Shown here: one piece after another, positions 1-64,000 of the stretch
Layout of the letters: every line of letters begins with the position of its first letter
How positions within the stretch are numbered: the first letter of the stretch is position 1
Assembly: GCA_963666975.2 (NCBI GenBank)
Contig: CAXVYR010000003.1
Location: forward strand, 1,304,577 to 1,368,576
Origin: Terriglobia bacterium
Lineage (GTDB): Bacteria > Acidobacteriota > Terriglobia > 2-12-FULL-54-10
Direction: 5' to 3'
DNA length: 64,000 nucleotides
Program-made: the position numbers and the translations under genes
The notes under the pieces: generated by a model
What the model was told of the DNA's origin: nothing
What the model saw: only the letters and a program-made list of their open reading frames with translations
Database searches by the model: none

Positions 1-188
1 CCGCAGCCAAAGCAGTAGTAAAACTGCCGCGCCGCATGCACCGAAAAGGAAGGAGTCTTTTCCTGATGAAAGGGGCACAAACCCAGATAGTTGTTGCCGC
101 TCTTCTTCAGCCGAACCTGCTCGCCGATGACGCGAACAATATCGGCGGCGCTTTTTACATGCTGTGCGAAATCACTGGGCAGGGCCAT
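1..188 (-). CDS. dnaG: DNA primase, N-terminal zinc-binding domain (partial, runs off window edge)
   Basis: Manual translation from ATG at 188: MALPSDFAQHVKSAADIVRVIGEQVRLKKSGNNYLGLCPFHQEKTPSFSVHAARQFYYCFGCG; CPFHxEKTPSF...YCFGC is the DnaG CHC2 zinc finger. Not in the ORF track. Confidence 0.95.
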   Translation of the reverse strand, partial: MALPSDFAQHVKSAADIVRVIGEQVRLKKSGNNYLGLCPFHQEKTPSFSVHAARQFYYCFGC

Positions 189-292
189 GGGTCCACAGAT
201 TATACAGCTTCGGCAAAATCGAGGGATTCAGTATTCTCGGTTCTTTCGGTCGCGTTCGAAGCGGTTTTCCTCCTGAGTTCCGAATCCTGCCG

Positions 293-512
293 CCATCCGA
301 GCCGCGACAGTAATGGAGCACCCTGCCAACCTGGCTCACCAGGAACAGCTCGGGATCATAGCCACCGCTTCAGACATCAAATCGGTTTGGGCATCGCTAT
401 CGTTCGGACAACTTGCCAAAATCACAGACCCAGCGCCAAATTGTACATATTTCGCTGTGGGTCACGGTTGCCGTCCTGAGCAACCGCTCCATTACTGTCG
501 CGGCTCGGATGG
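293..512. repeat. REPIN/MITE-like element with perfect 27-bp terminal inverted repeats
   Basis: ccatccgagccgcgacagtaatggagc (293-319) is the exact reverse complement of gctccattactgtcgcggctcggatgg (486-512). Confidence 0.85.
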
Positions 513-630
513 GGTTGTGCCTTCGATAACTGCGATCTCCTCTTCCGTCAGGCCGTACAACTCATACACCAGCCGGTCAATCTCCGCGTCGGTCGAGTTA
601 ATCTGGCGCTGGAGAACAGCCTTCTGGGCT
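492..630 (-). pseudogene. C-terminal remnant of a Type IIG/IIL-like restriction-modification enzyme
   Basis: LQRQINSTDAEIDRLVYELYGLTEEEIAVIE resembles the typical C-terminus of TaqI-like/Eco57I-like fused RM proteins; the rest of ORF 492-845 is made of REP sequence. Confidence 0.7.
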
Positions 631-789
631 GCTGCTTTAATCAGAGCCGCGACTGTGAAGGCGCGTTCACACAACCAACATAATCCCGCAACGCCTGAGC
701 GATCATTGCGACTCTCGGTTTTGTCATCCCCCATTACTTCCACGTTCGTTGACCAAGCAACGAATCTCGGTTCCCACCCGACGTTCGGT

Positions 790-843
790 GGCCGCTCCAT
801 GACTGTCCCCTCGGCTTTGCTCGGGGCAGGCGCGGCTCGGATC
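790..843. repeat. REP (ccgctcc...gcggctcgg family) with a nested cctcggctttgctcggggcagg hairpin
   Basis: Same flanks as 484-510, with about 24 extra bp inserted in the middle. Confidence 0.7.
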
Positions 844-3403
844 ATACCTTCAACTCAACAATCGTTGCCCCGGCTCCTCCTTCATTCTGGGGAGCCGTGG
901 AAAATTTCTCCACGTGCGGATGTTCGGCAAACATTTCCGCCAGGGTTTTCCGCAGGATTCCCTTTCCGCTCCCATGGACGATCCGCACCTGTGACAGTTG
1001 CGCCAGGAAGGCATTATCCAAAAATTTGTCCACGCGCCGCCGGGCTTCCTCCGCTGTCTCCCCGATGACGTTGATCTCCGAAAGAGAGCCTTTGGCCGCC
1101 GTTTCCATCCGGATGCTCACTGCCTGCGGCGCAAAATCCTTTTTGGCAGGAGTGGCGGGGATCACTTCCTCTATATCCTCTGCGGGAACCCTGGTGTGCA
1201 GGCGACCGATCTCCACCTCCAGCCAATCCTGCGTCCTGTTGCGGACAGTGCCCACCTTGCCGAAACTTTTTAATCTTACATGGTCGCCCACTCGCGCTTC
1301 CGGCTTCGCTTCTGTTAGGCCGGGATCAGTTACCCCTTCCCCGGCGAGGTGGCCGACCACGGTTTGCCGCAACTCTTCGGCGGCCTGCTGGCGGAGCCGG
1401 GACGCCATGCGTGCGGCCTCTCGCTGGGGGTCCGTCCGGCGCGCACGTCCAGTCGCACTCCCGGTCACATGAGTGGTCGCATGAGTGGCCGCCTGCGCGC
1501 TGACTTCGCGCAGCTTCTGCGCGGCTTGTTCTTCAAAACTTTGCCAGAGCGATTCCAGTTGCCGCTCCCACTGCCGGGTCCGCTCGGCTTCTCGCTGACG
1601 GAGCATTGCATTCCATTCTTTCTCTTGTTGTGCCAGCGCGGCTTGTTTTGCCTCCAACTCGGCGCGCACGCGAATGGAGGCGTCCTCCGCGCCCCGCAAC
1701 CGGGCCAGGAGATCCTCCACCTCCGCATGGGCGGAGGTCAAAGCCAGCCGAGCCCGCTCCAGCACCTCCGGCTGAAGTCCCAGTCTTTGGGCAATGGCAA
1801 GCCCGCTCGACTTTCCGGGCCATCCCATCTCCAGACGGTACGTCGGCTGGAGCGTCTCCTCGTCAAAACCCATGCTGGCATTTTTCACCCCGGCGGTGTT
1901 GGTCGCATAGGCCTTCAGCGCCAGATGATGAGTAGAAACAATGGCAAAGGCGCCGGCGGATCGAAAGCTGTCCACCACGGCCACGCCCAAGGCCCCGGCC
2001 TCCTCCGGGTCGGTGGCGGAGCCCACTTCATCCAGCAGCACGAGCGAGTTCCGGCTGGCCGCCCCAATCATAGAAGAAATGTTCAGCAGATGAGCCGAAA
2101 AAGTGCTGAGGCTTTCCTGGATGGATTGGTAGTCTCCGATGTCGGCCAGGATGCGGTCGAAAACCGGGAACTCAGCCTCAGCGGCAGGCACCGGCAGACC
2201 CGCCAGGGCCATCAGCGCCAGCAGGCCCGCTGTCTTCAAGGCAACAGTTTTTCCTCCCGTGTTGGGGCCGCTGATGACCAGGACCCGGTCCTCGCCTTCC
2301 ATCGCCAGCGACACTGGAACTACCGGCGTTCCCTTTTTCCGCAGGAGGGCTTCGAGCAAAGGGTGTCTGGCGTCTTGCAAGACAAGGCGTGCAGGACCGG
2401 AGGCGGGACTGAACCGGGGAATGACGCAGTCATAATCAATGGCAAACCGACCGCAGGCAAATGCCAGGTCCAGCACTCCCAAACAGTCGGCCGTCTCGGA
2501 AAGCTCACGCGCCTGCTGCCGCAAGTGGTAAGTCATCTCGGTCAAAATTCTGAAAATTTCCCGCTTCTCTTCCTCCATCAAGCGGACCAATTCGTTATTC
2601 AGGTCCATGGTCTCCAGCGGCTCAACGTAAACCGTCTGGCCGCTGGAGCTGGAGCCGTGCACGATGCCCTTTACCCGTCCCTTGCGTTCCACGCGAACCG
2701 GCACCACAAACCGCTCGCCGCGGATGGTAATGATCTGCTCCTGCGCAGAAGCTTCTTCCGTCTGGCTCCGCAGGAAGTTGCGGAGAGAGGAATGTATCAG
2801 TGCTCTCTGCTTTTCCTCTTCCCGCCGAATTCGTTTCAGCTCCGGGCTGGCATGGTCGTCCAGCTCGCCCGAGGGCAGAATTTTTCCACGCAACTGCTTC
2901 AGCAGGAAATGGAAATCACCGATGCGCGAAGCCTGTTCAGCCAGCCGGTCAAACCTGCCGGCGACCGCGAGCAGGTTTCGCTTGATATTAGACGCTTTTT
3001 CGGCAAGGGCGAGCAGTTCCACGATCTCCGAAATTTCGAGCGTTCCCCCATCCAGCGCTGCTTTGGAAAGTGCCGGATCAGGATCGGTCAAGCCTGAGAA
3101 ATTCAGCGGCAGGGTAGGAGATGGCTCGTCACGCGGCAGCAAAATGGCTCTGCTGGTTCCAGGCCGCTGTTGTTGCCAGACACTTTTGCTTTTTGCTTCC
3201 TGCGACTCTCGATTTAACCCAATATTGGACCGCAGATATTCCCTGGCTTGTTCCGCAAGCTGCTGCCTGGCGGTAATCACATCCAGTTCCTGCAAGAGAA
3301 CCAATGAACGCAGCTTGGCCTTTCCCAGCGGGCAGCGGACATAGCTCTCCAGCAGCGATAACAGCTCGTCGAATTCCAACAGCTTGAAAGTGTCTGCACT
3401 CAT
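842..3403 (-). CDS. mutS2: Endonuclease MutS2
   Basis: Walker A GPNTGGKT, DIGDxQSI, LLDEVGSATDP, coiled coil, KOW-like domain and C-terminal Smr domain (IVHGSGKGILR...GGAGAT). Confidence 0.95.
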   Translation of the reverse strand: MSADTFKLLEFDELLSLLESYVRCPLGKAKLRSLVLLQELDVITARQQLAEQAREYLRSNIGLNRESQEAKSKSVWQQQRPGTSRAILLPRDEPSPTLPLNFSGLTDPDPALSKAALDGGTLEISEIVELLALAEKASNIKRNLLAVAGRFDRLAEQASRIGDFHFLLKQLRGKILPSGELDDHASPELKRIRREEEKQRALIHSSLRNFLRSQTEEASAQEQIITIRGERFVVPVRVERKGRVKGIVHGSSSSGQTVYVEPLETMDLNNELVRLMEEEKREIFRILTEMTYHLRQQARELSETADCLGVLDLAFACGRFAIDYDCVIPRFSPASGPARLVLQDARHPLLEALLRKKGTPVVPVSLAMEGEDRVLVISGPNTGGKTVALKTAGLLALMALAGLPVPAAEAEFPVFDRILADIGDYQSIQESLSTFSAHLLNISSMIGAASRNSLVLLDEVGSATDPEEAGALGVAVVDSFRSAGAFAIVSTHHLALKAYATNTAGVKNASMGFDEETLQPTYRLEMGWPGKSSGLAIAQRLGLQPEVLERARLALTSAHAEVEDLLARLRGAEDASIRVRAELEAKQAALAQQEKEWNAMLRQREAERTRQWERQLESLWQSFEEQAAQKLREVSAQAATHATTHVTGSATGRARRTDPQREAARMASRLRQQAAEELRQTVVGHLAGEGVTDPGLTEAKPEARVGDHVRLKSFGKVGTVRNRTQDWLEVEIGRLHTRVPAEDIEEVIPATPAKKDFAPQAVSIRMETAAKGSLSEINVIGETAEEARRRVDKFLDNAFLAQLSQVRIVHGSGKGILRKTLAEMFAEHPHVEKFSTAPQNEGGAGATIVELKV

Positions 3404-3489
3404 ATCGCCGGATACCGTTCGTGAAAAGCGGAACCTTCAGAACGCGGCCTGCGCCGGAATGGCAAAAACAACCCGGAACAAAATTCCCC

Positions 3490-4413
3490 TCAGCCCCGTT
3501 TCTGGAGCTCCGATACAACCTCCGCCGGGGGAAGATAACAATTCCGGTTGATGTCACAAACAGCGTGCTCAAACTGGATGGTGGTGTGGCTGATGTGAAA
3601 CTCCCGCTCCAGCACAGAGTTGATCTGTTTCAGGATTTCTTCGCTCTTGGAGGGAGGAATGTCCGCAATGCAAACATGGCAACTCATGGAATGGATACTC
3701 GATCCCAAACTCCAAATGTGAACGTCGTGAACTCCCTCCACCCCCTCAATCCGGAGCATCGCCTGAACTACCGTGTCCAGCCGCAGGCCGCGCGGAAGCC
3801 CCTCCAGCAGAATGTTCAGCGTTTCCCGGATGATGTCCACGCTGCTCCACAGGATCAATCCTCCGATCAGGAAGCTGAGAATCGGGTCGATCTGCTGCCA
3901 GCCGGTTCGCTGGATGAGCCAGCCGCCGATCACGATGCCGCCAGTGGAAACCGCATCGCCCGCCGTGTGGATGAAAGCGCTCCGCACGTTGACGTCCCGG
4001 CGGCTCCCCCGGAACAGGGCAATCGACACGCCGGCGTCCACCACGAAGCCCGCAGCGGCCACCCTCATCATCCACTCCGCATCCACCGGACGGGGACTCT
4101 GCAACCGCTGGTAGGCTTCGTAAAAGATGTACAGCGCGATCACGATCAGCGTGAACGCATTGACAAAAGCCGCCAGAACACCGGCGCGATGGTAGCCATA
4201 GGTCTTGGTTTCGTCGGCGGGTTTGGCCTGCAAGTAAAAGGCAAACCAGGCGAGGAGGAGAGCCAGCGAATCGGAAAAGTTGTGGCCCGCGTCGCTGAGC
4301 AGGGCCAGGGAGTTCGTCAGGTAGCCGGCCACGGCTTCGGCCAGCGCCAGCGCCAGCATCACAAAAATGGAATATTTTAATACCGCGCGGGTGTTGAAGT
4401 CGTGAACATGCAT
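3490..4413 (-). CDS. CDF-family cation (Zn/Co/Cd) efflux transporter, CzcD/ZitB-like
   Basis: SLALLSDAGHNFSD, TYGYHR, AFIHTAGD, VHDVHIWSL, HTTIQFE motifs. Confidence 0.93.
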   Translation of the reverse strand: MHVHDFNTRAVLKYSIFVMLALALAEAVAGYLTNSLALLSDAGHNFSDSLALLLAWFAFYLQAKPADETKTYGYHRAGVLAAFVNAFTLIVIALYIFYEAYQRLQSPRPVDAEWMMRVAAAGFVVDAGVSIALFRGSRRDVNVRSAFIHTAGDAVSTGGIVIGGWLIQRTGWQQIDPILSFLIGGLILWSSVDIIRETLNILLEGLPRGLRLDTVVQAMLRIEGVEGVHDVHIWSLGSSIHSMSCHVCIADIPPSKSEEILKQINSVLEREFHISHTTIQFEHAVCDINRNCYLPPAEVVSELQKRG

Positions 4414-4607
4414 GGCGCTGTTTTTCTTGCCCTCAGTCTACTGGACTAACAATTGACGGGTCAAGGACGGCGGCAACCGGACGCAGCACCCGGACACAGC
4501 AACAAAGAACCGGAAAGCAAAACAGGTAAACAGGAAGCACGAGACGCAAAGGCTGGGAGACAAGTTGGAAGGGGGGAGCGCAGGGCCGCACGCAGAAAAT
4601 TGAAGGA

Positions 4608-5552
4608 TTAGCCGGGAGGCCTAACCGCAAAGTATCCGCGTCGCGCTCTGACACGCAGGTCTTTCTTTTGCGGAATGATTTCGATCTCGTGGTAGGTCCC
4701 ATCGCGGGGCGTCGTGGACCGGTAAGAGATGCTGTACTGGCTCCGAAGCTCCGTGTCGATCTCCTGGAATGCCCGGCTCAAATCCTCCATGTTGTGCGGC
4801 TGAAAGAACCGCCCTCCGGTCTCCTCGGCAAACACCTTTAGAACCTTGTCGCCCGGAAACGGGATGCCACGGATATTGGTGCTGATGGTATATAGAATCA
4901 CTCCGGCCCGCTGCGACATTTCCAGCGCCTGGAAGCGGGTGGAGCGGCTCTGGTTGTCCTCTCCGTCGCTCAAGACCACCATGGTGCGGCGGACTTGGCT
5001 CGCGGGATACGCTTCGTCCATCATTTTGTTCTTGCTGCCGAAATAGATCGCATCGTAGAGCGACGTTCCCCCGCCGGGCCGGAGCGACTCGACCGCACCG
5101 ACCAGCTTGTCTATGTCATCGGTGAAGTCCTGCACCAACTCGGCCATGCTGTCAAAGCTTCCCAGAAACGCCTGATCCTTTCCGAACCGGACCAAGGAGC
5201 GCAAGAAATCCGCCGCAGCCCTTTGCTCAAACCCAAAGCGGTCCCGGATGCTGTTGCTGGTGTCAATCAGAAGGCCGATGCGAAGCGGGACATCGGTCTC
5301 GCGGGAGAAGGCGATAATCTCCTGCGGCTGCTTCTCCTCCAAAACGCGGAAATCCTCCTGGTTCAGGTCCGTGATTAAGCGGCCCTTCTTGTCGGTGACG
5401 ATGAACTGGACGTTCACCTCCTCCACCAGCACGCGGATGGGAGGAGCTTCTTCCTCCTGGAATACGGGTTCCTGGGAAGCGTCGGGTTGCTGGGCAAAGG
5501 CTTGCCCCAGTGAAATCGAAAATAGAGAAATGGCCAAAAATACGTTGGTCAT
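4608..5552 (-). CDS. Secreted VWA-domain protein (acidobacterial VWFA-related type)
   Basis: Signal peptide; VTDKKG..ITDL...F; MIDAS DTSNS; GGTSLYDAI; LSDGEDNQS; ETGG; ELRSQY; RARRGY. Confidence 0.9.
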   Translation of the reverse strand: MTNVFLAISLFSISLGQAFAQQPDASQEPVFQEEEAPPIRVLVEEVNVQFIVTDKKGRLITDLNQEDFRVLEEKQPQEIIAFSRETDVPLRIGLLIDTSNSIRDRFGFEQRAAADFLRSLVRFGKDQAFLGSFDSMAELVQDFTDDIDKLVGAVESLRPGGGTSLYDAIYFGSKNKMMDEAYPASQVRRTMVVLSDGEDNQSRSTRFQALEMSQRAGVILYTISTNIRGIPFPGDKVLKVFAEETGGRFFQPHNMEDLSRAFQEIDTELRSQYSISYRSTTPRDGTYHEIEIIPQKKDLRVRARRGYFAVRPPG

Positions 5553-5631
5553 ACGGCTGGAAATTATTATAGGCCCTTTGTTTGTACAGGGTCAAACTGA
5601 ATTGCGGCCGGGGTGAACCTGCCCGGAAGCA

Positions 5632-5728
5632 GGTGGCCATCACAGCAAATTGGCAGTCAAGATTTGCCGTGGGTTTGTAAATTCGGGAAAAGCTTACGGC
5701 GGGAAAAAGCACTCGCCGTAATGGCTAC
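5632..5728. repeat. GTAG-type REPIN (family 'gccgtgggtttgtaaattcgggaaaagc')
   Basis: Two hairpins ending in ggctac; related to 6712-6747, 14115-14202 and about 35730-35812. Confidence 0.8.
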
Positions 5729-6531
5729 ACCGCTTTAGAAAGCTCGTCGACCACATGTTCAATTGCGGCGAGGGCTGAAAGTGCCGTAGCACGACTACAC
5801 TTCTGTGCCTCCCTTGCAGCCTTGCCGGGATGAATCAAGTTACGGAACTCTCGGGCTATGCGGCACTGAGCAGCGGTTTCGTCATTGATAATCTTAAGAC
5901 GATGACAAACCTCTGTAAGTTGATGCAGATTCCAATCATTCCTGTCTTTTGGAGGAATTTTAGGGAAACATCCTGAATCTTTTAACGCACTACCTGCATC
6001 AGCGACCTTACCAGGGGATTTTGCGTCGTGTCGCTCGACCGCCCACAATAGAAGCGCCTCAACCACAGAACCGGATACAACCGTGCAACCTTTCCAATCT
6101 GCAGCCCAGTACGAGCGATTGGCACCTGTGATGTCGAGCCGAAGAGTTTCCTGAAATTGAGAATCCGGTATGAAGGCGAGATCGGCTATAGTCGGCGCAA
6201 CGACATCATCGGGCAGACTGGCCAAGTGCTTCCGAAGAAACACGAGTGGATGGATTTCGTTTCGTCCGGACACCTTATCACATGTATGGTTTATGTTCCC
6301 TGTCCGCCAAGCATCAACGGCCACGCGAATTGTCTCCACCGACTCGCCGTATTCAGCATGCTCGGTTCCTTTTAGTGTGATAATTCCCGGAGGCAACGCT
6401 TCGATAAGGTTTAAGAGGTACGAGAAAGCCGCAGCGTGCAAATATCCTATGGAATGCTGACCGTTCTTCACCTCATTAGGGTATTTCGCATCAAGATACG
6501 CAACGATTTCACTCGGAACAGTCATTGCCAT
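5725..6531 (-). CDS. Hypothetical protein with C-terminal HEPN-like RxxxxH motif
   Basis: 268-aa ORF, lower GC than neighbours; SGSVVEALL...REFRNLIHPG pattern. Confidence 0.7.
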   Translation of the reverse strand: MAMTVPSEIVAYLDAKYPNEVKNGQHSIGYLHAAAFSYLLNLIEALPPGIITLKGTEHAEYGESVETIRVAVDAWRTGNINHTCDKVSGRNEIHPLVFLRKHLASLPDDVVAPTIADLAFIPDSQFQETLRLDITGANRSYWAADWKGCTVVSGSVVEALLLWAVERHDAKSPGKVADAGSALKDSGCFPKIPPKDRNDWNLHQLTEVCHRLKIINDETAAQCRIAREFRNLIHPGKAAREAQKCSRATALSALAAIEHVVDELSKAV

Positions 6532-6711
6532 TCATTTCGAATCCGCCAAAAAGCTGAAACAGTAGTCTAGCTTCTGGTTAGGCGGATTTGGACTGGTTTT
6601 CACTTGGCCAGCCTATCACCAAATCTGCAGCGGCGTGCTGAAAATAACTTCTGGAGCCTAATGACATATGGTCGCTGAACGGTTTTGTCGGCATATCCGA
6701 AATTGATCATC

Positions 6712-6747
6712 TACCCGTAGGTTTGTAAATTCGGGAAAAGCCCACGG
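6712..6747. repeat. Partial copy of the GTAG-type REPIN
   Basis: ccgtaggtttgtaaattcgggaaaagcccacggc matches the central part of 5666-5700. Confidence 0.75.
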
Positions 6748-6771
6748 CCCGCGTTGAGCCTGTTCCGAATG

Positions 6772-7917
6772 TTATCTTGAAGTCTCCGTCCGCGGGGCCA
6801 GTTTCGCAAGGAAGCTTTCCAGGTCCTGCGGTAACGGCGAGCGGATCTCCAGCGCGTCGCCGGTGCCGGGATGACGGAAGCGAACCACCGCCGCATGTAA
6901 AAACGTCCGCTCCAAGGTGAGTACCAGCGCCTGAGAACGCTTGCCTTTTTGTTTCCGGCCCGGAGAAAGTTTCCCTTCTGAATCTCCATCCTGAACTCGT
7001 CCGTGTGATTCCTGAAACAGCAATTGCAATAACTCCTCCGGCAACTGTGCAGGAGCGCCGTAGAGCGTGTCGCCCGCCACGGGATGCCCGATGCTGGCCA
7101 GATGCGCGCGGACCTGATGGGTGCGGCCGGTATATATCCTCACGTCGAGCAGCGTAAAGCCACGGAAGCGTTTGAGGACGCGATACCGGCTCATGGCAGG
7201 GCGTCCCTGTGCTCTGCGTGTGGTCATGCGGACGCGCCGCGCAGGGTCGCGGCTGATGGGAGAGGAGATAACCGCCTCCGTCTTGCGGACCGTGCCATGC
7301 ACCAAAGCGATATAGTATTTCTCAATCGTCCGGCTGGCGAACTGCGCCGCCAGTTGCCGATGGGCAACGTCATTTTTCGCCACCAGCAAGACTCCTGAGG
7401 TATTCCGGTCCAAGCGGTGGACAATGCCGGGCCGCAACTCCCCGCCGACCTGCGAAAGACTCTGCAAGTGATGGAGCAAAGCATTCACCAGCGTCCCGCT
7501 GCGGACACCCGCTCCGGCGTGCACGACCATCCCTGCTGGTTTATCCACCGCGACTAGGTCTTCGTCTTCGTAGAGTATCTTCAGGGGAAGCGGTTCCGGG
7601 TAAGCACGCAAGGGTGGCGGAGGGGCCCACTCCACCCACAGGCGCTCCCCACCCCGCAGGCGGTAGCTGGCCTTGAGCGGCGCGGACGGTTTCACATCAT
7701 TTTCAGCATCAGCTTTAGCTTTAGCTTTATCATTCGCTTCAGCGGGGGGCGCACTATCCTCCACGCCCACATTGCCGTTGCGAAGAAGTTGCTGGATGCG
7801 GGAGCGGCTCAGCGCAGGGAGCCGCTCGGCGAGAAAGTGGTCCAGTCGCCGGCCTCGGTCCGACTCAGTCGCCGGAAAACTTTGCCGCGCGCCGGGACTG
7901 GGAGACAGTGTGTCCAT
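6772..7917 (-). CDS. rluD: RluA-family pseudouridine synthase (RluD-like)
   Basis: S4 domain RLDHFLA...SRSRIQ, VDKPAGMVVH, GIVHRLDRNTSG, GRTHQVR, LHA; start placed at ATG 7917 (MDTLSP) rather than the track's 8370. Confidence 0.9.
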   Translation of the reverse strand: MDTLSPSPGARQSFPATESDRGRRLDHFLAERLPALSRSRIQQLLRNGNVGVEDSAPPAEANDKAKAKADAENDVKPSAPLKASYRLRGGERLWVEWAPPPPLRAYPEPLPLKILYEDEDLVAVDKPAGMVVHAGAGVRSGTLVNALLHHLQSLSQVGGELRPGIVHRLDRNTSGVLLVAKNDVAHRQLAAQFASRTIEKYYIALVHGTVRKTEAVISSPISRDPARRVRMTTRRAQGRPAMSRYRVLKRFRGFTLLDVRIYTGRTHQVRAHLASIGHPVAGDTLYGAPAQLPEELLQLLFQESHGRVQDGDSEGKLSPGRKQKGKRSQALVLTLERTFLHAAVVRFRHPGTGDALEIRSPLPQDLESFLAKLAPRTETSR

Positions 7918-8722
7918 GGGAAGCGGAAACCGGTTCCAGCCGCTGACGGCTGGAGGAACTGAACCAGAGCAACCAGACCGCGAAGCCAACCAGCAGCAGA
8001 CCCGCCCACTGTGCGAGTGAAAACAACTGCCCTCCGAAATAGGCCGCCTCGGTATGGCTGCGAACAAATTCAATGATAAACCGGGCTGCAGGATAAAGCA
8101 GCAGATACCACCCCAGTATCTGCCCGTGGAAGCGTTTCTGCCGGTACAGGCGATACAATAAAGCAAAGATGGCAAGCTCAGCCGCCGCCTCATAGAGCTG
8201 TGTGGGATGCAGAGCGATATCGAGCGGCACGCCCACCGTCTGGTGGCTATAGGGATTGGAAAAGGTGACGCCCCAGGGCAGCGTGGTCGGCTCTCCCCAG
8301 CAGCACCCTGCCGAGAAGCATCCCAAACGCCCGAAGAAATGTCCCAGCGCAATCCCCGGAGCGAAGGCATCGGCGGTTTTCAGAAAAGGAAGCTGCACCC
8401 TGCGGCCGTACCACAAAGCCATTGCGATGCCGCCGATCAAACCGCCATAGAAGATGCCACCGGACTGAACAGTGGAAAACGAGAAGATTGCGCCGGGATT
8501 CTGCCGGTAGTAATCCATGTCCTGAAAAATCAGGAGCAGCTTGGCTCCCAGCAGAGCCGCAAGCGCCACATAGACGCCCAGATTATAGATCGCCGCTCTG
8601 TCCAGGCCCTCCTGCCGCGCCAGACGCAACGCCATAGCCAGGCCGATAGCAAAGCCGGACGCAACCAGCAGCCCGTAGGTGGGCAATACAAACGACCCAT
8701 AGCTGAATAATTGAGGAAACAT
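7865..8722 (-). CDS. lgt: Prolipoprotein diacylglyceryl transferase
   Basis: YGGLIGG, GRLGCF.AGCCWG, HPTQLYE, RFIIEF.R motifs; follows lspA. Confidence 0.95.
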   Translation of the reverse strand: MFPQLFSYGSFVLPTYGLLVASGFAIGLAMALRLARQEGLDRAAIYNLGVYVALAALLGAKLLLIFQDMDYYRQNPGAIFSFSTVQSGGIFYGGLIGGIAMALWYGRRVQLPFLKTADAFAPGIALGHFFGRLGCFSAGCCWGEPTTLPWGVTFSNPYSHQTVGVPLDIALHPTQLYEAAAELAIFALLYRLYRQKRFHGQILGWYLLLYPAARFIIEFVRSHTEAAYFGGQLFSLAQWAGLLLVGFAVWLLWFSSSSRQRLEPVSASHGHTVSQSRRAAKFSGD

Positions 8723-8792
8723 CTTATGTCTTAGGTGATTCGATGCACCGGCAGCAAATTCGGCGCCAGAAAGTTTCTATGCATCCTGCTTT

Positions 8793-9329
8793 TTACCGTG
8801 TCTCCGTAGAAGCAGAAGAGGTGGCAGAAGAGGCCGTGGAGGAACCGCCGAGGTCCCAGTTTGGCAGCCGTCCCGCGAACAGCTCCAGCAAAAGCAATCC
8901 GCTGCCGGCAACGATGGCGCTGTCGGCGGCGTTGAAAGCAGGCCAATGGTAGCTCCCGATATAAAAATCCAGGAAGTCGATGACGCTGCCGCGAACCACG
9001 CGGTCCACCAGGTTGCTTGCCGCTCCTCCCAGAATGCACGACAAGCCGATTCCGGCGCGGACGGCAGAGCGGGGATTCTTCCATAACAGGACGCCCACAA
9101 TCGCCAGCGCTGCCAGAGAGAAAAAGATCAGCAGGCCGAAGCTCAGGGCCGAGGAAGAATCGGAAAACAGGCCGAAGGCGATGCCCCGGTTCTCTACGCG
9201 AACCAGACGAAACAGGCCGGGGATAACCGGCGCCACGCTGTAGGCGGAAAGGTTCGATACAACCGCAAATTTGGTGATTTGGTCGAGCCCCACCACGCAG
9301 GCTGCAATGAGGAGATAAACAGAACGCAT
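8793..9329 (-). CDS. lspA: Signal peptidase II
   Basis: LDQITK, NRGIAFG, GGAASNLVDR, VIDFL, WPAFNAADSAI; conserved ileS-lspA linkage. Confidence 0.95.
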   Translation of the reverse strand: MRSVYLLIAACVVGLDQITKFAVVSNLSAYSVAPVIPGLFRLVRVENRGIAFGLFSDSSSALSFGLLIFFSLAALAIVGVLLWKNPRSAVRAGIGLSCILGGAASNLVDRVVRGSVIDFLDFYIGSYHWPAFNAADSAIVAGSGLLLLELFAGRLPNWDLGGSSTASSATSSASTETR

Positions 9330-9392
9330 CAGTTACCCCCGGGAGGCATCTTCACGCCAGCCGGCCTGTTTCCATTCCCTGTAGCGGCGGCG

Positions 9393-12236
9393 CTACGACT
9401 GCTTCAACACACCCACGCAGCGGTCGCAGAGGTTGGGGAACTCCGGGTCTTGGCCCACCTTTACGGAATAGTTCCAACAACGCTCGCATTTCTCCCCGTC
9501 GGCGCGGCGGACCGCGACGCGAAGGCCGCGAATCAGGCCTTCTTCGGCGCCGGGCAAACCGTCTATCGAAAGATGCACCTGGGAGACGATAAACAGCATG
9601 GGCAGCAGTCCCTGATACTGCTCCAGCAGCCGCACCCATTCGCCCTCCGCCGAAAGCTCCACCTTTGCCTGGAGCGAGTTGCCGATGAATTTTTCCTTCC
9701 GCGCGGCCTCCAGGGCCTTCAGCACTTCATTCCGCACGGTGATCAGCCGGTCCCAATTGCTCAAGCGCTCGACCTGCGCGACACTCAGATCACCCGAGAG
9801 GCTCGCCGCATCCGGGAACCGCGCCAAGTGGACGCTCGGAATCTCGGCAGGCCTGCCGGGCAGATGGCTCCAGATTTCCTCCGAGGTAAACGACAGCATC
9901 GGCGCCACCAGCCGCACCAAAGCGTCGGAGATGCGGAACAAAGCGGTCTGAGCGCTGCGGCGGGCCAAGCCCTGGGGCGCTGCCGTATAGAGCCGGTCCT
10001 TGGCGATATCCAGATAGAAGGCGCTCAACTCGACCGTGCAGAAGTTGTAGACGGCGTGGTAAACCTTGTGAAAGGCGAACTCTTCATACCAGCTCCGGCA
10101 CATCTCCACCAGGCGGGACGTGCGGTACAGAGCCCACTGGTCCACTTCCATCATTTGTCCCACGGGCACTTGATCCTGGGCGGGGTCAAAGTCAAACAGG
10201 TTGGCCAGGCAGTACCGGAAGGTGTTGCGAATTTTGCGGTACGAATCCGTCAGCCGGGAGAGCATCTCGCGGGAAATACGCACGTCGTCCCGGAAATCCA
10301 TGGACGCCACCCACAACCGCAGAATCTCAGCGCCCTGCGAATTGATGATCGTTTGCGGCTCAATGATATTGCCGAGCGACTTGGACATGGCTCTTCCCTG
10401 CTCGTCCAGAACCCACCCATGGCTCGCCACCTGCCGGTAGGGAGATGCGTTGCGCAACCCAACACCCACCAACAGCGAGCTCTGGAACCATCCACGGAAT
10501 TGGTCGCCTCCCTCGATGTAGAGATCGGCAGGCCAGGACAAGCCTGATTGCTTTCCCAGAACCGCCAGGTGGCTGGAGCCGGAATCAAACCACACATCCA
10601 GGATGTCCCGCTCCGGGCGGAACTGCGTCCCCCCACACTTGCGGCATGTGGTTCCCGCAGGCAGCAATTCACCGGGCTTTTTCGTATACCATGCGTCGGA
10701 GGTCTCTTTGCTGAAGATCTCCACGACACGGGAAAGCGCCGTGCGTTCGGCCAGTAATTCATTGCAGGATTCGCAATAGAAAACAATAATCGGCACTCCC
10801 CAGATTCGCTGGCGCGAGATGCACCAATCCGGCCGGGTGGCGATCATATTGGAAATCCGCTCCATGCCCCATTCCGGAAGCCAGCGCACCTTGCGCACCT
10901 CCGACAGAGCGTGCTTCCGCAGATCCCGGTGGTCCAGATTGATGAACCACTGCTCGGTGGCCCGGAAGATCACCGGACGATGGCACCGCCAGCAGTGCGG
11001 GTAGGAATGCTCCAGCGTCTCGGAATGGAGCAGTTGCCCGCGACTGCGCAGGATTTCGACGACTGCGGGATTGGCCTCAAACACCGTCTTGCCGGAGATA
11101 TCCGGGTATGCGGCGCTGAAGCGGCCTTTGTCGTCCACCGGGCAAAGGGTTTCCAGGCCGTATTTCTCCCCCATGGCGAAGTCTTCCTGGCCGTGGCCGG
11201 GAGCGGTGTGAACGACGCCGCTGCCCTGCTCCACCGTTACGTGGTTGCCCAGAACCCCCACCGACTCCCTCTCCAAAAACGGATGCTGAAACCGCACCCC
11301 TTCAAACTGGCTGCCCGGCAGGGTCGCCAGCATTTTCCCTGGCTGAAAACCGCATTTCTCGGCCACCGTCTGCAATAGCGGACGGGCCACCAGGAAAACT
11401 TCTGAATCCGAAGATGAGCCGCTCTCAACGGCCACGTATTCCATCGAAGGATGGAAGGCTAGCGCCATGTTGGCGGGCAATGTCCAGGGAGTGGTGGTCC
11501 ATATGATGGCGCTGAGGCGGCGTCCTGCCAGGGCCGGGGAAATCTGCCCGGGGTCGGAGAGCATGGAAAACTTCACCCAGATCGACGGGCTCGTGTGATT
11601 CTGGTACTCCACCTCCGCTTCGGCCAGGGCTGTGCGGCAATGGATACACCAGTAAACGGGTTTCAACCCTTTGTACACATACCCTTTGTCCAGGAACTCC
11701 AGGAAGGCCCCGGCAATCACAGCTTCGTAGGAAGCCGCCATGGTCAGATAAGGCTCTTCCCAGCGGCCAAAGATGCCCAGCCGCTTGAAGTCGCGGCGAT
11801 GCAGGTCAACGTATTTCTTGGCGTACTTGCGGCACTCGCGGCGAATCTCCACAGGATGCATCTTGGCTTTTTTCGCGCCCAGTTCCTGGTCCACTTTGAT
11901 TTCAATGGGCAAACCGTGGCAATCCCAGCCTGGAGTGAAAGATGCATTGAACCCCGCCATGCTCTTGGACTTGACAATAAAGTCTTTTAGAATCTTATTG
12001 AGGGCCGTTCCCAGATGAATTTTTCCGTTGGCATAGGGAGGGCCATCGTGAAGTGTATAAACCGGGGCGTCCCCTCGCATTTCCCGAAGCCGGTCATAAA
12101 TTTTATCCTTTTCCCAGCGCTCCAGCATTTTCGGCTCGCTCTGGCTGAGGTTGGCCTTCATGGGAAAGGCGGTCTTAGGTAAGTTGACCGTACTTTTCAC
12201 GTCCACAGGAGCGCGCATTTTGTCTCCGCTTTTCAT
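9393..12236 (-). CDS. ileS: Isoleucine--tRNA ligase
   Basis: LHDGPPYANG..HLGT, PGWDCHGLP, WTTTPWT, DWCISRQR, AMSKS, C-terminal CERCW...CDRC zinc finger. Confidence 0.98.
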   Translation of the reverse strand: MKSGDKMRAPVDVKSTVNLPKTAFPMKANLSQSEPKMLERWEKDKIYDRLREMRGDAPVYTLHDGPPYANGKIHLGTALNKILKDFIVKSKSMAGFNASFTPGWDCHGLPIEIKVDQELGAKKAKMHPVEIRRECRKYAKKYVDLHRRDFKRLGIFGRWEEPYLTMAASYEAVIAGAFLEFLDKGYVYKGLKPVYWCIHCRTALAEAEVEYQNHTSPSIWVKFSMLSDPGQISPALAGRRLSAIIWTTTPWTLPANMALAFHPSMEYVAVESGSSSDSEVFLVARPLLQTVAEKCGFQPGKMLATLPGSQFEGVRFQHPFLERESVGVLGNHVTVEQGSGVVHTAPGHGQEDFAMGEKYGLETLCPVDDKGRFSAAYPDISGKTVFEANPAVVEILRSRGQLLHSETLEHSYPHCWRCHRPVIFRATEQWFINLDHRDLRKHALSEVRKVRWLPEWGMERISNMIATRPDWCISRQRIWGVPIIVFYCESCNELLAERTALSRVVEIFSKETSDAWYTKKPGELLPAGTTCRKCGGTQFRPERDILDVWFDSGSSHLAVLGKQSGLSWPADLYIEGGDQFRGWFQSSLLVGVGLRNASPYRQVASHGWVLDEQGRAMSKSLGNIIEPQTIINSQGAEILRLWVASMDFRDDVRISREMLSRLTDSYRKIRNTFRYCLANLFDFDPAQDQVPVGQMMEVDQWALYRTSRLVEMCRSWYEEFAFHKVYHAVYNFCTVELSAFYLDIAKDRLYTAAPQGLARRSAQTALFRISDALVRLVAPMLSFTSEEIWSHLPGRPAEIPSVHLARFPDAASLSGDLSVAQVERLSNWDRLITVRNEVLKALEAARKEKFIGNSLQAKVELSAEGEWVRLLEQYQGLLPMLFIVSQVHLSIDGLPGAEEGLIRGLRVAVRRADGEKCERCWNYSVKVGQDPEFPNLCDRCVGVLKQS

Positions 12237-12487
12237 TGTCGATTGATTATAATCGTCCTCGCTGAATACTGTCCAGGTTATAAAGGGGCAGCAATTCGCA
12301 GCCTGCTATAGTAATATAAAATAATTGGGAACGGCAGAAGATGAAAAAAATGGGATGCAACTTTTAGCATTCGATGATCATCTTTACTCATTAGGTGCAT
12401 AGAAGCAAAGCGGCACCTGTGGCAGTTTTGTTAAGTTTACGGGCTTATTGAGATGCAGGAGTAGAACTTAGCCTTTCTCGCGGAAAA

Positions 12488-13489
12488 ATGCCAACCGACC
12501 TTCGTGTAAAGCAATCCGAGAAGCATTCAACGGCTCCAGGACATTCGCCCGTCCAGGACCCGCTCGGTCACCTGTTGATCGTGCCTGAGCCGTTGTTCGC
12601 ATCGCTCGTTCGGCAGATAAAGGAAACCTTCCGTCCGCCTAAGCTTCCTCCATTGCAAGTCACCTCCAAGCCGGCAGAGGTTCAGGACATCTGGGGCAAA
12701 CGCGAATATAGCCGGGTCTCCGGGCGTATCTCGCTATACACGCACCTTGCGGTTCTGGCGTTGCTCATGATCCCCTTCGGCCGCGAGGTGGTGGAGGTGG
12801 TGAGAGAAGAGGTTGTCCCGCTGTTCCTCTCCCCTTATGAGGTAGACCTGCCGCCTGCGCCCGACGAGGCTGGCGGCGGCGGGGGCGGCGGCGATCGTTC
12901 TCCGGAACCGGCTTCTGCGGGCGACTTGCCGGAGCCTGCCTTGATACAGTTGACTCCTCCTGCTGTGGTCCTCCGGAATCCCGAACCGGAACTGCCCGTG
13001 AAACCAACGGTCGTCGTGCCTCCACAGATTACGCTTCCGTCGGTGAACCTGGCACAGTTGGGAGACCCGTTAAGTTATATCCCCGTTCCTTCCAGCGGCC
13101 CTGGCGGAGGCGGCGGCATTGGGACGGGTTCCGGCGGCGGAGTGGGCTCAGGCTCCGGACCGGGCGTCGGCCCTGGCGAGGGCGGAGGAATCGGCGGAGG
13201 AGTGTTCCGGGTGGGCGGAGGCGTTACAGCCCCGCAGGTGCTTTATCAGGAGGACCCGGAATATTCCGAGCAAGCCCGCAAAGCAAAATTCCAGGGCACG
13301 GTGGTCTTAACCCTGGTGGTGCAAAGCGACGGATCAGTGCGCGACATACGCGTGGCGCAATCCTTGGGCCTCGGACTGGACGAAAAGGCCGTTGAGGCCG
13401 TGGAAAAGTGGCGTTTCCGTCCCGGCATGAAGAGCGGCAAGCCTGTGGACGTCGCCGCCACCATTGAAGTGACCTTCCGGCTGCTGTAA
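12488..13489 (+). CDS. Energy transducer TonB
   Basis: TM segment, Pro/Gly-rich linker, C-terminal PEYSEQARKAKFQGTVVL...LGLGLDEKAVEAV..WRF.P. Confidence 0.92.
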   Translation: MPTDLRVKQSEKHSTAPGHSPVQDPLGHLLIVPEPLFASLVRQIKETFRPPKLPPLQVTSKPAEVQDIWGKREYSRVSGRISLYTHLAVLALLMIPFGREVVEVVREEVVPLFLSPYEVDLPPAPDEAGGGGGGGDRSPEPASAGDLPEPALIQLTPPAVVLRNPEPELPVKPTVVVPPQITLPSVNLAQLGDPLSYIPVPSSGPGGGGGIGTGSGGGVGSGSGPGVGPGEGGGIGGGVFRVGGGVTAPQVLYQEDPEYSEQARKAKFQGTVVLTLVVQSDGSVRDIRVAQSLGLGLDEKAVEAVEKWRFRPGMKSGKPVDVAATIEVTFRLL

Positions 13490-13570
13490 GCCCTTCTTTC
13501 CTTCCTCCACACCTATGGGAAGCACGCGGAACGGTTTTTTCGGGATTATCCTTTTGGCAAGTCCAAGCGT

Positions 13571-14101
13571 TTAGTCTTCCGAGCATCCTGATCGCTGGTG
13601 TTGCTTTGAATATTCCCACAGAGCGCGATCAAGATCGCGCAGTGAGACGTTGGAATTGTGTGCAAGCTGACGGCAGCAGGAGAGGTATTCCAACCAAAGC
13701 GCGATTGAATAGTATTTCTTCTCGCAGTTCAAAGACCATAATGTTCTAAAGTCGAGGATTGGATACAACTCTGGTGCGGCGAGATGTAAAAGGGCTGAAG
13801 CGGTCCGCACTCTCACACCATGCAGTACGGTTAGTGCGACAATCCGAACCTGTTCATCAGGGGTTGCTAGGGCGATCTGTGTGAATTTGCGGACATCTTC
13901 CTCGGTGTTCTTTTCGTAATGACGCCGAACTCTACCCCGCGTCTTCCAGTCGCAGACAGCGATGAAGTCCTTTTTAGTATAGTAACCAACCTTCCCGCTG
14001 CGTGCGCCGATCTCAAGAACCTCAACGTCTCCGTAAACATAAGAATACCGAGCAGCCCAAGGCAGGATTTCGTTTGCTGGGAATCTCAGCGAAAAATTCA
14101 T
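13571..14101 (-). CDS. Hypothetical protein, helix-hairpin-helix DNA glycosylase-like
   Basis: LHGVRVRTASALL...YPILD resembles an HhH motif plus catalytic Asp; WK and RDLDRALW motifs; low GC. Confidence 0.65.
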   Translation of the reverse strand: MNFSLRFPANEILPWAARYSYVYGDVEVLEIGARSGKVGYYTKKDFIAVCDWKTRGRVRRHYEKNTEEDVRKFTQIALATPDEQVRIVALTVLHGVRVRTASALLHLAAPELYPILDFRTLWSLNCEKKYYSIALWLEYLSCCRQLAHNSNVSLRDLDRALWEYSKQHQRSGCSED

Positions 14102-14114
14102 TCCGTCTAGGCGG

Positions 14115-14202
14115 GTAGCCACGGCGAATGCTGTTGTCGCCGTGGGCTTTTCCCGAATTTACAAACCCACGGCAAATTTGAACTGCAATTTGCCGTGGCT
14201 AC
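14115..14202. repeat. Complete GTAG-type REPIN (88 bp)
   Basis: GTAGCCACGGCGA..TCGCCGTGG, spacer, CCACGGCAAATT..AATTTGCCGTGGCTAC: two GTAG-REP hairpins in inverted orientation. Confidence 0.85.
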
Positions 14203-14246
14203 CACTGTTTGCTCATACGTTTTCGATCACGTTGTCGTGATCTTGT

Positions 14247-15689
14247 TCACCTCTGTGTCTCCGTGCCTCCGTGGCGATCCGCAGTCCGCCGCTTTCGCTC
14301 CCAAATCTCTTCGAGCCGTTTCCGAAACTCTTTCTCCAATCCTTGCTGCGACGGCTGGTAGTACTGCCTCCCCTCCAAGCCGGGAGGAAGGCAAGGCATG
14401 GCCGAAATCTTCTCTTCGAGATTGTGGGCGTACTCGTAGCCCTCTCCATAACCTTCCTCTTTCATCAAGCGAGTGGGCGCGTTGCGCAGATGCAATGGCA
14501 CCGGCTGGGCTGCGGTCGTCTCCAGGTCTTGCTGGGCGGCCCCATAGGCCGCATAGAGACTGTTTGATTTGGGCGCCAGCGCCAAATAGATGGCCGCCTC
14601 GGCCAGAGCCAGCGCGCCTTCCGGCATCCCCACAAAATGGACCGCCTGCATGGCGGCAATCGCCAGAGGCAGGGCCTGGGGGTCGGCCAGCCCCACGTCT
14701 TCGCTGGCAAACCGCACGATGCGCCGCGCGACGTAGAGAGGGTCCTCCCCGGCCTCCAGCATTCGCGCCAGCCAGTGCAACGCAGCGTCGGGATCGCTGT
14801 TCCGCAGGGACTTGTGCAGAGCGGAGATCAGATTGAAATGCTCCTCGCCGGCCTTGTCGTAGAGAAGGGTCTTGCGCTCCAGGGCAGCCTCCAAAACAGC
14901 GGGCGTGATCCGAATCTTTTTCCCTTCCGAGCCTTCCTCCGGCTCCGTGCCCCGGACCACTGCTTCCAGGACGTTGAAGGCGACGCGGGCGTCCCCACCG
15001 GCGAACACGGCCATTTGGCGCAACAGCGATTCCGTCACTTCAATATTTTGCTCGCCCAGCCCATGCTCCCGGTCCTTTAGGGCGCGATGCAGCAATACCA
15101 TGATCTGATCTTCATCGAGCGGGTGGAGCCGGTAGACCCGCGAACGCGACAGCAGCGCGGCGATCACCTCGAAAGAAGGGTTTTCCGTTGTCGCCCCGAT
15201 CAAAACGACATCGCCCTTCTCCACGTAAGGGAGAAAAGCGTCCTGCTGCGCCTTGTTGAAGCGGTGAATTTCGTCGATAAAAAGAATCGTGCTCCGGCCC
15301 AGGCGGCGCGCCCGTGCAGCGTCCGCCATCACGGCCTTGATCTCCTTCATGCCGCTTAAGACGGCGCTAAAGGTGACGAAGGTGCTCTTGGTTCTTTGCG
15401 CAATCACGCGCGCCAGAGTCGTCTTGCCGACTCCGGGGGGACCCCAGAAGATGAGCGAGGAAATTTCGTCCCGCTCCAGCTGCGTGCGAAGAGGCTTACC
15501 CGGCGCGAGCAGATGCTGCTGACCGACCACTTCCTCGATCCCTTGCGGCCTCATGCGGTCCGCGAGCGGGCGCGGGAGTTTTGCTTTCTCTCTTTGTTCC
15601 AGCTCTTCCGGTTCCAGGCTGGGGAATAATCCCATAATGTTTTTCCCTGGTTGCGTTTTTACTGGTTGTAATTCATCGTTGTGATTCAT
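14247..15689 (-). CDS. rarA: Replication-associated recombination protein A (MgsA/RarA)
   Basis: PLADRMRP, WGPPGVGKTT, FIDEIHRFNKAQQD, GATTENPSF, ISALHKS.R.SDPDAA. Confidence 0.95.
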   Translation of the reverse strand: MNHNDELQPVKTQPGKNIMGLFPSLEPEELEQREKAKLPRPLADRMRPQGIEEVVGQQHLLAPGKPLRTQLERDEISSLIFWGPPGVGKTTLARVIAQRTKSTFVTFSAVLSGMKEIKAVMADAARARRLGRSTILFIDEIHRFNKAQQDAFLPYVEKGDVVLIGATTENPSFEVIAALLSRSRVYRLHPLDEDQIMVLLHRALKDREHGLGEQNIEVTESLLRQMAVFAGGDARVAFNVLEAVVRGTEPEEGSEGKKIRITPAVLEAALERKTLLYDKAGEEHFNLISALHKSLRNSDPDAALHWLARMLEAGEDPLYVARRIVRFASEDVGLADPQALPLAIAAMQAVHFVGMPEGALALAEAAIYLALAPKSNSLYAAYGAAQQDLETTAAQPVPLHLRNAPTRLMKEEGYGEGYEYAHNLEEKISAMPCLPPGLEGRQYYQPSQQGLEKEFRKRLEEIWERKRRTADRHGGTETQR

Positions 15690-15757
15690 GGTTGTAACTC
15701 ATGGTCACAGCGCGGGCACGCTTAATCCGGCACGTTCAATCAACACCCTCTCCGGCC

Positions 15758-16594
15758 TCAGTCGGAGTTTCTTTGGCGGGCGATTTCGTAAAGGATCACG
15801 GCGGCGGCAGTCGCGGCATTGAGCGATTCCACGGCTGCGGCCATCGGAATGGTCAATCGCCGGCCGGCTGCCGAGATTTCCTGCGGCAGTCCCGCCCCTT
15901 CCGCTCCGATTGCCACCGCCATCGGGCCGTCGCAATCTATTTCCGGAAGGCGTCTGCCTCCGCGTACGACACTCGAAAAAAGCCGCACACGGTGGCGGCG
16001 CAGCAGAGCCACAGCCTCCGCCGCAGTCAGGCCCCGAAGCATCGGCAACCGGAAAACAGCGCCCGCAGTGGCACGGACGACCTTCGCGTTGTAGGGACTC
16101 ACTGTGCTCCCGGTCAAAATAACTCCCGTGACGCCGAATGCCTCCGCGCTGCGCAGGACTGCGCCCAGATTCCCGGGGTCTTGCAGCCCCGCCACAACCA
16201 ACACCAGGGGAGACACCCGTGGGGACCCGCTGGGGAATAAATCCTGTTCACGCCATACGGGCACGCGCGCCAGCGCTAGTATTCCCTGCGGTGTTTCCGT
16301 GCTCGCGAGCCCCTGAAAAACCTCCGGCGACACCTCGCAGACCACCGTTTCGGAAGGCAGCTTTCGCAGCAGACTGCGGACACGCGGACTGCCCTTCTCA
16401 TCCACTAGAAGCTTGGGCACTAGAAGCTTGGGAATCGCTGCACCGCTGCCGAGCGCCTCCTCCACCAGCCGCACAGTCTCCAGCAGCACCAGACCGTCCG
16501 GAGATAGATCACCGGCGCGCGCCATTCCCCGCACCTGCTTGACGAGCGGATGATGGCGGCCTTCAATCTTCCGATGCGAAAAATGAGCGCCCAT
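15758..16594 (-). CDS. TrmH/SpoU-family RNA methyltransferase
   Basis: QDPGNLGAVLRSA, GAEGAGL, IPM...ESLNAA SPOUT motifs. Confidence 0.92.
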   Translation of the reverse strand: MGAHFSHRKIEGRHHPLVKQVRGMARAGDLSPDGLVLLETVRLVEEALGSGAAIPKLLVPKLLVDEKGSPRVRSLLRKLPSETVVCEVSPEVFQGLASTETPQGILALARVPVWREQDLFPSGSPRVSPLVLVVAGLQDPGNLGAVLRSAEAFGVTGVILTGSTVSPYNAKVVRATAGAVFRLPMLRGLTAAEAVALLRRHRVRLFSSVVRGGRRLPEIDCDGPMAVAIGAEGAGLPQEISAAGRRLTIPMAAAVESLNAATAAAVILYEIARQRNSD

Positions 16595-16680
16595 GTTCGA
16601 TTCCCGAGCCAAAGGGAAATGTCACCCCGGCCAATCTGATCTTAAAACAAAAGCGCGGCTCGTGTATCATATTTGGGCGA

Positions 16681-17421
16681 ATGAAACGGCGGCATGGAGC
16701 GCATGGCGCCGCTGGCTGTGAAGACCCGGAGCATAGAGACCACTTGCCCACTGACAAACCATACAAGGCGGCATTCTACGACCTGGACGGGACTTTGTTG
16801 TCATGCAATCTGGTCACCACCTACGCATATTACGCCCGCAATGACCGCTCGATTTTTAAGTCGGCCTATCTGCTGACCAAGGTGATACTCAGCGCTCCCT
16901 TGCTGCTGGGCCTGGACCTGTACTCCCGAACGCTGTTTAACGTATATTTTTTCAGAGCCTACCGGAACATGCACCGGGACCGTTTGATCGGCTTGGCGGA
17001 CGACCTGTTTGAGGAAACGCTCAAACCCTCCATCTATCCGAAGGCCGAGGGGCTGGTTCAGCAAACTCGCAAGGATGGGTATCGCAATATTCTGGTCACG
17101 GGGGCTCTCGATTTTACGGTCAGGCCGATTGCGCTCCATTTCGGAATTGAAGAGGTGATCTGCAACCGTCTGGAGTTCAAAAAACATATCGCAACGGGAC
17201 GGGTCCTGGATCCGCTGGTCGCAGAGATGGAAAAAGCCCGGATCATCCGCGATTACGCGGCCAAGGAAGGAATCGATCTGGCACAGTCGTGCACCTTTTC
17301 CGACAGCACTTCAGACATTCCCATGCTGACCGTCTCCGGCCACCCGGTGGCAACCAACCCCTCCCGCAGGCTGCGAAGCGTGGCGTTGCGGAATGAGTGG
17401 CCTATACTCGAATTGAGTTGA
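16681..17421 (+). CDS. HAD-IB family hydrolase (SerB-like; ElbB-like)
   Basis: AAFYDLDGTL, LVTG, K, FSDSTSD.PML...NP motifs; true start may be TTG at about 16744. Confidence 0.9.
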   Translation: MKRRHGAHGAAGCEDPEHRDHLPTDKPYKAAFYDLDGTLLSCNLVTTYAYYARNDRSIFKSAYLLTKVILSAPLLLGLDLYSRTLFNVYFFRAYRNMHRDRLIGLADDLFEETLKPSIYPKAEGLVQQTRKDGYRNILVTGALDFTVRPIALHFGIEEVICNRLEFKKHIATGRVLDPLVAEMEKARIIRDYAAKEGIDLAQSCTFSDSTSDIPMLTVSGHPVATNPSRRLRSVALRNEWPILELS

Positions 17422-17463
17422 GACGGATCAGGACACTGACTTTCAGAATACGGATGATTCGGA

Positions 17464-19179
17464 ATGGCGGCGCAGGAACCCGCCTTCGCACAGTTTTCTC
17501 CAAGGAGCCGGTTTTTGACATACGGGAACGGATATGATCCCGCCGAGGCGGCAAAGGATTGCGTAGTTTATCTGGACCAGAAGTCGGCTCCGCGCGTACT
17601 GTTTAGCGGCGAAGACCTGCTGGAGGTTTCCTTGCCGGCGGGCACGCGCGTCGTCTACACAAAGCCCCCCATCCCCGGATTGCCGGACCCGGCTGCGGCG
17701 ATCCGCCATGCTCTCGAGCATCCGGAAAACATGGAGCCGCTTTCGGCGCTGTTGCAGCCCGGCATGAAGATCACCATCGCCATAGACGACATTTCCCTGC
17801 CCCTGCCGATGATGAAGCTTCCCGACATTCGGCAATCGGTTCTGGAAATTGTTCTCGACATACTGGCCTCCCACGGCATTGAAGACATCCACATCATCCT
17901 GGCGATATCCTTTCACCGCCGCCTGACGGTTGCGGAGATGAAGCGGTGCGTCGGCAAAAAGATATTCCAGGCCTTTTACCCGGATCGCTACTACAACCAC
18001 GACGGCGAAGATCCGGACGGCATGGTGGAACTGGAGCAGACGGCGCACGGAGAGCGTGTGCGGATCAACCGCAGGGCCGCGGAATCGGACCTGCTGATTT
18101 ACGTAAACATCAATCTGGTCCCGATGGACGGGGGGCATAAGTCTGTCGGCGTCGGCCTCTGCGACTATCCCACCTTGCAGGCGCATCACACGCCGCAGAC
18201 GATCCTGGCATCGGATTCCTACATGGACCCCGCCCGGTCCGCAATTTCCCATTCCTGCGAACGCATCGGGGCGGTGATCGACAAGCATCTCCGGGTCTTT
18301 CATATCGAAACAGCGCTCAACAACCGGATGTTTGACCGCACTTCGGATTTTCTTGCCCGCAACGAAGACGGCTATTCCGCAACGGACCGTTTCAAGCTCA
18401 AGGCCGCCCAGTTCGCCCTCTCGAAAATGTCCGCTTCCATGAAGCGCAATCTTTTCTTCCGCATTCCGGCGGACTATGAAATGATCGGGGTCCACGCCGG
18501 TGAAACGGCAGCGACGCACAGCAAGATTTTGCAGTACTGCTATGACCAGTACTGCATTCCCGTCGAAGGCCAGTCCGACGTGATGATTACGGGAATCACA
18601 TTCGTGTCGCCCTATAACGTCAATTCGATCATGAACCCGCTGCTGGTCCAGGTGATAGCGCTCGGCTATTTCTTTAATTTTTACCGCAACATGCCGGTCG
18701 TAAAAAAGAACGGCGTCCTGATCCTCACGCATCCTTGCTACGATGAGTTCGATCCCGTCTTTCATCCTTCCTACATCGAGTTCTTCAACCGGATTCTGAC
18801 GGAAACGCGGAATTCAGCGGAACTCCAAAGAAAATATGAAACCGAATTTGCCACCGATCCCGGCTACATCCGAATGTACCGCGAAGGCAACGCCTATCAC
18901 GGGGTTCATCCCTTCTACATGTGGTACTGGGGAGAAAACGGCCGCGCGCACATGGGCAAGGTGATCGTCGTCGGCAGCATCAACAAGCGAGTGCCCGCCA
19001 TCCTGGGCTGGGACACGGCGGATTCGATGGAGCAGGCTCTGGAAATGGCGCAGTCCCACGTCGGTCGCAAGCCTAGCATCACACTGCTCCACTTCCCTCC
19101 CATCCTAATGGCCGATATGATAGGAACACCGGAGACGATCCCGGCAAGACCTCCTGAACCCGAGGGGAGGCATGGCTAA
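17464..19179 (+). CDS. Lactate racemase-domain (DUF2088/LarA-like) protein, ElbC-like
   Basis: IAIDDISLP, H.R, YNHD.ED, G.T..GE.V.IN, DGGHKS pattern of the LarA N-terminal family. Confidence 0.8.
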   Translation: MAAQEPAFAQFSPRSRFLTYGNGYDPAEAAKDCVVYLDQKSAPRVLFSGEDLLEVSLPAGTRVVYTKPPIPGLPDPAAAIRHALEHPENMEPLSALLQPGMKITIAIDDISLPLPMMKLPDIRQSVLEIVLDILASHGIEDIHIILAISFHRRLTVAEMKRCVGKKIFQAFYPDRYYNHDGEDPDGMVELEQTAHGERVRINRRAAESDLLIYVNINLVPMDGGHKSVGVGLCDYPTLQAHHTPQTILASDSYMDPARSAISHSCERIGAVIDKHLRVFHIETALNNRMFDRTSDFLARNEDGYSATDRFKLKAAQFALSKMSASMKRNLFFRIPADYEMIGVHAGETAATHSKILQYCYDQYCIPVEGQSDVMITGITFVSPYNVNSIMNPLLVQVIALGYFFNFYRNMPVVKKNGVLILTHPCYDEFDPVFHPSYIEFFNRILTETRNSAELQRKYETEFATDPGYIRMYREGNAYHGVHPFYMWYWGENGRAHMGKVIVVGSINKRVPAILGWDTADSMEQALEMAQSHVGRKPSITLLHFPPILMADMIGTPETIPARPPEPEGRHG

Positions 19180-20862
19180 ATGGCAACCTTCATTCCATGG
19201 CGATGGAACCCCATTCTAGGAGAGTATGAAATCTCCGAGGGGAAGAAATACTGCGGCACCGGCGAGATTTCCGCTTTCGACGCGTTTCACAATAGCACTT
19301 TGGTTCTGCTGGGGGCCACAGGCTTTGTCGGGAAGGTGCTGCTCGCCATGATCTTCGACCGGATTCCAGAGTTGGGACGACTCGTGATTCAGGTCCGCCG
19401 AAAGAAAACGCTTTCCGGAGAACAGCGCTTCTACACCGAAATACTCCATTCCCCGCCCTTGCTCCCAACATTGCAAAAATTGGGAGAAAAACACATCCGT
19501 CAAAAGGTAACAATTGTCGAGGGTGACCTGAGCAATCCCTTCTGCGGCCTGCGTGAGCGGGAGTTGTCGGAACTGAAGGGAAAAGTCGACGTCGTCGTGA
19601 ACGCGGCGGGCCTGGTGGAATTCGATCCCCCGCTCAACGAATCGCTTCTGACGAATGTTTACGGGATTCGGAACCTCCTCGAATTGGTGCAATTCCTCGG
19701 CACCAAGCTGGTCCATATTTCCACCTGTTATGTGGGGGGAAAGAGGAGCGGACGGATCTCCGAGAACACTCCGATTGTCGGTTACTACCCTGGGAGAAAA
19801 GACGACCAGGACAACCGTTTCGATGTGATGCAGGAACTCGCCTGGTGTGAGAACTTCATTCGCGAAACAGAGCAGGGACGATTCGAAGGACAAGAACAAG
19901 GAAGCGAAGAAGCTCTGCCGGAAAACGAACAGCACGAGTCCCGCCGCCAGCTTCCTGCCCCTGCCACGGTTCGCGAAAAATTGCGCAAAGGCGGCACGGC
20001 GAGAGCCAACTCCTGGGGCTGGATCAACACCTACACCTATACGAAAAGCATCGGCGAGCAACTCCTCGCGCTGACGCCTAGTTTGGAGTATTGCATCGTG
20101 CGGCCGGCAATCGTTGAATCGGCCATGAGTTTCCCTTTCCCTGCCTGGAACGAAGGATTCACCACGTCGGCCCCGCTGGTTCTGCTGGGCGGAGAAGGCG
20201 TCAAGAGCTGGCCGGTCCGCAAGGACGGGCCGCTCGAAATCATCCCGGTCGATCTGGTTGCGGCGGGGATTTTGATCGCCACCGCAGCGACCCTTTGCGG
20301 CAAGCATGCGCCGGTTTATCAACTCGCCACTGCCTACGATAATCCGGTGATGATGCCCCGGCTGGTTGCCTTTCTCGGCATGAACGCCCGCTATAGACAC
20401 AAGCGCAAGAAAACCGGCAACCGGCTGATCAACATTTGGAAAACTTATGGGGAAACGCAGGTGGTCACGGTCGAACAACTCAAATCACAGCAGGCCCGCC
20501 TGCACCGCGTCTTGAACTTTTACCACGCCCTGCTCAACCTGCTCAAGCATATCCTGGGCAACAAGATTGTCGCTCCGCAACTGAAGAGTTTCCGGATGAC
20601 TCGCCGGCTGATCCGCCAGCAGGAACAACTGGTGGACAAGTTTCTCCCGTTCATGGTTCATAACACCTTTACCTTTGAGACCCGCAACATCCGCGAGACC
20701 TTCCGTAAACTGACGGACAAAGACCAGCAGCGGCTGACCTGGGATCCGGAAAACATCGACTGGGCTGATTACTGGGTCAACATCCACACCAAAGGAATTG
20801 ACAAGTGGATTCGCCCGCTCGTTGCCAGGCAGGAAAAGTCCCCCGATGGCGCGGCCCTCTGA
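19180..20862 (+). CDS. Fatty acyl-CoA reductase (male-sterility type extended SDR)
   Basis: LGATGFVGKV, HISTCYV, GWINTYTYTK, IVRPAIVES, IIPVDLV and the C-terminal sterile domain (IDWADYW). Confidence 0.9.
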   Translation: MATFIPWRWNPILGEYEISEGKKYCGTGEISAFDAFHNSTLVLLGATGFVGKVLLAMIFDRIPELGRLVIQVRRKKTLSGEQRFYTEILHSPPLLPTLQKLGEKHIRQKVTIVEGDLSNPFCGLRERELSELKGKVDVVVNAAGLVEFDPPLNESLLTNVYGIRNLLELVQFLGTKLVHISTCYVGGKRSGRISENTPIVGYYPGRKDDQDNRFDVMQELAWCENFIRETEQGRFEGQEQGSEEALPENEQHESRRQLPAPATVREKLRKGGTARANSWGWINTYTYTKSIGEQLLALTPSLEYCIVRPAIVESAMSFPFPAWNEGFTTSAPLVLLGGEGVKSWPVRKDGPLEIIPVDLVAAGILIATAATLCGKHAPVYQLATAYDNPVMMPRLVAFLGMNARYRHKRKKTGNRLINIWKTYGETQVVTVEQLKSQQARLHRVLNFYHALLNLLKHILGNKIVAPQLKSFRMTRRLIRQQEQLVDKFLPFMVHNTFTFETRNIRETFRKLTDKDQQRLTWDPENIDWADYWVNIHTKGIDKWIRPLVARQEKSPDGAAL

Positions 20863-20867
20863 CGCTC

Positions 20868-21887
20868 ATGAAGAAAATCCTTGTAACGGGGGCGACCGGT
20901 TTTCTGGGAACCCACTTGGTCGAGCGACTCCAAACACAGGCCCACCATGATCCCGACGGCCTCTCCGTCCGCGTCCTCTCCCGCCAAAAAAACCGTTGGG
21001 AAGGTGATCCGAAACTGGAAATCGTCTGCGGCGATATACTCGATGCTCAAACGGTAGATCGCGCCGTCGCAGGCGTTTCCGGAATTTTCCACCTTGCCGG
21101 CTCTGTTACGCGCGACCCCGCACAGGCTGCCGAGCTTTTTGACACTCACATTCGGGGAACGCGCAACCTTTGCGAAAGCGCGCGGGCCCACGGGAACCCG
21201 AGAATGATTATCGCCTCTTCCTCCGGAACCGTCGCAGTAAGCCGCAAGCCCATCCTGCACACCGAAGACGCGCCTTATTCCTACGACATTACGGGGCGCT
21301 GGCCTTACTACCTGAGCAAGATCTGCCAGGAAAAATTGGCGCTGTCTTATCATGCGCATCACAACCTTCCAGTCATTGTCCTGAATCCGTCCCTTCTTCT
21401 GGGACCGGGAGACGAGAGAAATTCCTCATCCGGCGACATTCAAGCGTTTCTGGACGGCTTCGCCACCAATATTCCAAACGGAGGAATGAATTTCGTCGAT
21501 GTTCGCGACGTAGCCGACGCTTTCATTGCCGCCATGCAGCTCGGCGTTCCGGGCCGCCGTTACCTTTTGGGCGGCCACAATATGACCGTCCAACAATTTT
21601 TTCAGCTGATCGAGCGTGTTACCGGCGTGCGCGGCCCGAGAGTCCGCCTCGCGGAAAACTGGGCCCGGCGCGGCGCGGCTGTTCTCCGCCGCATTTACGG
21701 ATGGCTGGGCCGCAGTTTCCCCATCGATGACTGCACGGCGGAGATGGCCTATCGTTTCTGGTATATCGACAACACGCGGGCACAGTCCGAATTGCGCTTC
21801 ACGCCGCGTCCCGCCGAAGATACTATTCGCGATACGGTAGAATTCTTACGCAGCAGAAAATCTCCCGCTCCTGGGAAGCAACCGTGA
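20868..21887 (+). CDS. NAD-dependent epimerase/dehydratase family protein (ElbE-like)
   Basis: ILVTGATGFLG, FHLAG, YYLSK, NPSLLLGPGD, FVDVRDVA. Confidence 0.9.
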   Translation: MKKILVTGATGFLGTHLVERLQTQAHHDPDGLSVRVLSRQKNRWEGDPKLEIVCGDILDAQTVDRAVAGVSGIFHLAGSVTRDPAQAAELFDTHIRGTRNLCESARAHGNPRMIIASSSGTVAVSRKPILHTEDAPYSYDITGRWPYYLSKICQEKLALSYHAHHNLPVIVLNPSLLLGPGDERNSSSGDIQAFLDGFATNIPNGGMNFVDVRDVADAFIAAMQLGVPGRRYLLGGHNMTVQQFFQLIERVTGVRGPRVRLAENWARRGAAVLRRIYGWLGRSFPIDDCTAEMAYRFWYIDNTRAQSELRFTPRPAEDTIRDTVEFLRSRKSPAPGKQP

Positions 21888-22843
21888 GCGAAAACGTCCA
21901 TCCGCCAGGAACCGGCAAAGGTTCGATTGCCGCGATTGTCAATCCGAGATCGGCCAGCGGAAAAACTGCCCGCGCCTGGGCCACCATTCGCCCGCACCTG
22001 GAGGCCACCCTGGGTCCGGTCCGGGTTTTGGAAACCACCGCTCCACAGCACGCCACCCGGTTGGCCGCCTCCGCCATACGCGAAGGGGTAAAAACAATCA
22101 TCGCCGTGGGAGGCGACGGGACGATTCATGAGGTGGCGAACGGATTCTTCGATCGTGACGGGCCAATCTCCCGCGATGCCGTGCTGGGAATCATCCCCCA
22201 AGGCACAGGATCGGATTTTCGGAGGACGCTGTCGATCCCGCTCGGCGCGAAGGAAGCCATCGATGTCATCCGCCGGGGTGTCACCAAACAGATTGACGCA
22301 GCAAAAGTCCGCTTCCAAACTCTGGAGGGAACCGGCGGCGAGCGGTATTGCTTCAATATTACGAGCTTTGGCGTGGGGGGGGTTGTGGCCGCGCGTGCGA
22401 ACCGATCATCGAAACGCCTGGGCGGCAAGCTGTCGTTTGCCCTCATCGCAGCCCGTACCGTCCCCTGGTTTCGCGGGAATACGGTGAGGCTCCGCCTCGA
22501 TGGAAAAGCGCTCCCGGAGACAACGATCACTCAAATTGCCGCCGGCAACGGACAATTTCATGGCGGAGGGATGTGGGTATGTCCGAGGGCAGTTCCCGAT
22601 GACGGGCTTTTGGACATCACCGTCATCCAGCATCTATCGGCGCTGCAATTTCTGCGCTCTTTCCCGGCCCTTTACAACGGAAAGCTGTACGAACATCCAA
22701 AGGTCGAATTCCATCGCGCATCCAGCGTGGAAGCCGTTTCGAACGACCAGAGTTTGATTGAAATCGACGGAGAACCGGTCGGCAGGCTTCCCCTGGAGAT
22801 TTCCGTTCTTCCCAAGGCAATTGCAGTTTATGTGCCCGGGTAA
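21884..22843 (+). CDS. Diacylglycerol/lipid kinase family protein (YegS/DgkB-like)
   Basis: VNPRSASG, GGDGTIHEV, GTGSDF, GGGM...P.A..DDG.LD, DGE. Confidence 0.92.
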   Translation: MSENVHPPGTGKGSIAAIVNPRSASGKTARAWATIRPHLEATLGPVRVLETTAPQHATRLAASAIREGVKTIIAVGGDGTIHEVANGFFDRDGPISRDAVLGIIPQGTGSDFRRTLSIPLGAKEAIDVIRRGVTKQIDAAKVRFQTLEGTGGERYCFNITSFGVGGVVAARANRSSKRLGGKLSFALIAARTVPWFRGNTVRLRLDGKALPETTITQIAAGNGQFHGGGMWVCPRAVPDDGLLDITVIQHLSALQFLRSFPALYNGKLYEHPKVEFHRASSVEAVSNDQSLIEIDGEPVGRLPLEISVLPKAIAVYVPG

Positions 22844-22891
22844 CCGGGAATGCAGGCCGGAACCCGAGCGCCGTTTTCTATTTTCCGGCTT

Positions 22892-23482
22892 CTAACGCTT
22901 CCCACCCGTCAGCAGTTCCCGCAGGTTCGATCTGTGGCGAATCACGATCAGAACCCAGGCAAAGAAAGCAAAAATCCCGGACTCAACTCCTCGGAAAAAT
23001 AGCACCGCCATGGCTATGGCGAACATTGTGGTGAGGGAGGCGATTGCGCCCTCCTGCGCCCAGCCAGCACGCCGGCCCGCCATCCGAAGCGTTGGATACA
23101 AGATCACACAGGCGCCCGTGTACAACGGCACGAGATAAAACAGCACGCCCAAAGTCGTTGCCACACCCTTGCCGCCTTTGAATCGCAAAAAAGGGCTCCA
23201 GCAATGCCCTGCCACCGAAGCCAAGCCCAGCAGCCAAAAAATCGTCGTGCTGTCTCCAGGCCTCGACAATAGTGCCAGCGCCACGAAGCCCTTCGACACG
23301 TCCCCGGCGAGGGTGATCCCCGCACGCAGCTTGAATCCCATACGCAGAACATTATTGAAGCCGGGATTCTTGGAGCCTACCTGCGTGATATCAATCCCCG
23401 TCCCCCACATGGAAACCACGGCGAAGGGAATAGCTCCAATCAGCAAGCTGAGAAGGATTCTGGCGATATCGAAAAAATCCAT
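22892..23482 (-). CDS. plsY: Glycerol-3-phosphate acyltransferase PlsY-like
   Basis: GAIPF, GSKNPGFNN (motif 1, normally GSGN.GATN), D..KG, GH..SPFL.FKGGKGVAT, RH.SN. Confidence 0.88.
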   Translation of the reverse strand: MDFFDIARILLSLLIGAIPFAVVSMWGTGIDITQVGSKNPGFNNVLRMGFKLRAGITLAGDVSKGFVALALLSRPGDSTTIFWLLGLASVAGHCWSPFLRFKGGKGVATTLGVLFYLVPLYTGACVILYPTLRMAGRRAGWAQEGAIASLTTMFAIAMAVLFFRGVESGIFAFFAWVLIVIRHRSNLRELLTGGKR

Positions 23483-23553
23483 TTTGAAAACCAGGGACAA
23501 CTCACTTCACTATTTGAATGAATGAGATTAAGGATGAAGCTTCAAGGAATTGT

Positions 23554-24666
23554 TTAACCCCAAATCTGGCTGGCTATCTCGACGACTAGACGGAGTTTTT
23601 GTTTTTCCACATCCAGCGTTACCGGCCTGCTTCCCACGCTGGTGCCAAAGCCGCATTGCGGACTGATCGCCAGCCTTTCGAGCGGGACAAACCGGCTTGC
23701 CTCGTCCACTCTTTTCTTCAACAAGTCAGCCTGCTCCATATCGGGCGTTTTACTGCTCACCAGGCCCAGCACCACCAATTTTGTGGAAGGCACGTGCTTA
23801 AGCGGACTGAAGTCACCGGCGCGGGGGCCATCGTACTCCAGAAAGAACGCATCCACATTCAGATTGTTGAACAGCCGGTCGGCAACTGCTTCATAGCTCC
23901 CTTCCGAGAGCCAGCTTGCTTTGTAGTTTCCGCGGCAAAGATGCATTCCCACCGTTAACTGTTCCGGTTTGTCTTTAACAACAGCGTTGACGATATCAAT
24001 ATATTTCTCCCGCAGCATTTCAGGGTCCCTGCCACGGCTTCGCACCGCAGCCTGAATTTTCGGGTCGCAGAGCATGGCCAGGGGGACCTCGTCGATCTGC
24101 AGGTACCGCATTCCGAGCGAGACCAGTTCGGCCACCTCCTCGCGATAGACACGAACGAGATCGGCGAAAAATTCCTCCTCATCGGCATAGGCCGATTGCT
24201 CCACCGCTTCGCCGCAACGAAAAAAATGTATCGTGGAGGGCGACGGCATAGTGACTTTCGGCGTGCGCTGGGTGTTTCCCTGGAGGAACCGGAACTCTTC
24301 GGTCGATATGCCCCGCTCGCGCTTGAGCTTGCCCGCTATATGAGGAGCATTGAAGTGAAGCTTCTTGCCGTTCTTGTCGGTGAAGTTGAAAACCGCTTCC
24401 TTGTCTGTGATCCCGGTCACGGCCTCGATGAAGTGGCTGAAATAGGAACCCCGCCGAAACTCACCGTCGGTGACCGCCTGTAATCCGGCCTCCTCCTGCA
24501 AGCGGATCACATCCCGGATCAAATTTTCCTGCACTTCACGAAAACCCTCGGCGGTCAGATTGCCGGTTGCGAGGGAGCGATGCGCTTCAATCAACTCGTG
24601 CGGGCGAAGCAGACTGCCGATGTGTTCCGCGCGAAAGGGAGGATTGCTTTTAGCTTGAGTTGTCAT
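23554..24666 (-). CDS. Cobalamin-independent methionine synthase II family protein (MetE C-terminal-only)
   Basis: RAEHIGSLLRP, TDGEFRR, zinc ligands HLCRGN, LEYD, SPQCGF. Confidence 0.9.
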   Translation of the reverse strand: MTTQAKSNPPFRAEHIGSLLRPHELIEAHRSLATGNLTAEGFREVQENLIRDVIRLQEEAGLQAVTDGEFRRGSYFSHFIEAVTGITDKEAVFNFTDKNGKKLHFNAPHIAGKLKRERGISTEEFRFLQGNTQRTPKVTMPSPSTIHFFRCGEAVEQSAYADEEEFFADLVRVYREEVAELVSLGMRYLQIDEVPLAMLCDPKIQAAVRSRGRDPEMLREKYIDIVNAVVKDKPEQLTVGMHLCRGNYKASWLSEGSYEAVADRLFNNLNVDAFFLEYDGPRAGDFSPLKHVPSTKLVVLGLVSSKTPDMEQADLLKKRVDEASRFVPLERLAISPQCGFGTSVGSRPVTLDVEKQKLRLVVEIASQIWG

Positions 24667-24763
24667 ATCCTTACTCTCCTCGTTCACTACTCTATTATTT
24701 ATTTGGCCTCGTCTCCATTCCGCCAACCCGACTCCATTCCCCGGGGGCGCAAAATGCCGACAC

Positions 24764-26110
24764 TCAACTTTCCATCTGGTAGATCGTCAGACCGGAGAGC
24801 AATTTGGGATAGAAATCCGTGGACTTTTGCGGCAACACGCGGCCCTCCAATGCAACGTCCCGCACCTGCTGCAATTTCACGGGATTCAAAAAGAAGCAGG
24901 CTTGCGCTTTGCCTCCGGCGACTTTCTCCGCGCCTTCCTCGAACTCCCGGACATAGGTAATCCATTTTTCGTCCCGCACCGCCTCTTCGTCCATCTCCAA
25001 ACAGATTCGGAAAGCAATCTGGTGCAAGATGGTCACATCCAAAGACCGCTGCGCCGGGGAAAGCTCCGGCAACAAGCTCGCACGGTCCACGCCCTCCCGC
25101 AATTGCAGCAGATAGAAAGCCTCCTTATCCGCAAACAGCGCGGCAACCGCCGTCAACCCGCCGGCGGCGGCGGCGGCCAGTTCCGCCTGCAATCTCTGCA
25201 TCACGGACCGCCTCTGGTCTGGTCCGGAATAAGCGTATTCCCGGCCTGTAAAATAGCGGGCGGCACGCGAAAGAAATCCCGCGCTGCTGAACTCCGGAAT
25301 TCCGGAAAGCAAACGATGGGTCGGCAAGACGGGAATCCCTTTCGACTCCATATTGATGAAAGTCATCATCACCTTCGAGCAGTCCGACGGTCCCTCATGC
25401 GGACGGCTGGCCTGGCACTCCCGCTGAAAGGCCAGGGCCGTTTCATACCGATGATGCCCGTCGGCGATAATCAACTGCTTGTCGCTCATGGCATGCTGAA
25501 TCGCCTGCACTTGCTCCGGGTCGTCGATATCCCAGAGCGAGTGAATTACGCCGAAATCGTCTGTGACGCGGGTTGCCGGGGATTTGGCAGCCTCGACTTC
25601 CAGGAGGCGGTCGACCATTCGCTCAGGATCACTGTACACCATGAAGATTTGGCCAAAGTGGGCACGCGTCGCGCGCAACAACTCCAGCCGGTCCAGCTTA
25701 GGTCCGGAAAGAGTCTGCTCGTGGCGGAATACTACTCCGCTGTCATAGGATTCCAGATTGCCCAAGCCGATGAAGCCTCTCCGAACCAGTGTAGTGTCGT
25801 TGGATGCCCCAGGCGGATGAAACTCCTGAAAGTAAGCGTACAGTGCCGGGCGCTTGCGTTGAAGAAGCACCCCTTGCTCGCGCCATTTTTGGAGATACGC
25901 AGAGGCACGAGTGTAAACATTATCGGCGGGAGAGTCTCCCTCCCATGCCTTCCCCTTGAGGATATAAGCCAGGTTGTAGGGACTGCGCTGCCAGTACACC
26001 TGCTGCATCTGGGGCGTTATTTTGTCGTAGGGCTGCGTGAGGACTTTATCCAGCCCTCCCACCCGTTGGGCGTCGTAACGAATCGCTGCAAACGGAGAAA
26101 CCACTGCCAT
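24764..26110 (-). CDS. DUF1015 family protein
   Basis: PYDKI, HE.TL.GPK.DR, IADGHHRYETA, LPTHR, PQKSTDFYPK. Confidence 0.9.
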   Translation of the reverse strand: MAVVSPFAAIRYDAQRVGGLDKVLTQPYDKITPQMQQVYWQRSPYNLAYILKGKAWEGDSPADNVYTRASAYLQKWREQGVLLQRKRPALYAYFQEFHPPGASNDTTLVRRGFIGLGNLESYDSGVVFRHEQTLSGPKLDRLELLRATRAHFGQIFMVYSDPERMVDRLLEVEAAKSPATRVTDDFGVIHSLWDIDDPEQVQAIQHAMSDKQLIIADGHHRYETALAFQRECQASRPHEGPSDCSKVMMTFINMESKGIPVLPTHRLLSGIPEFSSAGFLSRAARYFTGREYAYSGPDQRRSVMQRLQAELAAAAAGGLTAVAALFADKEAFYLLQLREGVDRASLLPELSPAQRSLDVTILHQIAFRICLEMDEEAVRDEKWITYVREFEEGAEKVAGGKAQACFFLNPVKLQQVRDVALEGRVLPQKSTDFYPKLLSGLTIYQMES

Positions 26111-26218
26111 AGATTCACACCTTCAGAACTTGAAATCTGCCGGGACGGAGCAGTATTCGAAGCTGAGATTTTTGAAACGGCGGTCGAAGCTGCGGGTGGA
26201 AGCGTTTCCGAAACCGAA

Positions 26219-27598
26219 TCAATGGGCAGCCAAAGAACAGATGGCCGCTGCCAGCGACTCATCCTGCTCCGGAAGGACGGTGCGGAGGTCCAGCAAGACA
26301 GCGCCCGATTCTACCCTTACAATCACCGGAGGTTGCCAAGACCGCAGGCGGCCTTCCAGCAACGTGGCATTTTCCCCGTCATGCTGCAGGGCTATCAGGC
26401 GGGTGGGGAGCGTTTGCCCCGGGGCCGAGCCGCCTCCAATCACCGATTCGCCGTCCTTCAGCTCCAGACGCAATGGCCCGTTCTGACAGCGCGCACAGGA
26501 TTCCAGCAATCGCTTGGCGCGGCCCTCCAGTTCCGAAACCGGAAGATCGATCATCCGAAAGACCGGAATTTGGTGGAGCTGATCTTGCAAATAAGCCAGC
26601 AAGGTGGTTTCCAGGACCGCATAAGTCAGCTTGTCCACCCGCAGCGCCCGAAACAACGGGTTGCGGCGAATTTGCTGGACAAAATCCTTCTTCCCGGCGA
26701 TCACGCCGGCCTGCGGCCCGCCCAACAGCTTGTCACCGCTGAAACTCACCACATCCACACCCGCGGCCAGGCTCATCGCAACGGTGGGTTCCTCGGCAAT
26801 GCCCCGGGAAGCCAGCGATACCAGACAACCGCTGCCCAGGTCTTCAAACACCGGGATTCCGGCTTCCCTGCCCAGATCGACAACCTCATCGAGCGCCGGT
26901 TTTTCCGTGAATCCCGTGATCCGGAAGTTGCTGGGATGCACGCGCAGGAGAAGTTTGGTTTTCTCGCTGAGCGCATTCCGGTAGTCGGCAATGCGCGTGC
27001 GGTTGGTGGCGCCCACCTCGCGCAGCACCGCCCCGCTCTTCCGCATGATGTCCGGGATGCGGAACGCCTCCCCGATTTCAACCAACTCTCCGCGCGATAC
27101 GATGACCTCGCCGCCCTCGGCCAGCGTGTTGAGAGTAATCAGCACGGCCGCTGCATTGTTGTTCACTACAATCGCGCCGGGGGCGCCCAGCAACTCTTGC
27201 AAGCGCAGGGACACATGCACGTCCCGCTCTCCTCTGCGGCCGGCAGACAGGTCGTATTCCAGATTGGAGTATTGGGTGGCCACCTCCAGGGCGTGTTCCA
27301 GCGCCTCGCGGGCCAGCGGAGCGCGCCCCAGATTGGTGTGAAGAACAACCCCAGTGGCATTGATGACGGGACGCAGCGAGCAAGCGGCCGCCTGTTCCAC
27401 GGCCCCGCTGATGCGGGTTTCGAGAAGCGTCTCCGACAGGGGCTCGGTCCGGGGCCACCGGCCATCGCGGATTTGCTGGCGGAAACCGGCCAGCACCTCC
27501 CGCACGCGGACGGTCACAAACTTCCGTCCCAGTTTTTCTCCCAGCTCCCGGATTACCGGCCGATTCAAGATTTCTTCCACAGCAGGAATCTGCCGCAA
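26219..27598 (-). CDS. selA: L-seryl-tRNA(Sec) selenium transferase
   Basis: VINATGVVLHTNLGRA, VNNNAAAV, SRGELVEIG..FRIPD, EVGATNRT, EDLGSG, FSGDKLLGGPQAG. The frame stays open upstream to about 27679, so the start may be earlier. Confidence 0.96.
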   Translation of the reverse strand: MRQIPAVEEILNRPVIRELGEKLGRKFVTVRVREVLAGFRQQIRDGRWPRTEPLSETLLETRISGAVEQAAACSLRPVINATGVVLHTNLGRAPLAREALEHALEVATQYSNLEYDLSAGRRGERDVHVSLRLQELLGAPGAIVVNNNAAAVLITLNTLAEGGEVIVSRGELVEIGEAFRIPDIMRKSGAVLREVGATNRTRIADYRNALSEKTKLLLRVHPSNFRITGFTEKPALDEVVDLGREAGIPVFEDLGSGCLVSLASRGIAEEPTVAMSLAAGVDVVSFSGDKLLGGPQAGVIAGKKDFVQQIRRNPLFRALRVDKLTYAVLETTLLAYLQDQLHQIPVFRMIDLPVSELEGRAKRLLESCARCQNGPLRLELKDGESVIGGGSAPGQTLPTRLIALQHDGENATLLEGRLRSWQPPVIVRVESGAVLLDLRTVLPEQDESLAAAICSLAAH

Positions 27599-28037
27599 TA
27601 ATTCTTCCAGGCCGGGCGGCCGTGCATCCGCCGCCGGGATGCTACTTGCACGCTTTGCCTTCGCTTTGGGAATGTGCAGCCCCCCCGAATCGGAATTCCG
27701 ACTTTTATACTGGTAAATAGAAACTAGCTGGGACGCTAGAAATTGCAGCCAGGGTTCAAAGCTAGAGCTTCAAAGCTAGAGCTTCAAAAAGCAAATTGTA
27801 TGCACTACAAGTTGTATGCACTAAATGTTACCAGCGAGATATTGCCAGCCGTACCAGAGTGCGCTGAAGCCTTCATTCTACGGGGATATCAACGCATTTC
27901 CCTTCCCCCCCGTGACGCCCCATGCACTTACGTAACACCGGTATTCTAACACCCGCGGTATTCAAACACTAGTTACTGTGCTCGTCCCGTAACAGCGCGT
28001 CGCGCCGCCTAACAGGTTGTTGAAAAACACCATTTAC

Positions 28038-28140
28038 CCGCTCCCTCACCCCTCGGCTTCGCTCGGGGCAGGCTCTCGCGGCTCGGAATTGGCGTGCTGA
28101 TTTGGCTGCACTTACCGAGCCGCGCGCGTTAGCAAGCGGG
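28038..28140. repeat. REP pair (ccgctcc...gcggctcgg family) with nested UUCG hairpin
   Basis: ccgctccctca[cccctcggcttcgctcggggcaggct]ctcgcggctcgg ... ccgagccgcg..agcgg; another copy at about 28229-28257. Confidence 0.7.
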
Positions 28141-28274
28141 TAAAAAATAATGATGAGTGCCGAGTAACAAGTAATATCCAACATACCGGTGCCTTTGCTC
28201 GCCACTCGTCACTTGTCACAGATTTAACCCGCTCCCTGACGGTCGCGGCTCGGATTGGTATTCCAACAAACTTT

Positions 28275-29035
28275 TCACTGAAACACCGACCGAATCTCGC
28301 CGGTGATGCGGAGCAACTCCAGCCGGGCCCTTTCCGTCTGGTATCCCACCTCCAAAAAGTTCAGCCAGCTTTCGTTTTCCGCAAAGCGGGCTTGCTCCAA
28401 AACCAGCCGGTTCATTCTGCCCTCTTCGTACTGCGCCAGCGTCGCGCCCAGCGTACTCCGCGCCAACTCCAGCTCCAGCCGGGCGACTTCCTGAGCCGCT
28501 GCTTGCTGCTCCGTCTCGCCCATCAGTTCCCTGACCTGCCGGGCGATGCCAGCGCGGGCGCTGCTCAGCCGGTAACGGGCGGCGGCCAGTTCCGCTTCCG
28601 CCTTGGACAGGCGGGCAGAAAACCGGGCGCGGTCATACAAAGGCATCACCACGGAAATGCCAAAGGTCGCGTTGTGGCGGGCGAGTTTTTGGAAGAAATC
28701 GGAGAAGTTGTTGATGTCGCTAAACAAACCGTACTTGCCCACCAGATTCACACGCGGCCAGCGGCTCCCTTGCTCGCTCTGCACCTGGAACTCCCGAGCG
28801 CGTACTTGCGCCTCTAGCGACTTGATCCCTTCATTGTTGCCGACGGCCTTCTCGACCGCCCCCCTGTCGTCTTGTTTTTGTCTCATCTTCGTTCCTTTCA
28901 GTCTCTACGATGAGCCAAAAACATCACCTTAACAATTAACCTCTATCTGTCCAACATGCCCTGACGAGGTACACCTGCCACCAGTATGATGAGTGCCAAA
29001 AATAGCCCGAGGCGACGAAATTTACCAGTTGCCAT
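28275..29035 (-). pseudogene. TolC-family outer membrane efflux protein, disrupted by an IS end plus internal deletion
   Basis: Signal peptide MATGKFRRLGLFLALIILVAG (29035-28974), then IS left end (28973-28842), then TolC C-terminal half (WPRVNL.G...GISVVMPLYD...AQYEEG...ARLELL). Confidence 0.75.
28842..28973 (-). mobile_element. Left-end remnant of the IS found at 36427-38076
   Basis: Reverse complement is near-identical to 36427-36558, including the TGT terminus and MRQKQDDRGAVEKAV. Confidence 0.9.
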
Positions 29036-29184
29036 GGGAATTGACCGGGAAAACCTCCCATTTTGAAGTATAGCAAAGTTCCCTTCCCGGCCATGACTGG
29101 CGGTATGCTTTTTTGCCGTGCCCGCTCTTGCGGAACTTCTCAAGACCGAATCGGTTCAAAGACTAAAGAAAAGGAGTCAGCAGC

Positions 29185-30528
29185 TTGATTCAGCGAATGA
29201 CGGTGAACGCAATCTTTCTGGTCCGGCGATATATGCCGGCGCCTTACCTGCTAGCCCTGGTCCTCACTTTCGTCGCCGCAATTCTGGCAATGACCATCAC
29301 ACGAACGCCGCCGTCGGAGGTGGTGGACCACTGGTATCGCGGGCTCTGGGATATCCTGACCTTCACCATGCAGATGGTACTGGTGTTGATGTGCGGCCAT
29401 GCCTTGGTGGATGCCCCCTTGGTCAAGCGCGGCCTGGATTGGTTCAGCACTCGTCCTAAAACGGAGCGGCAGGCGGGGGTGCTCGTTTTTTTAATCGGCT
29501 GGGCGACCGCTCTGTTCAATTGGGGCTTCTGCCTGGTGGTGGTCGGCGTCATGGTGCGGGAGATTCCCCGCAGGTTGCCGGGAGTATCCAAGGGATACCT
29601 GGCAGCCGCCGGATATACCGGCTTTGCGGTGTGGGCATCGGGCCTCTCCAGTTCCATTGCCCTGGTCACGGCAACGGACGGAAGTCCGCTGAATATCGTC
29701 GATCAGATGGCCCATCAGACTTTCTCCCTGCGCGAGACCCTGTGGACCCCCTATAACATTTTTGGCGTGGCCGGCATGCTGGTCCTGATGCCGCTGCTGT
29801 TCTGGCGCATTCCTATCTCCAAATTAGAGCCGCAGACGCCGGACCTGGAGCAGCCGCCCTCTTCGGTTGAGCCGGTTGCGGCAGAAGGAGCGAAGGCGGC
29901 GGAACGTACCCCGGCTGAAAAAATCGAGCAGAGCCGCGTGGTCACATTTCTGTTAGTGCTGATGAGCATGGGATATGTCTATACACGGTTCCGCCAGGGC
30001 ACATTTCATCTGGATTTGAATATGATGATCTTTCTGCTGCTGGTGCTCGGGTGGATTCTGCACGTCACACCGATCCGTTACATGCAGGCCTTTCATGCCG
30101 GAGCCCGCGCCGCCGGTCCGCTGCTGCTGGCCTACCCTCTCTATGGAGGGATCATGGGCCTGATTCGAGATACCGGCCTAGCCGACTGGTTTGCGCAACT
30201 GTTCGTATCGTTCTCGACCGCAGAAACCCTGCCCTTTTGGTCTTATGTCAGCTCCAACATCATCACCCTGTTCGTTCCCTCCGGCGGAGGACACTGGGCA
30301 GTCCAAGGACCTGTGATGGTGAAGGCGGCCATAGAGATGGATGCCTCCTTGCCGAAGACCGCCATGGCGGTTGCCTTCGGCGAACAAACCGCCAACCTGT
30401 TGCAGCCCTTTTGGGCGCTCCCGATCGTCAGCATCGCCGCTCTGAGCGTGCGCGAGATGATGGGCTACTGTCTGGTGGCGCTGGCCGTCGCCGCTCCCTT
30501 GTTTGGAATTGCGTTACTGCTTTTCTAG
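29185..30528 (+). CDS. Short-chain fatty acid transporter (AtoE/TIGR00366 family)
   Basis: F.MQM.L.L..G, NWG, GLSSS, YGGIMG, VPSGGGHWAVQGP, NLLQPFWALP. Confidence 0.9.
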   Translation: MIQRMTVNAIFLVRRYMPAPYLLALVLTFVAAILAMTITRTPPSEVVDHWYRGLWDILTFTMQMVLVLMCGHALVDAPLVKRGLDWFSTRPKTERQAGVLVFLIGWATALFNWGFCLVVVGVMVREIPRRLPGVSKGYLAAAGYTGFAVWASGLSSSIALVTATDGSPLNIVDQMAHQTFSLRETLWTPYNIFGVAGMLVLMPLLFWRIPISKLEPQTPDLEQPPSSVEPVAAEGAKAAERTPAEKIEQSRVVTFLLVLMSMGYVYTRFRQGTFHLDLNMMIFLLLVLGWILHVTPIRYMQAFHAGARAAGPLLLAYPLYGGIMGLIRDTGLADWFAQLFVSFSTAETLPFWSYVSSNIITLFVPSGGGHWAVQGPVMVKAAIEMDASLPKTAMAVAFGEQTANLLQPFWALPIVSIAALSVREMMGYCLVALAVAAPLFGIALLLF

Positions 30529-30709
30529 TAAGACTGCCAGAAGCGAGAAAGCGGCACACGACTCTTCCGCAACTCTTCGAGGATACGCAGGCTGGAGACC
30601 GCTGATTCTGATTCAGTGAAGTTTATTTGCTGCGAGCGAACGCACGCAGTCTGCTGCACGCGGTGAAGGATAACATGACTCAGGCCTTCCAGAACGGAAT
30701 GAACCTACC

Positions 30710-30907
30710 TTACCGCCACGCGGAAGAATTCCGGGATGCATGGTTAGCGGACTCAGCAGCCACCCAGGATTTGTGAGAGCCACAATAGCCACAACGGAAT
30801 TCAAGCTGCCCGTCTTGGGCGATTTGCCAGGCTTGCTCCGCACTGAGGCCGAATTGTTTGCGCATGCCACAACTGGTACACTTTAGTTGGACTTCTTCGA
30901 TTTCCAT
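30710..30907 (-). CDS. Small zinc-ribbon hypothetical protein
   Basis: 65 aa with CTSCG...CGYCG; GAGG upstream. Confidence 0.6.
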   Translation of the reverse strand: MEIEEVQLKCTSCGMRKQFGLSAEQAWQIAQDGQLEFRCGYCGSHKSWVAAESANHASRNSSAWR

Positions 30908-31152
30908 GTTTGCTGCCTCTTTATTATTTGCCTGCTGACCGGATGCCGTTCCGTCTGCAGCCTTCCGGCCTGAACATTAAAAATCCAACACATATACCTG
31001 TACTTCATTGATGTGATCGGATACTTTTATCAGTACTTTAGATGGTGGAAAATCAAAGATGTTCACAACACCCGGCTGGCTGCCTGTATCCCTCGCAGGC
31101 TTAGCAAGAAGGTGTTATAATCCCTCAGAGTACGGTTGATGGCCGAATTGCC

Positions 31153-31401
31153 ATGTTTATTTCAATGCAAAATGCAAGGATTTGTCTTGACTGCGATACC
31201 GTATTTGAAGAAACGAACTGCCCTCGCTGCAGCAGCGAAAGCTTCCACCCCCTGAGCAGATGGATTCGGCCTGCCATAGCCGCCGAACCGGTTGCCTTGG
31301 CCAAGAAAACAAGAAATGCCTCCCTCTTGTTGCTGGCTTCCGGGATTGCGTTTGCGGCTTGGCATTTTTTCACAAAGCCTGACAACAACTCGCCGAAGTG
31401 A
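31153..31401 (+). CDS. Small zinc-ribbon protein with C-terminal TM helix
   Basis: CLDCD...CPRC.S...PLSRW followed by a hydrophobic segment. Confidence 0.7.
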   Translation: MFISMQNARICLDCDTVFEETNCPRCSSESFHPLSRWIRPAIAAEPVALAKKTRNASLLLLASGIAFAAWHFFTKPDNNSPK

Positions 31402-31510
31402 TTTTTTACGCCGCCACCCTTCGCGCCGGAACATTCAGTGGCTGGCGCAAGTTCCCATTCTCCTCCTGCGCCCATCCGGGAACTTCTGTGCTACACTGCC
31501 CCAAAATTGC

Positions 31511-33229
31511 ATGTTGCAACATCTGCACATTGAGAATTACGCTCTGATTGAGTCCCTGGACCTGGAGTTCCACCCCGGCTTCAATCTGCTGACGGGGGAA
31601 ACAGGAAGCGGCAAGTCGATTATCGTGGACGCCGTGGGGCTGCTTCTGGGCGAAAAGGCGTCGGCGGAGATGATCCGCGGCGGAGCAGACCGGGCGAGGA
31701 TCTCCGCAGTTTTTTCCTTTTCACCATCTCCCGCTTCCGGGCATGCCGAGCACCGCCTCCATCCGCTGAAGCAGCTTCTTGCCGAAGCGGGGCTGGCCAG
31801 CCAGGAAAAGGAAGACCTCATCCTGCAACGAGACCTTTTGCTCGGCGGGAAGTCCCGAGCTTTTGTGAATCATCAGCCTGCCACCGTAGCGATGCTCAAA
31901 TCTTTGGCTCCTTTTCTGACGGAGGTCCACGGCCAGAATGAGCAGCAGGAGCTATTTTCCCCGCACGTTCAACTGGAGATGCTCGACCGCTTCGGCGGCC
32001 TCGCCGCTCTGGCAGCCACTGTTCGAGAGCAGTTTAACCTTTGGAAAGACCTCCGTCGCCAGCAGGAAGGCTTGGCTAAGCAGGCGCAAGAGCGGCTGCG
32101 GCAGATGGACCTGTGGCAGTTTCAGAAACGCGAGATCGAACAAGCCGCAATCACTCCCGGCGAAGATCAGCGGTTGGAAGAGGAAAAACTGCTGCTCGCC
32201 CATGCAGCGAAGATACAGGCCAGCCTGGCCGCTTCATTTGATCTGCTTTATGACTCCTCCCACTCCGCTGTCGCCTCCACGGCGTCTGCCAGCAAGAAGC
32301 TGGAGGAGGTGCTGCCCTATGACGCCACCTTGAAACCGCTGGCCGAGGCCTTGCAGTCGGCCCAGGTCTCGCTGGAAGACGTTTCGCTGAGCTTGCGCGA
32401 CCGATTGTCCGGGATCGAGTCCAACCCTCAACGGCTGGAGGAGGTGGAAAACCGGCTTGCCTTGCTGGAACGGCTCAAGAGAAAGTACGGTCCGACGCTG
32501 GAGGAGGTGCAAGCTTACGGGGAGCAGGTGTCGGCGCAAATCCAGGAGACGGAATCGAGCGAGGCGCTCAGCCAATCCCTCGCAGCAAAGCTTGATGAGA
32601 CCGCGGCTGCTTATCAGAAGAATGCTGAGGAACTGTCCCGCAGACGGCAGAAGGCTGGCCGGGAACTGAAAGCGGATGTCGAAAAGGAATTGAAGGCGCT
32701 GGCCATGAAGGGAACGGTGTTTGAGGTCCGGTTCACAACCTCGGCCGCCGAAGCGGATTGGCGCGCCTCGGGAATCGACCGGGCCGAATTTCTGATCTCC
32801 CCCAACCCCGGAGAGCCGCTCAAGCCCCTGGCCCGGATCGCCTCCGGCGGGGAGATTTCCCGCACGATGCTGGCGCTGGAAACCGTCCTCGACGCCCGGC
32901 GGTGTTCCGGCGGCACAGACCATGCGCTTATTTTCGACGAGGTGGACGCCGGCATCGGGGGGCGCGCCGCCGAAACGGTGGGCAAAAAGCTGCGGCAGTT
33001 GGGGAAACACCGCCAAGTGCTTTGCGTAACCCATCTGCCACAGATCGCCAGCTTCGCGCATCACCACTTCCGTGTGGAAAAAAGCGAGCGCAACCGGCGG
33101 ACAACCACCCAGGTCAAATATCTCGACGGAGAGCAACGCACGGCGGAATTGGCGCGGATGCTGAGCGGCAGCCAGATTACGGATGCCGGAATGAAACATG
33201 CGGCACAGTTACTGAAGGCGAATTCGTAG
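31511..33229 (+). CDS. recN: DNA repair protein RecN
   Basis: MLQHLHIENYALI, LTGETGSGKS, HGQNEQ, SGGEISR, IFDEVDAG, CVTHLPQIA; start at ATG 31511. Confidence 0.96.
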   Translation: MLQHLHIENYALIESLDLEFHPGFNLLTGETGSGKSIIVDAVGLLLGEKASAEMIRGGADRARISAVFSFSPSPASGHAEHRLHPLKQLLAEAGLASQEKEDLILQRDLLLGGKSRAFVNHQPATVAMLKSLAPFLTEVHGQNEQQELFSPHVQLEMLDRFGGLAALAATVREQFNLWKDLRRQQEGLAKQAQERLRQMDLWQFQKREIEQAAITPGEDQRLEEEKLLLAHAAKIQASLAASFDLLYDSSHSAVASTASASKKLEEVLPYDATLKPLAEALQSAQVSLEDVSLSLRDRLSGIESNPQRLEEVENRLALLERLKRKYGPTLEEVQAYGEQVSAQIQETESSEALSQSLAAKLDETAAAYQKNAEELSRRRQKAGRELKADVEKELKALAMKGTVFEVRFTTSAAEADWRASGIDRAEFLISPNPGEPLKPLARIASGGEISRTMLALETVLDARRCSGGTDHALIFDEVDAGIGGRAAETVGKKLRQLGKHRQVLCVTHLPQIASFAHHHFRVEKSERNRRTTTQVKYLDGEQRTAELARMLSGSQITDAGMKHAAQLLKANS

Positions 33230-33345
33230 CCCGCCGCAATCTCTCTCCTGAGCGTTCGGGATCCGCTTGCTGAGAGCCTGCCCTGAGCCATGTCCTGAGC
33301 AAAGCCGAGGGAGAAGTCGAAGGGAGCTTGCCGAAGGGCGCGCGG
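33226..33345. repeat. Cluster of nested small palindromic repeats after recN
   Basis: gagcctgccctgagc[catgtcctgagcaaagccgaggg]..gtcgaaggg..gagcttgccgaaggg; reverse complement of the hairpin nested at 807-831 and 28050-28073. Confidence 0.6.
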
Positions 33346-33412
33346 CTCTGACTACACATTCATTGTGAAAGTATAATAGCATTGTGAAAGTGTATTAGAG
33401 CCGTTGCCAGCC

Positions 33413-33442
33413 TTGACAGTGGGAACCGCCTGTTCGTATAGT
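33413..33442 (+). promoter_or_regulatory. Sigma70-type promoter of the putative selenoprotein operon
   Basis: TTGACA (33413-18), 18-bp spacer containing the dyad GAAC-N5-GTTC, TATAGT (33437-42). Confidence 0.65.
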
Positions 33443-33467
33443 TAAATCGAGGATAGGCAAAACCGTC

Positions 33468-33788
33468 ATGGAATCTAATCCGAAACGCGCAGGCGTTGTG
33501 GCCATTGCAGCCGCTCTGCTGGCGCCCAGTTGATGAGTGCTTCCTCAAGTCCTGGCAGGACTTGGCTTATTGTCGCTGTTGAGCGCCAGCTGCCTGTTCT
33601 GGCTGGAACGGTTGCAGCCGGTCTTCATCACGATGGCGGTGGGCGCGCTGGCCTACGAGGGTTGGCTGGTGCATCGGCGTCCCCGGTTCCTCCGGACACG
33701 GGGAATTCTGGCCATCCTTTGGGGGAGCATCGTCATCAATATATTAGTGCTGGGAGCCTGGGTGGTGCTGTGGTTTCGTTATCGATGA
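33468..33788 (+). CDS. Putative selenoprotein: MerT/MerF-like membrane protein with tandem Sec-Sec
   Basis: MESNPKRAGVVAIAAALLAPS-TGA-TGA-VLPQVLAGLG...LERLQPVF...; the TGA pair (33531-33536) sits where MerT has (A)CC(LGP.VL..LG); 8-bp hairpin immediately downstream. Confidence 0.8.
33545..33565 (+). promoter_or_regulatory. SECIS-like hairpin
   Basis: CAAGTCCT-GGC-AGGACTTG; G-containing loop 17-20 nt after the two UGA codons. Confidence 0.65.
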
Positions 33789-33827
33789 CGGTTTCCAGGA
33801 TCGGTTTGGTCCACTGAGGAGATGCAA

Positions 33828-34304
33828 ATGAGCCACGTGAAGTCGCTTTGCCTGCTGTTCCTGCTATCGTTGCTCTCTGCGGTGGCCGCCCCGGCTCAGG
33901 TGGAGACGGTTGCGGCGCGGGCCAGCGGCATCACCTGAGCATCCTGCGCGGTGATCATGGAGATCGCCCTCAGACGCCTGGATGGCGTTGATCAAGTGAC
34001 AATCAGCATTCAACAGCAGGCCCTGTCAGTGACCCTGAAACCAGGAAGCAGGTTCGATCCCCAGGGCATCCGGGACGCCGTAGCTCGGGCCGATGTGTCG
34101 ATTCTCCGCTTCTACGTCGAGGCGCGCGGACAGGTGGAGCAAAAGGGGGACGAGCGTTACTTCGTCGCCGGCAAAGACCGCTTCCTGCTGGTCGCCTCTC
34201 GCGATGTTCCCGCCGGAGAGCCCATTTGGGTCAACGCCTTGGTTGACGACAACACCAACCCCCTCCAGATGAGAGTAAACGAACACAAACCGCTCGAGCC
34301 ATGA
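33828..34304 (+). CDS. Putative selenoprotein: secreted heavy-metal-associated (HMA/MerP-like) protein with UxxC
   Basis: RBS GAGGAG, signal peptide MSHVKSLCLLFLLSLLSAVAAPA, then GIT-TGA(33936-38)-ASC-AVIMEIALRRLDGV, matching the HMA GMTCxxC...L..L.GV motif. Confidence 0.85.
33935..33973 (+). promoter_or_regulatory. SECIS-like hairpin
   Basis: Upper stem GGTGATC-ATGGA-GATCGCC (33950-68); lower stem CTGAG/CTCAG includes the UGA. Confidence 0.65.
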
Positions 34305-34747
34305 GCGCCTCCGCACAAAGCGACAAGTCAGAATCCGCACGATATGCCGGACTGTTCCGGAGTCCTGTCCTAGACCACTTTCACCATCCGCGTAATGTCG
34401 GTGTCGCCGCCGGACACAACCAGTCCTTTCTGGAGCAAGACAACCCGTGGCAGGTCCGGTTGCGATTCACCCTGCGTGTGGAGCAAGACGGCATCGCGGA
34501 GGTAAAGTTCCAGGCGCAAAGTTGCGTCACCACCACGGCCTCGGCCAGCGCGCTGACCGTGATGGCCCAGGGAAAACGTGTGGAGGAGGCGTTGGCCATC
34601 ACTCCCGAACAGCTTTCGAGGGAGCTGGGAACGGTTCCCCCCGAAAAGATGTACTGCTGCCAACTGGCCGTGGCAACGCTTCAGAAAGCTTTGCGGTCGC
34701 CGGAACAGGCCAGTTCCGAGACGCCCGCAGAGGTGAACAAGGAGTGA
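34301..34747 (+). CDS. IscU/NifU-N-like scaffold protein, atypical
   Basis: VLDHF.HPRNVG, I.EVKF...SC....ASAS, GK.VEEA, PPEKMYCC..LAV; the first conserved Cys (NP.CGD) is replaced by NPWQV. Confidence 0.88.
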   Translation: MSASAQSDKSESARYAGLFRSPVLDHFHHPRNVGVAAGHNQSFLEQDNPWQVRLRFTLRVEQDGIAEVKFQAQSCVTTTASASALTVMAQGKRVEEALAITPEQLSRELGTVPPEKMYCCQLAVATLQKALRSPEQASSETPAEVNKE

Positions 34748-34941
34748 TTACTGCGGAACAAATCGGCGGCATGACGGTCCTCGATGCGCTGGACCTGTCA
34801 CCGGAGGTGCGGCGCTACCTGCTGCGCCGGCTTCCCGAGATATGATGCTGGCCGGGGGAAACCCTCGAAGCGGTCGCTTTGAAAAAGAAGATGGACCTGG
34901 ACGCGCTGGTCCGCATGATTCAGACCATCCTCGCTAAATAG
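34744..34941 (+). CDS. Putative selenoprotein: small DUF1858/ScdA-N-like protein with U-C
   Basis: GTG overlaps the IscU-like stop, RBS AAGGAG; MITAEQIGGMTVLDALDLSPEVRRYLLRRLPEI-TGA(34843-45)-CWPGETLEAVALKKKMDLDALVRMIQTILAK; the ETLE.A....DLD.L half of the domain lies after the TGA. Confidence 0.72.
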
Positions 34942-35482
34942 CGAAGATTTCCTTGATCGGCGCGCGAAAACCGGGGAGGACTGGCCCACCATCCAATTCC
35001 TGGTCGGCAGTGAGGACTTTTACATCCTGGAGAGAACGATAAACGGTGACTCGCTGATTGGCGGGATCAACCACCCAAACCAAAGGGACTCCGGCCGTCA
35101 GGTACTCCTCGACCTTTTTTTGGATTTCGCTGGCCGTGTCTTCCGGCGAGAGCACCTCGACAGCCAAATCGGGAGGAAACTCGGCAAACTTCTCAGGAAT
35201 GCCTTCCTTGGCGATACGGTCCTTCGAAATGAACGCCACATCGGGAGCGCGCAGCGTGTCCGGGTTCCGGCTGAGGTAGAAGCCGCCCTCCGGGCCAACG
35301 AGGCCACACCTGTTCTCCGTCACATAGTTTCCCAATAACCGATTCAAATTGGAAACAACCGCAGCATGTCGTATTCCCACAGGCGTCATCGGAATCAACT
35401 CTCCCTTGGACAACTCATAGCGGCTGCCATCGGCCACGATTTTCCAGAGGTCTTCACCGGTCAGAAGCGTTTTTGTGCGCAT
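34934..35482 (-). CDS. Uma2 (DUF820) family endonuclease
   Basis: RYEL..G.L, RAPDVAF, PDLAVEVLSP, K..EY...GV..VWVVDP, LPGF. Confidence 0.93.
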   Translation of the reverse strand: MRTKTLLTGEDLWKIVADGSRYELSKGELIPMTPVGIRHAAVVSNLNRLLGNYVTENRCGLVGPEGGFYLSRNPDTLRAPDVAFISKDRIAKEGIPEKFAEFPPDLAVEVLSPEDTASEIQKKVEEYLTAGVPLVWVVDPANQRVTVYRSLQDVKVLTADQELDGGPVLPGFRAPIKEIFAI

Positions 35483-35729
35483 GGGGAAATGATATCACAA
35501 AGGATGCAGAGCCGCGCGCGCCTGTCCCGAGCGAGGCCGAGGGAACAGCAAGCGGGTAAAAGCTTAAAGCTTAATGATGCGGGGCGAGTGGCAAGTAGCA
35601 AGAAAAGTGTCGTCAAAAATCCGCTCTTGCTCATCACTCGTCGCTCATCACTATTCACTCGGAATGCACCCGCTCCATCACTGTCGCGGCTCGGATTGGT
35701 CGGTTGCGCCTGTTGAAAGGGGTTTCGAC

Positions 35730-35812
35730 GCGGAAATTAGCAGTTCCAATTTGTCGTGGATTTGTAAATTCGGAAAAAGCCCACGGCGAAAAAGACACTT
35801 CGCCGGGGCTAC
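35730..35812. repeat. GTAG-type REPIN copy
   Basis: aattagcagttccaatttgtcgtggatttgtaaattcggaaaaagcccacggcgaaaaagacacttcgccggggctac, related to 14115-14202. Confidence 0.78.
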
Positions 35813-36288
35813 CGGCTTAAACTTATTCCTGAATTGCCCCAAGCCGAGGAAGCAGTTCCGCTGCCGGAAATCGAAGCCCACGGCGGAAAAAGAACAAGAT
35901 TGCTAACTAGTACTGGAAGTAAAAAAGCTGATGCCACTATGCCGAAAAACAGCAGATAAATATTCATGATCTGGCCCCAATTCAACGGAACTTTATCTAC
36001 TACATATTCCCCTTCGGGCAAAATCACACTCTCAGCAATGGGGACCACTGGAATAGAGCGATCATCAGGGGTTTGAGGTGGAAGAATCGTAAGTGGTTGA
36101 TCGCGGTCCGTCGAAAAGAAAGGATAGTAATCGGGGTCAACCCGCCAAACGCGGTAGGATCCCAAGGGGATGATCGGAAGGTACAACGCGACGAGCCACT
36201 TCGTAGTAATGCAAGAACCGTCCGGAAGCTCATCTCGCTTGCCGTAGAACCGTGTCCCGGCACCTCCAAAAACGATTGATATTGGCAT
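35809..36288 (-). CDS. Hypothetical membrane protein
   Basis: G.GTRFYGKRD..PDGS.ITTKW....Y.PIIPLGSYRV...PL.W.Q then a TM helix. Confidence 0.7.
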   Translation of the reverse strand: MPISIVFGGAGTRFYGKRDELPDGSCITTKWLVALYLPIIPLGSYRVWRVDPDYYPFFSTDRDQPLTILPPQTPDDRSIPVVPIAESVILPEGEYVVDKVPLNWGQIMNIYLLFFGIVASAFLLPVLVSNLVLFPPWASISGSGTASSAWGNSGISLSR

Positions 36289-36513
36289 ATACGAGTTACC
36301 GACGCAGCACCATCGGTGCTGCCCTCAAGAAACCTTGGTGACGGCGGGCAGAGCCACGGCATCCAGTGTTTTCAGGTCAAGTTTCTGCGAGGCGTGGTCA
36401 ATGTCAATCCCGACGATATTCCCGGTTGTGCCCCGTCAGGGCTTGTTGGACAGGTAGAGGGTAATAGTTAAGGTGATGTTTTTGGCTCATCGTAGAGACT
36501 GAAAGGAACGAAG

Positions 36514-37023
36514 ATGAGACAAAAACAAGACGACAGGGGGGCGGTCGAGAAGGCCGTCCGGGAGATCAAACGCAGGACGCGGCGCAGGTTCAGCCCGGAA
36601 GACAAAATCCGCATTGTATTGCAGGGACTTCGCGGCGAGGACAGCATCGCGGAGCTGTGCCGCCGCGAGGGGCTGCACCAGAACCAGTATTACCGCTGGA
36701 GCAAGGAGTTTCTGGAGGCTGGCCGCAAGCGGCTGGCGGGCGACATAGACCGTGAGGCAACCAGTGGCGAAGTCAAGACTCTGCGGGAGCAGGCCGTACA
36801 GCTCATCTCGCTTGCCGTAGATACCGTGTCCCGGCACCTCCAAAAACGAGCTGAAAGAGGCCCTGGCCGAGGCTATGCTGGAAAATCGCCTGCTAAAAAA
36901 AAGCGTGATCGGGGATGGGGAGGAACATACATGAGATACCCTGCCTCGGAGAAGCTGGAGATCATGCTGGAAAATCGCCTGCTAAAAAAAAGCGTGATCG
37001 GGGATGGGGAGGAACATACATGA
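36514..37023 (+). CDS. Transposase OrfA (HTH), corrupted by an insertion and a tandem duplication
   Basis: RRRFSPEDKIRIVL...SIAELCRREG...YYRWSKEFLEAG; extra sequence at about 36804-36852 and an 89-bp duplication. Confidence 0.75.
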   Translation: MRQKQDDRGAVEKAVREIKRRTRRRFSPEDKIRIVLQGLRGEDSIAELCRREGLHQNQYYRWSKEFLEAGRKRLAGDIDREATSGEVKTLREQAVQLISLAVDTVSRHLQKRAERGPGRGYAGKSPAKKKRDRGWGGTYMRYPASEKLEIMLENRLLKKSVIGDGEEHT

Positions 37024-38003
37024 GATACCCTGCCTCGGAGAAGCTGGAGATCATCTGCACGGTGGAGCAATCTGCCCTGGGGGTGCGCCGGACGCTGCAG
37101 CAGGTTGGCATTCCCAGATCGACGTTTTACAACTGGTACGACCGCTATGTGTCGGAAGGCTTTGATGGGCTGGAAGACAAAAAACCCGATCCTGGCCCTG
37201 TCTGGAACAAGGTGCCGGAGGAGATAACTCAGCAGTTGGTGACGTTAGCCCTGGCCGAGCCCGATCTGTCGTCACGCGAGCTGGCGGTGCGTTTTACCGA
37301 GGAAAGGCGGTATTACCTTTCTGAATCGACGGTTTACCGCGTCCTGAAAAGCCATGACCTGATTACCGCGCCAGCCTTTATTGTCCTGAAAGCGGCGGAA
37401 CGGTTCGCCAACCCGACCACGGCGGTCAACCAGCTCTGGCAGACCGACTTCACCTACCTGAAAGTCATCGGTTGGGGCTGGTTCTACCTGTCCACGGTGC
37501 TGGACGACTTCTCGCGCTATATCATCGCCTGGCGGCTGTGCAAAACCATGAGCGCAAGTGACGTCTCGGCCACGTTGCGGGATGCTTTGCAAGCCACCGG
37601 CCTCGACCGCGTGGGCGCCCGGCACAGACCTCGCCTCCTGAGCGACAACGGGCCGTGCTACGTCTCTTCCGAACTGCAATCATGGCTGGCAGAAAACAGC
37701 GTGCCGCATACTCGCGGCAAGCCCTATCACCCCATGACGCAGGGCAAGATCGAACGCTGGCACCGAACTCTGAAAGACCGCATCCTGCTCAACAACTATT
37801 ACCTGCCAGAAGAGCTGGAGCGGCAGATCGATGCCTTCGTCAACCACTACAACACCAACCGATACCATGAAAGCCTGAACAACCTGACACCGTATGACGT
37901 TTTTACAGGCCAAGGCAGTGCCATCCTGCAAAAACGGGATCGCATCAAAGAGAAAACTATGATCTTAAGAAAACGGTTGCACTTCAAAAGAAGGGCAGCC
38001 TAA
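37020..38003 (+). CDS. Transposase OrfB (rve/DDE)
   Basis: WQTDFT, LDDFSR, LLSDNG, PMTQGKIERWH, YN..RYHESL. Confidence 0.9.
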   Translation: MRYPASEKLEIICTVEQSALGVRRTLQQVGIPRSTFYNWYDRYVSEGFDGLEDKKPDPGPVWNKVPEEITQQLVTLALAEPDLSSRELAVRFTEERRYYLSESTVYRVLKSHDLITAPAFIVLKAAERFANPTTAVNQLWQTDFTYLKVIGWGWFYLSTVLDDFSRYIIAWRLCKTMSASDVSATLRDALQATGLDRVGARHRPRLLSDNGPCYVSSELQSWLAENSVPHTRGKPYHPMTQGKIERWHRTLKDRILLNNYYLPEELERQIDAFVNHYNTNRYHESLNNLTPYDVFTGQGSAILQKRDRIKEKTMILRKRLHFKRRAA

Positions 38004-50744: not shown

Positions 50745-51400
50745 GTAGCGCAGAGTTTGCGCTTTTCAAACTCTGCGGCCCTAGTCAGATTCGCGCCTGT
50801 GGATCCATAGGCAAGACCACCCGATCGATGACCAAGGCGGTGTTGGTTGCCATGGGCCCTGCGGCGCTCCCCGAATCATCATGTGCACTCGACCACGGCC
50901 AGTGCTCTGGGCGACTAACCAGCCCCGCCTTCACCGGGTTCCAATGAATATACTCCACCGTTTCGTGGTATTCCTTGGCGGTGCGCACGGCACGATCGAA
51001 AAAGCGTCCCTGCCACAGCAGCCCTAATTCCCCCCGGCCCCGGTTAATTCGCCGCGTCGAGCTTACCTTGATCGACTCCATCACGTCGGAGATAGTAAGA
51101 GGATGGTGTGGATACAAGATGGCGTGCCAGTGGTCGGGAAGGAAGACCCAGGCGGTGACCAGAAAGCCGTGTATCTTCCGGCGCGCGCTGATCGCCTGGG
51201 CCAAGCAGTCCAATTCGGATTCCGAGAGTATTCGCCGATTATGAAAGAGCCGACAGGTGACGAAGAAGAAACGATCCGACAATACGAGACGGCGCAAGCG
51301 CGACACGATACCGATTATAACCCCACGCCCTCAACCAAAGAGCAGAGAAAAAACCAAACTCTAGAGCCGCAGAGTTTGAAAAAACCAAACTCTGCGCTAC
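50745..51400 (-). mobile_element. RAYT locus flanked by inverted GTAG REPs
   Basis: GTAG-CGCAGAGTTTG..CAAACTCTGCG (50745-50779) and CGCAGAGTTTG..CAAACTCTGCG-CTAC (51366-51400). Confidence 0.9.
50785..51306 (-). CDS. REP-associated tyrosine transposase (Y1 HUH)
   Basis: FFVT, LPDHWH (HUH), WQ.RFFD, YIH.NPVKAGLV...WPWSS. Confidence 0.93.
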   Translation of the reverse strand: MSRLRRLVLSDRFFFVTCRLFHNRRILSESELDCLAQAISARRKIHGFLVTAWVFLPDHWHAILYPHHPLTISDVMESIKVSSTRRINRGRGELGLLWQGRFFDRAVRTAKEYHETVEYIHWNPVKAGLVSRPEHWPWSSAHDDSGSAAGPMATNTALVIDRVVLPMDPQARI

Positions 51401-51504
51401 AGAAAGCCTACAGTAAGCCCAAGATTCGGTTCCCTCGGAATCCTCGGAAGATTTCTCTGACCTCGACCTGTCAGCAACACATGCTGGCGAAGGGGATGAA
51501 AGGC

Positions 51505-51535
51505 AGTGATGAGTGATGAGTGACGAGTGACAAGT
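51505..51535. repeat. Heptamer tandem repeat (gtgatga/gtgacga/gtgacaa)
   Basis: Related arrays at about 28201-28220, 35584-35602, 35629-35659 and 42686-42748. Confidence 0.65.
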
Positions 51536-51666
51536 AAAGAAGGGAAGAGGGAAGACGGAATAGGAGTAAAAAGTAATTTTTACCAAACAAAGCCAAAAAG
51601 TCCTTCAGATACAACAAGAGCTGCGGCTACAAGTGGGTTTGAACTCTCACTCTTTACTGCCGCTCA

Positions 51667-52503
51667 TCACAGCGGGCGCAGCTCCCGGCCTACGGCATCC
51701 AAGAAAGAATCGATCTCGGAGAGCGGCTGGATGGCAATCCCTCCCCCGGCCAGTATCTGACGGCAACTTCGGACCAATGGAAAAGATGGGTCCCCGTCAG
51801 CCACAATCGCCGTCATGCGAGCCTCGGTGGTCTGGCGAATTCGCCAAAATGTGTAGCTCAACAGCTTCGACTGGTTCAGGTCGCGCTCCAGAGAGATGGC
51901 GTGGAGGTAGTTGGCGACGCCGTTCGGGCGGTAGCCGAAATCGATGCGAAAACCATCCCCGGCAGCGGTGAACTGTTCCACCGGAATATCCTTGTTCAGA
52001 AGGTCCCAGAGGGAGCGGCGCTCCAGGGCCTGGCGCAGACGCGCATGAATCCAGGGGCGGCTCCCTTCGCGCAACGGGCGTTTCTCCCCGGAGGCACGCG
52101 GTCTGGCGACATGCTCCAAAAACAGCCGCGCGAATTCCTCTTCCGGGTTGGCAGCGCGCACTCCCCGGGGAAGCGAAATGCGCAGCGCGCCGGAGTAGTT
52201 CTCCTGCATCCGGCGCAACTGTTCATAGAGACCCGCTCCGGCGGGGGTTCTCCCGGAGGCGGCCTCCTGGGCGGCGCATTCTCCCACCAGTTGGTCAAAA
52301 TATTCCGGCAAACTCTCCAGCAACCGAACGTCGGCCTGCGGATCGAGACACCGAAGCTGCCGCCAGTCGCGCGTCAAGGCGTGGCGGACCAGCCTTCCGG
52401 AGGCTTCAAACAAAAACAGGCCAATCGAGACACGGGTGTCTCGCAGCGCCGTGGGGGCGTACTCGACCAGGAAATATTCGCAATTTTTCAGATCGTCAGG
52501 CAT
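51667..52503 (-). CDS. DUF3037 domain protein
   Basis: Y.LVEY.P..LRD....IG..L, W..LRCLDP.AD..LL, IDFGYRPNG. Confidence 0.8.
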   Translation of the reverse strand: MPDDLKNCEYFLVEYAPTALRDTRVSIGLFLFEASGRLVRHALTRDWRQLRCLDPQADVRLLESLPEYFDQLVGECAAQEAASGRTPAGAGLYEQLRRMQENYSGALRISLPRGVRAANPEEEFARLFLEHVARPRASGEKRPLREGSRPWIHARLRQALERRSLWDLLNKDIPVEQFTAAGDGFRIDFGYRPNGVANYLHAISLERDLNQSKLLSYTFWRIRQTTEARMTAIVADGDPSFPLVRSCRQILAGGGIAIQPLSEIDSFLDAVGRELRPL

Positions 52504-52688
52504 TGTCGCTCCAGCCGGGAAAAGGCTGCCTGGCAGACTGCCAGCAGGCCCTCACAGTGTTGATTTTATTCAACAAAGACAGGGCTTTGGTAGTCTAAAA
52601 CACTCACCTGCGGCGGCAATTGAACACAATTCTGAACACAACTATTTGCCTAGGGCACTTGTGAGGAAGTAGGAAGGGGGAAGACAGC

Positions 52689-53135
52689 ATGAAACAGCAA
52701 AAGACCCTGGCCGGTGATAAGCACCGAAGAAACACCGGCAATCTGCGTCCACCTTGGAAGTCTGGGCAATCTGGAAACCCCGGGGGAAGGCCACCGAATT
52801 CCGTATGCTTGACCAGCCTGCTCCGAGAGGAAATGGAACAGCCGGTTCCAAAGGGCCTGCTGCGGAAGTTATACCTGAGAGAGGGGGCTACGTGGCGCGA
52901 TGCTGCGGTTCGGTCTCTCCTATTGCAATCTGCTAACGGCAACACTACGGCCATCAAGGAGTTGTTGGTGCGGCTGGACGGCAGAGTTCCTTACCCGGTC
53001 ATTGGCGCTGACGGGATGCCGCCGCCTGCCATCATCACAGTGGTCTATGATGATGACGGCTCAGGATTAGGAACAGGCGGTGGGCCGGTTCATAACATCC
53101 TGCCGATTGGCGACAATGGAAAAGAAAAGAAATGA
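52689..53135 (+). CDS. DUF5681-type phage protein (terminase small subunit-like)
   Basis: NLRPPWKSGQSGNPGGRP...A.G...AIKELL.RLDG. Confidence 0.75.
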   Translation: MKQQKTLAGDKHRRNTGNLRPPWKSGQSGNPGGRPPNSVCLTSLLREEMEQPVPKGLLRKLYLREGATWRDAAVRSLLLQSANGNTTAIKELLVRLDGRVPYPVIGADGMPPPAIITVVYDDDGSGLGTGGGPVHNILPIGDNGKEKK

Positions 53136-53265
53136 CCACGGCTCCTAATCCGGTTTATGAGGAACAGCGGAAGTGGGCTGTTCATCTCCCGCGACTCAAA
53201 AAGCATTCCAAGCTCGCACAATTTGACCGAAGCAAAGCCAAGCGCGAAATCTGCAAGCTCGGGCT
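53132..53265 (+). pseudogene. Possible truncated terminase large subunit N-terminus
   Basis: ATGA coupling with the DUF5681 gene; HLP...H..Q.F.RSKAKR.I resembles sequence preceding a terminase Walker A, then breaks off. Confidence 0.4.
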
Positions 53266-53327
53266 AGTCTACTGGAGACCCTTGTCAGCCGACGGTCGCT
53301 CAGGTTGTAGAGATCCTGCAATGAGGA

Positions 53328-55226
53328 TCAGAAGTTCGGAGCTTGGTAGGCGATCTTGCCTCCTAATACAGTCATCAGAGTCTTAATATTCATTAATTCC
53401 GGCTCGGGAATCGTGAAGTAATCTTTGTCGATGACCACAAAATCGGAGAGCTTGCCGGGCTCCAGAGAGCCCAGTCGGTCTCCCCGCAGCAAGATCTCCG
53501 CCGACCAGGTGGTCATCGCCCGCAACGCGGAAATGCGGTCAATCCTTTGCTCGGGACCCAAAGCTACCATCTCCGTCCGACGATCCCCACTACCAAATTC
53601 CCCCAGGGCCACTTCCACCACCGGCTGCACCCAAACTCCTATATGCGGCCAGATGGAGTCCCGGTATGGGAACCGTGCCGATAAACTATTGAGAAAGTTC
53701 TCCGCAACATCACTTACTTTGGAGATACCCACATCCGTACTGATGGCAAAGGGTATCCCCGCATCCACAAAACTCTTCGCCGGCGAAACCCAGGATTCAT
53801 ATCCCGGCTCAAAGAAACGGCGAACATTGTACAAGCTCTCACCAATTCGACTACCTTGAAAGTCCAACCTAAAGCCGTATTTTTTGATCAGAGGGATCTG
53901 ATCCTGGCGGATCCAAGTACCATGGTCAAAATTCCAGCCCTGTTGCCGGACATCTTCTAACGTTCGGGTTCCGTTTTGAATAGCTTGTTCGGCGAGTGCA
54001 AAGGCCCTGTCTAAAACCCTGTCACCTGTAAGCGCATGCACATCAAAGAGCCTTAGGCCAGCTTCTACGGCTGCCAGATGAGCCTGGTAATGTATCGACT
54101 CAGTAGGTATGCAGTCCGGAAAGGGTCCACGGAAGCGCTTTTGTAACTCCTCTGTTTTAGCTTTCGCTGACAGACAGTTCCCTGCGTAATCATTGTCCCA
54201 GGCCTCATAACCCACCCCTACATTCCACAGGAAATCGCTGCCTTGACCGAGAAAATTCCCCAATAGTCGATAAAACTCCACAGGGTCTTTGGCTGCCCAG
54301 AAACCGGCATCATGGGACCAAGCGAGCCGCTGCGGCATTTTCCCTTGCCGATCCAGCATACTCCAAGCTTTGAAGACCTCGTGGATGACCTCTCCATGAG
54401 TGGCGATTGTTGTGACGCCGTAGTTTACGAAGTCTTGCATCTCCCGACTTATCAAGTCTGCCGCCAGAGTCGTCTTGTCCCTGAGCAAGATTCCCCACAC
54501 CACATCATATCCGACACGAGTTCCACTAGTGGCCTCGTAGCCGAGTATTTTGATCATCATCTCCCGGGCCTTGCTATTGGCAAAACTCCTACAACAGCCA
54601 CTTATTATCACCACCGGCGTGTCCGGAGCGATGCTATCCAAATCGGCCCGTCTGATCCTGGCCGGGTCGTTGCCCGGATATACTTGCCCACGTTGGAAGA
54701 ACTGTTGCAGCTCTCCCTGCATTCGATGAGGAATGCTGGCAATCACCCATTGGTCCTTTCCTTGCTTTTGAATCCGCCGTTGAATGACCAGCTCCAGGTT
54801 CCTCCGAACTTCCTCCAGATTCTCCCCATGGGCATAAGCCGGCTCCAGTTGTGGAAGGACCTGGCCGCCAAAATGCCACCAACCCCAGAGCTGAGGATGG
54901 GTGTGAACATCGATGAGGCCCGGGACCACTGTTCTTCCCTTCAGATCAATCATCTGGGTCTGCGGTCCCGCCAGTTCCCGAATCTCCCGGTCCGTCCCCA
55001 ACGTCCAAATCTGGTCCCCTCGGATGGCCATGGCTTGGTAGGTCGTCAGATTGTTGTCCATGGTAGCAATCTTCCCGTTGTACACAATCAGGGTGGGATA
55101 GACCGCTAACTTCTCTAAGGTGGACCTGGACTGGGATTGCGCCCGCAGGTTCTCCAAGGTTAACAAAGAGAATAAAATCAGCAGCAGACAAGTTAAAACG
55201 CAAGTAACGAAATGTGATTTTTTCAC
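53328..55226 (-). CDS. Secreted amidohydrolase (YtcJ-like, Amidohydro_3)
   Basis: Signal peptide, IDLKGRTVVPGLIDVHTH, GVTT, H..TGD, STD, GSLEPGKL.DFVV. Confidence 0.9.
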   Translation of the reverse strand: MKKSHFVTCVLTCLLLILFSLLTLENLRAQSQSRSTLEKLAVYPTLIVYNGKIATMDNNLTTYQAMAIRGDQIWTLGTDREIRELAGPQTQMIDLKGRTVVPGLIDVHTHPQLWGWWHFGGQVLPQLEPAYAHGENLEEVRRNLELVIQRRIQKQGKDQWVIASIPHRMQGELQQFFQRGQVYPGNDPARIRRADLDSIAPDTPVVIISGCCRSFANSKAREMMIKILGYEATSGTRVGYDVVWGILLRDKTTLAADLISREMQDFVNYGVTTIATHGEVIHEVFKAWSMLDRQGKMPQRLAWSHDAGFWAAKDPVEFYRLLGNFLGQGSDFLWNVGVGYEAWDNDYAGNCLSAKAKTEELQKRFRGPFPDCIPTESIHYQAHLAAVEAGLRLFDVHALTGDRVLDRAFALAEQAIQNGTRTLEDVRQQGWNFDHGTWIRQDQIPLIKKYGFRLDFQGSRIGESLYNVRRFFEPGYESWVSPAKSFVDAGIPFAISTDVGISKVSDVAENFLNSLSARFPYRDSIWPHIGVWVQPVVEVALGEFGSGDRRTEMVALGPEQRIDRISALRAMTTWSAEILLRGDRLGSLEPGKLSDFVVIDKDYFTIPEPELMNIKTLMTVLGGKIAYQAPNF

Positions 55227-55368
55227 GGCGCGTCTTCCTCAACTAGTTGTGTGATATACGGCCTTCCGATTAACGAATAAGGTAGCAAAACGAGATAGTA
55301 AAAGCTTTTCGGTGCCCTGACAGAATGACGTTTCTCTCGGGCAACTTACATGCTAACCTGTTGGTGAG

Positions 55369-57210
55369 TTAGTAATTAGGTGCTCTGAAGACTACTCCCC
55401 CCCCAATTACCGTCATCAGAGTCTTAATATTCATCAGTTCTGGCTCAGGAATCGTGAAGTAATCCCTATCCAACACGATAAAGTCGGCGAGCTTGCCCGG
55501 CTCCAATGATCCAAGTCGATCCCACCGGAGCAGGTACTGTGCGCCTCCGTTTGTCCAGCCTCGCAACGCCGTAATGCGGTCGATTCTTTCCTCCGGGACC
55601 CATACCCTTCCGTTCAGTTCCCGCGTCACCCACCAGCCCACCCACGGCCAAACGGAATCGCGATAGGGAAATCCCTGCGCTAAGTCGTTCCAAAACCGCT
55701 CCCCTTTGCCCGGAAGCGTACCGACGTGAGTATCAGTTGAAAAAACTACTCGGGCGCCCGCGTCGATTAGACTTTTAAGTGGTCCCCTCCACTTCAAATA
55801 GTCTGGGCCCCACAGATTCTCAACGTCCTCCCATCCCGCAAGCCCCGCTGATCGTGAGTAATGGCACGGTTGAAAATTCAACCAAAATCCGTATTTCACT
55901 AAGTTGGGAATTTGATCTGGCCGAATCCACATATTGTGAGCAAAGCTCCATCCGGGATCGCGAATGTTCTCAAGGGTGGTTGCTCCTGAAAGAATCAACT
56001 CATCCGCGAGAGCAAAAGCCCGCTCGTAAAGGAGGTCTCCCGTCAGACCGTGCAGCTCGGCCAGACGCAAGCCCGCTTTTGCCGCAGCCAAATGGCCTTG
56101 GTAGCTCACCGACTCTCTCGGAATGCACAGATTGTACCTTAACCGATCTTCTACCTGCTGGGCCGTCTCATTCTTTCGCTTGGCGGATAGGCAATCTCCA
56201 AATGCATCCCAAATCTCCCAGCCAACTCCAAAGTTCCACAGATAGTCGCTGCCTTGGCCAGCAAAATTGCCAAGAAGACGATAGAATTCCGCCGGATCCT
56301 TGCCAAAAAATCCAGTTTCGTGTGTCCAGGCAACGCGCTGCGGCAGGGTACCCTTCTGGTCCATCATGTTGAAAGCATTGAAGACTTCCACGTTCATTTC
56401 ACCGTGCGTCGCAATCGTAGTAACACCATACTCGACAAATTCCCTCATTTCACGGCTTATCAGGTCGGCCGCCTTTTCAGTCTGCCCAGCCAGAATAATG
56501 CCGTAAGTGGTGTCGTATTCCACACGAACGCTCGTCTGCTCATAACCCAGCTTCTCAATCATGATTTCTTTCGCCTTGGTGTTGCCGAAAGCCCGGCAAC
56601 ACCCCGATATCACGACGACTGGTGTGTCGGGCGCGATCTCGTCCATGATGCTGCGGGTGATACCGCCAGGAGCTGGTGTATAGTCTTCGTTTTGGGGGAG
56701 CAGTTGGGTTTCGAACTTGTGCGGCACAACGGTGTAGATCCACTTGTCCTCTCCCCGTTGCTGGATGCGCGCTTTCAATGCCGGCGCGTAGTTCTCCACT
56801 ACCTCCTCTGGAGTCTCCCCATCCACATACACGGGCTCCAATTGCGGGTCAATGTCCCCCCCATGATGCCACAGAGCCCACATCTGCGGGTGAGTGTGCA
56901 CATCAATAAGACCGGGCGTCACTGTCCGGCCTTTTAGGTCAATCAATTGTGTTTGCGGCCCGGCCAGTTCTTTGATCTCTTGGTCTGTACCTAACCTCCA
57001 AATCTTGTCTTCCCGAATAGCCATGGCTTGATAAAAGGTCAGGTTCTGGTCCATCGTCGCAATCTTTCCGTTGTACACAATCAGGCTCGGGTAGACCGCT
57101 ACCTTCTCCAAGGTAGCCGTGGACGGGGATTGAGCCTGGAGGGTCCGCAACGTCAACAGCGAGACTGTAATAAGTAGCAGACAAGTGGTAACTAAATTTG
57201 ATTTCTTCAT
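55369..57210 (-). CDS. Secreted amidohydrolase (YtcJ-like), paralog of 53328-55226
   Basis: Same motifs; visibly similar along the full length. Confidence 0.9.
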   Translation of the reverse strand: MKKSNLVTTCLLLITVSLLTLRTLQAQSPSTATLEKVAVYPSLIVYNGKIATMDQNLTFYQAMAIREDKIWRLGTDQEIKELAGPQTQLIDLKGRTVTPGLIDVHTHPQMWALWHHGGDIDPQLEPVYVDGETPEEVVENYAPALKARIQQRGEDKWIYTVVPHKFETQLLPQNEDYTPAPGGITRSIMDEIAPDTPVVVISGCCRAFGNTKAKEIMIEKLGYEQTSVRVEYDTTYGIILAGQTEKAADLISREMREFVEYGVTTIATHGEMNVEVFNAFNMMDQKGTLPQRVAWTHETGFFGKDPAEFYRLLGNFAGQGSDYLWNFGVGWEIWDAFGDCLSAKRKNETAQQVEDRLRYNLCIPRESVSYQGHLAAAKAGLRLAELHGLTGDLLYERAFALADELILSGATTLENIRDPGWSFAHNMWIRPDQIPNLVKYGFWLNFQPCHYSRSAGLAGWEDVENLWGPDYLKWRGPLKSLIDAGARVVFSTDTHVGTLPGKGERFWNDLAQGFPYRDSVWPWVGWWVTRELNGRVWVPEERIDRITALRGWTNGGAQYLLRWDRLGSLEPGKLADFIVLDRDYFTIPEPELMNIKTLMTVIGGGVVFRAPNY

Positions 57211-57323
57211 GTTATGTTTCTCCTGAATTACCTTGGGTGATATATGCCCTTGCGTTAGCGAGCGAGGTAGATAGTTGGAAGCTCAAAACATTCCAGCGAA
57301 CAACCGGAGCCTCGGCGCTGGAG

Positions 57324-60300
57324 CTAGAAGGTGAACTTCAACCCCAACTGGATCTGGCGCGAGGTGGTACCCGTGAAGCTAACTCGTCCTGCTATCGGGT
57401 TTACAACTCCACTGGCGGAGTTAAAGACATTAGGGTCTGGTTCGAAAAAGTTCGGGTGGTTAAAGATATTGAAGAACTCCGCCCGAAACTCTAAGTTTTT
57501 GTTCTCTCCCCAACGGGTATGCTTTATCAGCGAGAAGTCAAAGTTGGTCAATCCTGGCCCGATGATTGTGTTGCGCCCGGCGTTCCCAAAAACCCCCTGA
57601 GGCTGGAGTTCCCAGGAGCAGGGATCATACCATCGGGCGGGATCGCGTAGCTTTTGACCGGCTGGCACCCCCGCGCAGCCGGCAGTGACGCCGCTCGTTG
57701 GGTTACTGTTCCGACCCGCGATCAAATCTGGTCGGACCGCGTTGATGGTACCCGCCCACAAACCGGCAGCCCGGTCAAAGAACAGAGTGGGCGAAGTCGG
57801 CAGACCAGAATTAAAGGTGACAATTCCGGAAACCCCCCACCCGCCGAGCAGTTTCCCCGCCACCCCTGTCAAATCCCGTCCAATGGGCAACTCATAGGAG
57901 TAACTGGCGTTGAAGACATGCCGCCGGTCAAAATCGGAGAGGCCGCGTTCGCAAATCCTGCAATCCGCAATTTGAATATCCTGCTTTCGGTTTCCACCCG
58001 ATTCTCCAATCCGGATGCTGGAGAAATCGTCAATGGACTTGGACCATGTGTAGTTGAGCGTCATCATGAAACCGCGGCGCAACCTCTTGTTTAGAGACAT
58101 CTGCAAAGAGCTGTAGCTGGAATTGCCCTCAAAGAACCGCAGCCCGAGATTGCCAAAATTGGGATTGCGGCGTTGGCGAAAATTCTCCGGCAGGACACCC
58201 AACCTTCCATTCGGCAAAACGGTAGTTGGAGCGTAATTAGCATCTCTCCCCAATCCCAGGTGGCGCCCTAGAGAGCCTACGTAAGCCATCTGGAAAGCCA
58301 TTTCTCCCGGCAATTGCCGCTGGATGGTCAGGTTATATTGCATCACACTGGGGGATGCGGTGGTATTGTAATCGGTCGGTTGGTTCGTTCCAAAAACCGT
58401 GGTGGTTGGAAGTCCTCCCGCAAAAGGATCGGGGAAGCTAGGAAAAAACAAAGTCACATTCCGCAGCAAGGGTGGCGCGTCAACCCAGAAGGTAAAGAGA
58501 TGCGCCAGCATGGGTTCATAAGACATGCCAAAACCGCCCCGTACGGCTGTTTTTCCGTTGCCCGAAACGTCCCAGGCGAATCCGAACCGCGGAGCTATGT
58601 TTCTGAGCGTGGGATTGTTACGGAAGGGACTTCTCACCAAACTAAAGCCGGTGTCGTGCACCGGATCCGCGGCCACCCCGAACTGCCCATCCAGACGTTT
58701 ATTGGCGTTCGTGGCCTGAGTGATCGGCTCGTACCGCAGCCCCAGGTTCAAGGTGAGCCTGGAGTTCACCCGCCAATCATCCTGGGCGTAGAAGGCATAC
58801 AACCACTGCCGCCAATAGGCACTGGGGTCCGCCCCCGGCAAGGCACCAATAAATATCAGCGGCTTGCCCTCGAGAAAAGGATCCATATGCGTAAATATGT
58901 GAAATCCTGTGACCTGATATTCGTAAAAGAAGAAGTCTCGGAATCGCTCAACGAGCCCTCCAAACTTGAGGGTGTGTGAGCCTCGGCTAATGGTAACATC
59001 GTCACTGTATTGGAAGGAATTTCGAAGAGTGACGCTGTTATTGGCCCAAGACCCCGTTCCCAGGTAACTCAAACCTCCTGTATCGATTAGCCCAACCCGC
59101 TTGTAGCTCGGATGAAACCGCATGAACTCTGGTTCTTCAGCCGCAAGTCCTACATGCCCAGTGCGTGTGTAACCAACCCGCGCAGTATTCAGCATTGTCG
59201 GGGAGACAATTGCTGTCCATTGCAGAGTTGAGAAGTAGCTAGCGCTGTTGGCGGATTTCGGGAAGCCAAGAACCGGTGACGAATTAAACGGAGACGTCAT
59301 GTGTGCCCGGTCCTGGGTGTAGCGTCCGAAGATGCTGTGCTTTTGGGAGATTTGATGGTCAAGCCGGACCTGCCAAAAATTCTGTCCGGTAGGCTGAGTT
59401 GCCGTACTGACGTGCTCTTGGATACCACCCCCGATCAAAGGCCCATTCGGTTCCGCCGGATACAGATCCAGGAAGGGATCCATCACTTCGTGGTTCACGG
59501 TTACTGTTCTAAATGATCCGTCCCTTTCCCTCAGGATCCCCTGCTGCCGGGCCTCTTTCGAAGGCACAAAGGCCAAGTTGGTTACTCCAAAGCGGTCTCG
59601 TAAGCCCTCATAAACACCAAAGAAAAAGGTTCGGTCCGGCGCGATCGGTCCGCCTATCGAAGCGCCAAATTGGTTCCGCCTGAAGGGCGGAATGGGATCC
59701 TCTGCCCTATCGAAGAAGTTCTTCGCGTCCAGGGCGCTGTTTCGCAGGAACTCGAAAGCCGAACCATGGATCTCGTTGGTCCCGCTCCGCGTAACCACAT
59801 TGATGATCGCCCCGTTGGTCCTTCCATATTCGGCCTTGTAGTTATTTGTCAACAGCCGAAACTCCCGAATAGCATCCACCCCGAGATTCCGGCCTCCCAC
59901 ACCGGAGCCAGCACGATAGAAGAGACTATTTATACTGGTGCCGTCTAACAGCGTGATGCTCTGGGATGGCCGCGACCCGGCCGCCGAGAACCACATTGTA
60001 GATTGGGCAAAACCGGGAATACTTTGATCGCCGCCTATGGCGTTAAGCCGGGCCAAAAACACCCCCGGTTGCAGCAGAACCAACTGATCGAAACTACGGC
60101 CATTCAGTGGGATGTCTCGAATGGTTGTTCCTTCTACCAACGCGGTGACAGCAGAGCTAGTTGTCTCCACCACGGAGGCCTCCCCGGTCACCGTAACCGT
60201 TTCTGCTACGGCCCCTACCTGCAGAGTAAAATCCACCACCGCTTCCTGCCCCACCGCCAGCGTGATCCCAGTGTGCACCACGGTTCGGAAACCTGCGGAC

Positions 60301-60563
60301 TCGGCTCTCACTTCATAACTGCCTAGCCCTATCTGAAGAGTTGTGTATCGACCCTCGCTACTCGTGGTGACTATCCGTTCGATTCCTGTTTCCAGGCTTC
60401 TGGCTGTCACCATTGCTCCGGGAATGACAGCTCCTGTCGAATCGGAGACGGTCCCACTGATCGTTCCACCTGTACCTTGCCCCAGAACCTTACTGCCTGT
60501 AAGCACGATCAACACCACCACTAACCCCACACCCAAGAGTTGCTTAACCATTGTTCCCTCCAT
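57324..60563 (-). CDS. TonB-dependent receptor, Oar-like with carboxypeptidase regulatory-like N-terminal domain
   Basis: ISGTV.D.TGAVIPGA, IPLNGR, AEYGR..G..IN.VT.SGTN..HGS.FEF.RN..LDA.NFF, YAQDDW, LNLGLRYE, RQIQLGLKFTF. Confidence 0.93.
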   Translation of the reverse strand: MEGTMVKQLLGVGLVVVLIVLTGSKVLGQGTGGTISGTVSDSTGAVIPGAMVTARSLETGIERIVTTSSEGRYTTLQIGLGSYEVRAESAGFRTVVHTGITLAVGQEAVVDFTLQVGAVAETVTVTGEASVVETTSSAVTALVEGTTIRDIPLNGRSFDQLVLLQPGVFLARLNAIGGDQSIPGFAQSTMWFSAAGSRPSQSITLLDGTSINSLFYRAGSGVGGRNLGVDAIREFRLLTNNYKAEYGRTNGAIINVVTRSGTNEIHGSAFEFLRNSALDAKNFFDRAEDPIPPFRRNQFGASIGGPIAPDRTFFFGVYEGLRDRFGVTNLAFVPSKEARQQGILRERDGSFRTVTVNHEVMDPFLDLYPAEPNGPLIGGGIQEHVSTATQPTGQNFWQVRLDHQISQKHSIFGRYTQDRAHMTSPFNSSPVLGFPKSANSASYFSTLQWTAIVSPTMLNTARVGYTRTGHVGLAAEEPEFMRFHPSYKRVGLIDTGGLSYLGTGSWANNSVTLRNSFQYSDDVTISRGSHTLKFGGLVERFRDFFFYEYQVTGFHIFTHMDPFLEGKPLIFIGALPGADPSAYWRQWLYAFYAQDDWRVNSRLTLNLGLRYEPITQATNANKRLDGQFGVAADPVHDTGFSLVRSPFRNNPTLRNIAPRFGFAWDVSGNGKTAVRGGFGMSYEPMLAHLFTFWVDAPPLLRNVTLFFPSFPDPFAGGLPTTTVFGTNQPTDYNTTASPSVMQYNLTIQRQLPGEMAFQMAYVGSLGRHLGLGRDANYAPTTVLPNGRLGVLPENFRQRRNPNFGNLGLRFFEGNSSYSSLQMSLNKRLRRGFMMTLNYTWSKSIDDFSSIRIGESGGNRKQDIQIADCRICERGLSDFDRRHVFNASYSYELPIGRDLTGVAGKLLGGWGVSGIVTFNSGLPTSPTLFFDRAAGLWAGTINAVRPDLIAGRNSNPTSGVTAGCAGVPAGQKLRDPARWYDPCSWELQPQGVFGNAGRNTIIGPGLTNFDFSLIKHTRWGENKNLEFRAEFFNIFNHPNFFEPDPNVFNSASGVVNPIAGRVSFTGTTSRQIQLGLKFTF

Positions 60564-60599
60564 ATCTTTTGAGGTTTACATAATATAGTGACAATTAGA

Positions 60600-62222
60600 C
60601 CGGAATTAGTTTTTTGGCCCATCCGACTCGTGAGTATACATCCGTTGGCCTTCAACTGAGCCCTTCCAGACAAATATTTTCTCCGAGATACTGCCAGCGG
60701 CTTCCAGCCGCTCTTTCCGAGTCCCCAAAACCCATCGCCTCGGCTTCCAGAACCAGCTTTTGCAGACACCTCTCCATGCCTGGGGGATATCGGAATCATT
60801 TTCTTGGGTGCGCCGCAGGCTAGGCTATCCCGACGGAAGCGACAGCCCATCTATTCGCCCCAGCATGCTAGCAAATAAACGTCTCGTCAGATGGCTCTCT
60901 GCCAGCAATAGCCAATAGTAGCGGGCATGCTTAATCAGGCGTCCTCCGGTTTTCACCAACCGCTGCTGCAAGCTCGTCAGGGACCAGTTCCCGATTCTCT
61001 GTGGCAGCACCAGCCGCCGCCAAAGATTTCCCAGATTATAGGCAATGATGGTCAGCCACAGCCGTACCTCGTTGGAGCGGAACCGATGGCAACTGAGCCG
61101 CGTCATCTTCACCGCCTGCTTGCCTTCCTTAATCCACTGCTCTGCCGTCCCTCGCTTATTATAGAAACGCACCACCGCCCGACTCGGAAGGGGCAGATTC
61201 GTGACAATGAACCCCACTCGCGGGAACAACTCCCCCGGATGATGTTCTACCTTGGCTACCACCCGTCGGGCCGTCTTCCAACTCTCGGCTTGGTACAGAA
61301 ACCCCTTGTACTCCACCAACGGCTTCTGGCCCGGCCTTCCTACCGGACGTTTCAGCAACTCCTCGATGTCCCGCTGGAGGTTCTCGTTGGAAGGGATGCG
61401 GATGGCATACTTCACACCCCGCTCCTCCAACGCTTCGTAAACCTCCGGCTTGGCAAAGGCCGCGTCAGCCCGAAACACGACTTCTTTCCCCATCAACTGC
61501 TGGCGTTCGATCTCCGGCAACAGAAGTTCTTCCCAGCCTTCGGCACTATGGACGTTGCCGGCACGGAGCTTGGCCGCTAGACAATCGCCGCCTCCATTGA
61601 ACAGAAGCACCGGATGATAACAGGTGGACTCGAAGTGCCCGTTGTAGGCGCTTTGCTCCTGCTCCCCGTAGACCGGGATCTCAGTCGAGTCCATGTCGAG
61701 CACTACCCGGTACGGCGAATCGATTGCTTCTGCCCTGCCGATCAGTTCCCGGTTCAGCCGTGCCAGCCCTGCGAAGTTTTCCTCCTCAGCCAGCAACTCC
61801 GTCTCGAAGGTTTGCAACCGGGATGGCAGTGCTGCCCCTCGATCCCAATTCTTCTCGGAACCGATCAGCCGGAACATCGGATCTTGGGAGAGCTGCTCGG
61901 CATCGTTCACATCCTCGTATCCAGCCAAGCGACTGTACACCGACTGCCGTAGCAGGTCCGCGAGGGGCAACCGTGTGTTCTTCCCCCGAGGATCGGCTAG
62001 GTGCTGCTGGATGAGTTCACCGAATCCCAAGCGTTCGTCCAACTCCCGCACCAGAATCAACCCTCCGTTGGAGGTCACCCTCGATCCGTGGAAAGCGACC
62101 TTCAACGAGGCATTAAAAGTGAGTTGAAATGGCTGATTTTGTCTCTCACCCATTCGGTGTTGCCCTCCGGAAGCCAATATTGATGCTCGAACCAGCATCA
62201 ATATTGACGTTGGAGATTAGCA
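60600..62222 (-). mobile_element. IS1380-family element (ends approximate and degenerate)
   Basis: Transposase plus flanks ending near ccggaatt (about 60600) and aatctccaacgtcaa (about 62220); no clear target duplication seen. Confidence 0.65.
60825..62153 (-). CDS. IS1380-family transposase
   Basis: TS.GGL.L..ELD, GYED.ND, LDMDST...YGEQE, YHP, LR.GN, RADAAF, Y..RG.AEQ.IKE.K. Confidence 0.95.
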   Translation of the reverse strand: MGERQNQPFQLTFNASLKVAFHGSRVTSNGGLILVRELDERLGFGELIQQHLADPRGKNTRLPLADLLRQSVYSRLAGYEDVNDAEQLSQDPMFRLIGSEKNWDRGAALPSRLQTFETELLAEEENFAGLARLNRELIGRAEAIDSPYRVVLDMDSTEIPVYGEQEQSAYNGHFESTCYHPVLLFNGGGDCLAAKLRAGNVHSAEGWEELLLPEIERQQLMGKEVVFRADAAFAKPEVYEALEERGVKYAIRIPSNENLQRDIEELLKRPVGRPGQKPLVEYKGFLYQAESWKTARRVVAKVEHHPGELFPRVGFIVTNLPLPSRAVVRFYNKRGTAEQWIKEGKQAVKMTRLSCHRFRSNEVRLWLTIIAYNLGNLWRRLVLPQRIGNWSLTSLQQRLVKTGGRLIKHARYYWLLLAESHLTRRLFASMLGRIDGLSLPSG

Positions 62223-62561
62223 GAAGGTTGCTTCTACGATTTCAAACTGGGAATGCGGGTTAAGGTCTTGGACGCCGAAGCCCGTCCATAGCTCATCTGA
62301 AAAATAAAACTCTCTCAGTTCACCGTCGGAATCCCTAAAAGAGCCGCTGTATTGAGAAGAAGACGAGCAGAGGTTGAAAATATGAAACTCAGTACTCCAT
62401 CCCCTACCTTGCGTGATATGTGGAATGTACCGGACGCTTGACAATGACTGTGCGGAAGCCAGCGGCATCATGGTCGTTAATGCCAGAAGAGCAAGTGATA
62501 TCTTGATCGTTATGGTAGCGCGCGGCAGGCTGGGAACCAACCCGCCTCGTTTACGTTGCAT
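62217..62561 (-). pseudogene. Secreted hypothetical protein, probably 3'-truncated at the IS1380
   Basis: Signal peptide then YIPHI..G.GWSTEF.I.N; the ORF ends at the IS boundary. Confidence 0.5.
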
Positions 62562-62574
62562 GATGTTCCCTCCC

Positions 62575-62838
62575 CTAGCGGGCTGCGGCCCGCCCGGTGA
62601 TGGCCTCGCGCAATCCTTCCAGCAGCCCTTCCAGATGCGCCATGCGCTCTCGGAGTTCACCAAACTGCTTCTCCATCGCGTCAAACCGGGAATCCAGCCC
62701 ATTGATCCTCTCATCCAGCCGCGACTCCAGCCGCGCGATGTCTTGCCGTACGTCCTGCCGCAGCCCGCGATTGCTGTTCAGGATCACCCCCGCTAGTGCT
62801 ACACCCACCGCCAAAATTGCAATTATCTCCCCGCTCAT
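62575..62838 (-). CDS. Small membrane-anchored coiled-coil protein
   Basis: RBS GGAGG; MSGEIIAILAVGVALAGVIL...LRERMAHLEGLLEGLREAI. Confidence 0.75.
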   Translation of the reverse strand: MSGEIIAILAVGVALAGVILNSNRGLRQDVRQDIARLESRLDERINGLDSRFDAMEKQFGELRERMAHLEGLLEGLREAITGRAAAR

Positions 62839-63332
62839 GCTTCCTCCAAATCCGTTCGGCCCATTCTCCTGCGCATCCAAGACAATAACCACAGCAGCAG
62901 AACTGTCCTCGCCAACAATACTCGAAGTTCGCCAACTTGTGCGGACAAACCCTCTTGTGATAACTCAAAGCTCTCAGATACAGTTTGTGGGAAGCCAGAA
63001 TGCATTCTCCACTCATGAATTCTTTAAAATCGCACCCATCGTGCCAAAGATCGCTATTCTCTGAAATTTGCTTCACGTACACATGCACGATGGAGTCGGT
63101 CGGAATTGCCGAGCAAGCGATAACCTCTCCCAGGCAGATTCCTTCTAGGATGACCCGCTGTCCTCTGATGGTAACTGCTGTTGTTGAAATAACTGACGAT
63201 ATCATTGTGGAATACTTGCAAGACTCGCAGCCGCCGCGAGTTTTCCCATAGGGGATGTTCTTGTATGAATTCATAGCCATGCCCCCCTGAGAGCCACACA
63301 CCCGGCCCACCAGGAGCGAACCAGCGCGACTT

Positions 63333-63624
63333 TCAGACTTTCGAATATCCAGACTTCTGTATCCATTGAGTGACGAGCTCCTCGACGAGCTCACTGAACT
63401 CCGTGCCCTCGTCTAAGAGACGTTTCTTAGCGGCGAGATGCGTCTGTTTGCGCAAATAGACGGTTGCCTGAGTGTAATCCGGGTTGCTCTTCTTGCCTGG
63501 TGGTCGTCCCACTTTGAGAGGGGCGTCGGATCGGGCGATGGGGTTTACGCATGGAGGTATGGGGTTTTGCTTCGGTAGGGAGCTTTCCGAAGTTCTCTAA
63601 CACCTTCCCGAACGGAGTACTCAC
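63333..63624 (-). pseudogene. Small DNA-binding partner of ParA (frameshifted)
   Basis: GTG overlaps the parA stop (MSTPFGKVL...); the C-terminal half GRPPGKKSNPDYTQATVYLRKQTH...EFSELVEELVTQW is in another frame (292 bp). Confidence 0.65.
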
Positions 63625-64000
63625 GGCAGAATCTCCTTTCCCAGCTTGAGGTAGTCTTGCCAGGCTTGCTGTGCTCGGCGGTCTTTGTTGTCGTAGACAG
63701 GGGTCCCCGCCAAGGCGGATTTCTGGTAGCAAATAAACCGGCGGATGCCGGTCTTGAAGAGGGGAATCTGCCTTTCCTGGAGTTCCCGGCGCATCGCTTC
63801 TCCGTCGCAGTTCGGTTTGGGTGGAATGATCGTCAGCAGAATCCTATAATTCCCTGCCCCAACGTTCTCGATCGCCGCAGTGGTCATCAAGAGCGCTTGG
63901 AGGCTGAGGGCATCCGGAGTCGAGGGAATGACAAGGAGGTCGCAACCTTCGACCAGCTCCTTGATTTCTTCAGGTTCCAATCGGGCGCTGGTGTCAATGA
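63621..64000 (-). CDS. ParA-family ATPase, plasmid type (5'-partial)
   Basis: IDTSAR (Walker B region), DLLVIP.TPD.L, IRR...YQKSAL.G.PV, A..DY..LG.E. Confidence 0.85.
   Translation of the reverse strand, partial: IDTSARLEPEEIKELVEGCDLLVIPSTPDALSLQALLMTTAAIENVGAGNYRILLTIIPPKPNCDGEAMRRELQERQIPLFKTGIRRFICYQKSALAGTPVYDNKDRRAQQAWQDYLKLGKEILP

What the first reader, a model, noticed from the sequence alone, without database searches (positions are those of the whole stretch)
33413..34941. Hidden four-gene selenoprotein operon: MerT-like (UU), MerP/HMA-like (UxxC), atypical IscU, DUF1858-like (UC)
Seen: three of four tightly spaced genes behind one promoter contain in-frame TGA codons (33531, 33534, 33936, 34843) at or beside positions where the families carry metal-binding Cys. 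The frame continues with family-consistent sequence after each, a hairpin follows each site, and selA lies at 26219-27598. Established: bacterial Sec insertion uses UGA plus an immediately downstream SECIS, and MerT/MerP pass soft metals between Cys pairs. Inference: this is a selenol-based relay (periplasmic binder, membrane carrier, cytoplasmic IscU-like and DUF1858-like acceptors) for Hg or another soft metal, or for Se trafficking. No merA or merR is adjacent, so it is not a classical mer operon. Sec versions of individual Mer/HMA-type proteins have appeared in computational surveys, but I do not know of this combination. The supplied ORF track truncates or misses three of the genes.
Basis: partly seen in the sequence, partly recalled or inferred. 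Interest (0 to 1): 0.93.

Follow-up and report, generated by a model that had tools for sequence, protein, structure and literature searches.

The report
Selenocysteine metal-relay operon in Acidobacteria
Four small genes in a soil acidobacterium encode a periplasmic binder, a membrane carrier and two cytoplasmic proteins, three of which use selenocysteine where relatives use cysteine, probably to hand a sulfur-loving cargo across the membrane.

Summary
All four in-frame TGAs (33531, 33534, 33936, 34843) are real and conserved. The MerT-like gene has TGA-TGA in 23 of 23 related loci. Its HMA partner has TGA in 12 and Cys in 10 of 22. The small fourth protein has TGA-Cys in 9 metagenome loci and Cys-Cys in others. 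Each site is followed by a conserved hairpin with frozen synonymous sites or compensatory changes. The genome holds selA, selB, selD and tRNA-Sec.

The operon is a trimmed copy of a five-gene Acidobacteriota module:
- MerT-like (UU)
- periplasmic HMA plus a beta domain (UxxC or CxxC)
- an IscU-like protein lacking the first Cys and the Asp
- a SaoD-type DsrE-like protein, absent from this genome
- a ScdA_N/DUF1858-fold protein (UC)

A sister species carries genes 3 and 4 as pseudogenes. No MerA reaches its cut-off.

The function is inferred: inward ligand-exchange relay of a thiophilic cargo, more likely a soft metal than selenium or sulfur.

Sec forms of MerT, HMA and DUF1858 proteins are already catalogued. 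The UU and UC motifs and this gene neighbourhood were not in the papers I could read. One relevant 2025 paper was not available.

The parts
33413..33442 (+). sigma-70-type promoter, TTGACA-18 nt-TATAGT
   Evidence: 11 of 12 matches. A similar TTGACA...TATAGT or TAGGATG box lies upstream of the MerT-like gene in most of the loci printed.
33468..33788 (+). Gene 1: 106-aa MerT-like membrane protein with a vicinal Sec-Sec pair (U22, U23). Cys42 is invariant. There is no Cys in the 68-78 loop.
   Evidence: MerT E 7.7e-6, below cut-off. alignment A2. TGA-TGA in 23 of 23 loci. CC at this column in 9 of 9 aligned distant homologs; dN/dS 0.06 after UU.
33531..33536 (+). Tandem UGA-UGA, read as Sec-Sec
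33546..33565 (+). SECIS-like hairpin of gene 1 (CAAGUCCU-GGC-AGGACUUG G), 12 and 9 nt after the two UGA codons
   Evidence: One search gives the fold; in 23 distinct sequences the six hairpin codons use one codon each (one G-U-compatible CAG; GCA to GTA in the loop), while nearby invariant residues use 3-5 codons.
33828..34304 (+). Gene 2: 158-aa secreted protein made of a signal peptide, an HMA domain with UxxC (U37, C40) and a 5-strand beta domain (about residues 91-155)
   Evidence: model pLDDT 91.6; the HMA part matches CopZ, MerP and ATPase N-domains (TMt 0.72-0.89); 12 U and 10 C among 22 partners.
33936..33938 (+). UGA read as Sec, at the first Cys position of the CxxC metal loop
33950..33968 (+). 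SECIS-like hairpin of gene 2 (7-bp stem, loop AUGGA)
   Evidence: 87% of cells paired, 5 of 7 pairs with compensatory changes, 0 of 500 shuffles reach the covariation score; no such hairpin in the 10 Cys forms.
34301..34747 (+). Gene 3: 148-aa atypical NifU_N/IscU-like protein. EQDNPW replaces the first-Cys/Asp motif. Cys75 and Cys118/119 are kept.
   Evidence: NifU_N E 9e-24; below all NCBIfam equivalog cut-offs; alignments A4 and A5.
34744..34941 (+). Gene 4: 65-aa ScdA_N/DUF1858-fold protein with Sec-Cys (U34, C35)
   Evidence: pLDDT 93.9. TMq 0.71 to 2k5e and 0.76 to the N-domain of YtfE 5fnn. UC in 9 metagenome loci, CC in L093 and P0077, LC in P0078.
34843..34845 (+). UGA read as Sec
34865..34882 (+). 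Conserved SECIS-like hairpin of gene 4 (UCGAAGC-GGUC-GCUUUGA)
   Evidence: 100% of 77 cells paired in 11 sequences. One pair switches between A-U and G-C at two synonymous sites. Absent in the CC form L093.
26219..27598 (-). selA (context: Sec machinery). Not shown to be linked to the operon in other genomes.
   Evidence: 563.5 bits against a cut-off of 267.9. The ORF is listed.

Best explanation
This is a real selenocysteine-dependent operon. It is a reduced copy of a five-gene Acidobacteriota module. A secreted HMA-domain protein (UxxC) is proposed to capture a thiophilic cargo in the periplasm. It would pass the cargo to the vicinal Sec-Sec pair in the first helix of a three-helix MerT-like carrier. 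The carrier would deliver it to cytoplasmic acceptors: an IscU-like protein that has lost the first Cys and the Asp of the Fe-S scaffold site, and a small ScdA_N/DUF1858-fold protein with Sec-Cys. In the full module a SaoD-type DsrE-like protein is also present. It is absent from this genome. Transfer would run by ligand exchange between selenol/thiol pairs, as in MerP to MerT. I think the cargo is most likely a soft metal ion handled at trace level, for acquisition or controlled hand-off, and not mercury detoxification. SHOWN: Sec coding of all four UGAs, fold or family of each protein, gene linkage across lineages, and no MerA-type reductase found above its cut-off. INFERRED: direction of transport, physical hand-off between the proteins, and identity of the cargo. 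Rough odds: Sec decoding 0.95, relay of a thiophilic cargo 0.6, cargo a metal 0.45.
For: Sec coding:
- MerT-like TGA-TGA occurs in 23 of 23 loci from genome contigs and in 5 of 5 metagenome loci with that part present.
- CC stands at the same column in 9 of 9 aligned distant homologs.
- The HMA partner lies directly downstream in 22 of 23 loci, 12 with TGA and 10 with Cys.
- Gene 4 has TGA-Cys in 9 metagenome loci, and CC in L093 and P0077.
- 13 of 17 database hits to gene 4 end at the residue before the TGA.

SECIS:
- Synonymous sites are frozen in the gene 1 hairpin.
- Gene 2 shows compensatory pairs.
- Gene 4 is 100% paired with one covarying pair.

Machinery: selB 371.8 bits, selD with its own TGA, selA and tRNA-Sec.

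Selection: dN/dS 0.06 after UU and 0.48 after U37.

Folds: HMA and ScdA_N/DUF1858.

Linkage:
- An HMA gene lies directly upstream of the IscU-like gene in 6 of 9 metagenome loci with at least 700 nt upstream, with a MerT-like gene beyond it wherever the contig reaches.
- The SaoD-like gene follows the IscU-like gene in 16 of 19 loci.
- A second gene order (IscU-like, SaoD-like, MerT(UU), HMA(U)) occurs in L070, L071, L073 and L075.

Metal leaning:
- The HMA and MerT folds point to metals.
- The SaoD-like protein scores 160-176 bits against NF040732.
- Haft's preprint states that SaoD relatives outside the SAO system mostly neighbour metal-import ABC components (section 21 read).
Against: - There is no protein-level or expression proof. 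The RNA-library contigs that cover genes 1-3 come from a relative at 85-95% likeness and could be DNA.
- Pfam and NCBIfam scores for genes 1, 2 and 4 are below the curated cut-offs.
- The window lacks the SaoD-like gene.
- The sister genome G001 has a TAA and a 2-nt deletion in gene 3, and a 7-nt insertion plus a TAG in gene 4. The cytoplasmic half may therefore be dispensable or decaying in this genus.
- The two halves are unlinked in some genomes (L090, L094, G007).
- DsrE-like and IscU-like proteins are classical sulfur carriers, and the Cys-only locus L093 has rhodanese-like and thioredoxin-like neighbours by my reading of their motifs. This favours a chalcogen or redox reading.
- Single-sequence folding z-scores are weak: -0.58, -1.33 and -1.42.
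Confidence: 0.5

Rival explanations
1. Chalcogen relay. The module carries selenium or sulfane sulfur inward as Se-Se or Se-S adducts on Sec/Cys pairs. It feeds SelD or another acceptor through the IscU-like, SaoD/DsrE-like and UC proteins.
For: DsrE-family and IscU/NifU-family proteins are known sulfur carriers (established knowledge; Haft preprint section 21). The IscU-like protein keeps two Cys but not the Fe-S ligand set. The Cys-only locus L093 has rhodanese-like and thioredoxin-like neighbours, by my motif reading only. Every carrier seen uses Sec. The 2026 review says no specific high-affinity Se transporter is known in prokaryotes (passage read).
Against: HMA and MerT folds are known only with metal ions. 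Linkage to selD was not seen in this genome, where selD is on another contig. Needing Sec proteins to import Se is circular. SaoD relatives are reported next to metal importers.
Confidence: 0.2
2. Classical mercury handling. The MerP-like and MerT-like pair imports Hg(II) for detoxification, with selenols raising affinity.
For: The closest characterised analogues are MerP and MerT. Selenolates bind Hg very tightly (established chemistry).
Against: No MerA reaches its cut-off. The best hit scores 401 bits against 454 and has no C-terminal Cys pair and no HMA domain. No regulator is adjacent. Flanking genes are housekeeping genes and vary between loci. The MerT cytoplasmic-loop Cys pair is missing (the feature itself is recalled).
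Confidence: 0.1
3. Transmembrane redox relay. The UU pair shuttles reducing equivalents, CcdA/DsbD-like, between the cytoplasmic UC protein and the periplasmic UxxC protein.
For: Gene 4 weakly matches a 'redox disulfide domain' (TIGR03980). L090 and L093 have TlpA-like and CcdA-like neighbours, by my motif reading only.
Against: There is no thioredoxin fold in the module itself. HMA domains are metal binders. The MerT-like protein has one redox-capable pair, not the two that I recall DsbD/CcdA using.
Confidence: 0.08
4. Artefact or decay. The TGAs are true stops in broken genes, or assembly errors.
For: Genes 3 and 4 are broken in G001. Database gene calls truncate at the TGAs.
Against: The TGAs are conserved at 33-93% protein identity with Cys alternates. 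Selection continues downstream. Hairpins covary. Contigs from three studies are identical at these sites.
Confidence: 0.02

Closest known systems
MerP/MerT of mer operons (PF00403 HMA; PF02411 MerT)
   Same: A periplasmic HMA protein with a two-ligand loop sits next to a small three-helix membrane protein with a vicinal ligand pair in helix 1. The gene pair is adjacent and co-oriented.
   Different: Sec replaces Cys (UU, UxxC). Scores are below Pfam cut-offs. There is no Cys pair in the cytoplasmic loop. The HMA protein carries an extra beta domain. No merR is adjacent and no MerA reaches its cut-off in the genome. The context is chromosomal with variable flanks.
NCBIfam NF045683 (MerT/CopZ fusion-like heavy metal transport selenoprotein) and NF041115 (UxxU metal-binding selenoprotein); MerT selenoproteins listed by Zhang (motif C/SxxU) and Haft (motif CU)
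   Same: These are Sec-containing MerT-type and HMA-type metal proteins, so the kind is already catalogued.
   Different: The window proteins score 14.2 and 27.7 bits against a cut-off of 375, and 41.4 against 95. They are two genes, not a fusion. The motifs are UU and UxxC instead of CU, C/SxxU or UxxU.
SAO (selenocysteine-assisted organometallic) system of Clostridioides difficile and other anaerobes (Haft and Gwadz)
   Same: A multi-selenoprotein locus for handling a metal-like cargo that includes a SaoD DsrE-like protein. The module's DsrE-like member scores 160.4-176 bits on NF040732 against a cut-off of 169.
   Different: The carrier is MerT-like and not an ABC transporter. None of the four window proteins or six locus proteins I scanned against NCBIfam matched a Sao model other than SaoD. 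I did not search the genomes for SaoL, SaoE, SaoC or SaoT. The phylum is Acidobacteriota, not Firmicutes. The window copy lacks SaoD altogether.
ScdA_N domain of the RIC/YtfE/ScdA iron-sulfur repair proteins; DUF1858 proteins, including the catalogued CxxU DUF1858 selenoprotein
   Same: The same small helical fold. UC aligns with the CC of ScdA in the profile search. The Cys form L093 hits ScdA_N at E 1.1e-6 over 52 of 56 positions.
   Different: It is a stand-alone 65-aa protein with no di-iron domain. The motif is UC, not CC or CxxU. All scores are below curated cut-offs.
IscU/NifU/SufU Fe-S scaffolds (PF01592)
   Same: A clear NifU_N domain (84.4 bits). The second and third Cys are kept.
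   Different: The first Cys and the Asp are replaced by an invariant EQDNPW-type motif in 22 of 22 aligned subfamily members. The score is below every NCBIfam equivalog cut-off. The genome has separate canonical IscU-like and SufU-like genes.

Membership tests
Bacterial selenoprotein genes (UGA decoded by SelB/SECIS) | In-frame UGA conserved in orthologs, with Cys at the same column in some homologs | tested here: met
   Gene 1 is UU in 23 of 23 loci and CC in 9 of 9 aligned distant homologs. Gene 2 has 12 U and 10 C. Gene 4 is UC in 9 loci and CC in 2.
Bacterial selenoprotein genes (UGA decoded by SelB/SECIS) | Stem-loop shortly downstream of the UGA, conserved as a structure | tested here: met
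   frozen synonymous sites; 5 of 7 compensatory pairs, 0 of 500 shuffles; 100% paired. All three loops contain GG. The loop-G requirement is recalled, not tested.
Bacterial selenoprotein genes (UGA decoded by SelB/SECIS) | selA, selB, selD and tRNA-Sec in the genome | tested here: met
Bacterial selenoprotein genes (UGA decoded by SelB/SECIS) | Selenium in the protein product | not testable with these tools
   Needs 75Se labelling or mass spectrometry.
MerT (PF02411) | Score at or above Pfam's gathering cut-off | tested here: not met
   26.4 bits against 32.9. NCBIfam MerT models score 20-26.5 bits against cut-offs of 130-150.
MerT (PF02411) | Vicinal ligand pair in the first transmembrane helix | tested here: met
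   UU aligns with CC.
MerT (PF02411) | Second Cys pair in the cytoplasmic loop (feature recalled from the literature) | tested here: not met
   there is no Cys between residues 68 and 78. The only other invariant Cys is C42.
mer operon | MerA reductase and MerR regulator with the transport genes | tested here: not met
   the best MerA-model hit is 401 bits against 454 and lies elsewhere in the genome. No regulator gene is adjacent.
HMA domain (PF00403) | Pfam cut-off; beta-alpha-beta-beta-alpha-beta fold; two-ligand loop before helix 1 | tested here: inconclusive
   The sequence score is 22.5 bits against 24.8. The fold is met, with TMt 0.72-0.89 to CopZ, MerP and ATPase domains. The loop is UxxC.
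NF041115 UxxU metal-binding (seleno)protein | Curated cut-off and UxxU motif | tested here: not met
   41.4 bits against 95. The motif is UxxC. True UxxU forms occur in L027, L030 and L043.
NF045683 MerT/CopZ fusion-like selenoprotein | Fused MerT and CopZ, curated cut-off 375 | tested here: not met
   14.2 and 27.7 bits. The window has two separate genes.
IscU/NifU Fe-S scaffold | NifU_N domain | tested here: met
   84.4 bits against 22.
IscU/NifU Fe-S scaffold | Three cluster-ligand Cys plus Asp (feature recalled); NCBIfam equivalog cut-offs | tested here: not met
   the first Cys and the Asp are replaced (EQDNPW); 77.9 bits against 187.9, and 54 against 192.4.
ScdA_N (PF04405) / DUF1858 (PF08984) | Curated score; small helical fold; Cys pair before the TLEEA-like helix | tested here: inconclusive
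   Scores are below cut-off: 12.1 and 14.2 bits, and 28.6 bits for the Cys form L093. The fold is met. UC aligns to the CC of ScdA (E 0.008).
SAO system | SaoD together with SaoL, SaoP, SaoA, SaoB, SaoX, SaoE, SaoC and SaoT | tested here: not met
   SaoD-like genes occur in the module elsewhere but not in this genome. None of the four window proteins hit any Sao model in the NCBIfam scan, and the locus proteins hit only SaoD models. The other Sao models were not searched in the genome.

The most novel reading that the evidence does not exclude
The module is a dedicated high-affinity uptake and hand-off pathway for selenium or another chalcogen. The cargo would travel as Se-Se or Se-S adducts from a periplasmic UxxC protein through a membrane Sec-Sec pair to cytoplasmic UC, IscU-like and DsrE-like carriers. 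This would be the first specific selenium importer in prokaryotes. Separately, one SECIS hairpin appears to serve two adjacent UGA codons, which implies two successive SelB deliveries at spacings of 12 and 9 nt.
Probability: 0.15. Interest if true: 0.9.

Novelty: new variant of a known kind. Interest (0 to 1): 0.6.

Why it matters
Gene callers hide three of these four proteins. Of the 17 hits to gene 4 in a library of 1.8 billion proteins, 13 stop at the residue before the UGA. The module adds several things to the known selenoproteome:
- a vicinal Sec-Sec pair inside a transmembrane helix
- a Sec-Cys form of the ScdA_N/DUF1858 fold
- a conserved link between a MerT/MerP-type pair and an IscU-like, SaoD-like and ScdA_N-like trio, in a phylum that dominates soils

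If the cargo is a trace metal or selenium, the module gives a testable handle on how soil Acidobacteria acquire or route thiophilic elements. It may also shed light on what the unexplained ScdA_N domain of the RIC proteins does. The tandem UGA-UGA with a single, nucleotide-frozen hairpin is a natural test case for the spacing tolerance of bacterial SelB/SECIS decoding.

Tried and rejected
- Single-sequence folding of the 60 nt after each UGA gave weak z-scores of -0.58, -1.33 and -1.42. I relied on comparative evidence instead. The hairpin directly after the gene 4 UGA is not the conserved one.
- The Rfam gathering scan found only rRNA and tRNA. It reported no SECIS family for any of the three sites.
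- A phylum-wide sample (401 genomes including G000) searched with the MerT-like protein found only G000 with the UU form and 9 weak Cys forms. The sample held no other member of family f1.
- The MerA model gave 8 hits, none over its cut-off. I read the best one and rejected it.
- A tblastn search and the NF040732 model found no SaoD-like gene in G000, which is 98.9% complete.
- Flanks of the module in L077, L082, L087 and L089 share nothing beyond the five genes, so there is no regulator or enzyme clue.
- An RNA-library run (X19) holds contigs at 85-95% likeness over 33459-34704. They come from a relative and may be DNA. Genes 4 and the promoter are not covered. This is no proof of transcription.
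- Literature: searches for selenoprotein+MerT+selenocysteine, selenocysteine/DsrE/NifU/MerT, bSECIS/novel families/HMA, MerT+selenocysteine+Acidobacteria (0 papers) and the title of Haft and Tolstoy 2025 found no description of this module.
- I read passages of 10.1101/2022.07.06.499078 (plus its section 21) and of PMC9312934. I read passages of PMC13188914, plus its section 9 and its table passages, and passages of PMC12013277 and PMC13326102.
- Haft and Tolstoy 2025 (mSystems, 'Novel selenoprotein neighborhoods') is not held. It may describe related neighbourhoods. I saw only its entries in the 2026 review's table. Supplementary tables were not seen.
Full report
WHAT IS THERE. Between recN (31292-33229) and a convergent ORF lie four co-oriented genes behind a TTGACA-18-TATAGT promoter at 33413-33442. 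Read with TGA as Sec they are as follows.
- Gene 1 is 33468-33788. It encodes 106 aa with U22 and U23.
- Gene 2 is 33828-34304. It encodes 158 aa with U37 in a UxxC motif.
- Gene 3 is 34301-34747. It encodes 148 aa with no Sec.
- Gene 4 is 34744-34941. It encodes 65 aa with U34-C35.

Genes 2/3 and 3/4 overlap by ATGA and GTGA. Genes 1-3 end in TGA, so the same codon is both a stop and, at four sites, something else. Under table 11 only gene 3 is listed as an ORF of 120 aa or more.

FAMILIES. In Pfam, gene 1 hits MerT (E 7.7e-6, 26.4 bits, cut-off 32.9). Gene 2 hits HMA (22.5 bits against 24.8). Gene 3 hits NifU_N (84.4 bits against 22). Gene 4 hits only weakly: DUF1858 at E 0.047 and ScdA_N at E 0.16. 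NCBIfam gives nothing above its cut-offs. It does show that Sec forms of these kinds are already curated: NF041115 UxxU metal-binding selenoprotein (41.4 bits against 95) and NF045683 MerT/CopZ fusion-like selenoprotein.

An AlphaFold model of gene 2 (pLDDT 91.6, 33-row alignment) shows a signal-peptide helix, a beta-alpha-beta-beta-alpha-beta HMA domain and a five-strand beta domain. The HMA part matches CopZ, MerP and P-type ATPase N-domains at TMt 0.72-0.89. The beta domain has no convincing match.

A model of gene 4 (pLDDT 93.9) matches the DUF1858-type structure 2k5e (TMq 0.71) and the N-terminal domain of YtfE 5fnn (TMq 0.76), though Foldseek E-values are only 0.7-2.3. A family profile aligns the UC dipeptide with the CC of ScdA (9r7j, E 0.008). 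The natural Cys-Cys homolog L093 hits ScdA_N at E 1.1e-6 over positions 3-54 of 56.

ARE THE UGAs SELENOCYSTEINE?
- Machinery. selB scores 371.8 bits. selD scores 349.5 bits and has its own in-frame TGA. selA lies in the window at about 26240-27598 on the minus strand. One tRNA-Sec is present.
- Gene 1 conservation. A scan of one genome per GTDB species with a MerT-like alignment gave 23 loci. Most titles are Acidobacteriota or Terriglobia MAGs. Single Binatia, Deltaproteobacteria, Armatimonadota and Clostridia MAG titles also occur. All 23 have TGA-TGA at the same columns. In 9 of 9 distant MerT-like homologs of the phylum where the column aligns, it reads CC.
- Gene 2 conservation. The HMA gene lies directly downstream of the MerT-like gene in 22 of 23 loci. 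It has TGA in 12 and Cys in 10. UxxU forms also exist in more distant relatives.
- Gene 4 conservation. It reads TGA-Cys in 9 metagenome loci, Cys-Cys in L093 and P0077, and Leu-Cys in P0078. In a library of 1.84 billion representatives, 13 of 17 hits end at the residue before the TGA.
- Gene 1 hairpin. The 20-nt hairpin CAAGUCCUGGCAGGACUUGG is essentially nucleotide-invariant in 23 distinct sequences. Its six codons use one codon each, with two exceptions: one CAG that keeps a G-U pair, and GCA to GTA in the loop. Invariant residues just outside the hairpin use 3-5 codons.
- Gene 2 hairpin. A 7-bp stem 14 nt after the UGA is paired in 87% of cells across 22 sequences. Five of its 7 pairs show compensatory changes, and 0 of 500 shuffles reach the covariation score. 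Slid controls are 33-55% paired. The 10 Cys forms lack the hairpin.
- Gene 4 hairpin. The conserved hairpin is 34865-34882. It is 100% paired in 11 sequences, and one pair switches between A-U and G-C at two synonymous sites. Nine of 500 shuffles reach the score.
- Selection, measured against the sister genome. dN/dS is 0.06 after UU, 0.48 after U37 and 0.17 for gene 3.
- Assembly. Contigs from three studies reproduce the stretch. X1 and X4 show 0 differences. X6 shows 2, neither at a TGA. X1 may be the source sample. The contigs break at the gene 1 hairpin because co-occurring relatives share it.

I put Sec decoding at about 0.95. The missing piece is protein evidence.

THE LARGER MODULE. The atypical IscU-like protein has 72 database relatives at E 0.001 or better. 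I aligned 24 of them. The 22 subfamily members all replace the first-Cys/Asp motif with an EQDNPW-type motif (N48 and W50 invariant). All keep Cys75 and the Cys at column 119 (Cys118 in my numbering elsewhere). The 2 canonical NifU sequences keep the Cys-Gly-Asp motif. G000 also has separate canonical IscU-like and SufU-like genes.

A metagenome scan with this subfamily returned 19 loci.
- A DsrE-like gene follows the IscU-like gene in 16 of 19. Of the other three, one contig ends, one (L079) has the window's arrangement, and one is a distant canonical IscU.
- The gene 4 homolog follows wherever the contig continues: 11 loci, of which 9 read UC, 1 reads CC and 1 is cut before the site.
- An HMA gene lies directly upstream in 6 of the 9 loci with at least 700 nt upstream. 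MerT(UU) lies beyond it in five of these. L079 shows only the MerT C-terminal end, cut by the contig.

The DsrE-like protein scores 160.4 bits (L016) and 175.5 bits (L093) on NF040732, 'DsrE-related protein SaoD', cut-off 169. A second order (IscU-like with an N-terminal Pro-Cys-Cys-Gly-Gly extension, SaoD-like, MerT(UU), HMA(U)) occurs in L070, L071, L073 and L075. L093 is a Cys-only version at 48% GC: IscU-like, SaoD, MerT-like(CC), ScdA_N-like(CC).

The halves can also be apart. G007 has IscU-like, SaoD-like and gene 4 (UC) on one contig and MerT/HMA on others. G008 has SaoD-like and gene 4 (UC) without the IscU-like gene. L090 and L094 lack MerT/HMA upstream.

THE WINDOW COPY IS REDUCED. 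G000 has no SaoD-like gene. tblastn finds nothing and NF040732 gives 0 matches, at 98.9% completeness. Five of 13 other genomes of the family have one. In the same-genus genome G001, genes 1 and 2 are intact. Gene 3 has a 2-nt deletion after the start and a TAA. Gene 4 has a 7-nt insertion and a TAG. Gene 3 is nevertheless intact in twelve database clusters at 86-95% identity. G000 also has a second, solitary HMA(U)-plus-beta-domain paralog on contig C4.

HOW IT MOST LIKELY WORKS (inference). By analogy with MerP and MerT, the secreted UxxC protein binds a thiophilic cargo. It hands the cargo to the Sec-Sec pair in helix 1 of the carrier, and the cargo is then taken by cytoplasmic Cys/Sec proteins. 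The MerT cytoplasmic Cys pair (a feature I recall) is absent, and only C42 is additionally invariant. Soluble acceptors may therefore take the cargo directly.

I favour a soft metal for four reasons. The HMA and MerT folds are metal folds. SaoD relatives outside the SAO system are reported next to metal importers. Gene 4 has the fold of a domain attached to di-iron RIC proteins. No MerA reaches its cut-off, which argues against plain mercury detoxification.

Rivals are a selenium or sulfur relay and a transmembrane redox relay. DsrE-like and IscU-like proteins are sulfur carriers, and L093 and L090 have rhodanese-like, thioredoxin-like and CcdA-like neighbours by my reading of motifs only. Nothing I could run separates these readings.

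COMPARISON AND NOVELTY. Catalogued already:
- a MerT selenoprotein, with motif C/SxxU in the 2026 review table and a small CU group in Haft's preprint
- an HMA-type UxxU metal-binding selenoprotein
- a UxxC cation ATPase
- a DUF1858 CxxU selenoprotein
- multi-selenoprotein operons such as SAO and Tso

Three things were not in those tables or in my searches: a UU MerT-like form, a UC ScdA_N/DUF1858-like form, and this five-gene neighbourhood. Haft and Tolstoy 2025 could not be read, and supplements were closed, so prior description cannot be excluded.

Noticed in passing
G000 contig C4:113105-113554 (locus L034 about 1471-2000); also L017, L019, L023, L024, L035, L036, L038-L040: A second, solitary paralog of the HMA(U)-plus-beta-domain protein, 44% identical, has a TGA at the same column and no MerT-like neighbour. 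Similar solo copies occur in most genomes of the family.
   Followed up: partly
L015 / L054 (same-genus genome G001), homologs of window 34301-34941: Genes 3 and 4 are pseudogenes there: a 2-nt deletion and a TAA in the IscU-like gene, and a 7-nt insertion and a TAG in the gene 4 homolog. The MerT(UU) and HMA(U) genes are intact.
   Followed up: yes
window 33361-33375 and 33380-33394: A direct repeat CATTGTGAAAGT(A/G)TA occurs twice, 19 nt apart, just upstream of the promoter. Only a diverged single copy is visible in the sister genome. Its role is unknown.
   Followed up: partly
window 33419-33436 and the upstream regions printed: The spacer between the -35 and -10 boxes holds a partial GGAAC...GTTCG-like dyad. 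It recurs in several genera (L055, L060, L068). It may be an operator for an unlinked regulator.
   Followed up: no
G000 contig C4:1360322-1361257 (L009): selD itself carries one in-frame TGA, so the selenophosphate synthetase is a selenoprotein here.
   Followed up: no
window 33543-33578: Public assemblies break at the gene 1 hairpin. A 36-nt contig and contigs from relatives with 4-13 differences meet there, which shows that several co-occurring organisms share the element.
   Followed up: partly
L093 1-5542: A Cys-only version of the module (IscU-like, SaoD above cut-off, MerT-like CC, ScdA_N-like CC) sits at 48% GC. By my reading of motifs only, its neighbours are a small thioredoxin-like protein, a TlpA-like lipoprotein, a rhodanese-like protein and an ArsR-type regulator.
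   Followed up: partly
L070 3185-3649 (also L071, L073, L075): A different IscU-like protein (NifU_N E 2.5e-9) has an N-terminal extension holding Pro-Cys-Cys-Gly-Gly and lacks the third Cys. It lies upstream of SaoD-like, MerT(UU) and HMA(U). It may combine the roles of genes 3 and 4.
   Followed up: partly
protein P0071 (metagenome): A 91-aa database ORF joins the C-terminal part of the IscU-like protein to the first 32 residues of the gene 4 homolog and ends at the UGA. It is a fused or frame-shifted variant in some strain.
   Followed up: no
window 38996-44642 (minus strand): A complete rRNA operon lies about 4 kb downstream of the operon: 16S, tRNA-Ala, tRNA-Ile, 23S and 5S.
   Followed up: no

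Follow-up and report, generated by a model that had tools for sequence, protein, structure and literature searches.

The window, that is, the whole stretch of 64,000 nucleotides of Terriglobia bacterium DNA analysed here, carries on its forward strand a short gene for a MerT-like protein whose frame holds two consecutive TGA codons, followed by a gene for a MerP/HMA-like periplasmic partner with one in-frame TGA of its own and by a NifU_N/IscU-like gene. The features referred to below are the following.

26240 to 27598, minus strand: selA (selenocysteine synthase), 563.5 bits, over the cut-off; Pfam SelA 465.8 bits
33413 to 33442, plus strand: sigma-70-like promoter, TTGACA-18 nt-TATAGT, 25 nt 5' of the ATG at 33468
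33468 to 33788, plus strand: coding sequence of the MerT-like protein, 106 residues with putative Sec22-Sec23, TGA stop
33531 to 33533, plus strand: first in-frame UGA (putative Sec22, UGA1), on the first Cys of the MerT CC pair; TGA in 93/93 distinct coding sequences
33534 to 33536, plus strand: second in-frame UGA (putative Sec23, UGA2), on the second Cys of the MerT CC pair; TGA in 93/93 distinct coding sequences
33546 to 33564, plus strand: SECIS-like hairpin, 8-bp stem, GGC triloop at 33554-33556
33591 to 33593, plus strand: TGC codon of the invariant Cys42; TGC in 73/93, TGT in 20/93 and TGA in 0/93 coding sequences
33828 to 34304, plus strand: MerP/HMA-like periplasmic partner, 158 residues, signal-peptide-like N-terminus, motif GIT-U-ASC
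33936 to 33938, plus strand: in-frame UGA of the partner (putative Sec37), at the first Cys position of the CxxC motif
33950 to 33968, plus strand: SECIS-like hairpin of the partner, 7-bp stem, AUGGA loop 18 nt after the UGA
34301 to 34747, plus strand: NifU_N/IscU-like gene, Pfam NifU_N 84.4 bits, its ATG overlapping the TGA stop of the partner

Opened at the ATG at 33468, the frame reads GCG CCC AGT TGA TGA GTG CTT CCT CAA GTC CTG GCA GGA CTT GGC across the region of interest and, with TGA taken as selenocysteine (Sec, U), its product is MESNPKRAG...LLAPS-U-U-VLPQVLAGLG...WFRYR. The frame APS-U-U-VLP put forward in the original prediction was recovered exactly, its two TGAs occupying 33531-33536. 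A third TGA (33786-33788) is the gene's own stop, which indicates that TGA is not globally reassigned in this genome. The promoter upstream of the ATG at 33468 matches at 11 of 12 positions, as compared with a mean of 0.2 sites in shuffled sequences, and its hexamers are also present in the same-genus relative L045. In two metatranscriptome runs, contigs of a relative with about 92-95% similarity extend over the start, the UGAs and the hairpin (33459-33631 and 33468-33566); they give a weak hint of transcription, since strand, ends and level are not readable from contigs and DNA carry-over is possible.

Conservation of the UGA pair and relationship to MerT

The TGATGA hexamer was found to be kept at 24 distinct genomic and 80 metagenomic loci, corresponding to 93 of 93 distinct full coding sequences, and none of these 93 carries Cys at either Sec position. 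A pattern scan of 185,579 species genomes, conducted with two patterns of which one was able to match a Cys-Cys form, returned 23 loci, all reading PS-UU-[VIL]LPQ and nearly all located in uncultured Acidobacteriota bins. In metagenomes, the search patterns were placed 3' of the UGA site and were hence blind to its Sec or Cys state; the best 80 of 271 matches were examined and TGATGA was present in 80/80. An even sample of the phylum (401 genomes) yielded, besides the window's own genome, only weak matches without stops. In the order to which the window belongs, the gene was detected in 8 of 14 genomes and in all six of those that are at least 90% complete, so that the family appears near-core in this soil Acidobacteriota order; the eight orthologues carry two internal TGAs each and share 61-93% protein identity with the query. 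Among the sequences compared here, the consistent lack of a Cys form at either position is unusual for a bacterial selenoprotein family.

The family is unseen in current annotation. In the public protein collection, 115 of the 120 matches listed (156 in total) have 83 residues, i.e. they are gene calls truncated at the UGAs, and at least 115 database entries are therefore 83-residue truncations. A single 106-residue call displays WW at the UGA pair, which corresponds to the same two TGAs translated under another table. This call is what could be quoted in favor of a pseudogene, a sequencing error or a genome using TGA as a sense codon, an explanation to which we assign a negligible probability and which was rejected on comparative data: the same hexamer occurs at 104 independent loci, its flanks are under purifying selection, TGA terminates the MerT-like gene itself as well as several orthologues, and the complete Sec machinery is present. 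The original prediction had argued that two independent nonsense mutations at both Cys codons would be the less parsimonious account, and the uniform TGATGA in all 93 coding sequences together with the selected flanks bears this out.

We compared the substitution regime on both sides of the UGA pair in 24 distinct orthologous coding sequences. Codons 2-21 display a pS of 0.653 and a pN of 0.275 (pN/pS 0.42), and the codons following the hairpin a pS of 0.631 and a pN of 0.272 (pN/pS 0.43), indicating that the part upstream of the UGAs evolves as protein under a constraint equal to that of the downstream part. These values bear on the possibility that the locus encodes two products, a leader peptide of 21 codons closed by the double stop and a protein of 83 residues that starts at GTG 33537, the hairpin then having a regulatory or coupling role. 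Such a start would be consistent with the prevalence of GTG after the UGAs (74 of 80 metagenome loci, where GTG makes up 98% of the Val codons at this position) and with the 83-residue calls that dominate the database matches listed. However, the codon is GCG (twice), GCA, GTT, CTG or ATG (once each) in the other metagenome loci, and among genomic orthologues it is ATC in L047 while CTG also occurs; this minority of orthologues, which includes the non-start codons ATC and, in 4 of the 80 metagenome loci, GCG, GCA or GTT, excludes a general start at this position. Furthermore, selection on the protein acts as strongly in the 20 codons upstream as in the remainder, the MerT profile and Cys-type homologues align across the UGAs with CC on UU, an 83-residue product would be deprived of half of helix 1 and of the metal site, and the promoter precedes the ATG at 33468. 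We therefore regard the two-product arrangement as very unlikely. Both observations that the original prediction had named as telling against a read-through frame, a start at GTG 33537 and a lack of conservation in the 21 upstream codons, are thus contradicted by the orthologues.

The relationship of the product to MerT is real but weak. Pfam MerT (PF02411) matches residues 4-71 across both UGAs with an E-value of 7.7e-6, its 26.4 bits falling short of the required 32.9; the NCBIfam MerT models (NF033560, NF010314) are not reached either, NF033560 giving 26.5 bits against a cut-off of 130, and no specific NCBIfam model matches; by score, the protein would accordingly be placed as a distant relative of the MerT superfamily and not as a member. 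In ten distant Cys-type MerT-like proteins encoded in other genomes of the phylum, an invariant CC stands at the positions of U22-U23, and P26 is conserved. The correspondence between UU and the vicinal CC of MerT, asserted in the original prediction, could thus be confirmed on these ten proteins, and its suggestion to score CC, CU, UC and UU states in homologues gave a clear-cut distribution: all 93 orthologous coding sequences are UU and the distant Cys-type relatives are CC. In classical MerT, the cytoplasmic loop that follows helix 2 holds another pair of Cys residues. No Cys was found in the corresponding loop, RRPRFLRTRG, in 22 aligned members of the family; several of the Cys-type relatives do have a Cys in this loop. 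The invariant column of Cys42 was also observed in the alignment of 22 members, and this residue is possibly a third ligand or a resolving residue. Three membrane helices are predicted. An AlphaFold model built on the 22-row alignment reached a mean pLDDT of 62.9, with values below 50 for residues 17-38 around the site, and the structural conclusion is therefore limited to the three helices. A profile search of PDB sequences with the MerT-like family returned no match at E-values up to 10.

The hairpin and probable selenocysteine decoding

Bacterial Sec insertion, as it is taught, involves one UGA and one nearby hairpin at a constrained distance. The hairpin located 3' of the UGA pair consists of a 5' arm CAAGTCCT (33546-33553) and a return arm AGGACTTG (33557-33564) forming eight perfect pairs, with the GGC loop starting 20 nt past the first UGA and 17 nt past the second. 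The original prediction had described precisely this perfect stem and both distances. A ninth pair, T.G at 33545/33565, is present in the window and is not conserved. The hairpin folds with -10.9 kcal/mol (z -1.8; equalled by 7 of 200 shuffled sequences); when 76 nt are folded, another structure is preferred, and shorter stretches recover the 33546-33564 hairpin. An Rfam scan of 33200-34400 returned chance-level matches only (E >1). The folding energy is modest, and the case for the hairpin rests on comparative evidence.

This comparative evidence is of two kinds. On the one hand, synonymous sites are frozen: pS falls to 0.015 in the hairpin codons 27-32, as compared with about 0.64 (0.63-0.65) elsewhere. 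Within 40 conserved degenerate codon columns of 24 sequences, a single codon is used only at positions 28, 29, 31 and 32, all of them in the stem, and when 93 sequences are considered the top codon reaches at least 90% in seven columns (codons 24 and 27-32), the other 36 columns remaining at or below 0.84. On the other hand, pairing is preserved in 544 of 544 base-pair cells across 68 distinct 42-nt sequences. Five pairs are invariant and three vary one-sidedly, in 10 cells that are all changes from A-U to G.U or from U-A to U.G. In the loop, GGC is replaced by GGU in those sequences whose residue 30 is Val instead of Ala. Since every stem variant is wobble-compatible, a pair-count shuffle control is uninformative. 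The check for hairpin covariation that accompanied the original prediction therefore had a divided outcome: pairing is maintained throughout, and no two-sided compensatory change was found in the MerT-like hairpin among the 68 distinct sequences. Frozen synonymous sites and changes that are exclusively pair-preserving, without classical covariation, together support a function at the RNA level.

Such a function could in principle be related to something other than selenocysteine, and a consensus scan indeed flags 33545-33565 and the T-rich stretch that follows as terminator-like. We consider it highly improbable that the hairpin is a terminator, an attenuator or another RNA element of this sort. 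The T-rich tail is not conserved, many orthologues having GGA GTC GTG or GGC GCG CTC at this place; the element lies within a conserved coding sequence, at a position and with a GGN loop typical of the SECIS elements of this genome; and both DNA and RNA contigs continue through it.

A role in selenocysteine decoding is consistent with the genetic equipment of the organism. The selA gene is located inside the window, 6 kb upstream of the MerT-like gene, and the genome contains selB (371.8 bits), tRNA-Sec (72.8 bits, anticodon TCA) and selD, itself with one TGA; selB was above the cut-off in 8 of 8 carrier genomes of the order. Hairpins resembling the one after the UGA pair are scarce, which speaks against chance: both strands of the 4.23-Mb genome together contain only 241 with a GGN triloop and 7 or more stem pairs, and 35 of these have a TGA 15-24 nt upstream. 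Four selenoprotein genes of the genome share a 7-bp stem and a GGN triloop and differ in the distance from UGA to loop: SelD (20 nt), an AhpC/TSA protein with the motif WUGAC (21 nt), a rhodanese with UQGGGR (17 nt) and a CYCXC (seleno)protein (23 nt; NF041379, 112.5 bits, over the cut-off). The MerT-like element is of the same design, with a stem of 8 bp instead of 7.

In these other selenoprotein genes the loop thus lies 17-23 nt after the UGA. The two distances measured at the UGA pair, 20 and 17 nt, fall within this range, and it is chiefly on this ground that we hold a single element capable of serving the two codons. They also comply with the published rule that the apical loop should follow the UGA by 16-37 nt (PMC10778597). 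Counted from the codon to the base of the stem, the spacing is 12 nt (UGA1) and 9 nt (UGA2), as compared with 10-16 nt at the single-UGA genes of the genome. Sec insertion in E. coli obeys an 11-nt spacing rule. The 9 nt found at UGA2 lie below the spacing of every single-UGA gene in the genome, an observation that counts against the proposed double recoding.

Only one nucleotide-constrained hairpin was found 3' of TGATGA. This, the invariance of the hexamer in 93 of 93 coding sequences and the two loop distances within the 17-23 nt range speak for the idea, advanced in the original prediction, that a single hairpin serves both UGAs. Given the data at hand, all drawn from sequence, we consider it very probable that 33468-33788 is a single selenoprotein gene in which both UGAs are recoded. 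The main competing explanation is that only one Sec is inserted, the remaining UGA being passed by a +3 hop of the P-site Sec-tRNA across a slowly read stop or read by a near-cognate (Trp or Cys) tRNA. As the two UGAs are identical and adjacent, in-frame re-pairing would be permitted, and double UGA decoding should be inefficient, two successive competitions with release factor 2 being expected to cut the yield. We nevertheless judge this explanation unlikely: homologues carry two residues (CC) at the site, one UGA would suffice for a single Sec and yet neither TGA has been lost or replaced in the 93 distinct coding sequences, and both loop distances match those at which the other SECIS elements of the genome operate.

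Partner gene and proposed mechanism

The MerP/HMA-like partner follows the MerT-like gene directly on its 3' side in 22 of 23 genomic loci and was detected in 71 of 80 metagenome loci. Its scores are all below the respective cut-offs (HMA 22.5, NCBIfam UxxU_metal_bind 41.4 and MerP 37.8 bits). At variance with the UGA pair, the first residue of its motif exists in both forms, U in 12 and C in 10 of the 23 genomic loci, and U in 38 and C in 33 of the 80 metagenome loci, the position being not found or not covered in the remaining 9. This allowed a comparison of the hairpin between the two states: a stem of at least 6 bp is present in 11 of 13 U-forms (5 bp in the other two) and in none of 8 C-forms (two of which have 5 bp). 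The stems of the U-forms differ on both arms and yet stay paired. Within the same operon, a hairpin therefore tracks the UGA, as a SECIS element should.

The neighborhood beyond the partner is variable. The NifU_N/IscU-like gene is found downstream in some orthologous loci only, and probably shares the operon in this genus alone. Around 12 of the loci, 55 flanking ORFs were scanned with Pfam; no conserved neighbor emerged beyond the partner, and no merR or merA neighbor was encountered in these 12 loci. NHL-repeat proteins recur in 4 of the 12. In the genome at large, no merA was found over the cut-off, the best match reaching 401 bits as compared with the required 454.

In the mechanism that we propose, the Cys-Cys of helix 1 in a three-helix protein of the MerT superfamily would be replaced by Sec-Sec, SelB and Sec-tRNA(Sec) recoding both UGAs by means of one hairpin (33546-33564). 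While UGA1 occupies the A site, the loop of this hairpin would be located 20 nt downstream and, one translocation later, 17 nt past UGA2. In the course of a single elongation cycle, either this SelB or a second one would then have to rebind the hairpin or to be reloaded with Sec-tRNA there; the bottom two or three pairs of the stem may melt in the process, and at UGA2 the lowest pairs probably must. The co-transcribed periplasmic (U/C)xxC protein would pass a soft thiophilic metal ion to the Sec-Sec site of the MerT-like protein, and the two would thus relay it across the inner membrane by ligand exchange. We infer both the transport function and the metal, as there is no merA over the cut-off and no conserved neighbor beyond the partner, and we favor, albeit with less confidence than the recoding itself, a housekeeping relay of a soft metal ion over a mercury-reductase resistance operon. 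Selenolates are expected to bind mercury very tightly, which argues against a simple hand-over relay for this metal. Taken as a whole, a Sec-Sec protein of the MerT superfamily, with one hairpin recoding both UGAs and a metal relay with the partner, would be the best explanation of the comparative data, and we consider it probable.

A more far-reaching proposition, to which we give an even chance, would combine processive Sec insertion with an obligate Sec family in which sulfur cannot replace the vicinal Sec-Sec in the membrane, be it a diselenol or a diselenide, and with a function beyond the thiol relay of MerT. A SelB molecule tethered to one SECIS element would feed two successive A-site codons, reloading as the hairpin nears by 3 nt. 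If this were true, the chemistry could be that of an eight-membered diselenide redox switch, or of metal capture at very low concentration. A UGA-UGA pair with one hairpin would in any case provide a test system for the positional tolerance of SelB and SECIS, for the ability of SelB to stay bound and reload, and for the way in which the ribosome prevails over release factor 2 twice running.

Comparison with known systems

Selenoproteins of the MerT family have been reported before: they have a row in Table 1 of the 2022 list of 87 prokaryotic selenoprotein families, where none of the motifs listed is UU (PMC9312934), and a small group of MerT selenoproteins with a Cys-Sec motif has been described (10.1101/2022.07.06.499078). 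They have in common with the present family the superfamily, a Sec in the vicinal pair of helix 1 and a linked metal-binding module of the HMA/CopZ/MerP type. As far as their published descriptions allow a comparison, they carry one Sec (Cys-Sec), whereas here both residues would be Sec in every member seen. The model NF045683 for a MerT/CopZ fusion-like selenoprotein, with a cut-off of 375, gives only 14.2 bits with the MerT-like protein and 27.7 bits with the partner, which are two separate genes here. The Sec-Sec family was found almost only in uncultured Acidobacteriota genomes.

With classical MerT/MerP (PF02411, TIGR02052), the system shares three predicted helices, the first of which has a vicinal pair and, after it, a Pro, and a neighboring gene for a secreted HMA protein that bears an xxC motif. 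It differs in scoring below the cut-offs, in having neither the cytoplasmic Cys pair nor a merA or merR neighbor, in the extra invariant Cys42 and in a C-terminal extension of about 85 residues in the partner. The families closest to this partner are MerP and NF041115 (UxxU metal-binding (seleno)protein), with which it has the HMA fold and the Sec at the first position of the motif in common; unlike NF041115, it has a UxxC motif (CxxC in about half of the orthologues) and an extra C-terminal domain, and it reaches 41.4 bits as compared with a cut-off of 95.

In the main text of freely available articles, we found no description of bacterial Sec residues or UGA codons standing side by side or in tandem, and nothing relevant on MerT selenoproteins of Acidobacteria. 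A vicinal Sec-Sec in a membrane helix was likewise not found described in these sources, and the only printed Sec-Sec that we found in them is eukaryotic. It belongs to the algal PDI_e with its GUGUU motif, which its authors put forward in 2020 as the first case of a selenoprotein with Sec at two successive positions (Jiang et al., PMC7539508). Both systems would derive adjacent Sec from consecutive TGA codons. In eukaryotes, however, the SECIS is placed in the 3' UTR and acts independently of distance, whereas a fixed short distance would be needed here for both codons.

What would be new in the Acidobacteriota locus, on the sequence comparisons presented above, is thus a Sec-Sec variant in the MerT superfamily and a natural pair of adjacent UGAs served by one SECIS-type hairpin in bacteria. 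In its general layout the element resembles the SelB/SECIS system of the E. coli fdhF type, with a hairpin inside the coding sequence, a G at the start of the loop and a distance within the rule; the known cases of this type combine one UGA with one hairpin, whereas here one hairpin would serve two adjacent UGAs.

Codon following the tandem UGAs

Among sequences with a valine codon directly 3' of the second UGA of the MerT-like gene (33537-33539), 98% use GTG. Valine codons are four-fold degenerate, and the next two codons vary freely. This preference for GTG could reflect a context requirement for decoding of the second UGA, or the retention of a fall-back start codon.

The MerP/HMA-like partner and the gene following it

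Two genes follow the MerT-like gene:
33828-34304 (+), MerP/HMA-like selenoprotein gene, unannotated, with a UxxC motif whose TGA lies at 33936-33938
34301-34747, NifU_N/IscU-like gene (84.4 bits)

The MerP/HMA-like partner is a selenoprotein gene as well. Its UxxC position is occupied by selenocysteine in some orthologues and by cysteine in others, and the hairpin of this gene, both arms of which vary among orthologues, is absent from the cysteine forms. The ATG of the NifU_N/IscU-like gene overlaps the TGA stop of the partner, an arrangement of the sequence which suggests that the two genes are translationally coupled. Since the NifU_N/IscU-like gene is found 3' of the cassette in only some of the orthologous loci, we place it outside the conserved cassette.

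Neighbouring genes and repeats

The wider surroundings comprise the following genes:
29185-30525 (+), short-chain fatty acid transporter
31292-33226 (+), RecN-like SMC_N protein, ending 240 nt upstream of the cassette
34937-35482 (-), Uma2-family putative endonuclease
42602-42839 (-), adjacent tRNA-Ile(GAT) and tRNA-Ala(TGC), the usual spacer pair of ribosomal RNA operons

The first three are ordinary neighbours. NHL-repeat proteins adjoin the cassette in four of the 12 orthologous loci whose flanking ORFs were scanned with Pfam (L048, L055, L059 and L060), a recurrence that may be due to chance. Close to the cassette promoter, on its upstream side, are two tandem copies (89% alike) of a 19-nt repeat (33361-33398), of which a relative from the same genus carries a single similar copy. 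Separately, a perfect 89-nt tandem duplication in two copies (36875-37052) lies within an IS3-like transposase pair (HTH_Tnp_1 and rve), covering the overlap region as well as eight consecutive A residues; this could be either a genuine duplication or an assembly artefact.

Selenocysteine machinery and other selenoprotein genes

The selenocysteine synthase gene is encoded about 6 kb upstream of both selenoprotein genes:
26240-27598 (-), selA

Further selenoprotein genes of this genome (contig C4; loci L076, L077, L078 and L018) encode an AhpC/TSA protein (WUGAC), a rhodanese (UQGGGR), a CYCXC family protein and SelD. All four share a common SECIS design, consisting of a 7-bp stem with a GGN triloop located 17-23 nt after the UGA. 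This design might be used as a search pattern specific to the lineage.
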